Source: Macrostomum lignano (Eukaryota). From it: 64,000 bases of DNA. Shown here piece by piece: positions 1 to 64,000 of the stretch (position 1 is its first letter; every line of letters starts with the position of its first letter). The notes below the pieces were generated by a model, which worked only from the letters and a program-made list of their open reading frames with translations, made no database searches and was not told the DNA's origin. The translations under genes were made by a program, and so were the position numbers. The stretch spans positions 62,001 to 126,000 of the forward strand of contig NIVC01001022.1 in NCBI GenBank assembly GCA_002269645.1. The letters run 5' to 3'.

Positions 1-441
1 GGCTGAGAGCGTTAAATTGAATTAGTGAGGCCGAGTGCATCCTATTAGACAAGAGTTCGAAGCGAAAAAATGTGCGAGTCCATCAATACTTTGGTGGAAA
101 ATTGAAGTTTACCTGCTTAGCCTAGCCTACTCAGATTACTTCCTGCTAGAGAAACTTCTCAGAGAAAGACTATTGACCCAAAGCTGTTTAAGTGTGTCCA
201 TGTGTCTTAACTAATTAACTAAGCCAGTTTTAACGGTTCAGGGGTCACTGCTCAGTGAAATCGGCTTGCCCAAGACTCTGGGTCCGTGCTAGATTTAATG
301 TAGAGTCTCTGAATCATGTTTGAAGTGCCCCAACTAGCCTACTGAGTTAGTAGAAAGTACCTCAATTAAACAAGAAAAGAAAATTTATAAGTCTAAAAAA
401 ATTATAAACAGAAAAAAATTAACAAGCTAATAAGCACTTAC

Positions 442-3400
442 ATCTGATCCCAACTCGTCAATAGCTGAAACAGTCAAACGGGATAAGGTAAGAAAAACAA
501 AAATAATTAATTAATTTACAAAATCTTAGTTGCAAACACGCGATGCCCATGAGACAATTATTGCGACAGGATAAAATAGCATACAAAAAGCTTATATTGC
601 TACTAACAACCGATTTTGAGTAGAAATATACGAATTTTACTTCTAGTTTTACTCTCAACAATTTAATTCTTTCGCAAATCACGATAATTACATCCCAAAC
701 TTTCTCATTAAAGTCAGTCCATCAAATCAACAAGTCAATCTATCAAATCAACAAGTCAATCTATCAAATCAACAAGTCAATCTATCAAATCAACAAGTCA
801 ATCTATCAGAAATCAACAAGTCAATCTATCAGAAATCAACAAGTCAATCTATCAGAAATCAACAAGTCAATCTATCAGAAATCAACAAGTCAATCTATTA
901 GAAATCAACAAGTCAATCCATCAGAAATCAACAAGTCAATCTATCAAAAATCAACAAGTCAATCTATCAGAAATCAACAAGTCAATCTATCAGAAATCAA
1001 CAAGTCAATCTATCAAATCAACAAGTCAATCTATCAGAAATCAACAAGTCAATCTATCAGAAATCAACAAGTCAATCTATCAGAAATCAACAAGTCAATC
1101 TATCAGAAATCAACAAGTCAATCTATCAGAAATCAACAAGTCAATCTATCAGAAATCAACAAGTCAATCTATCAGAAATCAACAAGTCAATCTATCAGAA
1201 ATCAACAAGTCAATCTATCAGAAATCAACAAGTCAATCTATCAGAAATCAACAAGTCAATCTATCAGAAATCAACAAGTCAATCTATCAGAAATCAACAA
1301 GTCAATCTATCAGAAATCAACAAGTCAATCTATCAGAAATCAACAAGTCAATCTATCAAATCAACAAGTCAATCTATCAGAAATCAACAAGTCAATCTAT
1401 TAAACCTACAATCTAATAGTAAAACAAGCCAATAAGCCACTCACTCTGCGTTGGCGGATTGAAGAAGTTGAAGAACGAATCAGCCTCGACAGTCTTCGTG
1501 ACAGTTCGCTTCTGCCCGCTGCCCCGGTGCTTCTGCACTTTGCGCACCACTTTAACCGTGGCATTTTTGCCAGCCTTCCACAGGATCTCGCAGCCGCTGC
1601 AGCGAACAATCTCGGGGCCCTCATAGTCCCACGGGTGCTCAGGATCCGGCACCATTCTCAAATAATAATGCTTAGTAAGCATACTATTAGAGAAGTATTC
1701 GTTTGGCGAGAAATGAAACTCCAATACGAAACCGCTCTGCTCTCCGCTGAACGTGATCACCTTGATGTCGGTCAGGTGGCGCAGTATCGGCTCGTCTTGA
1801 TCGCGAATCATCTGGCTCAGCAGGTCGACGTTCTTGAGCGCCGTCAGCCAGAACCCCGGCACGCCTGGGCCTGCGGGCTGCTGCAGCTGCTGCTCCGACT
1901 GAGGTGCGTCACCGGCCTGACCTCCGGCTCCGTTGGTCAGAGCCGTCTGGCGAGGGAAGGGGTGATAATGGCTCTAATTGGGATATCTGATTGGGATTTC
2001 TAATTGGGATTTCAAATTGGGATTTCTAATTGGGATTTCTAATTGGGATTTCTAATTGGGATTTCTAATTGGGATTTCTAATTGAGATTTCAAATAGGGA
2101 TTTCTAATTAGGATTTCCAGTTGGGATTTCTAATTGGGATTTCGAATTGAGATTTCAAATTGGGATTTCTAATTAGGATTTCCAATTGGGATTTCTAATT
2201 GGGATTTCTAATTGGGATTTCTAATTGGGATTTCTAATTGAGATTTCAAATTGGGATTTCTAATTAGGATTTCCAGTTGGGATTTCTAATTGGGATTTCG
2301 AATTGAGATTTCAAATTGGGATTTCTAATTAGGATTTCCAATTGGGATTTCTAATTGGGATTTCAAATTGGGATTTCTAGTGAAGATTTCTAATTAGGAT
2401 TTCTAGTTGGGATTTCTAATTTGGATTTCTAATGGGGATTTCCAGTGAGGATTTCTAGCGGGGATTTCTAATTGGGATTTCTAGTGGGGATTTTTAAAGG
2501 GGATTTCCAGTGAGGATTTCTTGTGGTGATTTCTAGTGGGAATTTATAGTGGGGATTGCTAGTGGGGATTGGATTTATAGTGGGGATTTGTAGTGAGGAT
2601 TTTTCTAATGGATCTTCTACTGGGGATTTCTAATTGGGACTTCTAATGGGGATTCCTAGTGGGGATTTCTAATTGGCATTTTTAGGGGGATTTCTAATTG
2701 GGATATCTAATGGAGATTTATAATTAGGATTTCTAATTGGGATATAAAGTGGGGATTTCTAATTAGGATTTCCAATTGGGATTTCAAATTGGGATTTCTA
2801 GTGGGGATTTCCAGTGAAGATTTCTAGCGGGGATTTCTAATTGGGATTTCTAGTGGGGATTGCTAGTGGGAATTTATAGTGGGGATTGCTAGTGGGGATA
2901 TCTAATAGGGATTTTTAATGGATATTCTACTGGGATTTCTAATTGGGACTTCTAATGGGGATTCCTAGTGGGGATTTCTAATTGGCATTTTTAGGGGGAT
3001 TTCTAATTGGGATTTCTAATGGAGATTTCTAATGGGGATTTCTAATGGAGATTTCTAATGGGGATTTCTAATGGAGATTTCTAATGGGGATTTCTGGTGA
3101 AGATCTCTAATTCTAGTAGGGATTTCTAGTGCGAATTTCTAATGGGGATTTCTAATGGAGATTTCTAATGGAGATTTCTAATGGGGATTTCTGGTGAAGA
3201 TCTCTAATGCTGATTTCTAGCAGGGATTTCTAGTGCGGATTTTTAATGAGGATTTCTAGTGGGGATTTCTAGTGGGGATTTCTAATTCGGATTTCTAATA
3301 GGGATTTCTACTGGGAATATGATCGCCCTCACCTTCTCCCTCAGCAGATTTGCCAGTTCAACCTCAGACTCCGTGGTCTCCGGCCAGTCAGCCTCCTCAT

Positions 3401-6400
3401 CAGTTGGCTCAACGCTACCCAGAACAATTTGCTGTCGCCGATTCAACTGCTCGGCAAATCGATCGGCGTAGCGCATCTCCAAATCGTGCAGCTCGCGGTA
3501 GAACTCGGACTCAATTTCCAGCGAGCGGAACTGCAACTTCTTGAGGGCGCGAACCCGGCGCTTCACCGGCTCCGGCAGCCTGCGGTGCGACATCATTGGT
3601 TGGGGGCGATTTTTATGGGGATTAATTTGAGAGGCGATTTTTTGGGGATTAATTTGAGAGGCGATTTTTTAGGGATTAATTTGAGAGAAGATTTTTTGGG
3701 GATTAATTTAAGAGGCAATTTTTATGGGGATTAATTCAAGGGGCGATTTTCATAGGAATTAATTTGAGAGGCGACTTTTATGGAGATTAATTCGAGGGGC
3801 GATTTTTATGGGGATTAATTTGAGGGGCGTTTTTATGGGGATTAATTTGAGAGGCGATTTTTATGGGGATTAATTTGAGAGGCGATTGTTATGGGGATTA
3901 ATTTGAGATGCGATTTTTATACGGATTAATTTGAGAGGCGATTTTTATGGGGATTAATTTGAGAGGCGATTTTTATGGGGATTAATTTGAGAGGCGATTT
4001 TTATGGGGATTAATTTGAGAGGCGATTTTTATGGGGATTAATGTGAGAGGCGATTTTTTGAGGGATTAATTTGAGGGGCGATTTTAATGGGGATTAATTT
4101 GAGAGGCGATTTTTATGGGGATTAATTTGAGATGCGATTTTTATACGGATTAATTTGAGAGGCGATTTTTATGGGGATTAATTTGAGAGGCGATTTTTAT
4201 ACGGATTAATTTGAGAGGCGATTTTTTGAGGGATTAATTTGAGAGGCGATTTTTATGGGGATTAATTTGAGATGCGATTTTTATACGGATTAATTTGAGA
4301 GGCGATTTTTATGGGGATTAATTTGAGAGGCGACTTTTATGGAGATTAATTCGAGGGGCGATTTTTATGGGGATTAATTTGAGGGGCGTTTTTATGGGGA
4401 TTAATTTGAGAGGCGATTTTTATGGGGATTAATTTGAGAGGCGATTGTTATGGGGATTAATTTGAGATGCGATTTTTATAAGGATAAATTTGAGAGGCGA
4501 TTTTTATGGGGATTAATTTGAGAGGCGATTTTTATGGGGATTAATTTGAGAGGCGATTTTTATGGGGATTAATTTGAGAGGCGATTTTTATGGGGATTAA
4601 TGTGAGAGGCGATTTTTTGAGGGATTAATTTGAGGGGCAATTTTAATGGGGATTAATTTGAGAGGCGATTTTTATGGGGATTAATTTGAGATGCGATTTT
4701 TATACGGATTAATTTGAGAGGCGATTTTTATGGGGATTAATTTGAGAGGCGATTTTTATGGGGATTAATGTGAGAGGCGATTTTTTGAGGGATTAATTTG
4801 AGGGGCGATTTTAATGGGGATTAATTTGAGAGGCGATTTTTATGGGGATTAATTTGAGATGCGATTTTTATACGGATTAATTTGAGAGGCGATTTTTATG
4901 GGGATTAATTTGAGAGGCGATTTTTATGGGGATTAATGTGAGAGGCGATTTTTTGAGGGATTAATTTGAGGGGCGATTTTAATGGGGATTAATTTGAGAG
5001 GCGATTTTTATGGGGATTAATTTGAGATGCGATTTTTATACGGATTAATTTGAGAGGCGATTTTTATGGGGATTAATTTGAGAGGCGATTTTTATGGGGG
5101 TTAATTTGAGAGGCGATTTTTTTGGGGATTAATTTGAGAGGCGATTTTTATGGGGATTAATGTGAGAGGCGATTTTTTGAGGGATTAATTTGAGGGGCGA
5201 TTTTAATGGGGATTAATTTGAAAGGCGATTTTTATGGGGATTAATTTGAGATGCGATTTTTATACGGATTAATTTGAGAGGCGATTTTTATGGGGATTAA
5301 TTTGAGAGGCGATTTTTATGGAGATTAATTTGAGAGGCGATTTTTATGGGGATTAATTTGAGGGGCGATTTTTATGGGATTAATTTGAAAGGCAATTTTT
5401 TAAAAGTTATAAGTTTGAATTGCAAGAGTGTGAGCTGTTTAAGATGCCAAAACACACAACATGTATAACAAAAATATTTTTATGTTTTTTAATAACGAAT
5501 GAAAATGATACAGATAGCAGTCCAGACTAGATTAATACAATAGCATAGAGCAGGGATTATAATAAAAAATCCAGCCCAAGTGATAGATGACGGTTATAAG
5601 ATATCAAGTAAATCAAAAAGGAAGATATAATAAGGATGCGATAATTTTAGAACAGCTCGAATAATATTCTCCCATGGGGAAAGCAGGGCAAGGCAAGATT
5701 AATCCCAAACATCCCAAATATCCGTTTTAGATTTTTTCCCATTTCTTGACTTCCGAAGGCAGAATTCTTAATCCATCAATCATTTTTATTCTTTTTTTCC
5801 TGTGAAAGCCAGCTAGGCGAGGCCATATTTAGAAGGATTATGTTTTAAAAAATTACACAGAGAATTTATGTATCTTTGTCGTTGGAGATTAAAAGTACTT
5901 AGAGAGTCCTCAGAGTGTCACGAGATAAAGGACCCACTGAAATACAGAATGATACGACTGAGATAACCGAGGGCCATATAATGGTCCCAGGTCGCTTCAT
6001 GGAAATAGAAATTTCAAAATCTACACAGTATAATTTTACCAGCAGAAATTTTATATCCCAGAACAGGGGCCGGCAAACTTCGGCCCGCGAAGCCCCTCTA
6101 TCCGGACCAGCTCGAATCTTTTGAAATTTCACAATAGCAATCCGGCCCGCTTGAGATTTGCGTCTCTTCTCAGCTCTCTTCTCTCCTCACTCTCTTCTCT
6201 CATCACTCCCTTCTCTCTTCTCTCCTCACTCTCTTCTCTCTTCTCTTATCATTCTCTTCTCTCTTCTCTCCTCACTCCCTTCTTTCTTCTCTTATTACTC
6301 CCTTCTCTCTTCTCTCCTCACTCTCCTCTCTTCTCTCCTCACTCTCCTCTCTTCTCTCCTCACTCTCTTCTCTCCTCACTCTCCTCTCTTCTCTCCTCAC

Positions 6401-6894
6401 TCTCTTCTCTCCTCACTCTCCTCTCTTCTCTCCTCACTCTCTTCTCTCCTCACTCCCTTCTCTCTTCTCTTCTCACTCCCTTCTCTCTTCTCTTCTCACT
6501 CCTTTCTCTCTTCTCTCCTCACTCCCTTCTCTCTTCTCTCCTCACTCCTTTCTCTCTTCTCTCCTCACTCCCTTCTCTCTTCTCTCCTCACTTACTTCTC
6601 TCTTCTGTCATCACTCCCTTCTTTTTTCTCTCCTCTCCCTACTCCTCTCTTCTCTTATCTCTCCTCTCTCATCCAGCCATGTGCTGGATGCTTTGTTTGT
6701 TTCTCAAGTCAAAAACAATTGCCAAAACTCCTTGCCCAACCAAAAAGCTCATAAGTTCGCGTAATATATGGAAAATACCCAAAACATGCACTTCCTCACA
6801 AAGAACCTTGACATATTTGTGCCTCTTACCTTTGATAACTGCCAAAGGCATCCAGGCGTTTCTCTGCCACCGTGGACTCGTCCGTGTCAGACAT
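442..6894 (-). CDS. NAP1L1: Nucleosome assembly protein 1 (NAP1/SET family), 3' end off-window; exons 6830-6894, 3333-3579, 1445-1946, 442-464
   Basis: Spliced translation MSDTDESTVAEKRLDAFGSYQR|LPEPVKRRVRALKKLQ...EK|TALTNG...GVPGFWLTALKNVDLLSQMI...FVLEFHFSPNEYFSNSMLTKHY...DSFFNFFNPP matches NAP-domain motifs. All junctions are GT-AG with consistent phase (2,0,1,0). Symbol is family-level. Confidence 0.92.
717..1400. repeat. Tandem array, ~23-bp unit AAATCAACAAGTCAATCTATCAG, in NAP1 intron 3
   Basis: About 30 near-identical units read directly, with some 21-bp variants. Confidence 0.97.
1976..3310. repeat. Tandem array, ~13-bp unit AATTGGGATTTCT, filling NAP1 intron 2
   Basis: Direct periodicity, degenerating towards the right (AGTGGGGATTTCT variants). 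Confidence 0.96.
3615..5395. repeat. Tandem array, 27-28-bp unit GGGGATTAATTTGAGAGGCGATTTTTAT, in NAP1 intron 1
   Basis: Direct periodicity with recurring variant units (ACGGATT, TGTGAGAGG). Confidence 0.97.
6064..6150 (+). mobile_element. hAT/Charlie-type terminal sequence (MER58/MER30-like end)
   Basis: CAGGGGCCGGCAAACTTCGGCCCGCG...TCCGGCCCGC resembles recalled Charlie-family ends (CAGGGGTCGGCAAACTACGGCCCGCGGGCC...TCCGGCCC). A possible partner end GACCCCTG lies at 7049-7056. Confidence 0.6.
6163..6670. repeat. CT-rich low-complexity array (TCTCTTCTCTCCTCAC-like) in NAP1 intron 1
   Basis: Polypyrimidine periodic tract; explains the S/L/F-rich ORFs at 6121 and 6158. Confidence 0.93.
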
Positions 6895-7310
6895 TTTAAC
6901 AGATCAAAATTTGCTTACTACAGCTTTACAGCTCGGCTTGGGGTCGTTGAATTTCTATGCAATATAAGCACCACACACTTGCAAGAATATGCATGCGAAG
7001 GCACTCATATATATATAGCAACTCCACTCTCTCCAACTTGAGAAGTCAGACCCCTGTCCCAAGATTCGGGAGAATCACCCCTCATACATACAGCCAGGCT
7101 TAGTTTCAATAAAAAACAGCCGCCGTAGTCATGGAGACCACTGAAACAGGATCTGGATAGTGGAAAGCCTTCTGCTCAACATTTGAATACCTGTGGTCAG
7201 TCAAGCATTTCAAAATCAAATAAAATACTCCAGCATCTCTACCCGACCATTGAAAGTTGCAGAAATCCTGGTTTTCAAGGAAAGTCTTGACATCTCAAAA
7301 ATCCCAATAA

Positions 7311-7536
7311 TCTGAAGGCTGCGTACGGCTGTTCAGTCCAAGGACTGGGGGGCCACCACACACACAGCCTCAATTACCCCAGGTGATGCTGACACCCATT
7401 TTACAGCTGGGTGAACTGAAGCAATGCAGAGTTAAAGTGTCTTGCTCAAGGACACAGATTGTTCCGATTAGTTAGAGAATCGAACCACCGACCTTTCAGT
7501 CGTGAGTTCGACGCTTAAACCACTTGGCTACAACCC
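7311..7536 (-). mobile_element. tRNA-derived SINE with CORE-like domain, copy 1
   Basis: Minus strand: A box TAGCCAAGTGG, B box GGTTCGATTCT, then GTGTCCTTGAGCAAGACACTTTAACTCTGCATTGCTTCAGTTCACCCAGCTGTAAAATGGG. Paralogous copies at 8901 and 44561. Confidence 0.85.
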
Positions 7537-8900
7537 ACTTGAAAATGAAAATTTAAGTTTAAAAGATTTAATCATAAATTCGGGTGTTTAGGGGAAATAC
7601 TCCAAAGTCCAGACCATGCGTTTCCCCTCGGTCTCTTTGGCTCAACTTTGCTCAAGCCCCACCCCACCTCCCGCCGCCTGCAAACGTCAGATACGCCAGC
7701 TAGGCAAGGGTGACTCTGTTCAGCTGTGACGCGGTTAGAAAACTTTTCTTCGGGATTCCAGGTGGTCTCAAACTCTTCACCCTAGGACTGGATAGAAAGA
7801 AAATCGAACCTTCAAGTCCGACTGATTATTCTCTTTCCTTCCTAAATTCCCATGAGTCACCAAGTGCGAGAGTGTGACGAAGCGCTTTCTAAAAAAAGTT
7901 TCAAAATCGATTTAGTTTACAAAATTTTTGAATCAAATAGCTAGGCAACGACAGCACTACGTATGCAAGCGCATGCATTGCTGTATGGGTGGCGCGGGGG
8001 AGTTGCTAGAAGGTGACAGCCGGTATGTCGTGGAATCAACGTAGCCGTGAAAATAAAGTCCGAAAATTAGCCTGCAATGCTTAGTAAATCTTAATTAAGA
8101 GATTTACCCGATTAAAATGTTTCACTTGTAGGTTTTCATTTCTATATACATACAGGGATACATCTGTGAACTACTAATTCATGCATATGTTATGTCGCTT
8201 TGTCCCATAAATCTTTTTATTAGGACTTAAGACATACTGTGGCTTATTCGATCTAAGCTACTAGTTTATTACTCAAACATGACAGATTAAATAAATGAGA
8301 CAAGATTCAAAGATTATTGAGTTGTTGTAAAACAAAAGATGGTTTTTAGTATCGAATTTCCCTGTTAGCTGCTGTCGGACTAGACTCTGGACTATTGAGG
8401 CATGATTCTTCAGTCCTCTTTGTGCAACTTAAATTCCTATTTCATGAACTCCCTCTTTAGCTCAAAATTTGCTAAGCGTATGGAAGAAGAAGCGCATGCT
8501 TCCCTGATCTGAGTTGAAATGTATGTAGCGCTTCAGCATTTTCCAGGCCATTTCCTTTCTAGATTTGATGGATAAGAAATGCATACTTCTCTGAGAGCCC
8601 AACTGCTCTTTAATTATAGTGAATCCCGCAAAGCTCTAACAAGCCTAACTACTGACACTTTCACACCGGAAACTACTATTAGTAGCGTAAATGCAAATTT
8701 CTGTTACGTGCTAAGCTATGCCTTTCTACACATTCAACTGATGAAAGAGAATGAATCAGTAGAAATCTGTATAGATCAAGAATCTTTCTTTCAAAAATAA
8801 AAACCAAATTCTAACCTTCAATCTCAAGAAAATCATTCTTAAATTAACTATTTACTATTCAACCATTTTCACCAATAAAGGCCAACTATGAAGGCAAGAG

Positions 8901-9203
8901 TGTTATTATTACACCTGCCCCAATGGGCAGATGTGCAACCGACAGCTCAGTCGCAGCTATTGCCCGGCGCATCTGAAGGCTGCGAACGGCTGTTCAGTCC
9001 AATGACATTGGGGGTCGCCATCGCCACACACACCCTCAATTACACCAGCTAATGCTGGCACCCATTTTACAGCTGGGTGAACTGAAGCAATGCAGGGTTA
9101 AGTATCTTGCTCAAGGACACAGTTGTTCCCAACCAGGTCGAGATTCGAACCTCTTACCTTTCAGTCGTAAGCCCAAGGCTCTAACCACTAGGCTCCTACT
9201 CCC
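8901..9203 (-). mobile_element. tRNA-derived SINE with CORE-like domain, copy 2 (longer 3' tail)
   Basis: A box-like GAGCCTAGTGG, B box GGTTCGAATCT, the same core block as copy 1, and a tail ...GCACATCTGCCC... ending in TAATAATAAC. Confidence 0.85.
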
Positions 9204-12200
9204 AAGGCTACCCAAGGCCCAATGATAAACTATATTTATTCACTCCATACTTAACTGATTTAATTTATAGACCTAGCGAGTTAACACCCTTAAGAAAAAT
9301 AAAAAATCAATATAAAACTCACTGTTTATAGTTGGCCATGGCTTGCAATTTTGAATCGAATGGCAGCTCCTTCTGGTATTGAGCCAGCACACTTGGATCA
9401 TTTAGCAGAGCATCAACAATATTTTCACCTGACGAAGAAAAATTTGAAAATTTGTTTCAGCTAGCCAGAACCATGTTACTAAATAAACAATTATTTATAA
9501 ATAATAAATTACAAAGATATTATCTTACCATCCTGAGCTGTAGAATTATCCTCAATGTGACCTGACATTGTGATCTACTTGAAGATTATATTTTCTATTT
9601 AGATTATCATGAATGTTTTCAGAAATAGTTAATAATACTACTACTTAGAAAGTAATGCACAGAAAAATTAATAATTATATACATTTATAGTTTACAAAGG
9701 TATGTCTATATGTGTGCCTATTATTATACTAGAAATAATAAAGATAGATATTATTTTTTATTGAATTGAATTGATTCAATTGAACTAATTGAAAATATAA
9801 CTGATATCTGAAAAGTGGAAAAATATAAAGAAATACTACTATTAACTATATGCAAAATTTTAGCAATAGTGCATTAAGTATATCAAAATATTCAACATTT
9901 TTATATTATAATTTATACATGAAGCCTCCAAATAAGACTATTTACTATGCTTGTATTTACTTGACAATTTACAATATTATTTATTATATGCATGGTAATA
10001 TTTTTTTACTATCTAAATATTCATTCAATTATAATATATGTATAAATGTATAAATAAAATGAATAAATGTAAAAATATATATATATCATTCTATATCTTT
10101 TATATCTTTTATATATCATAATAAAAATAAATAAAATATCATTCTATAAGATTATGAACTATATGCTATATGTGCACTTATTTGGAATTTAATTACATTA
10201 TAATATATACATACTTATTTATGGTAAATGAATAATATTACTTATATAAATATAAGTAAAATATACATAATATAGATATCATATATGTCCCATTTATACT
10301 ATATAGTCTAAAGTTAAAATTATATATTATAAATATAGACAATTTTGGTATTCTTTTGTCTTACAATATCTATAGCCCAATTGATTACTTGCATCAATTT
10401 CATTATATAAGACCCAATGCTCAATAAAAAAGTAATTGAAATTGAAATTGAAACAAATGAGCAAATTGCAAAAATCTTCATTTTAGCATACTAGAGCACA
10501 ATGCCTATATTCACTTTTATTCTAGGGTTTTTTCCTCAAAATTGTTATGCCATTTGGCATTGGCATAATGGAATCAAATTTGTTAAGCCATTTTCAATTT
10601 TGACATGCCATTGGCAGCATTGCCATTGGCATAAAATGTAAAATAGCACTTTATGAGCCTAGCCCATATTAGTGTTTCATTTTAGGTTTAGATAGGAATG
10701 ATAATAGCTTGCCAGATTGGCAAATTTAAAAGCAAAACTGTAATTTAGAATTGGGGATTCAGCATTGGCAATTTGGTAATGGCATAGGCCTAATGGCAAA
10801 AATTATTGTGCGATTTTGGCATAATAGCATCAAAATCATTATGCCATTTTTAATTTTGACATGTCATGGCTTGCCTATAACACAAAAAAATGCAGCTTTT
10901 ATTATATGATACCCTTAATGGAAAATTTGTTAACAATGAATTATAAAATGAAACTAAAAGTAAGGGGGAGATAAAAATGAGGGAGAATAATAAGAATAGC
11001 CATGCAAAAATCCTAAAATTGTAGCTTACTAGAGCATAATCAAGGAGGAGGTTTTCACAAAATCAAAATTTCACAAGCAAAACAAGCAAAACAATCACTA
11101 CCCAAAATAAAAACTTATAGTACTAGATATTTTGCTATATCAATAGTTAGAAATTAGGATGATGCTATTTTAAAGGAAATTTTCTCATAGGCCTACATTA
11201 GTATAAATGGATTTCTAACTCTAACTTCTAGTACTAAAAGCACAAGGAATAGGATAACTTTACAAAATTCATATTATATAATATTCTAAAGCCAGCCTAG
11301 CCTACTAAGTGTGCCAGCTTCTTTCACTTTCAGTGCAAAGGGTGAATGGTATCGATTAGGTGGGCCATCTCTTGGCACAGACTACAAAAAGGTTTTTCCC
11401 GCAATGTATCATCGTGATAGATATCATCTGACATCCATAGCATACTAATTATTGTCTAGTGAAAATAATTTTAAGTTTTGGCATTGGCCATTGACTACTG
11501 TCTACTCAGTCAAAGTATTAAGTAAGTCCTTGACTTTTGGTTTATAAGATGCACAAGAATACACATTTGCAACACTAAGTTGTAAAACTTTTGTTCTTAA
11601 GGACACTTGAAAAAAAATTCAAACCATAACAAGCTACAGCTTTACTTAAAAAAAGTAGACTCACTCAAGCCCCTTCAAGCCTTCAAGTTTCGATTTGATT
11701 TGATTTTCAAATGGTTTCTTCGAAATAGAACAATTTGTATTAGTACATGTATATTGTGCTCTAATGTTGAAACAAAATTTATCATTGTAGAAACTAGCTT
11801 TTGCAAATTAATAATATTTAAACAATTAACAAACTTTATTTATTTTTATTGCATTTCATATTCGTGAAATAAACCAAAATAGCCTAGTGATTTAAGTTCT
11901 CAGTCTATGGTGAATATGAACTCTGAGCTGGGCTCTTTGCAAACGCACTAAACTGAACGGATTAAAAACCAAATAGAAAACAAGACGTTTAAACTGTTCT
12001 AAGCAGTTCTGCAACATAATTTCAAAGGACATGGAGCATACATATGTACCTGAAAATTATAGTATCCTACTTCTAATTCTTAAGAAAATTCGTAAAAGTA
12101 CATGTAAAATTCTGCAGCCTATCAGGATTGGTCTCTGGGCCATAAGGCGAAGCCAAGGCCTAGAAGCGCAGTCTGAAGTCGTTCTAGGCCATAGACAACG

Positions 12201-12356
12201 AAATCAAGTGGGGATTATAATATTTAATTGCCGCAGCCAGCGGGAGGAAATGCGACTAAAGCCTCGGCCATAGACTATTGGCTATAAAGCTTTATAAAGC
12301 CGAATATTCTGTATAAGATTAGAAAAGCTTCAGTTGTGTGTAGCTTGGTACCGAAT

Positions 12357-12890
12357 ATGGGTGACATCTCTGCTGCTGTCGTTGTTGAAGCCCCGGATAT
12401 GGATATTTCGCCGGACCTACTGGATTTCATCCTGAAGCCCAGGGGATAACACGCTGGACCTATTGAAGCCGCTCTCACTGGCCGGTTCGAGCAATTTTCG
12501 GAGAATGAAATTGCCAGCCACATTGAAGAGACCGTGCCGAAGACCACCAAGAAAAAGGCGCGCAGTGGGCCTTTTCCGTCTTCTGTGAGTGGCATGACGA
12601 GGAGAAGCGTGCCTGGGCGATGGGTGAAGGCCCGTCACTTATGGTTCTCATTGAGCTAGAGGATACTAGCAAATGTGACCTGAATTACCTGCTGAAATTT
12701 TTTGTTATGGAGGCCTGGAACAAAGATTCCTGCGTCCTACTCTGCGTCAACGCTGAAGGATCTGTATTCAATGCTACACGCCTACAGTAGGCCTTATCAC
12801 TGGCAAACACATTCAAGAAGAATTGCAGCTTCTGGCTTGACAAAGAGTTTGCCAACAGTAAACGACAGTATAACAGCATCTTTGTGTTTC
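12357..12890 (+). pseudogene. Degenerate Crypton-like (tyrosine-recombinase transposon, DUF3504/KCTD1-ZMYM-like N-terminal region) fragment
   Basis: Stitched across 1 stop and ~3 frameshifts: RFEQFSENEIASHIEETVPKTTKKKA/QWAFSVFCEW...CDLNYLLKFFVMEA.NKD/YSASTLKDLYSMLHAY/..NCSFWLDKEFANSK. This fits the P-K-x-T..W...F..W / L...L..F..E.R..DG..Y...TL pattern of CryptonA proteins. The catalytic domain is not seen. Confidence 0.7.
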
Positions 12891-14544
12891 TACCATAGAC
12901 AATTATTTCTTGGCCTCCAAGAAACGCTTGATGGGAGTCTCAACTCATTTGAAAGAATGTTTTTTAGCCATAGACAATTACTTCTTGGAGTCCAAGAAAT
13001 GAAAATACACAGAGGAGATAGGCAGCTGGCCGGGCCAAAGCGGGGATTAAATCCTAAGCAAGGGAAATCATTTTAGTATATAGGATTTGGGCAGCTTTGC
13101 GATCGATCGATGCTGATAGTTGGAAAGCATTTAATGAAAGTAAACCGCTGTAAATAGCAAAAAACAAAACTTTAAACAATTAATAGTTAACTGTAGAGGG
13201 CAATAAGAAGCTCGCAAACAATCTGGATTGGATCAGATCCATCATCATTAAAAAAATTCAGCTACTTCAATACCGGTGCATCTACACCTGGCCGTGGTTT
13301 AGCCACAGCCACAATTGAAAGTATATATCCGGGTCCTAACTGCTGTGTCACCAGCATCGCGCTAAAACGCAGTCTGTAAAATACATACTGTACAAAAGAG
13401 CTCAATTAAATTTTTCTTAACTGTCTGCCCAAATTTATATCAACTTGGGGTCAAGTTGTCATGTCAAACCTCGTACATATACACATGTAAATGCCACTTT
13501 TTAGAGCATATCGAGAAGTACATGTATTCCACTTTCCAATTAAAACGTACTTTTATATTGATCGTAAAAAGCGATAGTTGCACTAATCGAGTTGTTTATT
13601 CTAGTAGACAAATAGATTACCTAGCTGGGGCTTACTTACCAGATAGTGTTCTCACACTCGTCTACTCCTGATCAGACTAATTATCCTTTTTTCCTTCCAT
13701 AATTCTCCAACCCCACATCACTTTCCATAGTGCTTCTCAACAATCCCCTTCGCTTTAGCACTTTGCATTACTTCCGGTCTATCTTCGCGTTCTAACAATT
13801 GCAAGTACCGCATCGTCGTCTCGATCGGTCCTCTACGAGCAATCTTGAAAACCCCACTTTACCTCAAGCTACGGTCGAAGTATCTAATTTTTTCCTGAAA
13901 GCTACAGTACATGAACATGTATTTCAGATGAAGATAGAGGATAATGGAGCAGTAGGGAGTTAACATTTCACATCGAAATATAGCAGATGTTCTACAGAGA
14001 TTCAGCATGCATGTACATACTGCTGTAAATCATTTATGCACACTTGCACGAACGTATGTCGAATGTAAGATGTCAAACCTACTATTGATAGTAAGGTAAA
14101 GATTTACTCCACCTCAACATTGAAGGCATATATTGATGTACTTTATGAATTTGCTGAGCAAAACTATCACATTTCAATGTATTATCCATCGACCTAATTG
14201 CAATACTATCAAAATCAATGGCTTATATTCCCTTTGACAGCTAGGGTAGTGAATTTGAACGCAGTGGTCCGTCACAAAAGCATTAAACTAGTAAGTGCAG
14301 AGCGAAGTTACATTATTGACCAAATTGCGAATAAGATACGCGCAGGCAATATGCTAATGAGTACGAGAGGTGTACGAGCGTATATGCCACTGGAGTAAAG
14401 GAATACAGAACAGCTATTTTGTCACGACTGTGGTATCCTTGAGAGCCGCAGACGTAAAGACAGGCACATACAGACACACACACACACACACAAGACACTC
14501 ATACGGACACAAAGACACATACACATCACATAGATGAAGACACA

Positions 14545-15530
<986 letters not shown>

Positions 15531-16097
15531 AGACAGGAAATTAAAAAGGATGAATGACATAAATAGACAAATTCAAAAACTGAGAACGAGCCTTGTTGAG
15601 CTGTTCGCAAATAATGCTGTCCATAAGTAGGTATACGTGAGAAGCTCCCAGCCTTAAGCTAGGACAAGCTAGATCTGGCCTAACCTACTGATTCGTAGAA
15701 AACTTTCATTGACAGCTTGGCGGGCGAATTGTATATACGACTGCTTATTGATCAGTGTTAATTTCAGTTTGCTGCTGTAGGCAATTTGCTTTACACCCCA
15801 TCAGTTTAGACGACAACAAATCAGTAATTATTTACATAGTAATGCTGAACTATACATGCGGCATGTACATAAATGTAATTTGTATTCGTTCGACGCGCTA
15901 CAAGGATAATTGAAATTCGGCGCGTGAAACTCGTGAAGAAAAATCGATAAAAAAGAGATCTACAAATGACCTTATTTTCCGAAATGAGTAGACGAATGTA
16001 AATTTAAATATTTTGCAACGTTGCTCCATAATGAAAGGGCAGTTTCATTGGGCATTTTTGAAGTGCCATAGTCGTCATGTAAGTGTCTTTGCTAGAG

Positions 16098-16866
16098 TGC
16101 CTTTGCTTATGGAGTGCCATCATGGAGTGCCTATGCTCATGGGAGTGCTTATGCTCATGGGAGTGTCTTTGCTCATGGGAGTGTCTTTGCTCATGGGAGT
16201 GTCTTTGCTCATGGGAGTGTCTTTGCTCATGGGAGTGTCTTTGCTCATGGGAGTTCCTTTGCTCATGGGAGTTCCTTTGCTCATGGGAGTGTCTTTGCTC
16301 ATGGGAGTTCCTTTGCTCATGGGAGTGTCTTTGCTCATGGGAGTGTCTTTGCTCATGGGAGTTCCTTTGCTCATGGGAGTGTCTTTGCTCATGGGAGTGT
16401 CTTTACTCATGGGAGTGCCTATGCTCATGGGAGTGTCTTTGCTCATGGGAGTTCCTTTGCTCATGGGAGTTCCTTTGCTCATGGGAGTGTCTTTGCTCAT
16501 GGGAGTTCCTTTGCTCATGGGAGTGCTTATGCTCATGGGAGTTCCCTTGCTCATGGGAGTGTCTTTGCTCATGAGAGTGCTTATGCTCATGGGAGTGTCT
16601 TTGCTCATGGGAGTGTCTTTGCTCATGGGAGTGTCTTTGCTAATGGGAGTGTCTTTGCTCATGGGAGTGTCTTTGCTCATGGGAGTGTCTTTGCTCATGG
16701 AAGTGTCTTTGCTTATGGAGTGCCATCATGGAGTGCCTTTGCTCATGGGAGTGCTTATGCTCATGGGAGTGTCTTTGCTCATGGGAGTGTCTTTGCTCAT
16801 GGGAGTTCCTTTGCTCATGGGAGTGTCTTTGCTCATGGGAGTGTCTTTGCTCATGGGAGTGTCTTT
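16098..16866. repeat. 18-bp tandem array GCTCATGGGAGTGTCTTT
   Basis: About 42 units; the frame-preserving unit gives 6-aa repeat ORFs in four frames. Confidence 0.97.
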
Positions 16867-17141
16867 GCCATTGTTAGTAGGGAATAAGCTAGAATTAAAA
16901 AAATCAATGAAAGCATTTAGCGCTGTATATAATATTTTGCTTTTTAGCTTGCTCACTTTGGATGCTTCAATATATTTTGTTATTTACTTAGCTTAAGTTT
17001 CTCATGTGTCCAGTTAAACATATTCAGTAATGTATTTATTTGTAAAACATTAATAATTCCTTTTTTAACTTTGATGACAGGTCAGCTATATCCGGCAGTA
17101 ACGCATTGGATGCTTCAAAATATTTTTCCTGGCTGTCCGCA

Positions 17142-20100
17142 TCACTCCTGACCAAGGCGTCGCAATTTCTCTTCGTAGAATTCCTGCAGCCGTCGTTGCA
17201 GCCGCTCGCGCTCCGATTCAGCTGACAAGGTGGCATCATCGGCGGCGCGTTTGATCTCCATGAGACCGCCGCCAGCCATGTAGCGGACTGGCCAGCCGCG
17301 CCTGCTGACAGCTGATCTTCTGTAGGCGGGAAAAGAGCTCGAAAATTCAATAGTAGTTAATTTGAACACTTGGAGAAAAAGAGAGAGAGAGAGAAAGAGT
17401 CTATGTGGCCGAACTGTCAACTTGGCTGTCTTTTTACGTCGCCCTCTGATTTCCCATTTACACCCCTTGAAGCATGGGTATAATTACTGTTATTGTGCCA
17501 TAGACATAGACTGAGAGAAAGAACAAAAGACCGGGGAAAAGTCGGGGGGAGGGGGGTGCTGGGGGTGTGGGGGCTCCCATTTCAACCATAGACACTTTCA
17601 TTTGATTAAAACAAAACAGCAGCCACTACCACAGAACAGGTCTCGGCCATAGACAATTAAGCCAGTCAAGCTGACGCAGACTGCAAGGCTCTGCTCTCTG
17701 CTTTAAAGACAATCTAGTAGAGTATTTCAAACCCAGTTATCTTGGCTACAGACCTTCATTTTTACCCTTTATGCTGATTTTTAATTGTATTATTTACTTG
17801 ATTGACTTTATTGGCTATGATCTAAATGAATGCCTATAATGTGGGTTTACCATGTGGTAAATATCTCTTTAAGAAGTTGCAACACGCAGGTGAATGCCAC
17901 TCAGAGAAAATGCTTCTAAATCTTGTGTTAAATTGATTAGCAATTTAAAAAACAGACGTTGTATCTCAGAGAAGGCCCTAAGCATCGACCGTGTTTCCAT
18001 TTCAAGTGACAGCACGACAATGGAACTATAGCTATAACCCTACACAACAGCCATTATCTAAATCTTTTTCAAATCCAGAGCTTTTATAGCTCAAAAGGGA
18101 CACCAATGTGAGACAAGTCAGTTGGTGTTGGAGGCAAGAGACAAACTATCCAGCCAACCAATGCATTTCAATTTCAATAGAGAGAAATCCCTCGCAGTCC
18201 AACAGCTGGGAGCTCCAATCAATCACCTAGAAGCTGAAGCGCTAGATCCTGTCAGCTGAAGCAGCTTACTCATTAATAAATTATCCTTTGTCTCTACTGA
18301 GTTGCTTGGCTTGTTGCTTCTGCTGGTCTGTTCTCTCCCTCTCTATCGGTTTTTTCCTTTCGACATCACTGTCGTATCGACAGCTGCTGCGTTGGAATCC
18401 GGGTGGGCAGTAAGCCGCTTAAACTCTGCGCAGGCCACTATGGGCTATAATAGCCTGAAGCTGTTCATGCAAAGATTCAATGGCTACTGCCTCTCAATAC
18501 TGTCACGCCATCTACACAGCACGTAAAGCCAGTCTACTCAAAAAAAGTTAAACGACTCAAAAAGAAAACTTTTCAATGTGTTTTTTCTTATTATTCGATT
18601 GAGGCGGCGATTTCCGCAGAATGGAAAAAAAAGAAATTTCATGCTGTTTTATTAAGCTGATGCGAGATGAATTTCTGTATGTGGAGTGGCATTGTTCTCC
18701 TGGCGCCCTGATGCAGAAAGCCATTAATACCTGAGCAGGTCTATAGATGCTGCGTGGGTGGGGCCCCAAGAATGAAAATAAATGGATTCCCTGATACTTT
18801 GCTGGTAACTGCTTCAAGCGATGCAGAAATAGAGAAAAATAAACAGTTATACGGGTAGCTTAGCGGTTGAAGGTTCGATTCCTGCGCGGCCACATTCCTT
18901 TCTGTGCGAGAGCAAAAAAACTCAACCCCCCCCCCCCCGAGACGGTGAGAGAAAGTCTGGGCGGCTGTACATCCTGTGCAAGCGTGTACCTGCGCGTTCT
19001 TGTCTGCGTGCGCCTGCGTGCTCAGGGGTTAGCGGAATGAGCCTGACTGTTAGCTTACCCAAATGCTGCAAACTTACTAAACACTAAGTCAGGCACTTAG
19101 ACAGACACTAAGACAGGCACTAAGACAGGCACTAAGACAGGCACTTAAGACGGACACGAAGTCACTAAGTCAGGCACTAAGTCAGGCACTAAGTCAGACA
19201 CTAAGTCAGGCACTAAGTCAGGCACTAAGTCAGGCACTAAGTCAGGCACTAAGTCAGGCACTAAGTCAGACGCTAAGTCAGGCACTAAGTCAGGCACTAA
19301 GTCAGACACTAAGTCAGGCACTAAGTCAGGCACTAAGTCAGGCACTAAGTCAGGCACTAAGTCAGACACTAAGTCAGGCACTAAGTCAGGCACTAAGTCA
19401 GGCACTAAGTCAGGCACTAAGTCAGACATTAAGTCAGGCACTAAGTCAGGCACTAAGTCAGGCACTAAGTCAGGCACTAAGTCAGACACTAAGTCAGGCA
19501 CTAAGTCAGGCACTAAGTCAGACACTAAGTCAGACGCTAAGTCAGACACTAAGTCAGGCACTAAGTCAGGCACTAAGTCAGACACTAAGTCAGACATTAA
19601 GTCAGACACTAAGTCAGACGCTAAGTCAGGCACTAAGTCAGGCACTAAGTCAGACACTAAGTCAGACACTAAGTCAGACACTAAGACAGGCACTAAGTCA
19701 GACACTAAGTCAGACACTAAGTCAGACATTAAGTCAGGCACTAAGTCAGGCACTAAGTCAGGCACTAAGTCAGGCACTAAGTCAGGCACTAAGTCAGGCA
19801 CTAAGTCAGACGCTAAGTCAGGCACTAAGTCAGGCACTAAGTCAGGCACTAAGTCAGACACTAAGTCAGACACTAAGTCAGACACTAAGACAGGCACTAA
19901 GTCAGACACTAAGTCAGACGCTAAGTCAGGCACTAAGTCAGGCACTAAGTCAGACACTAAGTCAGACACTAAGACAGGCACTAAGTCAGACACTAAGTCA
20001 GACACTAAGTCAGACACTAAGACAGGCACTAAGTCAGACACTAAGTCAGACACTAAGTCAGACATTAAGTCAGGCACTAAGTCAGACGCTAAGTCAGGCA

Positions 20101-20656
20101 CTAAGTCAGGCACTAAGTCAGTCGCTAAGTCAGGCACTAAGTCAGGCACTAAGTCAGGCACTAAGTCAGGCACTAAGTCAGGCACTAAGTCAGGCACTAA
20201 GTCAGGCACTAAGTCAGACGCTAAGTCAGGCACTAAGTCAGGCACTAAGTCAGACACTAATTCAGATACCACTACAGCCACAAGACTCTATAGTGTCGAG
20301 ACTTAAGCACTAAAATGCGAAAAATGAGACAAATATCATGGTAGACTGTCACAACCGCAGTGACTCTGGTAAATCCAATAGACTCATTCATCAAGGTAAA
20401 GGTTTAACTGATTGATAGATACCTGTATAGTAAACAGAAGAGTCAACAAAACAGACCTTCCGTCGGCCTCCTCATGCCCAGATCGTTTGTCCAGTTCCTC
20501 CTGCGATGCAGGCAATGCAGTGACCAGGTCCATCACAGCCAGCACAATAACTGAAATGAAGTTTACCAACTATCATAGGTTCGATTCCTTTTTTAAATCT
20601 ATTTTTCGCTACTCACCCAAAGAGCAGAAAACTGGCAGTAGAGCGTACTTCGACAT
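17142..20656 (-). CDS. Putative secreted neuropeptide/prohormone precursor, 103 aa; exons 20617-20656, 20457-20550, 17142-17319
   Basis: ATG exon and GT-AG junctions in consistent phase (1,2) give MSKYALLPVFCSLVIVLAVMDLVTALPASQEELDKRSGHEEADGRRSAVSRRGWPVRYMAGGGLMEIKRAADDATLSAESERERLQRRLQEFYEEKLRRLGQE. Hydrophobic N-terminus, several KR/RR sites, AATAAA about 100 nt after the stop. Confidence 0.72.
18853..19060 (+). mobile_element. Second tRNA-derived SINE-like family (internally shortened head)
   Basis: A box TAGCTTAGCGG and B box GGTTCGATTCC. The body GCGGCTGTACATCCTG...CTCAGGGGTTAGCGGAATG recurs on the minus strand near 36075, 45610-45725 and 46105-46250. Confidence 0.6.
19081..20262. repeat. 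12-bp tandem array CACTAAGTCAGG/CACTAAGTCAGA in intron 2 of the peptide precursor gene
   Basis: About 98 units; explains the LVPD/LVSD ORF 19145-20281. Confidence 0.98.
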
Positions 20657-21012
20657 TTTATGCTCGCGAATTTGATGATATTCTTTTAAATATTTTTTTG
20701 ATATCTGAATTTGGAAATATCCCGGCAGAGAAGGTAAGGCGCCAAAGTTGAAGAGGACGAATTTATTAATATTGTTCAAGCAATGAGAAACTGCCGGTCA
20801 AACAGGATGTTGGTGTGCCAATCCAGTCAGCTGCTGATTGGTTCAGGAGGGAGAGCGGCGCTTCTGACGTGTCCTTGTCCAATGTGCTGATGGTGAAGCA
20901 CTCGTCCTGGTCCCTATAGTTATCCAAGTCATGTAACACTCTTCTGTAGAATGCTTGCTGAGCTGCATCAAAGCCTACCTAGCATGTAACATTCCAATAT
21001 ACATCGGGACAT

Positions 21013-21560
21013 ACTTATCTAACAGGTGACACCCATATCTAACAGATAACACACTTATCTAACAAGTTTTACCCATATCTAACAGATAACACACTTATCT
21101 AACAAGTTTTACCCATATCTAGCAGGTCACGACTTTATCTAACAAGTGACACCCTTATCTAACAGGTAACAAATTTATTTAACAGATAACACCCTTATCT
21201 AACAGGTGGCGCCCTTATATTTTTTGTTATACCCATATCTAAAAGGTGAAGACTTTATTTAATTGATGATGCCTTTAACTAACAGATGACCTTCTCCATC
21301 TAACAGGTGACACCCTTATCTAACAGATAACATCTTTATCTAACAGGTGACAGCAATATCTAACAGGTGACAGAAATATCTAACAGGTGACGCCCTTATC
21401 TAACAGGTTATATTCATATCTAAAAGGTAACAACATTATCTAAAAGGTGATGGCTTTACCTAAAAGATGACCTTCTCATCTAACAGGTAACGCTCATATC
21501 TAACAGTTATTCTCATATCTAACAGGTTATACCTATACTGTACAGGTGGCGCTCTTATCT
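21013..21560. repeat. Degenerate ~20-bp array ATCTAACAGGTGACACCCTT
   Basis: Periodic ATCTAACAG core. Confidence 0.9.
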
Positions 21561-22093
21561 ATCTTTGCTTATGATGAAAGTACCTATTCTCGGTAGAATT
21601 ATATAATGAAGCTTTTAGAAAGTAATGCTCAGCACATTTTCATTTATAATCTGCATTGAGAACTGTTGCGCGATCGTAAAGTTAATCCTTAACTGCTAAT
21701 TAAACGAAGGAAATTAAATGCTGATTACAAAAGCCCTTAGTTCCCATAAATGCACCGTAATCTTGAGGGACAATCGTATGCGTTTTACGACATTGCAAGC
21801 AAGACAAAGTTTCATGATGACGAACTTTAAGATCCTGATTAGAAATATGAGTAGCTATTTTGTAATTATATTAAGAAATCAAAGCCATAAACTTTTCACA
21901 AAACTTCTTTATCCATGCGTACGCAATGGGGGACAGGGGCGGACCCCTCCCCATAAGGTCTTCACAAAAGTAAGTTGCACTCCTCAAAAAAACTAAATGA
22001 AAAGGGCAACAAACCTTGATAAATGACAGAAATGCTTAACTTTTGTCACCCCTTGGACTCGGCATCTATCGACCTACGAGGCTGGAAAATTAG

Positions 22094-22640
22094 CGCCCAC
22101 CAAAAAGACAGGGGCGTCCATAAAGAGACAGGGGTGCCCATAAAGAGACAGGGTACCCATAAAGAGACAGGGGTACCCATAAAGAGACAGGGTATTCATA
22201 AAGAGACAGGGGCGCTCACCAAGAGACAGAAGCGCCCATAAAGAGACAGGGTACCAATAAAGAGACAGAAGCGCCCATAAAGAGACAGGGTACCCATAAA
22301 GAGACAGGGTACCCATAAAGAGACAGGGTACCCATAAAGAGACAGGGGTACCCATAAAGAGACAGGGGCGCCCATAAAGAGACAGGGGCGCCCACCAAGA
22401 GACAGAAGCGCCCAGAAAGAGACAGGGTACCCATAAAGAGACAGGGGTACCCATAAAGAGACAGGGTACCCATAAAGAGACAGGGTACCCATAAAGAGAC
22501 AGGGTACCCATAAAGAGACAGGGGTACCCATAAAGAGACAGGGGTACCCATAAAGAGACAGGGGTACCCATAAAGAGACAGGGGCGCCCATAAAGAGACA
22601 GGGGTACGCATAAAGAGACAGGGTACCCATAAAGAGACAG
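22094..22640. repeat. 19-20-bp array CCCATAAAGAGACAGGG(G)TA / GGCGCCCACCAAGAGACAG
   Basis: Direct periodicity; a reverse-complement relative lies at 54731-55880. Confidence 0.96.
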
Positions 22641-23308
22641 ACAAAATAAATAATTCTAACATCAAAGTTCCTTAGATTTAAATCGATGATAATAATTACA
22701 TAATTTGGTCGATCATTTACATAAAAAGCATTATATTTTTTTGTTTCTTACTGTCTGGTACTTTCAATGAAAGTTGATCACGAAGGTAAATTTATAAGCA
22801 TCCTGACTGTGCAATAAGGTTATGCGAACTGGTGTCTTCAAATATGATAAGCATGCGTTCAATTGGTAATCGATTGGACATCGATGCGCTTTACATGAAA
22901 ATAAGCTGGTTTACTGTGCGCTAAAACACCTTGACGCTACATAAATACTCGTACATGCTGAAAGATGTACATACAGATGTACTCTTTTTACAAAAAAAAA
23001 TACATAAACGTGGGGGTGGGGTGGATGTTTTACCGTCTGTCAACGGGCATATACATTAGTTGTTTTTCTCACTTGAATTTACATCGGAGACAATTTTCTG
23101 GTACTGGAAGTGTTATACCGGATGCGAACAAAGTTTAATTATATCACAGATAAATAGCTTCAAAAAACAAAATAATAAACAGACGAATTATGCAATAAAA
23201 AATCTGAAGAACATGCAAATACCAGTTTATGAGCATCTCTGTTAGTAGCAAAAATAGATAGCTAATTTGCGATTGAACTATTTATGTACGAGAAAATTCT
23301 TCATTGAA

Positions 23309-23926
23309 TCATTTGACCCCTATTCGCAGTTGCTGCTGCTGCTCTCCTGCACCAGAAGTAGTTGCAGATCCGCTTACATGTGCAGCAGAAGTGTCTCGAC
23401 TCTGCAGCTCGATAGCTTCCGTGTTGACTTGTTGAGCATTGGTCGATTGACCGCCCGCAGCAGTTGGCACGTCCGCCGTTGCGCGCAGCTCTTCGTAGCT
23501 CGGCGGCGGGGCGAGGCTACCGTCTATGGTAAAAATCGGCCCGTCGTACGTCTCCGTGTAGGCTGGAGGCGGCGGCGCCGCGGGAGCAAGTCCCTGGTTT
23601 AGCTGCTGGAGTCGGTTGAAGTCGCCGCCTACCTGTAGGGACGCGTCGTTTGGATAGTACACATCGAATTTGTCGTCATTTTTGAGCGCCAACCAGCGGA
23701 AACCGAACTGGCCAACAAGAATCACGCACACGCAGGGTAGGGCCATAATGAAGAACACGTAGGTTCTCATCGCGACGTAGAGAGCTGTACCGATTGCGAA
23801 CGAGAGGACGCCAGTCCACAGGCACACGTGGAAGAACACGTACAGTCGTCGGTCTCTATGGGACATTTGTCGTACCACTCGATGAGGAAAGCACGGATTA
23901 AGATGGTGGCAATGAACTAGCGGCAT
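23309..23926 (-). CDS. Intronless 205-aa membrane protein: two TM helices followed by PPPPAY and PPPSY (PY) motifs
   Basis: ATG-to-stop ORF with coding-like GC content. Hydrophobic segments LYVFFHVCLWTGVLSFAIGTALYVAM and YVFFIMALPCVCVILVGQFGF, with PPxY motifs in the tail. Confidence 0.8.
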   Translation of the reverse strand: MPLVHCHHLNPCFPHRVVRQMSHRDRRLYVFFHVCLWTGVLSFAIGTALYVAMRTYVFFIMALPCVCVILVGQFGFRWLALKNDDKFDVYYPNDASLQVGGDFNRLQQLNQGLAPAAPPPPAYTETYDGPIFTIDGSLAPPPSYEELRATADVPTAAGGQSTNAQQVNTEAIELQSRDTSAAHVSGSATTSGAGEQQQQLRIGVK

Positions 23927-24719
23927 GATTTTGTCTTTGTATTTCTGCGTGTTTCTTTGCAGCGATGAGAACGTCTAAGATAGTTTGACGTCTTATTTTT
24001 TAGTTTTTAGACGTTTATGTCTGTTGTTTTTCTGTCTCATCACCGGGCTATTTTTACTCCAGGTTACCAGGACAAACAATTGAGAGATAGAAAAACTGTG
24101 AGGCGAAGAGAACTATGTTCTGAGAAATTGTACATTGCCCGCAAAATGTGCCTGCGGAAAATACAGCTTTTGGCTCTGTGGAGTGAAGACTCTAAATTAA
24201 ATAATGTACATTTTGACCCTAGTTTTCACAGTGTGTGCCATTGTCAGTGAGGTGGAGAGCACTAGTAAGGTTGAGGCTCACCGTATACAGTGCGATTCGC
24301 TGCACCGAATGGCACACATGGACCACTATAACTCCCGCAATTTGGACTGGAAGAAGTCAGAATGAAATGGCAATAAAAAAGTCTGAAGTTTTGCGTTAAA
24401 GAATCGCTTAGTTAATGCAATGTGAAACTAGGTTTGCTTTCACAGGCTCAAAATATCACATCGTCGAAAACAAGAAACTTTACAAGCTCGAATTTTACGT
24501 CGAAATCGTTTAAGTTGTGCACTTACAGAAGTGGCTAGCAAAAAGTCTTTTCAACAACGTAGAATTTTGAGCTTGTGATAAGATTCTGTCTCTAGGCGTT
24601 GTCAAGCTTCGCGCTTGTGAAATTTATCCAGAAAGATTGCAGTCAAATTGTCTGACTTTAGTCGAGGCCATATACATAGAAGGCCACGCAAAAAGTGAGG
24701 AGGTTACTGGAGTTTGAAA

Positions 24720-25637
24720 CTTGACTTTCTCATTGACTTCCTCAAGGCTTTTGACTTGTCGGTTCGCGGCGCGCTGCCTCTCGTGATTCGCGCGTACAAG
24801 GTACCGGAGCAACTGATTTCCGCCATCATGATGATGTACCAGGACACGACCGCTTCGGTGATGACGCCAGATGGACTGTCGGACAAATTCAGCATGTCGT
24901 CAGGCGTGCTGCAGGGTGACACTGGCGCATTTCTTGGACGACGGCTTCCTGCTGAGAAGACGCACGAGTCGGCGGTGACACTCGGGGAAGCGGCTCTCCG
25001 TTATCGACTACGTGGACGACCTTGCGCTGCTGTCATCAACGGCTGAAGGCGCCCAGCGGCTGCTGGACGAGCGAAAGACGGTAGTCTTCACGGTGCAATT
25101 CGACCTGCCTGCCGAGATCAACTACCGAGACGCTGCCGGGGAGGCAATCATGCTTACCCGCTACCAGCGGTTCCTGTACCTCGGCGGCCTCGTGCCGGAC
25201 GTTGCCGATGACCTGGTGAGACGACGAGGACTGGCATGGGCCGTGCTTTGATCTGTGCGCTCCGTGCTTCAATCTGAGGCCCTGGATGACGGGCTCAGGG
25301 CTCGGCTGTTTCAGGCAGTCGTTGAGACTGTCTTGTTGTACAACGCCGAGACCTGGACCCTGACAGACGCCTTGGAGAGGTAGCTGGATGCTGCGGCCAT
25401 GCTGCGTGCGGCGTTCAGAGTTCGCAGCGGTCCAGGCAGCGAGACCAATACCGCTCTCTATCCAAGTGCGCGCCTGATGCAGCCTTCTGACCTGCTGCGC
25501 GGGCGATGACTTCGATTGGCTGGCCACGTCATCCTGTCGTAGGCCCGCTACCCTGAGCCGCTACACAAAAGTGCTGCTGCTCAAGCTGCAGGGACCGCGC
25601 AGGCGAGGCCTAGGGCGAACGGCGAGATACCCTGACT
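24720..25637 (+). mobile_element. 5'-truncated, disrupted RTE-like non-LTR retrotransposon (RT to C-terminus)
   Basis: Fragments IDFLKAFD, SSGVLQGDT, YVDDLALLS, FLYLGG, VETVLLYNAETWTLT, LRLAGHVI, LQGPRRRGLGRTARYPD, with stops, frameshifts and deletions. Confidence 0.9.
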
Positions 25638-25644
25638 AATTGTT

Positions 25645-26125
25645 TAGCAATTTGACGATCATTATTCACATTTTTAATGCAGAACAATCCATTACTACAA
25701 ACAATGGGGGGTTAACTGGAAGAGAGAACTCCAGGCAACGGCCAAAGCCACGAGCGGCGCTAGCCGCGAGTGGAAATTTGGCCGTTGCCTGGAGTTCTCT
25801 CTTCCAGTTAACTTCATTGCAGGAAATATCTATGGCACGAATCGAAGTGGCCCAGAAGGAGGAGGCACAAACGTCTATGGCACGAAAGCCAAAAGGCGTG
25901 GAGAGTTCATGGCAATGCATTGTCTGTAGGATCGTCAAACAGAAAAACAATGCAAAGAATCAGCGGTCGCAGCACGTGACAACGATTTGTCTATGGCTCG
26001 CGCCTACCGGCGCTTGCCAGACAATCGTTGTCACGCATTGGGACCGCTGATTATTTATCCATTGTTTGTAGTCATGTATTGTTCTGCATAAAAATGCGAA
26101 TAATATAATGATCGTCAAATTGCTA
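25645..26125. mobile_element. Composite MITE/foldback: ~65-bp outer inverted repeats plus two internal hairpins (25711-25812, ~25959-26052)
   Basis: Left end TAGCAATTTGACGATCATTATT...CTACAAACAATGG is the near reverse complement of the right end. The inner hairpin has a perfect 36-bp stem. Confidence 0.85.
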
Positions 26126-26482
26126 TACGGCGTGATTTTTCGACACGAATGACAAAAATTTATCGTTGTACACAGCCTCCTGTCTGTAACTAAAAAATCA
26201 ATTCTGGTAATGACAGTATTTTTGAAGTTTAAGACATTAAAACAAATAAAAGTGAAAGAAAGCTCCAGAAAACGTCAATGACTCAAAATGTATTGTTGTT
26301 TCTTTCCTTGAGTCGTAAACAATTTATTTGACTATAACAAAATATGAATCAGCAACATTTACGACAAATCCTCGTGGATTTTAACACGGAACTGAAAAGT
26401 ATTAGAACGGAAAAATTTGTTTTTAGTTTACAATGTTCCTAGTTGTCAATTTCGCGGTCAAACGCATGTCGCAGATCACCTG

Positions 26483-27406
26483 TTAACTGACTGGACGTTT
26501 GCGGCCTGGAATGTAATTAAAAGTGTGGAAATTGAATTCACTAATCATAGAATTTAGTAACGTAGAGTATGCAACTCCGAAACCACCAACTTGCCTTCCA
26601 AATAGATGATCAACTGGTCGGCAAATTTCGCTGTGTCCTTGAACTTGCCGCCATTCGGGGAGAAGAAAATCTGTGGCGACGGGCCGCCCCACCTGAGCCA
26701 GTCGCAGGGCGGGTTGGCCGCCCAGGACACGCCCATGAAGCCGGAGTAGTTGTCGCAATCGGCGTTGCCGTCCTCGCGAATCAAAGCCATCTGGTTCGAC
26801 TTCTGAAACTCGGTCACCAGATTGCTCGTAGAAACCCGCGGCGACACTCTCAGCAGGTTGGCCTCGGTGAACCAGTTAGTTGAGTTCATTCCCAGTTCTA
26901 TGGAGAACGAAGCTCTGGCCAATCGCTCGCCAGCGTGACGCAGCTCGACAACGAGCTTCTTGGAGTTGTCAAAGTAGGCGGCCATGCCGCTCACGTCCAG
27001 CATGCTGGATCGGAACAGGGCGGGGACCTCGGACGTTGATGGCAGACCCTGCTGGGTCGCTCGGTTGAACTCTTTGGCAACGTCCAAGCCGGAGCCGGCT
27101 TTGATGGAGAACAGCAGGACGTTCTTGTCGCCTGTTGAAGGATTGGGCGCGAATGATACGTTCAATAGAGAGATCACAAGCTGTACTCTACTAGATCACA
27201 CCTCACCGTAGGTTTATCAGTCACTAACAGATGCGGTGGTTACATTTCGCTTACGGCAATAGCGCGACGAGATTAAGACTATATAGTGCTTTACCGTACC
27301 TTATCGTAGATGAAAGCTTACCAAGAAAAGCGAATTCGGGTTCGCTTCTGACTACCTGGGCGATAATCAGAACGATCCAGCAAGCCAGAAACTTCATGGC
27401 GCTCAT
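26483..27406 (-). CDS. Secreted uncharacterised protein, ~214 aa; exons 27322-27406, 26595-27131, 26483-26505 (last intron GC-AG)
   Basis: MSAMKFLACWIVLIIAQVVRSEPEFAFLG|DKNVLLFSIKAG... joins in phase 1 with a signal peptide. The body (FRSS.LD..., STNWF..ANL, C...SGFMGV....CDW...P.IFFS...AD.L.IYL) resembles an invertebrate extracellular domain I cannot name. Confidence 0.8.
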
Positions 27407-28605
27407 CGTTAAGCAATTCGATATAGATTCGGTTTTGCTAAATTCTCTGTAGTAAAGTTCTGTAACGGATCTCTACTGCCTTAGTCTTGAGACTAATTTG
27501 ATCATTTTTTCGAGCTCGAGGTGGTTCCAATTTATAAATGTCGACTTGTTTTTCTGCACTCATGGCTTCAGGCATTCCTCGAATTCTTTGTGATCTGTTC
27601 GAAGCACCTGGATCTCTAGAAGTGCTCTGGATCTCTACTTAAGTAGTAGGAGCATTTCATAAAAAAGTATTATTAGTGCCTGTAAACTCTCAAACTATTT
27701 GCAAACTTTCTGTGAACCATTGCAAGTTTGTTTATTTGTCTAACGTCGTTGTATCAATACCTACGGTGACTAGACATTGCAGTGCGGTGCTTCTGCACCT
27801 GTAACTTTTTTCTAAATCGTGTCATTTGTTTTGTTTTCAAAGCTCTGAAGATCTACACAACCGTCAAGTTGTACACAAGCTCTACACAACCGTTTAGCTA
27901 TAGATGATCAAGGAATTTGATAGGACAAAGTACATGCGGTTAAGACCTGTTTCAAGACAATCAGAAGTGAAATTTGACTTGGATTGAGCTGGGTTGACTT
28001 CGCTGGAGTAGCTGACGTACCGTATGTTGTAAATTGAGTAGGATTTTTCCAAGCTTCTGAGGTGCGATTTGAATTGATCAGATTGTATGCAGAGCAGAGT
28101 CAATCAAATTTGAGTTCTGATTATTTGATATGTTTCCAGTCAGAGAAAAACCACAGTAAACATTCTACAGCATTTCAGCATCATCACCTTAGTCTCTCAT
28201 TATTTCGATGCAACCCTGACGATGTCCCATACATGTGCTGTTGTCTTGAAGAATGCAGTTCGGCAAGCCGCCAAAGTTTACCATTGCGCAGCAACGACGC
28301 CAACGAGTTTCGTTGAATCAACCCATCGTCCAATTTCCTCATTACTTACATTGTGCTGGCTTCTTGCGGAGGCAACCTTCGAAACGTTTATGAATCACCA
28401 ATGGCATGCAAACTGTGAGTGGTTTAGCTACTACATAAGTACGAGCGTATTTATGTACTCGTAGATTTCATTCAATCTTTTGAAACCCTTTAATAATGTT
28501 TCGTGTTAAACAGCTAATATTTAGTTCAATGCTAGCAATCAGCACCATCCGTTCGGTAGGCAACAAAGAGTGGAATGACTTTTTTGAATAAGCTTCTGAT
28601 ATCTC

Positions 28606-28765
28606 TGCCTTCACATCATAGCAATTCCCCCGTAAGCCTTGACATCTCAGCAATTCCCTCAGTAAGCCTTGACATCTCAGCAATTCCCGCAGTGAGCCTT
28701 GATATCTCAGCAATTCCCCCAGTAAGCCTTGACATCTCAGCAATTCCCACCGTAAGCCTCGACAT
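28606..28765. repeat. 30-bp tandem repeat, ~5 units (GACATCTCAGCAATTCCC.CAGTAAGCCTT)
   Basis: Direct reading. Confidence 0.9.
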
Positions 28766-29043
28766 TAGTTCAATAGATACTTACTTTACATAAATTTAGT
28801 CCAAATGATGTACTGGAAAAATTATTGTGCAATTTAGTTTTCGAAATATAACAGCGGTGAGCCCAAAGTTTTTTGAACCAACATTGTATTTTATTTCAGT
28901 CGTGGGCTTTAAAATTTTGTTTACTGTGTACATTCATTGTGCGACTTGACGGCTCAATTGATAGGAGCGAGCCTTCTATTGACATAAAAAGTGTTATATT
29001 TAGATCGTTTGCGATAGACTCAGCAAGTTGCTAACATACTAAA

Positions 29044-29963
29044 ATGAATGTCGCTTTGATCACATCTCTCATCCAATCAGAATTGAGGAACGGGTCAGGG
29101 GTTGGGTAGTTAAAATGTACGCCTGGGCAATGTACATTCTGTCCCTCCCAGTTAGGCCGTAACAATAAAAACAACCTAACTACAGCCCGAAGCCAGCGCA
29201 GCTACTCATTGCAATTCCACAGCACACAGCGCGACAGCACCACCAGGCCATCCAGATGCAACTGCTAAGAGAGGCTATAGAACAGGCGGCAATGCAAGTC
29301 GATGAGCAGCACGAGGTCAACCTCGATGAAGACAGCGTCTCAGCTTCCTTGTCCACGTCATCATCAGTTTCCTCCGCTAGCGCCAATTCAGCAAACTCGG
29401 CGTTGAGTCTGGTCGAGGACACGTCGTCGAGTTTGTCCACATCGTCCGAAAATTTGAGCAACTCTGTGCCTCTCGTCCTGCGCCTGTTCGAGCTGCTGGC
29501 CGGACAGTCGCGTCATTCGGACACCTGGCGCTACCTTCTGCGAGCTGCCGCACCCGACCTAGTTGACTACTTAAGCCGACAGAGTGACGCAGCCTCGAGC
29601 ATTCTCGAGGACCCGTTCTATCCCGAGTTGGAACACGAGATCCGCGTGGTCCGCCGTCTGGACGCTGCCGATCGTCAAGGAGGCGCTGAAAATTTACAAT
29701 GGCGAATCGGCGACGCGGCTACGATTGGCCGGCGAACGATTCTCACGGTGGACTCGGACGAGTCGACAATCACAATGACCAGGTGCTCGCAACTGCCGGA
29801 GCCCGTGCAGCACGGTGGCTGCTGCAGTCTGCGATGCTGGCCAGTCGACTCGCTGCAAGACTACGCCAGGTGTTTAGACGCAGTCTACCTGAACAGTTGT
29901 CGACTTCTGGCCGACCGAATCGACCTGATGCGCGGTCGCTACCACTCGTGTCGACGAGGATGA
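29044..29963 (+). CDS. Uncharacterised protein; main exon 29186-29963, possible first exon 29044-29093
   Basis: Long GC-rich open frame after acceptor AACTACAG, with a Ser-rich stretch and a Cys-containing C-terminus. The candidate exon MNVALITSLIQSELRNG joins in phase 2 via a weak GTCAGG donor. No family recognised. Confidence 0.62.
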
Positions 29964-30565
29964 CCGATTTTTTTAAAAGCGTCATTTTTACGGAATTTTT
30001 ACGCAGACGAGTTAAAACAAAAACGACCCGAGATAGACTTGATGTCGGTTTTCATCAGATTCTTTCAAATAATATTTGCACTTATGCGTATATGATTGTC
30101 TTACCATTTTTGCACTTTTAACTAATATCATTTCCTAATATCGTTTGTATGCAGACGGGTACTGCCGTTTATTTTTTAATATCTCGTCTTTAATAATCAG
30201 ACGAGCCACTTCATAGAAATCTCCATTTGTTTGAGAAACCTTTGATTAATATGAATAACACCATTTCCTAGAAAACTTTGTGCAAATTAACTCAATTATA
30301 ACCATTGCGTAATATCTCATACAGGTATTTTGGCTTTGCGATTCAGCTGCTTGATTTTCCTATCTATTTTTTTCTTATCTAAAACTAGAAAATCTGTTTC
30401 GACTGAGGCTTTGTAATATAAAAAAATGATAATAAATATTTTGCGACTAACGCAATACGAAAGCCTTTTTGGATAGCAGTTCTTAAATCGGTTACTGCCG
30501 CGTGACATCGATTTGGCAGTAAAATTGGCGTGAATTAACAAACTTTTTGTTCTTTATTGGGTCTA

Positions 30566-30586
30566 ACTAACTGACTAACTAACTAG

Positions 30587-30631
<45 letters not shown>

Positions 30632-30680
30632 GAACAAACAAACAAGCAAACTAACAAACAAACTGACTAACTAACTAACT
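30566..30680. repeat. (AACT)n microsatellite
   Basis: Direct reading. Confidence 0.92.
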
Positions 30681-32102
30681 ACATGTGGCACCCCGGCCAT
30701 TATCAATGAATTAAAAGAGTCAAATATCAACTCATTTTACATGGGTACGCATTTTGTGTCATAAGCGGTGAAGCAAGAGACGAAAAACTAATCGCGATTA
30801 TTTGATAAGATATATTTTAGCAATGTGCAGTGTCTTTCAAAAAGATTTTTCTTCTTTTCCGCTATTAAACAAACGAATTACCAATTTGAATCTTTGTCAA
30901 TGAAAGAAAGTTTGGCGCACAGACAAAACATACATGTTTAAAATAGCAATAACAATTTTGTGCAGCAAGAGAGCGTTCCTAACTATTTTATATCAACTAC
31001 TCGCAAGTAGGTAAGCAGCGCATCTGATAGGAATCAGAAATAAATATGCAGAAATAAGTAAAATGAGATCAAAGACAGAAAAACAAGAGTACATGATTTA
31101 AAATAAGATAGTCAATCTACCATATACTGACAGAGACAAATTATTCTATCTGGAGTAGATCGTCTTGGACTAAACAACGGAGTCTCCAGAACAGAGAAAA
31201 AAATCATTTTAATATTTGCATCAAATATATTTCAAAAAATTCACAATAAGAATGTTAACCAAGGCTCAATAGTAAACTCCTGCAGTTTTGTTAGGTAATT
31301 TATTTCAAAAAGAATAGAAATTTTAAGAAAATAATGCAACTCTTTTAACGAGTAGGTATATTTTTATTCGTGAATTTTACTCGTAGTTATTTAGGTCTTT
31401 AAGAGTTTAAATAAAATAAATAAAAATAAATAAATTTATTAACAGGTAAATTTTTACTTTTTTTTATAATAGCAGGACTGGATAGCATATCTTAAAATAT
31501 TTGAATTGTGTCTAAAATAAAACAAACATTTGCGTTTGTAAACACAGAATTAAATACTTTTCAACAACGGACGGTGTGAATAAAGTGTTATATAAGAAGT
31601 AAAAATCGGACGGGTATTGTGTTTGGTACGGAAAAGAACACTTTATCACATGATACTACCTATGAGTAATGTGTAAAGTTAGAAATATTGTTTAAAAAGT
31701 TTAAAACTTGGTTTTTATTGTGCGATACCAGAAAAAAAATAGTTATAACAAAAACATTTGGACGGTTTACAAAAACTTCAGACTGAAAAACAGCAAAAAT
31801 ACAAGAAACTAAAAAATCCATTATTAGCTCAAATCTGCTCTTCTGTTCTATAATTATTCACTGACTGAAAATTTATATATAATTTACGAGTATACGTGTA
31901 ATATGTATCTATAGGTGATTAAAACCAGATATCCAAGTGTGTGTGTGTGTGTGTTTGACTGCACGTTAATCACTAGCTATAGACGCAGTATAAATTACAA
32001 CAACGATTATAAAATGAAACAAAGACTCAGTAAGCAATAAAATTGTGTTACAAAGACAACCAACAGCCTGTCAGACTCCATCAGAGCAGCTGCAGACCTG
32101 CA

Positions 32103-35100
32103 TCACTCGCAAGCCAGTTTGCCATCAAACGATGACAGGGCCACACCAAAGGCCTGCAGAGCGCACATTGGATAGGCGAAGTCCATGGTGAAAATGTCAT
32201 CGGAAATGCGACCGAACTGCATCACGATGTAGTCGACTGTGAAAGTGCAGGGAGCGGTTTATAGATACAGAGAGTGTACATGCCTACAAACTATTAGAAA
32301 GTCAAACTTTCGTTACTCACCATCGTTGTCGTGAACGACTTGAAAATTTTTCACCGAAGCTTGAGTAACTCGACCGTGAAAGTTGAGCACATAGGATTGC
32401 GTGTCTACGAATAGATCGAGATGTTTTGGGAAAGGTTTTTCTCAGTTTTAAATGCCATTGAAGGAGTTGTTAGGGCTACATATACTTCTCAAAATAGCGA
32501 CATTGACTCTGTGATGCTGTACCAGCAGACAAAGTGACATTGACTCTGTGATGCTGTACCAGCAGACAGAGTGACATTGATTCTGCAACACTGTAGACAG
32601 AGTGACATTGACTCTGCACTACTGTAGACAGAGTGACATTGACTCTACAATACTGTAGACAGAGTGACATTGATTCTGTGATACTGTAGACAGAGTGACA
32701 TTGACTCTGCACTACTGTAGACAGAGTGACATTGACTCTACAATACTGTAGACAGAGTGACATTGATTCTGTGATACTGTAGACAGAGTGACATTGACTC
32801 TGCACTACTGTAGACAGAGTGACATTGACTCTGCACTACTGTAGACAGAGTGACATTGACTCTGCAATACTGTAGACAGAGTGACATTGACTCTGCACTA
32901 CTGTAGACAGAGTGACATTGACTCTGCACTACTGTAGACAGAGTGACATTGACTCTGCACTACTGTAGACAGAGTGACATTGACTCTACAATACTGTAGA
33001 CAGAGTGACATTGACTCTGTGATGCTGTACCAGCAGACAGAGTGACATTGATTCTGCAACACTGTAGACAGAGTGACATTGACTCTGCACTACTGTAGAC
33101 AGAGTGACATTGACTCTGCACTACTGTAGACAGAGTGACATTGACTCTACAATACTGTAGACAGAGTGACATTGACTCTGCACTACTGTAGACAGAGTGA
33201 CATTGACTCTGCACTACTGTAGACAGAGTGACATTGACTCTGCACTACTGTAGACAGAGTGCCATTGACTCTGCAATACTGTAGACAGAGTGACATTGAC
33301 TCTGCACTACTGTAGACAGAGTGACATTGACTCTGCACTACTGTAGACAGAGTGACATTGACTCTGCACTACTGTAGACAGAGTGACATTGACTCTGCAA
33401 TACTGTAGACAGAGTGACATTGACTCTGCACTACTGTAGACAGAGTGACATTGACTCTGCACTACTGTAGACAGAGTGACATTGACTCTGCACTACTGTA
33501 GACAGAGTGACATTGACTCTACAATACTGTAGACAGAGTGACATTGACTCTGTGATGCTGTACCAGCAGACAGAGTGACATTGATTCTGCAACACTGTAG
33601 ACAGAGTGACATTGACTCTGCACTACTGTAGACAGAGTGACATTGACTCTGCACTACTGTAGACAGAGTGACATTGACTCTACAATACTGTAGACAGAGT
33701 GACATTGACTCTGCACTACTGTAGACAGAGTGACATTGACTCTGCACTACTGTAGACAGAGTGACATTGACTCTGCACTACTGTAGACAGAGTGCCATTG
33801 ACTCTGCAATACTGTAGACAGAGTGACATTGACTCTGCACTACTGTAGACAGAGTGACATTGACTCTGCACTACTGTAGACAGAGTGACATTGACTCTGC
33901 AATACTGTAGACAGAGTGACATTGACTCTACAATACTGTAGACAGAGTGACATTGACTCTGCACCCTGACTTATATAGGCACTGTAAATAGAGGTGGGAA
34001 AAATATTCTCGATGCAGTGAAATTTACAGTATTGTAGAGAGTCGCACTTACCTTCATTCCAGACAGGAGTTTTATTGTGCAACTCTAGCAAGTTGTTCAT
34101 TTCCTTTCTCTTGTACCTGGCCAGCAGGCCGTCATCGTCCGACTTCGGACGGAGTTCGATCCTCTCCGAATCAGCGTTCATGCCCGGCAACAGGACGGTC
34201 ATCTTCCTCGGGCCCCGGAACCCCAGCACGTTGGTCTCGTAGGCGATCGCCGCCAACTCTCTACGCGCCAACTCGCCGCTTTTCTTAGGCGCCTCGCCGT
34301 TGTCAAACACGGTGAAACCAGTGCCAAAAAAATTGCCGCGCAATTTGCCAACGAAACTTTCGCCGGCACGTTTCAGATCTGTCGGGTCGCAGGAGATCAG
34401 GTAGTTCGCGGTGGACGAGTGGCGGCGCTTCCGAGCGGCCAGCAGGAAGATTTTCTTGCCATCATCGCGTTCCATGTGCAGGTAGTAAGTCGGGTAGCGG
34501 GTCCGCTCGATGCCCCGCGTGTCTCGAGTGATGCGGCCTTTGATTACGCAACCCTGAGGTGCCGGTCGAAGCACGAACTCTTCCAGATCTTCGGTTGGAT
34601 CCGGGATCAGATTGGCCAGACGGGAAGCGGTGCCCAGCTTCTGTTGGCTGCGGCGTGACTCCTAAGGTGGGGTTGTGTTCGCCATTTGCACATTGTTGCT
34701 GGGGTCATAGATGCTTTTATTGCAACCTCACACAGTTTATGATCTCAGTCATAGATGCTTTTATTGCAACCTCACACAGTTTATGATCTCAGTCATAGAT
34801 GCTTTTATTGACCCCACAGTGTATGTATATGATCTCAGTCATAGTACGAGACGCGAGACGCCTTAGCAACAGACATGTGTAAGACAAGAAAACGATTCAA
34901 AATATGTACATTATTTTAATCTTTTTAGCTCAGTGAAATTCAAAGAAATCCAATTACTAAGAGATTTACGTGCATAGAAAATTGAAAAGGAAATTAATTA
35001 TTAAATTCCTATTAGTCAGTCCAGCATTCGGTCACGAAATTTGACAGTCAAATCTGATCGGAAATGACGTGCTTTAACTTCATCAAAGAATTATTTAATT

Positions 35101-38100
35101 AACAAAGACAGCCTTTGAAGGCTTTATAAAGAACTCCATGAATGACTGGTCAGTCCTATTCCAGATCGCACATCTAGAACTCCATGAATGACTGGTCAGT
35201 CCTATTTCAGATCGCACATCTAGAACTCCATGAATGACTGGTCAGTCCTATTTCAGATCGCACATCTAGAACTCCATGAATGACTGGTCAGTCCTATTCT
35301 AGATTGCACTGCATCTAGAACTCCATGAATGACTGATCAGTCCTATTCCAGATCGCACATCTAGAACTCCATGAATGACTGGTCAGTCCTATTTCAGATC
35401 GCACATCTAGAACTCCATGAATGACTGGTCAGTCCTATTCTAGATTGCACTGCATCTAGAACTCCATGAATGACTGATCAGTCCTATTCCAGATCGCACA
35501 TCTAGAACTCCATGAATGACTGGTCAGTCCTATTTCAGATCGCACATCTAGAACTCCATGAATGACTGGTCAGTCCTATTTCAGATCGCACATCTAGAAC
35601 TCCATGAATGACTGGTCAGTCCTATTTCAGATCGCACATCTAGAACTCCATGAATGACTGGTCAGTCCTATTCCAGATCGCACATCTAGAACTCCATGAA
35701 TGACTGGTCAGTCCTATTTCAGATCGCACATCTAGAACTCCATGAATGACTGGTCAGTCCTATTTCAGATCGCACATCTAGAACTCCATGAATGACTGGT
35801 CAGTCCTATTCCAGATTGCACTGCATCTAGAACTCCATGAATGGTCATCAAGTCGGCAGTTACAGTGAATTGCTAATCCTACCTTAACCCCGAATTCTCC
35901 TCTCCTCCCACAGACTGCAGCAGCAGAGTTAACAAAGGCATTGTCAAACAAAGGTTTAATAGACAAAGGTGAGCTCTTGTGGACCTCGGCTAGTAATATG
36001 GCTTGTAATTAGAATAATTTACACAAATTATATTACTAGCTCGTAGATCTCAAGAATCCAATGAACGCATTCAGGAGTGTACAGCGGTCCTAACTTTATT
36101 TATCGTTAGGCATGTACATGTACACTTCACTGTGCCTAGACAACTGGGCTTACGTCCCTTACTTAGAATCAACCGATAGTGTATGTAATAAAGAATTGCA
36201 GAGAAATATCTAAAAATAGAAACATATACGAGCGTAGCTCCTATACACTTGCAACGCACTGCTAAAGATGTGGACTTTACCTTGGTAGGATCTACCATCT
36301 ATTTCTATTAAAGTTACTCTCGAATTTGAACCCAGAAGCTCGGTTAACTTTGTAACTGTCGCCCAAAATTTCAAACAATCCTATCCTACAGTCTTAACCC
36401 GCAATATCTAAATTCCCTCTCGAACTTCCTCCTCCTCTCCTCTTCTCGATCAACTAGTGGGTGGCTTCAAAGCACAGGGAGAGGTCGGCTAACGCCCCAG
36501 ACTGCCGGCAAACCCGCGCAGCTGTCCCCTGTCCTTCCTCCGCCCTGCGCAGGGCCCTGCTTGGACTCAACCGCAGGGACATCAGGGCGGTGACCATGGC
36601 CCCCTCGAATCATGGCTGTTTTGCCAGGCATCGTCACCTCCAGGGAAAAATCTGCAGTGAGGAATGCCCATTCTGCCCCTCCGGTGTCGAGAATGCGGAG
36701 CACTTTATCTGTGAATGCCCCGCCTTTACTAATGACAGGCTCACCTACCTCGGCTCAAACCCCGACCTCTGCGACGTTTTCAGGCCCGAGAATCTATGCC
36801 AGCTCGGGCTACCGGGCGAGCGACCATCCACCTCCTGGACTCTCCGAAGGGGGGATCTCACTGCGCAACACCGCAGCACCAGCTGCCAGTGGTCGCCAGG
36901 GGTTAGCGAAATGGGCGGCAACGCCTCCTCGCTGCATCCGGATGCACGGAGCCCCCCCTGCAGCTAAGTCAAGATCCTCAAAGAGGATTCGAACCCGGGA
37001 CCACTGAGTAGAACAGGGAGCAGCCCGCCAACTCACATCTGTCGCGGAGTCCAGCCGCACGCCGTGATTCCGGATGCTGTCCATGGATTTGTTCCGCGGG
37101 ATCGGCCCAACCTGGGTCTCGTCCTCGTCGCTCACGTCGTCGTCCAGATTGCCCCGGCGACCACCGCCGGCGGCGCCTTCATCTTCATCATCATCTTCGT
37201 CGTTGTCATCCTCGTCATCTCGACGCCGTCGAGCCTGCCGCTGCTTGCCGCCAGCGTCCTGCGGACTCGACGATCTCTGCCGGCGTCTGTCGTCGCGGCC
37301 GTCGACAGTCAGTCGATCGGGACCGCGGCGACGCGGCGCCTGGCGACTGTCTCGACGATCTTCATCATCGTCATCGTCGTCGTCGTCGCTTCGTCTGCCG
37401 CCGCCGCCGGACCTTCTTGGCGGCCCCCTTGACGGTGAAGCCGACGAAATTCGAGTCTCTTCCGGTCGTTTCTTGTTGCGCCGATCGCTGGAAGCGCCTC
37501 TGTCGCCTCTGCTTTTGCCGCCGCTGCCGCCGCCGCTTCGTCCGCGGTCTTTGCTGTCGCTATCGGACGAGTCGTAGTCTTTGGATTCGCCCTGCGGCGA
37601 GGCGTCGATTTTCAGCACGTGCACCCGGGTGGTGACGCCGTCCGGGTTGGCCATCTGGTAGGACTGCGGACCGTCGTAGGCTGCAAAACGGAGCATGAAA
37701 AAACATATCTGGACTGGACGTGACAGTCGGAATGAAAGGGAGAGTGGCGAGGAAGAGAGGGAGTCAGGGAGAGGGAGATATGGAGATAGAGGGGAGAGAG
37801 GAGGGATGGAGAAGAGAGGAAAGAGTTGGAGAGCGAGTAGAAGGAAAGAAAATGAGGCATGGAGATCATGAGATAGGGGAGAGGTAGAAGGGAGGGGTAG
37901 AGGAGAGATGTAGAGGGGAAGGGTAGAGGGAAAGGTTAGGGGGGAGAGGTAGAGGTGAGGGGTAGAGAGGAAGCGTAGAGGGGAGTGGTAGAGGGGAGTG
38001 GTAGAACGGAGTGGTAGAGGGGAGTGGTAAGAGGTAGAGAGGTACAAGGTAGACAGCAGAAGGAGAGAGACGAAGAGAGGGGATTTCCTCACCGAAATGC

Positions 38101-39367
38101 GATCTGTCGCGACTCCGCTCTCTCCCGGAGGGTGAAGCGGCGGCCCCAACAACCAGAGGCGACCGCTCATTCTCCTTGCCAGCGCTGCGCCTGCCGCTGT
38201 TGGGCCGCAGGTCGTTTTTTTGCACAATGCCAGTAGAGGTGGCCATGCGCTTCTGGGCCTTGCGCTGGGCCAATTCCATCTGCTTGCGATTTCTCTGATC
38301 GCGAAGGTCGTCTTCGTCCATTACGCTGGGGACGAGAGGGAACGGGGGTGCTTGCGGTTATCGATATGGATTGCTGTGGGTGGCAGATTGACTTGTAGGG
38401 GATGTAGGGTGCTGTAGGGGGCATCTGCTGCTGTAATTTGTTGTGTCATGAGTGCTGTAGGTTCTGTACGTTTTTTATGTAAACTACTGTAGGATTCTGT
38501 AGGATTCTGTAATGTATAGTACTGTAGGTTTCTGTATTGTAATGTAGAGGGTGCTGTATTGTAATGTAGAGGGTGCTGTATAGTACTGTAGGGTGCTGTA
38601 TAGTACTGTAAAGGGAGCTGTATAATACTGTAGGGTGCTGTATAGTACTGTAGGGTGCTGTATAATACTGTAGGGTGCTGTATAATACTGTAGGGTGCTG
38701 TATAGTACTGTAGGGTGCTGTATAGTACTGTAGGGTACTGTATAGTACTGTAGGTTGATGTATAATACTGTAGGGTGCTGTATAGTACTGTAGGGTGCTG
38801 TATAGTACTGTAAAGGGTGCTGTATAATACTGTAGGGTGCTGTATAGTACTGTAGGGTGCTGTATAGTACTGTAAAGGGTGCTGTATAGTACTGTAGGGT
38901 GCTGTATAGTACTGTAAAGGGTGCTGTATAATACTGTAGGGTGCTGTATAGTACTGTAGGGTGCTGTATAGTACTGTAGGGTGCTGTATAGTACTGTAGG
39001 TTGATGTATAATACTGTAGGGTGCTGTATAGTACTGTAAATTGCTGTATGAAAGTCTAGATTGCTGTATAGTACTGTAGGGCGCTGTAAATACTGTAGGG
39101 CGCTGTATAGTACTGTAGGGTGCTGTTGTCGCCAACATGACTATACTCTCTTTACCTTCCGGGTGGAACAAAGGACTTATCGTTGCTGTACAGGCTCTCA
39201 AAGCTTGGCGCCTTTGGAATGGATCTGAAATTTTAAAAGCAATTACTTTAGCTTGTAGCAGTGTTCATTAACTAAAGTCAAACGACATATAACAAAATAT
39301 AACATATAGCTTACTTCACGTCTAAATGATTAGCATAATTACTTCTACTGGAGACTGGTCGTTCCAT
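32103..39367 (-). CDS. TUB: Tubby/TULP family protein, ~608 aa; exons 39315-39367, 39156-39224, 38093-38325, 37037-37680, 34052-34661, 32321-32404, 32103-32236
   Basis: Complete tubby domain (LRPAPQG...[43 protein letters not shown]|[22 protein letters not shown]|[39 protein letters not shown]). N-terminal S|VMDEDD echoes TUB S-VLDDE. All junctions are GT-AG and phase-consistent (1827 nt). The first two exons are less certain. Confidence 0.95.
32497..33962. repeat. 31-bp tandem array GACAGAGTGACATTGACTCTGCACTACTGTA in a tubby intron
   Basis: About 46 units, with a 533-bp higher-order duplication. Confidence 0.97.
35131..35842. repeat. 46-bp tandem array TCTAGAACTCCATGAATGACTGGTCAGTCCTATTTCAGATCGCACA in a tubby intron
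   Basis: About 15 units with 49-bp variants. Confidence 0.96.
36461..36850 (+). mobile_element. 3' fragment of a Loa/I-group non-LTR retrotransposon (CCHC zinc-knuckle tail), antisense in a tubby intron
   Basis: CRQT...[21 protein letters not shown]....[19 protein letters not shown]...RL.YLG is the typical LINE C-terminal C-x2-C-x7-H-x4-C region; frameshifted after ENLCQL. Confidence 0.8.
37735..38085. repeat. AG-rich low-complexity tract filling a tubby intron
   Basis: Polypurine tract between the exons ending 37680 and starting 38093. Confidence 0.88.
38505..39122. repeat. ~20-bp array TGTATAGTACTGTAGGGTGC in a tubby intron
   Basis: Direct periodicity. Confidence 0.95.
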
Positions 39368-40159
39368 GTCCTATCTAATTATTTTCAAAAAGCAGTCTAG
39401 TCTAGTTTTAAAACAAGAAAACTTTTAAAATAAAACGCCCGGGTTCCCAGTTAATCCTAGAGATTAGCTTCAGCTGAACGTCTCTAAGCAGACCTTTTCT
39501 TTCAGATTTGCAAGAGCCTGGCTTGATAAGGGCGAATTGCAAACGGGTTTGACGCTTTAGAGAGAGAGAGAAGGGAGAAGAGGGCGACAACGGAGAGGGA
39601 GACCAGGACGAAAACTCTGGACGGGAAGAGCAGAGTGGGTGGGGAAGGAAGGGATAGAGGCTGAGAGGAGGAGGCTACAGAAATCTTACAGCGATTTCAA
39701 TTTGATTCCCTATACGACCCTGACAGTGGAGGTCTGATCCGATCGCCAATCTACACGTGCACGCAAACTTCTAGACTGGCTAATAAAAAATGCTGTACCC
39801 AGAGCAAGCAAGTACTGTGAAACAAAAAAACTGTGCACCCTGGGGAGTAGACTTTGGGGAATGAAGGCTTAGATACGAAAACTTCAGAGACAGCACGATT
39901 TTAAAACTATGAAACTAGGATCCCAATTTGCTGAATAATTTAATGACACATGCTTCCAGTCTGCTCAAATTTTGAGCACTACAATTTTACATAGTAGAGT
40001 AGAGTATTACCATGCAACGCTTCGGGGAAGGTGAATATTAAGCACGATTCTCTCTTACTGAATGCTTATTGTACTTTTTTAATCAGGATTTAACGCTATA
40101 AGCCGATATAAGCCGATCGATTTTGAAAACTAAAGTATTCTGTGCTGAGCCGCCCGCCA

Positions 40160-40660
40160 CTCTCGATCACCAACTCTTTGATAAGCCGCCACTCTTGCTG
40201 ACTCTTTGATAAGCCGCCACTCTTGCTGACTCTTTGATAAGCCGCCACTCTTGCTGACTCTTTGATAAGCCGCCACTCTTGCTGACTCTTTGATAAGCCG
40301 CCACTCTTGCTGACTCTTTGATAAGCCGCCACTCTTGCTGACTCTTTGATAAGCCGCCACTCTTGCTGACTCTTTGATAAGCCGCCACTCTTGCTGACTC
40401 TTTGATAAGCCGCCACTCTTGCTGACTCTTTGATAAGCCGCCACTCTTGCTGACTCTTTGATAAGCCGCCACTCTCACCAACTCTTTGATAAGCCACCAC
40501 TCTTGCTGACTCTTTGATAAGCCGCCACTCTTGCTGACTCTTTGATAAGCCGCCACTCTTGCTGACTCTTTGATAAGCCGCCACTCTTGCTGACTCTTTG
40601 ATAAGCCGCCACTCTCACCAACTCTTTGATAAGCCGCCACTCTTGCTGACTCTTTGATAA
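40160..40660. repeat. 28-bp array ACTCTTGCTGACTCTTTGATAAGCCGCC
   Basis: About 18 units. Confidence 0.97.
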
Positions 40661-41170
40661 GTTTAAATTCTATGAGAAATATATTCTTAATTAAAACAAA
40701 CAAAGTCTTCTGTTCAATAAGCATGCTCAACTTACAAAGTAGTAGTCTAAAAATAACTGGTCTGAGAGGTAAAGCCAATCCAATTATCTAGCGACTCCAT
40801 TTCATGTTAAAATTGAAAGCATCAGCAGAATATAGGTGAAAATGGAAAAAGCTGAGAGCAAAATCCAATTTGTGTATCGAATGAAAAATCACTAAAAAGA
40901 TTAGAAAATGTTAGCTTACTCGAATAGCAGAATATCAATTTCAAATAGTGACAATGAGCCGAGCTATAAATAGATTCTTCTTTGCTCAAAGCGAGTTAGG
41001 AGCAATCACAGAATTACGCATCACAATGATGAAGATGAAAAACACAGACTCATAATGTTGCCTAACTTGAATACGCAGTTAGCTCAATAAGCGGTGACAA
41101 ATGTTATTGGTTACAAGTCTAGTCTAAAAGCTATGATTGACGAATACACTGGTATATCACTTATTATTTT

Positions 41171-42010
41171 GTCCTTCAGTGACAGCCCCTGTTGTCCTTC
41201 AGCAACAGCCCCTGTTGTCCTTCAGCGACAGCCCCTGTTGTCCTTCAGCGACAGCCCCTGTTGTCCTTCAGCGACAGCCCCTGTTGTCCTTCAGCGACAG
41301 CCCCTGTTGTCCTTCAGCGACAGCCCCTGTTGTCCTTCAGCAACAGCCCCTGTTGTCCTTCAGCAACAGCCCCTGTTGTCCTTCAGTGACAGCCCCTGTT
41401 GTCCTTTCAGAGAAAACCCCTGTTGTCCTTCAGCAACAGCCCCTGTTGTCCTTCAGTGACAGCCCCTGTTGTCCTTTCAGAGAAAACCCTGTTGTCTTTC
41501 AGCAACAGCCCCTGTTGTCCTTCAGCGACAGCCCCTGTTGTCCTTCAGCGACAGCCCCTGTTGTCCTTCAGCAACAGCCCCTGTTGTCCTTCAGTGACAG
41601 CCCCTGTTGTCCTTTCAGAGAAAACCCCTGTTGTCCTTCAGCAACAGCCCCTGTTGTCCTTCAGTGACAGCCCCTGTTGTCCTTTCAGAGAAAACCCTGT
41701 TGTCCTTCAGCGACAGCCCCTGTTGTCCTTCAGCGACAGCCCCTGTTGTCCTTCAGCGACAGCCCCTGTTGTCCTTCAGCAACAGCCCCTGTTGTCCTTC
41801 AGCAACAGCCCCTGTTGTCCTTCAGCGACAGCCCCTGTTGTCCTTCAGCGACAGCCCCTGTTGTCCTTCAGCGACAGCCCCTGTTGTCCTTCAGCGACAG
41901 CCCCTGTTGTCCTTCAGCGACAGCCCCTGTTGTCTTTCAGCGACAGCCCCTGTTGTCCTTCAGAGAAAACCCCTGTTGTTCATCAGAGAAAACCCCTGTT
42001 GTGCTTCAGC
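41171..42010. repeat. 23-bp array CCCCTGTTGTCCTTCAGCGACAG
   Basis: About 36 units with AGAGAAAA variants. Confidence 0.97.
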
Positions 42011-44289
42011 GACAACTGCTATTCTTATCCAAGTGTTGTGAAGAAATTAGCTATATAATACTAAATTCCTACTGAGAGTAGAACTGCAAGTGCAAATACA
42101 ATAGATATAAGGATGCAAAAAATATCAGGACAGCATATTAAATTAGCGCTATTGGGTATTTTATTCTCAAATACAATATCAAGAACTATAAAAATAAACA
42201 ATTTTATCTACATGCTTAAGAGTACATGTTTGCTTTTTACTAAGTGATTTAAGCTATAAGCATTTAAAAATGTTATCAGAATAATATATTGGTTAACTAA
42301 ATACTAAATCAAAAATATTATAAAGATTTAGTAAAATTCACTCAAAATTTGACAATTTCTCTAAATAACATTTATTTGGAAGCTCAATTCAATTTAATTT
42401 AGTCTTAGTACAATCAATATAAGCTATATAAGCAATTTAGGCTATGATGAATAAAGGCGGGAAGATGGCTTCTTTGTTGTAGCAGATAATTTGATTAATT
42501 TATGATCCAGTAGCCAATTCTACCCTTAGCAAACTTTGCAGATTTAATATTTTTATATTTAGTATAGTTGGATTATTTTGGATAGTTGGATTGGTACTAG
42601 CCTAATTTGATGCATCTAGCAATTTGATGCAACAGCTAAGGGGCCCACAAGCTTGAGTGAGAAGCTGAGCAAAGAAAAAGCAAAGGGAAAGAGTGGCCAC
42701 TGACTGCAAGAGTATATTTAGAGTAAACATAATAGTACCACCCTAATCCAAAAACTAGACAAACCTCCCATGAACAATGTACATGTACAAATTAATTGAT
42801 AGAATATATTGTGTAAGAATATCATAACGTCAATAAATGTACATAGATAGAACTACTTTATAAGAAATAATATGATATGAATGAAAAATATATATAATAA
42901 AATAAATACATATGAGGCTACAAAAACAAAGAATCCAACAGTAACACAAGCGCAAAAATAATATGTATAGAATATTGTTAAAATAAATTAAAGAATACAA
43001 GTATTATAGTACAATATGCATGGGAGATAAGGAAATATAGTAAACATATTTCTACGAATTATACTGTCACAAGGCTATATATATTATATAAAAATAAATA
43101 GAAAGCTTTTAATATCTAGGAATTTATATTTTTGTTGATTTATTATTATAGAAGTTATAAGGCTTTTTGTTTATTTTTAATTTTTTAGTATATCATTTTG
43201 ATATGGCCTAATAAAAAGGCTTTTAGCCTCTAAATTGGGCTAGAGCTAAAATTGATCATATATATGCATAGACAAACCATTTTTAGTATGTGATTTTAGA
43301 AAAAACTCATTTTTATTATATTAGATATACTATATAAAACTTAAAATTTAAATTATTAGCAGTAGTTATTCTCAATCATACAATTTTCTAAGTGATTGGC
43401 TGCACATAAATATAGATTTCATAATGTAATTTTATGAGCTACTAATTTTACAGAATTAGTAATTTTTTTACAAAAAGTGTAAAATTGTTGTTAATGCAAT
43501 CCTTTACTTATTGGCTAGGGCTACTAGTACCAGTATGAATAAATAAACATAAAATGATGTTGCTACAAAATTTGACTTCAAATCAAATCAAGTTAATCAA
43601 GTTAGTTAAGTAATAAAGTTAATACGCTTTTCTACCACTTTCGTATAGTACCTAGGCTTACAATTATAAATAAATGGCATTAAAATCGAATTAACTGTTG
43701 TTGCTTCGATAGTTTCTTACAGTCATACACATAGTCAAACATCCTTAATAAAATATAATTTTGCTCATCTGTCAAGCCAACCCTCATCCTTAAATTAAAC
43801 GTAAACGACGGACAGGGAAACGAGCTACGAAACCCTCTTATTTAGAAGGCCAACCCTTAAGAAACTATCAAGTAAAGTAAAGTAATTAGTAATGCATATG
43901 TTGAGGTCAGTATAGTCTGACTGACTTTGTCAGTTGTGGCAAAAATCATGAAAAAGTTCTAAGATTCCTCGAGTCGAAATAGATTTGTTAGGAAATAGAA
44001 ACAAATGTTAAAAAGAATGGACGACATTTTAAGCTTTTATTTCTACCTTTAATAATGAAAGTAGAGCTGCAAGTTATATAAAAATTTCAAAAAAGGTTGT
44101 TAGATAGCTTTTTACAAACTTGCATTCAAGAAAGTCACGAAAATAAAATGGCGCAAATACAAATATTCATATTTTACGCGGATATTAAACCGCGTTACAA
44201 ATGCAATGCTCAACTTTTAATAATACAGATATGCTAGTTTATTGGTCATTAGGACTATAACCGAGCATTGAATAAATCGATTGCTATTT

Positions 44290-44530
44290 TCCTTTATTGT
44301 TAAAATTGCGCCACTAAGTTTATACACCTGTTTGCGGGCTTGCATAGACAATTTTGGTCTTTTCATGCAATTTAACGGTGATTTAAATACTGTTCGATGT
44401 TCATATAGTCGCTTATAAAAAGGCAATGGGGTGGAGTCTATGTACTTTCAAGCCACACCATTCTGATATATTTTCTTGATATAAATGTATTGAATATTTA
44501 CGAGTGCAAAAAACATACACTGCACTCATG
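44290..44530 (-). pseudogene. Possible GIY-YIG endonuclease relic (Penelope-like element)
   Basis: With one frameshift: VYVFC...CGLK/YIDSTPLPFYKRLYEHR, resembling the VIY..C..C...YIGxT.R.L..R..EH motif. Short and degraded. Confidence 0.4.
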
Positions 44531-44560
44531 TAAAGTGCAGTGCATGGATATTGTAATGTA

Positions 44561-44790
44561 GATTTGTAGCCTAGTGATTAGAGCGTCAGAATCACGACTG
44601 AAAAGTTTGAGCTTTGATTCTCGACCCACGCGAAACAATTTGCTTCCTTGAGCAAGACACTTAACTATATGAATTCCTTCTTTAGTTCACCCAGTTGCAT
44701 GCATCCGTTACTAGCATTAGCTGGGGTAAATACATGTACGTCGAGCGACAAATGCCGCGGCTGAACTGTCAGCTGCACATCTGCCCGTAA
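44561..44790 (+). mobile_element. CORE-like SINE, copy 3 (more diverged)
   Basis: TAGCCTAGTGA A box, CCTTGAGCAAGACACTTAAC..AGTTCACCCAG core, and a GCACATCTGCCC tail shared with copy 2. Confidence 0.78.
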
Positions 44791-45316
44791 GCTAGGGCAC
44801 GATTAATAGAAAAGATTTACTAGAAAATACAAAGCAGGTACTGTACACATGGGTCGACATGGAAACACCCATTTAGTTTAGCGCCATAAAGAGATGGAAT
44901 TAGAAAGACGCGTCGTAACCAGCTGTGCATGTCTAACTGGCAAGTTTCATGCAGCATCCAGCAAGCGAGCATATGATCATATGGTTCAACTTGTAATATT
45001 TGTAAAAGTTTTAGGTACATGTAATAATTGTATATTATTTTCAAAGTCAAAACTGTGTATTTGCTAAATAAGCATGCAGAGAAAATAAATTCTTACGGCC
45101 GGATAACATAGATTTCAATATTTTCAGTTGGTTTTCTACTAAAAAATTATGCTCTATGCTATAGAATACAATAAACATTTGGCTTTTGGTATTGTCAGAG
45201 ATAAATTTATAAACGCATACTTCTAAATAAATTTTGGCGCTTTTCGCAAAGTACATTAAAATGTGTACTGTTTTTTTCATTTTTTCATTATAGTTTTTTT
45301 TAATATCCTGCCCCGG

Positions 45317-47945
45317 TCAAACAGCTCTGGCTTGCAAGAATCGAGTTGCCCTGGCTTTAGCAATACGCTCGTCCTCGCTGACCCATTCCGGGTCGACAGC
45401 GTACTCTCTGGGCGGCACCTCGAACTGGTCGACTTGCCGGAACATGGTCTTCATTGTGGCGTTCCAATCGTCGGTGCTCGAACTACTCACTTTCGGCGTG
45501 GACACTCGCATCTCGCGACTGTAGCTCTGGGCCTCCTGGTCCGGTCTGGTGAGTTTAGTTAGGTTTGCTTGTAGCTGCATGCATATTGAGTCAGACAAAT
45601 CGAATGTTAGGAATTTAGGACTGCCATTCCACTGATTCCTGAGCATGTTCATGTACAAGCGCACCAGTACTGTACGCAGGCACTGCACTCAGACACACGC
45701 TCACACAGGGTGTACAGCGGCCCTGAACTGCTAATTGTCAGACATAGTATGCAGCCAACTACCGTGTATGTCTAAACTCGAAATGGGTATATGCAGATCA
45801 TGTACAGTTTGTTCAGTGCTTAGCTTAGAATATGAAGGTAGCAACTCGGTGAAGCCTACCAGTATACAGCCTCGGGGCGGATATATAACTCTCAATAACT
45901 CTTGATCAACAGCTTTAATTAGTGTGCTACTCGATAACGAAAATATTAATTTTCAAATTTCATCGACAGGTCAAACGTCGGATTGCTGCACGGGCCCTTG
46001 AGCCCTTGAATTTGTGCGTAATTAAGTACTTTTTTATTTATTAGAGGCAGGGGCTGCAGTGTGCACCTGGTGCACTTGAAGCGACATTGTCACACAACCT
46101 GCAAGAGGCATTTATACTGCCCATTCCGCCGACTCCCCTGAGCAGGCACACAAGCGCAAGGATACGTACGCAGTCATACGCACAGGCGGCCTAAACTTCA
46201 TATATATCGTTAGTCATGTACACTTCCCTGTGCCTTGGAGATTGAAATCAAAGGCGTTAATTGCACGAGCAGAGCCAAGCCGGATTCCAATTTAGCCCCA
46301 AATTAATGTGACTGCACTTGGAATCGAGCCACATCAGGCACATCAGAGCGTCGCTCTACCTAATAAGCACTTTAAGAATCTGTATAGACGACTCACTTGA
46401 GCACCACAGCTTCCCAGTCGCCAAGCTGAGAAGTCCTATACTGGGCCGTGTCGGGCCTTGGCGAATTCCAGTGCGGCGCCAGCACGTTGTTTCGATTCAA
46501 CGCGTTGAATTTGAATTCACTTTTCGGCGGTCGAATTGTCACCTCGGTGTAATATTTCAAATCGTCGAGGCACGGATCTGGCTGCTGGATGTGCGACGGT
46601 CTTAGAAAGCGTCGCGGCCGATGACTGATGGCTCCACTGGCCGGGTCGGTGCGGGCAGCTGGCTCGCTTTGGCTTTCAAAGAATTCGTTTCGAATGCGTC
46701 TGGTTCCTGTGGGGGCAAGGAGAAGTCGCTTTGAATTGCAGTACCTCAGCAAGTTGCACTTGGATGTTAGGGTGCCAGGAGTAATGAAAATTGGTACGGG
46801 CAAGTGTCGGATTTGGTGACAGCCAGTGCTCAGTTGGATGCAAGCAAGCAGTGAATTGTTTGTCCTAATGATGAATGGGATGTCATGTCAAAGGAATGTC
46901 GACTTCAGTGTCAAGGGAGTGTCAAATCCGGTGTCAGATGAGTGTCAAATCCTGTGTCAGGGGAGTGTCAAATCCGGTGTCAGATGAGTGTCAAATCCAA
47001 TGTGAGTGTCAAATCCAGTGTCAGATGAGTGTCAAATCCGGTGTCAGATGAGTGTCAAATCCAATGTGAGTGTCAAATCCAGTGTCAGATGAGTGTCAAA
47101 TCCAGTGTCAGATGAGTGTCAAATCCGGTGTCAGATGAGTGTCAAATCCAATGTGAGTGTCAAATCCAATGTGAGTGTCAAATCCAATGTGAGTGTCAAA
47201 TCCGGTGTCAGATGAGTGTCAAATCCAGTGTCAGATGAGTGTCAAATCCGGTGTCAGATGAGTGTCAAATCCAGTGTCAGATGAGTGTCAAATCCGGTGT
47301 CAGATGAGTGTCAAATTCGGTGTCAGATGAGTGTCAAATCCAGTGTCAGATGAGTGTCAAATCCGGTGTCAGATAAGTGTCAAATCCGATGTCAGATGAG
47401 TGTCAAATTCGGTGTCAGATGAGTGTCAAATCCGGTGTCAGATGAGTGTCAAATCCGGTGTCAGATGAGTGTCAAATCCGGTGTCAGATGAGTGTCAAAT
47501 CCGGTGTCAGATGAGTGTCAAATTCGGTGTCAGATGATCGTGTCAAATCCGGTGTCAGATGAGTGTCAAATCCGGTGTCAGATGAGTGTCAAATCCGGTG
47601 TCAGATGAGTGTCAAATCCGGTGTCAGATGAGTGTCAAATCCAATGTGAGTGTCAAATCCAGTGTCAAATGAGTGTAGACCCGATGTCAGATGAGTGTCA
47701 AATCCGGTGTCAGATGAGTGTCAAACCCGGTGTCAGATGAGTGTCAGATCCGATGTCAGGGAATGCACGTTACTGCACCTTCAGAAAATAGTACTTTTAT
47801 AGTTCTGTTGCCATGCGAAACGTCACCCGACTGTTTTACCACAGCAGCGCTAATTAGTTGAAATATCTGTGACAAACTTACGCGATCTAATGCGATCAAG
47901 CTCCTGCATCTTGGCGTGAACTTTTGGTGCTCTATCCGATGCCAT
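45317..47945 (-). CDS. Uncharacterised 200-aa protein; exons 47882-47945, 46397-46706, 45317-45545
   Basis: MASDRAPKVHAKMQELDRIRS|RTRRIRNEFFES...WEAVVLK|PDQEAQ...RFLQARAV*. Strong GTAAGT/GTGAGT donors, pyrimidine-CAG acceptors, phases 1 and 2 consistent (603 nt). Confidence 0.82.
46905..47760. repeat. 23-bp array GTGTCAGATGAGTGTCAAATCCG in intron 1 of the 200-aa gene
   Basis: Direct periodicity; the unit is itself a diverged dimer (GTGTCAGATGA/GTGTCAAATCCG). Confidence 0.97.
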
Positions 47946-48341
47946 GTTTATATAGCTCTATTGTTTGTCGATCGCTGCACGTGAAAACTACAGTGGCTGC
48001 TATGACGGTTTTAGTTGAACTGTTTAAGAGTTTGAGATAAAAGACCCGAAAGAAAAGAGCAAGCAAATTTATAAGCAGCTGTTAAGCACTGCGGCAACAA
48101 ATGTACATCAATTTGGATTTCATGCAGCAGAACAAGAGAGCAGATGAGAGGCGACGATGTGCAGACGATGCCAAAGAATGAAGTTTACAGACTCCGTATC
48201 CGAGTGCTACTATACTATCTTAGTTCGAAATCTGTTGTATTAAAGTGTCGCGTAGTGACTAATTATGAATCATAGCATTTTTCAAGCTATTAGAAAGTGC
48301 GAGCAAGGAATTCAATAATCGATTGGAAAGTTTTGTGCAAG

Positions 48342-48518
48342 GAGTTCTATAATTAGCAACCTGGAGCGGAAGCGAATTTTACCTCTTGAGGCCACGCCAA
48401 TTGAAAAGATAAGGCTAGCACTGAATCCATGGCTTTGTCTGACTCTGCCTATGCTAGTCTAGCCTCATGAGGTAAAACTGAAAGACGTTTCCACTCCAAG
48501 TTGCTAATTATAGAACTC
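48342..48518. mobile_element. Small MITE with ~50-bp imperfect TIRs
   Basis: GAGTTCTATAATTAGCAACCTGGAGCGGAAGCG..TTTTACCTCTTGAGGC pairs with GCCTCATGAGGTAAAA..CGTTTCCACTCCAAGTTGCTAATTATAGAACTC. AG flanks both ends. Confidence 0.82.
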
Positions 48519-49656
48519 AGGCTTGGATTTGTGGAGTCATTTATTGTCTATGGTCGAAACCATGATCGCTTTAAGTCAACCAAAAAAGTCAAGTTTTACT
48601 TTTTACTTTTGTTTTATCAGTAAAGTTTTGGATGCATTTTCATTATTTTCATATTTATTTTTCCGTTGATTTCTTCGATCATTAGAGAATCGAAATGACG
48701 GTTATTCATAGTTATAATTAATTTTATACGCTTAACATTCGTGCAAGATTTACTGTAAGTAGAGTGTTGTCTGAAAATTATACGTAAACATGCAAACATC
48801 GAAATTAACGGTCACCCCCAGCCCCAGAGCCCCAAAGTCAATGCTCGAGCTAGAGGTGCCTGCCGGTTTGCAATGTTGCAGCTGAGCCACCTTAAATAAT
48901 TGAAAAGAATTTTAACGAGGTTGAATGAATAAAACAAATGAATGAAAATATAACGAAGGGCAGTGATGAATTGCTACGTTACAATGCATGCTTTCTTAAA
49001 TAAGAAATGCATTCCGAGCTCAAAACTCCGAGTGTTTGTGAGCTGTGAGTATCATGGTATACAAATAAATTGTATTGCCAAAATGGAGAACACCCAACCT
49101 CGTGAAGCTTGGAGAAAGGCTACAAAATATGAATGTACATTACGCTGAATGAATGTACATTCTATACTCGTACCGAAGTGTACACTGAAGACTGCCCCAC
49201 CCAAGAAGGCGGATAAGTTTTTACAGAATGCTCGAGTTGTGCATTCACGCAGCCGAAATACTGGAGTAGAGAGAGACGAACAAGACTGAATGAATGAATG
49301 AATGAAGAGGAGAGACTTTGCTAGACAGACAGAAAAATGCAGGGTTGCTGTGTGGGCTGGCAGCGAACCTATACCGCTTGAGCTGTGTGAAGAGTTGCAG
49401 ATTTTTTTGTTTTACCACGAGTTTTGGCCACAATAAATTAAAAGGTTTTTAAGCTGGTTAAGAAGATACACAGCTAACAGTTACTAGTATATTAGAAGAC
49501 AGTTAAGTTCATCTTGCAGTCAAAGCAATTTTATTTGCCATTGAGAAAGGCCTCTAAGCCTTGAAACATGTCGAACTGATTTTAATAACAGTTTAGAATA
49601 TTTTTTATCATACTTGCTTAAAGTTTTAGAGCTGTTTTAGAAGTTAATAACTAAAT

Positions 49657-51223
49657 ATGTCGGCCTTTGAAGGACTGGAGCAGCTGAAGAAAAAGGTGCA
49701 AGCAATGAGAACTGAACTCGATCAGAAAAATGACGAGCTGGACGAGAAAAAAGCCAAGTTAAAGGTGAGCAATTAGATTTGAGCATCTAGTTCGCTTTTC
49801 TCAATCTCCAAGGCATCTCATAATTTACACTAGCTGCTAATGCATTTTTATTGCATCTCCTAATGCATCTTCTAATGCATCTTCTAATGCATCTTCTAAT
49901 GCATCTCTTTATGCATCTTCTAATGCATCTCCTAATGCACATCCTAATGCATCTCCTAATGCACATCCTAATGCATCTTCTAATGCATCTCCTAATGCAT
50001 CTTCTAATGCATCTCTTTATGCATCTTCTAATGCATCTCCTAATGCACATCCTAATGCATCTCCTAATGCACATCCTAATGCATCTTCTAATGCATCTCC
50101 TAATGCATCTTCTAATGCATCTCCTAATGCATCTTCTAATGCATCTCTTTATGCATCTTCTAATACATCTCCTAATGCATCTCCTAATGTACATTCCTAA
50201 CGCGTCTCCTTACGCATCTCCTAATGTATCTCTTTAAGTATCTTCTAATGTATTGCCTAATTTATCTTCTAATGGATCTTCCTATGCATCCCTTTGGTAT
50301 TTCATAATGTTTACTCCTAATGTATCTCCTAATGTATCTTCTTATAATGCACCCCATGACCGCTTTCAACTCGTCTGTGCCTTAGAGGTTGGAGCTGATG
50401 GCTGTGAAAATCGCGCGACAACCCCCGCTAACAAATTTTCGTGCACGTGAAATGAATGGAATGGAACCGGTGGTCGCTGAGAGAGAGAGAGAGCGAGTCA
50501 GACGCTTTTCGATTTTTCACAAATTTTCTTCGTTTATCACAATCTCCCAACTTTGATTTCCCCTCGCCACAGGAGGAGCGCCAAAAGTCCGCCGCATATC
50601 AATCCGATGTCGATGAGTTGCAGCGTCGGCTAACAAAGCTGGAGTCGGACAAAGCGACTGCTGAGGACCGTTTGGCAACCATCGAGAGCCGCCTCGCTGA
50701 AGAGTCGGCCAGAGCCGAAACTGCAGAACGACTGCGCCTCGACACGGAGAAGTCCGGAGTCGAACGCGAAGAACGCCAGGAGGAGTTGACCAAACGATTG
50801 AAAGAGTCGCGCAGTCGAGCCGAAGAAATCCAACGCAGCATCGACGAGTGGACGCGCAAGCTCAGAGCCGCCGAGAGCGCCCTGGATCGCGCCCTCGAGC
50901 TGGCATCCACAGCCGAGTCCGAAGCGGCAGATTTGGAGTCGGAGAACTCCGCTAGCATCCAGCAGCTGAGATCGTTGGAACAGCAGGAACGCGCTGCCAT
51001 GGAACGGGAGGACGAACTCGACCAGGAGGCCCATCGGCTCGAGCAGATTCTTGCTGAGACCGAGCAACGCTGCCAACTGGCTGAGAAGGAGTGCCTGAAG
51101 AAGAACAAAGAGATGGACAAAATACGCGACGAGATTGCCAGAGACCAGCAGCTGATCGACTCGCTCGAAGAGGAACTACGTCGAGGAGTGATGGAGATTC
51201 AGCTCAATCAGGAAGCTGGATAA
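49657..51223 (+). CDS. TPM: Divergent short-form tropomyosin-like coiled-coil protein, 252 aa; exons 49657-49764, 50573-51223
   Basis: MSAFEGLEQLKKKVQAMRTELD...LK|EERQKS...DVDELQRRLTKLESD..AEDRLA...E.TRKL..AE..L.RA.E.A..AES....LE.E.....QQLRSLE...E.E.ELD.E..RLE..L.ETE.R..LAEK aligns by eye along short non-muscle tropomyosins. Phase-0 GT-AG intron. Confidence 0.8.
49841..50345. repeat. 12-bp array TAATGCATCTCC/TAATGCATCTTC in the tropomyosin intron
   Basis: Direct periodicity, decaying on the right. Confidence 0.96.
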
Positions 51224-51488
51224 ATTTGCATAGTTCCGGTTGCCTAAGTGTGGGCATTAAATTAACTGCTTATAATTATTAATTATTTCTAGGAAAGTAT
51301 TGGCAAAAAAGCATTCATTCATCTGTGATAGGAATCTGTCAAATCATGCCATCGTCATTCAGCGATGTCACAGGCATAAAAATTCTTTCACAAAAAGTCA
51401 TTATATAGACCTTATAGAAATTTACTTATTCAGTTAAAGTTGATATTCAAACCGATGAAGTCGAGAATCTGCATTGTCTGCAGTAGGA

Positions 51489-51902
51489 CACTCGGCCACA
51501 CTCGGCCACACTCGGCCACACTCGGCCACACTCGGCCACACTCGGCTACACTTGGCCCCACTCGGCCAAACTTGGCCTCACCCGGCCACACTTGGCCACA
51601 CTCGGCCACACTCGGCCACACTTGGCTAAACTCGGCCACACCCAGCCATACTTGGCCAAACTCGGCCACACTCGGCCACACTCGGCCACACTTGGCTAAA
51701 CTCGGCCACACCCAGCCATACTTGGCCAAACTCGGCCACACTCGGCCACACTCGGCCACACTTGGCTAAACTCGGCCACACCCAGCCACACTTGGCCACA
51801 CTGGGCAACACTCGGCAATACTCGGCCACACTCAGCCACATTCGGCAACACTCGGCAACACTCGGCCACACTCGGCCAAACTCGGCCACACTCGGCCACA
51901 CT
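51489..51902. repeat. 10-bp array CTCGGCCACA
   Basis: About 41 units with repeated variant blocks. Confidence 0.97.
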
Positions 51903-52610
51903 CTTGTTTGGCTTTATTGTCTATGGCCGAGAGCAGTTCTGCAGCATATAGATGAAAACCCCGGGGTTAATACCATAGACTATGGCCCAGAGCAGCCCAG
52001 TCTGTGGCCCAAACCCCGGATTAACGAATTGGGATCGGATCCATTCGATCCGCTTTGATTATCAACTTCACTGACAAAAGCAATGCCAATTCAGATGCTT
52101 TTTGTTCCGAGTAATTGCAGCACCAACAAGTTTTGCCTAATACTACTAGAAATATCCAAGTACCCATTTCACAATTAAATGCTGTTTTGCTTGGAATGCT
52201 TTCAAACATTTTTTGACATTTCTGTGACACAAATTTTTTTTAGTATATCTATAGCAGCTTAGAGAATTTGACGCCACGAACTGAGTTCGTTCCATCTGGT
52301 ATGGAGAATTGTCGATATTTTCCAGTAAGTTGAACTGGATTGGATGGATCAAACCCAATTCAAGTGATATTTCCCAGTGACAATTCCTAATTCCTAACTA
52401 AAGACACGTGATGCTACCATTACAAATAAAATGCGTACTCTCGTAATCTGTTTTCATCAGCCTCATCAACTCATACAGTTGCTTTACTATAAAGCACTGA
52501 AATTATTATTGTTTGAAAGAACACAAAATATATATAAAGTATGCTTTACATGCTTGTCTCAAATACACATTAATTTCACTATGCTACCTATGTAATGTTA
52601 CTTGATTGGG

Positions 52611-53730
<1,120 letters not shown>

Positions 53731-54730
53731 TTGAAAATAACAAACATCTATTTGTTATTATTTCGGTGTCATTCTTGTAATAAGCTGCATGTAATTTTAT
53801 ATTTAGTTTGTACGAGCGTATCTCAAAAAACAGGTCACAACGTCACGAACGCAAAAGGTATAGAAGAGATTAAAATACAAGATGTATAAATATTGTTTGA
53901 AAAATGTTTTAAAGAAACATTTCGTCGCACGCACATGGATATCATTGACATTTGTCACTTAGCTGTGCAGGGATCAAAGAGAAAATGAGGTACGGGTACC
54001 ATATGACGCCTTTATTTTGATACAAGACACACTAAAACTATGCTAGATTAATATTACTGGGTTTAGGCTATTATATGTGCTACTATTTAGTACTATTGCT
54101 AGGTAGAGCATAAAAACGTATATGAAAATGATAAAAAACTATGTCCTAAAAAACTACTGAGAAAGTAGTATATAAATGTAGAAATGATTACCGCGTACAT
54201 TGGAGGTTGCAGAGGCTTATAATAGATATTTAAAATCGCTTTTCTTGATCCAAATTTTCAGTAGAACTGAGAACAGTGTAGCAATATTACTATAACTAAT
54301 GGTAAAGCAATTTGCGGTGGTTATAAATAGGAAACAATTGACAAAAGTACAGACATTTGCTACTTCAGCTGTAAGAGTATGTCAATTCTTTGAAAAATCG
54401 TTCAATTAAAAATCATATTTTGAACAGAGTTCAAGACGTTTGCCCCTAATATAAAAAGTTAGTACTCAAAACGACGCGGAGAAAAGTAAATAAAGTGGTG
54501 TTAAATAGGCATTTTAAATTTTGCAAGACTGCAACAAAACAAAAAAAAACTTTTGATAGGCAGTAAATTAGGTTACGAAATTAAAATATAAATAAGTTAA
54601 CTGCAAAAAAAACAATTGAGACCGTTATAATAATTTTGTTACATATTCTTAGGATTTTTTGAGAAGTTTTGTAGACTGTAAGCAGGAAATTTATTTGAAG
54701 AGGGGAACCCTTAAGAGCACCAATATTTGG

Positions 54731-55880
54731 TCTCTTGGTGGGCGTCACTGTCTCTTGGTGGGCGTCACTGTCTCTTGGTGGGCGTCACTGTCTCTTGGTG
54801 GGCGTCACTGTCTCTTGGTGGGCGTCACTGTCTCTTGGTGGGCGTCACTGTCTCTTGGTGGGCGTCACTGTATCTTGGTGGGCGTCACTGTCTCTTGGTG
54901 GGCGTCACTGTCTCTTGGTGGGCGTCACTGTCTCTTGGTGGGCGTCACTGTCTCTTGGTGGGCGTCACTGTCTCTTGGTGGGCGTCACTGTCTCTTGGTG
55001 GGCGTCACTGTCTCTTGGTGGGCGTCACTGTCTCTTGGTGGGCGCCCCCGTCTCTTGGTGGGCGCCCCTGTCTCTTGGTGGGCGCCCCTGTCTCTTGGTG
55101 GGTGCCCCTGTCTCTTGGTGGGCGCCCCTGTCTCTTGTGGGCGCGCCCCTGTCTCTTGGTGGGCGCCCCTGTCTCTTGGTGGGCGCCCCCGTCTCTTGGT
55201 GGGCGCCCCTGTCTCTTGGTGGGCGCCCCTGTCTCTTGGTGGGCGCCCCTGTCTCTTGGTGGGCGCCCCTGTCTCTTGGTGGGCGCCCCTGTCTCTTGGT
55301 GGGCGCCCCCGTCTCTTGGTGGGCGCCCCTGTCTCTTGGTGGGTGCCCCTGTCTCTTGGTGGGCGCCCCTGTCTCTTGGTGGGCGCCCCCGTCTCTTGGT
55401 GGGCGCCCCTGTCTCTTGGTGGGCGCCCCTGTCTCTTGGTGGGCGCCCCTGTCTCTTGGTGGGCGCCCCCGTCTCTTGGTGGGCGCCCCTGTCTCTTGGT
55501 GGGCGCCCCCGTCTCTTGGTGGGCGCCCCTGTCTCTTGTTGGGCGCCCCTGTCTCTTAGTGGGCGCCCCTGTCTCTTGGTGGGCGCCCCTGTCTCTTTGT
55601 GGGCGCCACTGCGCCCTGTCTCTTGGTGGGCGCCCCTGTCTCTTGGTGGGCGCCCCTGTCTCTTGGTGGGCGCCCCTGTCTCTTGTTGGGCGCCCCTGTC
55701 TCTTAGTGGGCGCCCCTGTCTCTTGGTGGGCGCCCCTGTCTCTTTGTGGGCGCCACTGCGCCCTGTCTCTTGGTGGGCGCCCCTGTCTCTTGGTGGGCGC
55801 CCCTGTCTCTTGGTGGGCGCCCCTGTCTCTTGGCAGATGCCCCTGTCACTTGGTGGGCGCCCCTGTCTCTTGGTCGGCGC
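54731..55880. repeat. 20-bp array CTGTCTCTTGGTGGGCGCCC / ...GGGCGTCA
   Basis: Two homogenised sub-blocks: GTCAC variant 54731-55030, GCCCC variant after. Confidence 0.97.
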
Positions 55881-56250
55881 CGCCTGTCTCCCAATCCGGG
55901 GAATACCAGCTCCAAGGTATCAAAGGAGTTGAGCTTGGTCTCACATTTTCACTTTGTTTTTTTGTAGAGGAGTTCATCTTGTGGTCGCGAATCACGGGGT
56001 AGCAAAAGTGATCTCACATCAAATTAAAGCAGAGCTTACTTGAATATAAAAAATGGTTAAAAATAGAACAGAATTTCGCAAGCATAATCGTAGCTACAAT
56101 GTAAATATAGTAGTCTTTGAAGTTGTAACCCTTTAGCTAAACCTAGGACTTTTGCGACTATGAAACATATACTTACTTTTGTACCTGTAGGTTACTGCTG
56201 TCTTTACCCTCCCCTTGTATTTAATGATTATTCTTTGAAAAATCAACTCC

Positions 56251-62108
<5,858 letters not shown>

Positions 62109-62407
62109 CTGTGTGAGAAGAAATTCAGAGGCATGAAATACGGTAGGCTGAAATACAGTGAAAGTGAATATACGACGTATAAATGCTTTGGAGATCAGAG
62201 AAGCCATATTTGTGAAGCTGTATTTGAGAAGCCATATTTGAGAAGCCATATTTGACATGCCATATTTGAGAAGCCATATTTGCGAAGCAGAGGTTATAAT
62301 AGAGGAGGGTGCAATAGAGGGCACCCTATTGCACGCGCAGAGGAGGGTACAGAGGAGGGTACAGATGAAGGTACAGAGGAGGGTACAGAGGAGGGTGCAG
62401 AGGAGGG

Positions 62408-64000
62408 TGTTTAGGAGATGGCTTACATGTACTTTTCATTCATCTACGCGTAACTTTCATATCAGAAATTTTTGGTATACGTACGTTTCAGCCCCAGCCC
62501 CCATTAATAATGTTCAGTAGCACCCACCCCATTTATTTAAAATTATTGCAATATATAGTTATCAGTCTCTCCAGAGAGAGTGCGCATGCTGGTTTGTTCG
62601 TTTGGCTAGTAGCCGTAAAGACGGTCTCTTACTGCGAAGGCTCAATTTATTGCATGAACCATCAAAACAGAGGGTAGCAGAGCGTGGTTACAATCGATCA
62701 ATGTCGGACGACGGAAACGAAGAGACTGCGGCGGCAGCTTTCGATGTGAGCAACCGGCTGGCTCAACTAAAGGCCACGAAGGCTATTGAGAAGTGTGCCT
62801 TCACGAAGCTGCGCAACAAACTTCTGAGGAACCTAAGCTCGGACGGAGCAGAGTTGGACGAGGCCGAGCGGCTTGCGGAGCAGCTCGATCAGAGCTACGA
62901 GAAGGTGAACGCCGTGATTCAAGAAGTTCTGCACGAGGTCGGAGGAAATCTGCCCGCGCAAATGCAAGCTGTCAAGGAACTGGAGACATTGGAAAGCAAT
63001 TTCGGTGAGGTAGTGAGTTTGATGACTGAGCTGAGGAAGAGGGTTTGGCAAGCGAAAGAAGAAACAGTGCACTTTGAGGAGAGAGAGATGAGGCAAAAGG
63101 AAGTTGAGGCGGAACGGAGTCAGCGGGCACAAGTCGGAGAGCGACAGAGAAAAATGCGAGAAGAATTTGAAGCTCAGCAGCGCGAGCTGGAGAAGGAGAT
63201 GGAAAGGTTGGCAGCTGTTGCAGGAGATGTTGAAGGTCATTCCGTAGGGCAACAACAAGCACAGCAAACGCAACAACAAGAGCCCAGTCGGTGCATCGCT
63301 TCGTTTGGCGGCTACCCAACTTTTGAGACCAGTGCAGGTTATAGGTCAGAGGGTTTTCAGCCGCGCACGGAGAGTTGGAGGTGTGAGGAGAGGCCAATCG
63401 ATAAAGTGGAGCAGCTACCCACCCCAACTGGAGCTGTGTACAATGCTAGCAAAGAGAGTGCCGATCTAGGCAGGGGTCCAGCGGCCCCCCAACCCCAAAT
63501 GGATTATTTAGCTGACCAATCATCGCGCGGACGGGCTAGTATGTACGGCCAAGAATTAACCGAGAGAGTTGGACAAGACATGTGGCGCCAGCTACAGCGA
63601 GTGTCAATTCCAGTGTTTAGCGGCGACAAAAGGCAGTACGAGGGTTGGAAAGCGGCATTTTATGCATGTGTGGACGCATCACCCTCCTCTAATGCTTACA
63701 AATTATTACAATTGCGTCAATCCCTGCAGGGAGAAGCTCTAAAACTAGTGGCCAATCTTGGCTACTCAGAGTTTGCGTACAGAGCAGCGCTTGAGCGGCT
63801 TGAACGGGAGTACGGGGGAGAGAGACGAAGACTGATGCTGGCACTGGAGGACTTGGATAGTTTCCAACCTATTCAGGTAGAGAATGCAGGTCAATTAAAA
63901 AAGCTGGCCGACTTGCTGGATGTTACAGTAGTTAATCTACAGGCTGCAGGGCGAGAGAGGGAGCTAAGTAACAATGGACTTATGTACTTGAGAGTTCAAA
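62408..64000 (+). mobile_element. Bel/Pao LTR retrotransposon, 5' part: candidate 5' LTR 62408-62669, PBS 62672-62689, gag ORF from 62701 open to the window end
   Basis: The LTR has TGTTT...AAACA termini. GGGTAGCAGAGCGTGGTT is complementary to an initiator-Met tRNA 3' end (1 mismatch). Confidence 0.88.
62701..64000 (+). CDS. Bel/Pao Gag polyprotein (DUF1759-like), partial; missed by the ORF track because it has no stop in the window
   Basis: MSDDGNEET...QLQRVSIPVFSGDKRQYEGWKAAFYACVD...KLLQLRQSLQGEALKLVANLGYSEFAYRAALERLEREYGG; 433 codons with no stop. Confidence 0.92.
   Translation, partial: MSDDGNEETAAAAFDVSNRLAQLKATKAIEKCAFTKLRNKLLRNLSSDGAELDEAERLAEQLDQSYEKVNAVIQEVLHEVGGNLPAQMQAVKELETLESNFGEVVSLMTELRKRVWQAKEETVHFEEREMRQKEVEAERSQRAQVGERQRKMREEFEAQQRELEKEMERLAAVAGDVEGHSVGQQQAQQTQQQEPSRCIASFGGYPTFETSAGYRSEGFQPRTESWRCEERPIDKVEQLPTPTGAVYNASKESADLGRGPAAPQPQMDYLADQSSRGRASMYGQELTERVGQDMWRQLQRVSIPVFSGDKRQYEGWKAAFYACVDASPSSNAYKLLQLRQSLQGEALKLVANLGYSEFAYRAALERLEREYGGERRRLMLALEDLDSFQPIQVENAGQLKKLADLLDVTVVNLQAAGRERELSNNGLMYLRVQ

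Follow-up and report, generated by a model that had tools for sequence, protein, structure and literature searches.

Structure of the gene

A three-exon gene lies on the minus strand of the window, by which we mean the whole 64-kb stretch of Macrostomum lignano DNA that was analysed. Rebuilt from the window sequence, exons 20656-20617, 20550-20457 and 17319-17142 join into a 312-nt CDS, and both introns have GT..AG ends. The CDS translates to a protein of 103 amino acids, MSKYALLPVFCSLVIVLAVMDLVTALPASQEELDKRSGHEEADGRRSAVSRRGWPVRYMAGGGLMEIKRAADDATLSAESERERLQRRLQEFYEEKLRRLGQE, letter-identical to the product proposed in a preliminary description of the locus. No second copy of the gene was found within the 64-kb window. 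The features are as follows.

20657..20776, minus strand: 5′ UTR, minimum extent; without ATG, 32% GC
20617..20656, minus strand: coding part of exon 1; 40 nt, made up of codons 1-13 and the first nt of the next, the intron after it being in phase 1
20551..20616, minus strand: intron 1; 66 nt, GTGAGT...TTTCAG
20457..20550, minus strand: exon 2; 94 nt, end of the predicted signal peptide (to 20516) and non-conserved propeptide, stopping inside codon R45 at a phase-2 intron
17320..20456, minus strand: intron 2; 3137 nt, GTCTGT...CTACAG
19082..20265, strand not applicable: 12-bp minisatellite CACTAAGTCAGG in intron 2, ~99 copies (Tandem Repeats Finder, 92% matches)
17142..17319, minus strand: coding part of exon 3; 178 nt including the TGA stop
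17303-17298, minus strand: basic pair RR51-52, N-terminal flank of the 15-mer
17253..17297, minus strand: conserved 15-mer GWPVRYMAGGGLMEI, residues 53-67, predicted bioactive peptide; 14/15 identical to AWPVRYMSGGGLMEI of the paralogue (P0006)
17252-17247, minus strand: basic pair KR68-69, C-terminal flank of the 15-mer
17145..17246, minus strand: C-terminal 'associated peptide', residues 70-103, a charged helix in the AF2 model
17035..17040, minus strand: AATAAA polyadenylation signal, 101 nt past the stop codon

The start codon, with an A at position −3, is the first ATG of the transcript. UniRef entry A0A1I8H4U9 (P0004) carries 40 in-frame codons with no stop ahead of this ATG, so the assembled transcript begins at least 120 nt upstream of it. 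The coding exons have a GC content of 47-61%, against 32-45% in introns and UTRs. Codon R45 is split by intron 2 into AG and A, and the basic pair RR45-46 is therefore completed on splicing, as had been proposed. A tRNA T-arm-like stretch, GGTTCGATTCC, was seen within intron 1 on the plus strand at 20578; tRNA and Rfam scans of the 64-kb window returned 0 tRNA genes and 0 Rfam families.

Transcript support and homeologous copies

The window gene is real and transcribed. GenBank already lists its exact spliced product in the form of three "hypothetical protein" models built on RNA-seq (PAA73231.1, PAA58213.1 and PAA94507.1). These models derive from a genome-guided RNA-seq transcriptome (PMC5730564). 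The entries BOX15_Mlig025753g1/g2, BOX15_Mlig002456g1, A0A1I8HT75 and A0A1I8H4U9 (the last two from UniProt) show 96-100% identity across all 103 residues and represent this gene together with its homeologues, the DV1 genome of M. lignano being polyploid. The GenBank entries and A0A1I8H4U9 extend into the 5′ UTR and are marked 'partial'. Between the window gene and the homeologue L001, intron 2 is 92-96% identical, exon 2 shows no difference, and all 6 differences fall in the C-terminal peptide (residues 70-103), too few for dN/dS between homeologues to be informative. Four amino-acid differences were counted among the homeologues, every one of them in the C-terminal helix.

The preliminary description had called the gene hidden and undescribed. 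It is hidden in a prokaryote-style ORF track only, the gene model being already public; its function carries no annotation, yet the gene was already listed as a hypothetical protein. Gene ids, accessions and peptide fragments used as literature strings returned nothing relevant, no expression, peptidomic or receptor data for the gene were found in searchable main texts and supplements, and a literature search found no published catalogue of M. lignano neuropeptide precursors.

A paralogue and the site of selection

Only M. lignano proteins came back when 5.8e9 proteins were searched by word index, using the single sequence and then a profile of 3 sequences, and when 1.84e9 representative proteins were scanned in full with HMMER. 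The sole other relative was Mlig029116, an M. lignano protein of 89 amino acids (E = 2.8e-7 in the HMMER scan). Back-translated motif scans gave 72 pattern matches in bacterial and archaeal genomes, 82 in viral contigs and 103 in JGI metagenomes, with 0 confirmed; because these collections contain no flatworm genomes, absence beyond Macrostomum is not established.

Both genes have three exons, the first of 40 nt, and their introns are in phases 1 and 2; in each the last exon holds the peptide together with both predicted flanking cleavage sites. Judged from their sequences, the window gene and Mlig029116 are two old paralogues. Their overall identity is 43-45%, falling to ~30% outside a near-identical core, R-[GA]WPVRYM[AS]GGGLMEI-KR-[AS]ADD, which tblastn located at 17303-17235 in the window. 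Within the 15-mer, 14 of the 15 residues are kept, and basic pairs stand on both sides in both genes. For the paralogue pair, dN is 0.08 and dS 0.40 in the core (residues 51-73), where the low dS could partly be owed to gene conversion; elsewhere dN is 0.82 and dS is saturated. As the family was found in one species only, this conservation is that of one paralogue pair and of near-identical homeologues. The C-terminal peptide keeps just ADD, RE and RRL.E between the paralogues (helix dN 0.74), and KR35-36 and RR45-46 are missing from the paralogue. The PH-domain and galectin genes that neighbour the paralogue were not seen among the window ORFs. In a tblastx comparison of the window with the paralogue locus, matches were dominated by minisatellites.

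A conserved peptide with basic flanks amid drifting sequence is what comparisons of processed bioactive peptides typically show. The preliminary description had expected conservation to concentrate in its predicted peptides. This was so for GWPVRYMAGGGLMEI with its flanking R and KR, and not for the rest of the protein. Since KR35-36 and RR45-46 are absent from the paralogue, the further products that had been proposed (LPASQEELD, an amidated SGHEEAD, and SAVS) are unsupported. The likely product is one conserved 15-mer, and not five peptides or a CRH-like hormone.

A chance spliced ORF or transcriptional noise is effectively refuted as an explanation. The reading frame is short, is set among minisatellites and has no known domain, but it is represented by three independent RNA-seq-based models, its coding exons are GC-enriched and followed by an AATAAA signal, and its paralogue combines the same exon plan with region-specific purifying selection.

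Predicted precursor features and processing

Both paralogues begin with an MSK n-region and a 17-residue hydrophobic core (mean Kyte-Doolittle 2.6-2.7) with small residues at −3/−1. The N-terminus of the window protein (MSK, 17 hydrophobic residues, VTA|LP) thus has the heuristic features of the signal peptide that had been proposed for it. After the predicted signal peptide the remainder is hydrophilic and Cys-free in both proteins, and in the window gene a 27-residue propeptide separates the predicted signal peptide from the 15-mer. The dibasic sites named in the preliminary description are present in the window protein. Under Veenstra-type cleavage rules, a KR pair counts as a strong site when the next residue is A or S. 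The N-terminal flank of the 15-mer is RR in the window gene and KR in the paralogue, RR being the weaker site. The comparison of the paralogues finds a short peptide bracketed by basic sites, with conservation centred there. The 15-mer is near-neutral, with one Arg and one Glu, and in neither paralogue does a Gly precede the basic pair that follows it (...MEI-KR). A C-terminal Gly amidation signal is common in neuropeptides but is not obligatory.

AF2 confidently models the C-terminal helix of the preliminary description over residues 63-102 (pLDDT 82-92). Residues 29-57 have pLDDT <50, leaving the N-terminal part of the 15-mer disordered, as expected of a linker or peptide region and not of a folded domain. 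The modelled helix continues from G63 uninterrupted across KR68-69, which would also fit an uncleaved protein.

We consider the gene to encode, probably, an orphan precursor of the prohormone type, so far encountered in Macrostomum alone, from which one non-amidated 15-mer and a helical associated peptide would be released. The N-terminal 25 residues would be cleaved as a signal peptide and the pro-protein would enter the regulated secretory pathway. A PC2-type convertase would then cut at RR51-52 and KR68-69, and a carboxypeptidase would trim the basic residues. The product would be the 15-mer with a free, non-amidated C-terminus, serving as a signalling peptide whose receptor would most likely be a GPCR. 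The remaining parts, an N-terminal propeptide and a C-terminal helix of 34 residues, would be spacer or 'associated' peptides, possibly helping sorting or folding. M. lignano has the processing enzyme, a PC2 homologue with expression in the nervous system; worms in which it is knocked down die (PMC4490696). Against this reading counts that the 15-mer, as predicted from the sequence, is non-amidated and resembles no known ligand.

The helix across KR68-69 raises the alternative of a small protein that is not processed at all, either a secreted coiled-coil of ~78 residues or, if the signal anchor stays uncleaved, a type II membrane protein. In either case WPVRYM.GGGLMEIKR.ADD would be a binding motif capping a long helix. 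Conservation does run beyond KR into [AS]ADD and RRL.E, and the hydrophobic N-terminus gives a weak TMEM132_C match (E 0.1-0.2, below the cut-off), which reflects transmembrane-like composition only. We regard this alternative as quite improbable, as basic pairs bound the conserved block precisely on either side in each paralogue, small residues occupy −3/−1 behind the hydrophobic core, and the helix is poorly conserved and holds all the amino-acid differences among homeologues.

A convertase-processed secreted peptide need not be a neuropeptide. It could be a gland, epidermal, gut or reproductive product, such as a defence peptide, a pheromone, a seminal-fluid peptide or a component of secretory granules. 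The sequence is silent on cell type, the precursor features suit any regulated secretory cell, and the family is lineage-restricted, like many gland and reproductive proteins. Strict conservation of the 15-mer over an old duplication while the rest drifts nevertheless fits a receptor ligand better than reproductive or defence proteins, which evolve fast, and the near-neutral 15-mer is unlike a cationic amphipathic antimicrobial peptide. The gene ids are also not in searchable germline/neoblast and reproduction-related supplementary lists, a weak piece of evidence. We therefore hold a non-neuronal product to be unlikely, though it deserves some weight.

Returning to the prohormone-type precursor, we tentatively suggest, at somewhat less than an even chance, that [GA]WPVRYM[AS]GGGLMEI represents a previously undescribed family of non-amidated neuropeptides in Macrostomum, with two ancient paralogues of three homeologous copies each, a receptor of its own and no detectable counterpart in other animals.

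Comparison with named hormone families

UniProt auto-names call the window protein "Promotilin" (A0A1I8H4U9) or "Uncharacterized", and the paralogue 'Adipokinetic hormone' (A0A1I8JFX4). A divergent member of a named family (promotilin, adipokinetic hormone, CRH/DH44/ELH or galanin) is suggested by the two hormone labels and by a shared, generic layout of predicted signal peptide, short peptide, basic pair and associated peptide. The x-aromatic-Pro-aliphatic N-terminus followed by a helix is superficially motilin-like, and GW after a basic pair recalls the N-terminus of galanin. When the window protein, the paralogue and three homeologue entries were scanned against Pfam, only sub-threshold noise appeared (TMEM132_C and Srx over the hydrophobic N-terminus), and neither these scans nor the protein searches gave a named family, in keeping with the preliminary description. 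No family member had a motilin, ghrelin, AKH, CRF or ELH match at E<=10. Local alignments against promotilin, Drosophila AKH, galanin and CRH gave shuffle z-scores from −1.0 to 2.5, within shuffled expectation, against 23 for the true paralogue. Membership of a named family is thus very improbable, and the candidates were rejected one by one.

In motilin and ghrelin the hormone directly follows the signal peptide. No Motilin_ghrelin or Motilin_assoc match was found at E<=10, z was −1.0 and −0.5, and the 15-mer is preceded by the 27-residue propeptide.

AKH-type hormones are pGlu-started 8-12-mers directly after the signal peptide, with an aromatic Trp near the end and a Gly amidation signal. 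For AKH/GnRH/corazonin no Adipokin_hormo match was found, a Gln does not follow the predicted signal peptide, and a Gly-basic motif is lacking (z 0.8 and 2.5).

CRH/DH44/ELH peptides are amidated and helical, with ~40 residues. The preliminary description had loosely likened the helix, with its terminal L..LG, to these hormones. This likeness is not upheld: L..LG is not conserved in the paralogue, whose C-terminus reads ...ELARNDNDGK, an amidation signal is lacking, no CRF or ELH match was found at E<=10, and z was −0.4 and 0.5.

For galanin/spexin, the GWTLNSAGYLLGP-type signature is lacking and only the first two residues are shared (GW in the window gene, AW in the paralogue; z 0.6 and 0.3).

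Relation to known precursors

Macrostomum is an early-branching rhabditophoran flatworm. The closest parallels are the 'spp' and 'npp' orphan prohormones of Schmidtea mediterranea (Collins et al. 2010, PMC2953531), which resemble the predicted Macrostomum precursor in having ~90-100 amino acids, a signal peptide, a short conserved peptide between basic pairs, no cysteines after the predicted signal-peptide cleavage site, no family outside flatworms and presumed PC2-dependent processing. They differ in having peptidomic and in situ evidence, whereas the Macrostomum gene is known from sequence and its predicted peptide is non-amidated. No string in PMC2953531 or its supplements matched the window peptide.

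The precursors of galanin/GMAP, motilin/MAP and AKH/APRP resemble the Macrostomum precursor in having one presumed ligand copy, a basic pair and a longer, faster-evolving C-terminal peptide, but there is no significant sequence similarity and no Pfam match. Motilin and AKH differ further from the Macrostomum 15-mer, which stands apart from the signal peptide and would have neither a pGlu start nor an amide. With CRH/DH44/egg-laying hormone the likeness is a ~34-residue helix rich in charged residues and Leu; the Macrostomum helix, however, is the least conserved part of its protein and has no amidation signal.

To our knowledge, orphan precursors of such a kind are present in every animal genome, and the finding will neither surprise specialists nor touch on any open question of long standing. 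An orphan family of two genes in which a single 15-mer is sharply conserved offers a clean candidate ligand, in what is, as far as we know, the only flatworm with routine stable transgenesis. Possible uses are the de-orphanisation of receptors, a marker or promoter for a neuron subtype, and studies on the origin of lineage-specific peptide signals. Two database names, 'Promotilin' and 'Adipokinetic hormone', are misleading and are corrected by the present analysis.

Structure and transcription of the window gene

The minus-strand gene was rebuilt from region 17100-20720. Three exons join into a 312-nt reading frame that gives exactly the 103-residue protein quoted in the preliminary description.

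Features of the window gene
20656-20617, 20550-20457 and 17319-17142, minus strand: exons 1, 2 and 3
Intron 1, minus strand: 66 nt, GTGAGT...TTTCAG (GT..AG)
Intron 2, minus strand: 3137 nt, GTCTGT...CTACAG (GT..AG)
19082-20265: minisatellite CACTAAGTCAGG in intron 2, 1.2 kb, about 99 copies

Because intron 2 interrupts codon R45 (AG/A), joining exons 2 and 3 completes the RR45-46 pair, as had been proposed. No ATG precedes the start codon in the transcript, and position -3 is A; a polyadenylation hexamer AATAAA lies 101 nt 3′ of the stop. GC content is 47-61% in the coding exons versus 32-45% in introns and UTRs.

A protein search with the product retrieved entries from Macrostomum lignano that are 96-100% identical to it.

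Database entries for the window gene
GenBank PAA94507.1, PAA58213.1 and PAA73231.1 (BOX15_Mlig025753g1/g2 and Mlig002456g1): hypothetical protein, partial
UniProt A0A1I8HT75: Uncharacterized
UniProt A0A1I8H4U9: Promotilin

The gene had been called hidden. It is absent from the bacterial-style ORF list, but a public gene model exists, yet without an assigned function. The NIVC01 GenBank annotation was derived from a genome-guided RNA-seq transcriptome with StringTie/TACO, TBONE and TransDecoder (PMC5730564), and the same spliced product is among its models; the splice junctions are therefore transcript-supported. The 'partial' entries read through the stop-free 5′ UTR, which sets the start of the transcript near 20776, 120 nt or more ahead of the ATG. 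The window gene is genuine, transcribed and already annotated, and bears the typical features of an orphan peptide precursor; the chance that it is spurious is very small. Farther upstream on the minus strand are two consensus matches, to a CCAAT box about 65 nt before the minimal transcript start (20841) and to a CGTCA half-CRE about 93 nt before it (20869).

Hidden polyploidy is known for line DV1 of M. lignano, and the three near-identical copies of the gene agree with it. Six of the 312 coding positions differ in the homeologous locus, every one of them within the C-terminal helix; intron identity is 92-96%.

A divergent paralogue preserves one peptide

Against 1.84 billion representative proteins, a full HMMER scan detected a single additional relative (E = 2.8e-7), the 89-aa product of BOX15_Mlig029116g1/g2, which has three genomic copies and which UniProt automatically names 'Adipokinetic hormone' (A0A1I8JFX4). 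Both genes have a first exon of exactly 40 nt followed by a phase-1 intron, and a phase-2 intron after exon 2, a few codons upstream of the conserved block, so that the peptide and its two flanking cleavage sites fall within the last exon (exons of 40/79/151 nt in the paralogue, 40/94/178 nt in the window gene). On its two sides the paralogue has a PH-domain gene and a galectin gene; no synteny with the window was seen.

Identity between the paralogues is 43-45% overall and very unevenly spread: R-[GA]WPVRYM[AS]GGGLMEI-KR-[AS]ADD is near-invariant and the remainder is barely alignable. By the Nei-Gojobori method, dN is 0.08 and dS 0.40 in residues 51-73, whereas outside them dN is 0.82 and dS is saturated. 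This pattern indicates that the duplication is old and that selection has preserved a single 15-residue peptide together with the basic pairs flanking it on either side. In comparisons between genes, a conserved peptide bracketed by conserved basic pairs classically marks a bioactive peptide released by processing. Elsewhere in the window the motif was not found.

Predicted processing

We consider a prohormone-type precursor the most likely product, with moderate confidence. The analysis establishes the gene's structure, its transcription, the paralogy and the selection pattern; secretion, cleavage, cell type and receptor are inferred. A predicted signal peptide (MSK, 17 hydrophobic residues, then VTA/LP) would be followed by a non-conserved propeptide, RR, the 15-mer GWPVRYMAGGGLMEI, KR and a helical associated peptide. 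Because the KR is not preceded by Gly, the 15-mer would be released with a free C-terminus. Cutting would be by a PC2-type convertase; the M. lignano enzyme shows nervous-system expression and is essential (PMC4490696). Processing of a secretory peptide in non-neuronal cells is a less probable reading. Somewhat less probable again is an unprocessed small protein, coiled-coil or signal-anchored: the AF2 helix (residues 63-102, pLDDT 82-92) continues across the KR site.

For a prohormone-type precursor, five released peptides had been proposed, of which the 15-mer is supported and four are not. The paralogue, whose propeptide is RPMKEPAGHMKAEFAEEHHL up to a single KR, lacks equivalents of KR35-36 and RR45-46, which leaves LPASQEELD, SGHEEAD-amide and SAVS without comparative support. 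The C-terminal helix itself is confidently predicted, as described, but no other part evolves faster, and conservation does not extend to its 'L..LG' ending. By Veenstra-type cleavage rules, RR45-46 would be a poor site, as P4, P6 and P8 are all non-basic; RR87-88 and RR98-99 would also be poor, since Leu comes next. KR68-69 followed by A is a predicted strong site, as are both paralogue KR sites. The paralogue ends in ...NDNDGK (13129-13279 of its locus, L002), where Lys removal could leave an associated peptide amidated at its C-terminus; no such signal is present in the window gene, whose product ends in ...LGQE.

Comparison with known families

No recognisable family had been noted, and a Pfam scan of all family members at E<=10 returned nothing, motilin, AKH, CRF and ELH models included. 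Both paralogues, minus signal peptide, were compared by Smith-Waterman alignment and shuffling with human promotilin, the Drosophila AKH precursor, the human galanin precursor and CRH (approximate sequences); scores fell inside the shuffled distribution (z -1.0 to 2.5). Paralogue against paralogue gave z = 23. The UniProt names 'Promotilin' and 'Adipokinetic hormone' are thus unsupported labels, the suggested CRH/DH44/ELH likeness of the helix is likewise unsupported, and membership of a named hormone family is very unlikely. The Schmidtea prohormone paper and its supplements (PMC2953531) contain no matching string; listing in other flatworm neuropeptide surveys is possible.

Surroundings in the window

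About two dozen minisatellite arrays occur in the window, which is typical M. lignano sequence. Minisatellites and microsatellites are extremely dense (0.3-1.8 kb each, periods 3-48 bp; 29 Tandem Repeats Finder rows), and most of the 'long ORFs' listed from six frames are artefacts that they create.

Other features of the window
724-1400, 1973-5400, 14552-15427, 16120-16868, 32564-33964, 52611-53729 and 60635-61842: example arrays (Tandem Repeats Finder)
18872-18882 and 20578-20588, plus strand: tRNA T-arm-like 11-mer GGTTCGATTCC
33840-34574, minus strand: Tub-family (tubby-like) ORF, strong domain match, E = 4e-47
36809-38227, minus strand: 472-aa ORF, no Pfam match
50456-51223, plus strand: 255-aa ORF with ATG start, Pfam Tropomyosin E = 4e-21

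The two GGTTCGATTCC copies, against 0.04 expected by chance in the window, lie within introns of the window gene, antisense to it. Since ARAGORN found no tRNA gene in the window, they are probably what remains of a tRNA-derived SINE; there was no Rfam match in the window either. A tubby-like gene probably has its C-terminal exon in the Tub ORF; the 472-aa ORF upstream may or may not belong to this gene. From its Pfam match, 50456-51223 is a tropomyosin-like coiled-coil gene or exon.
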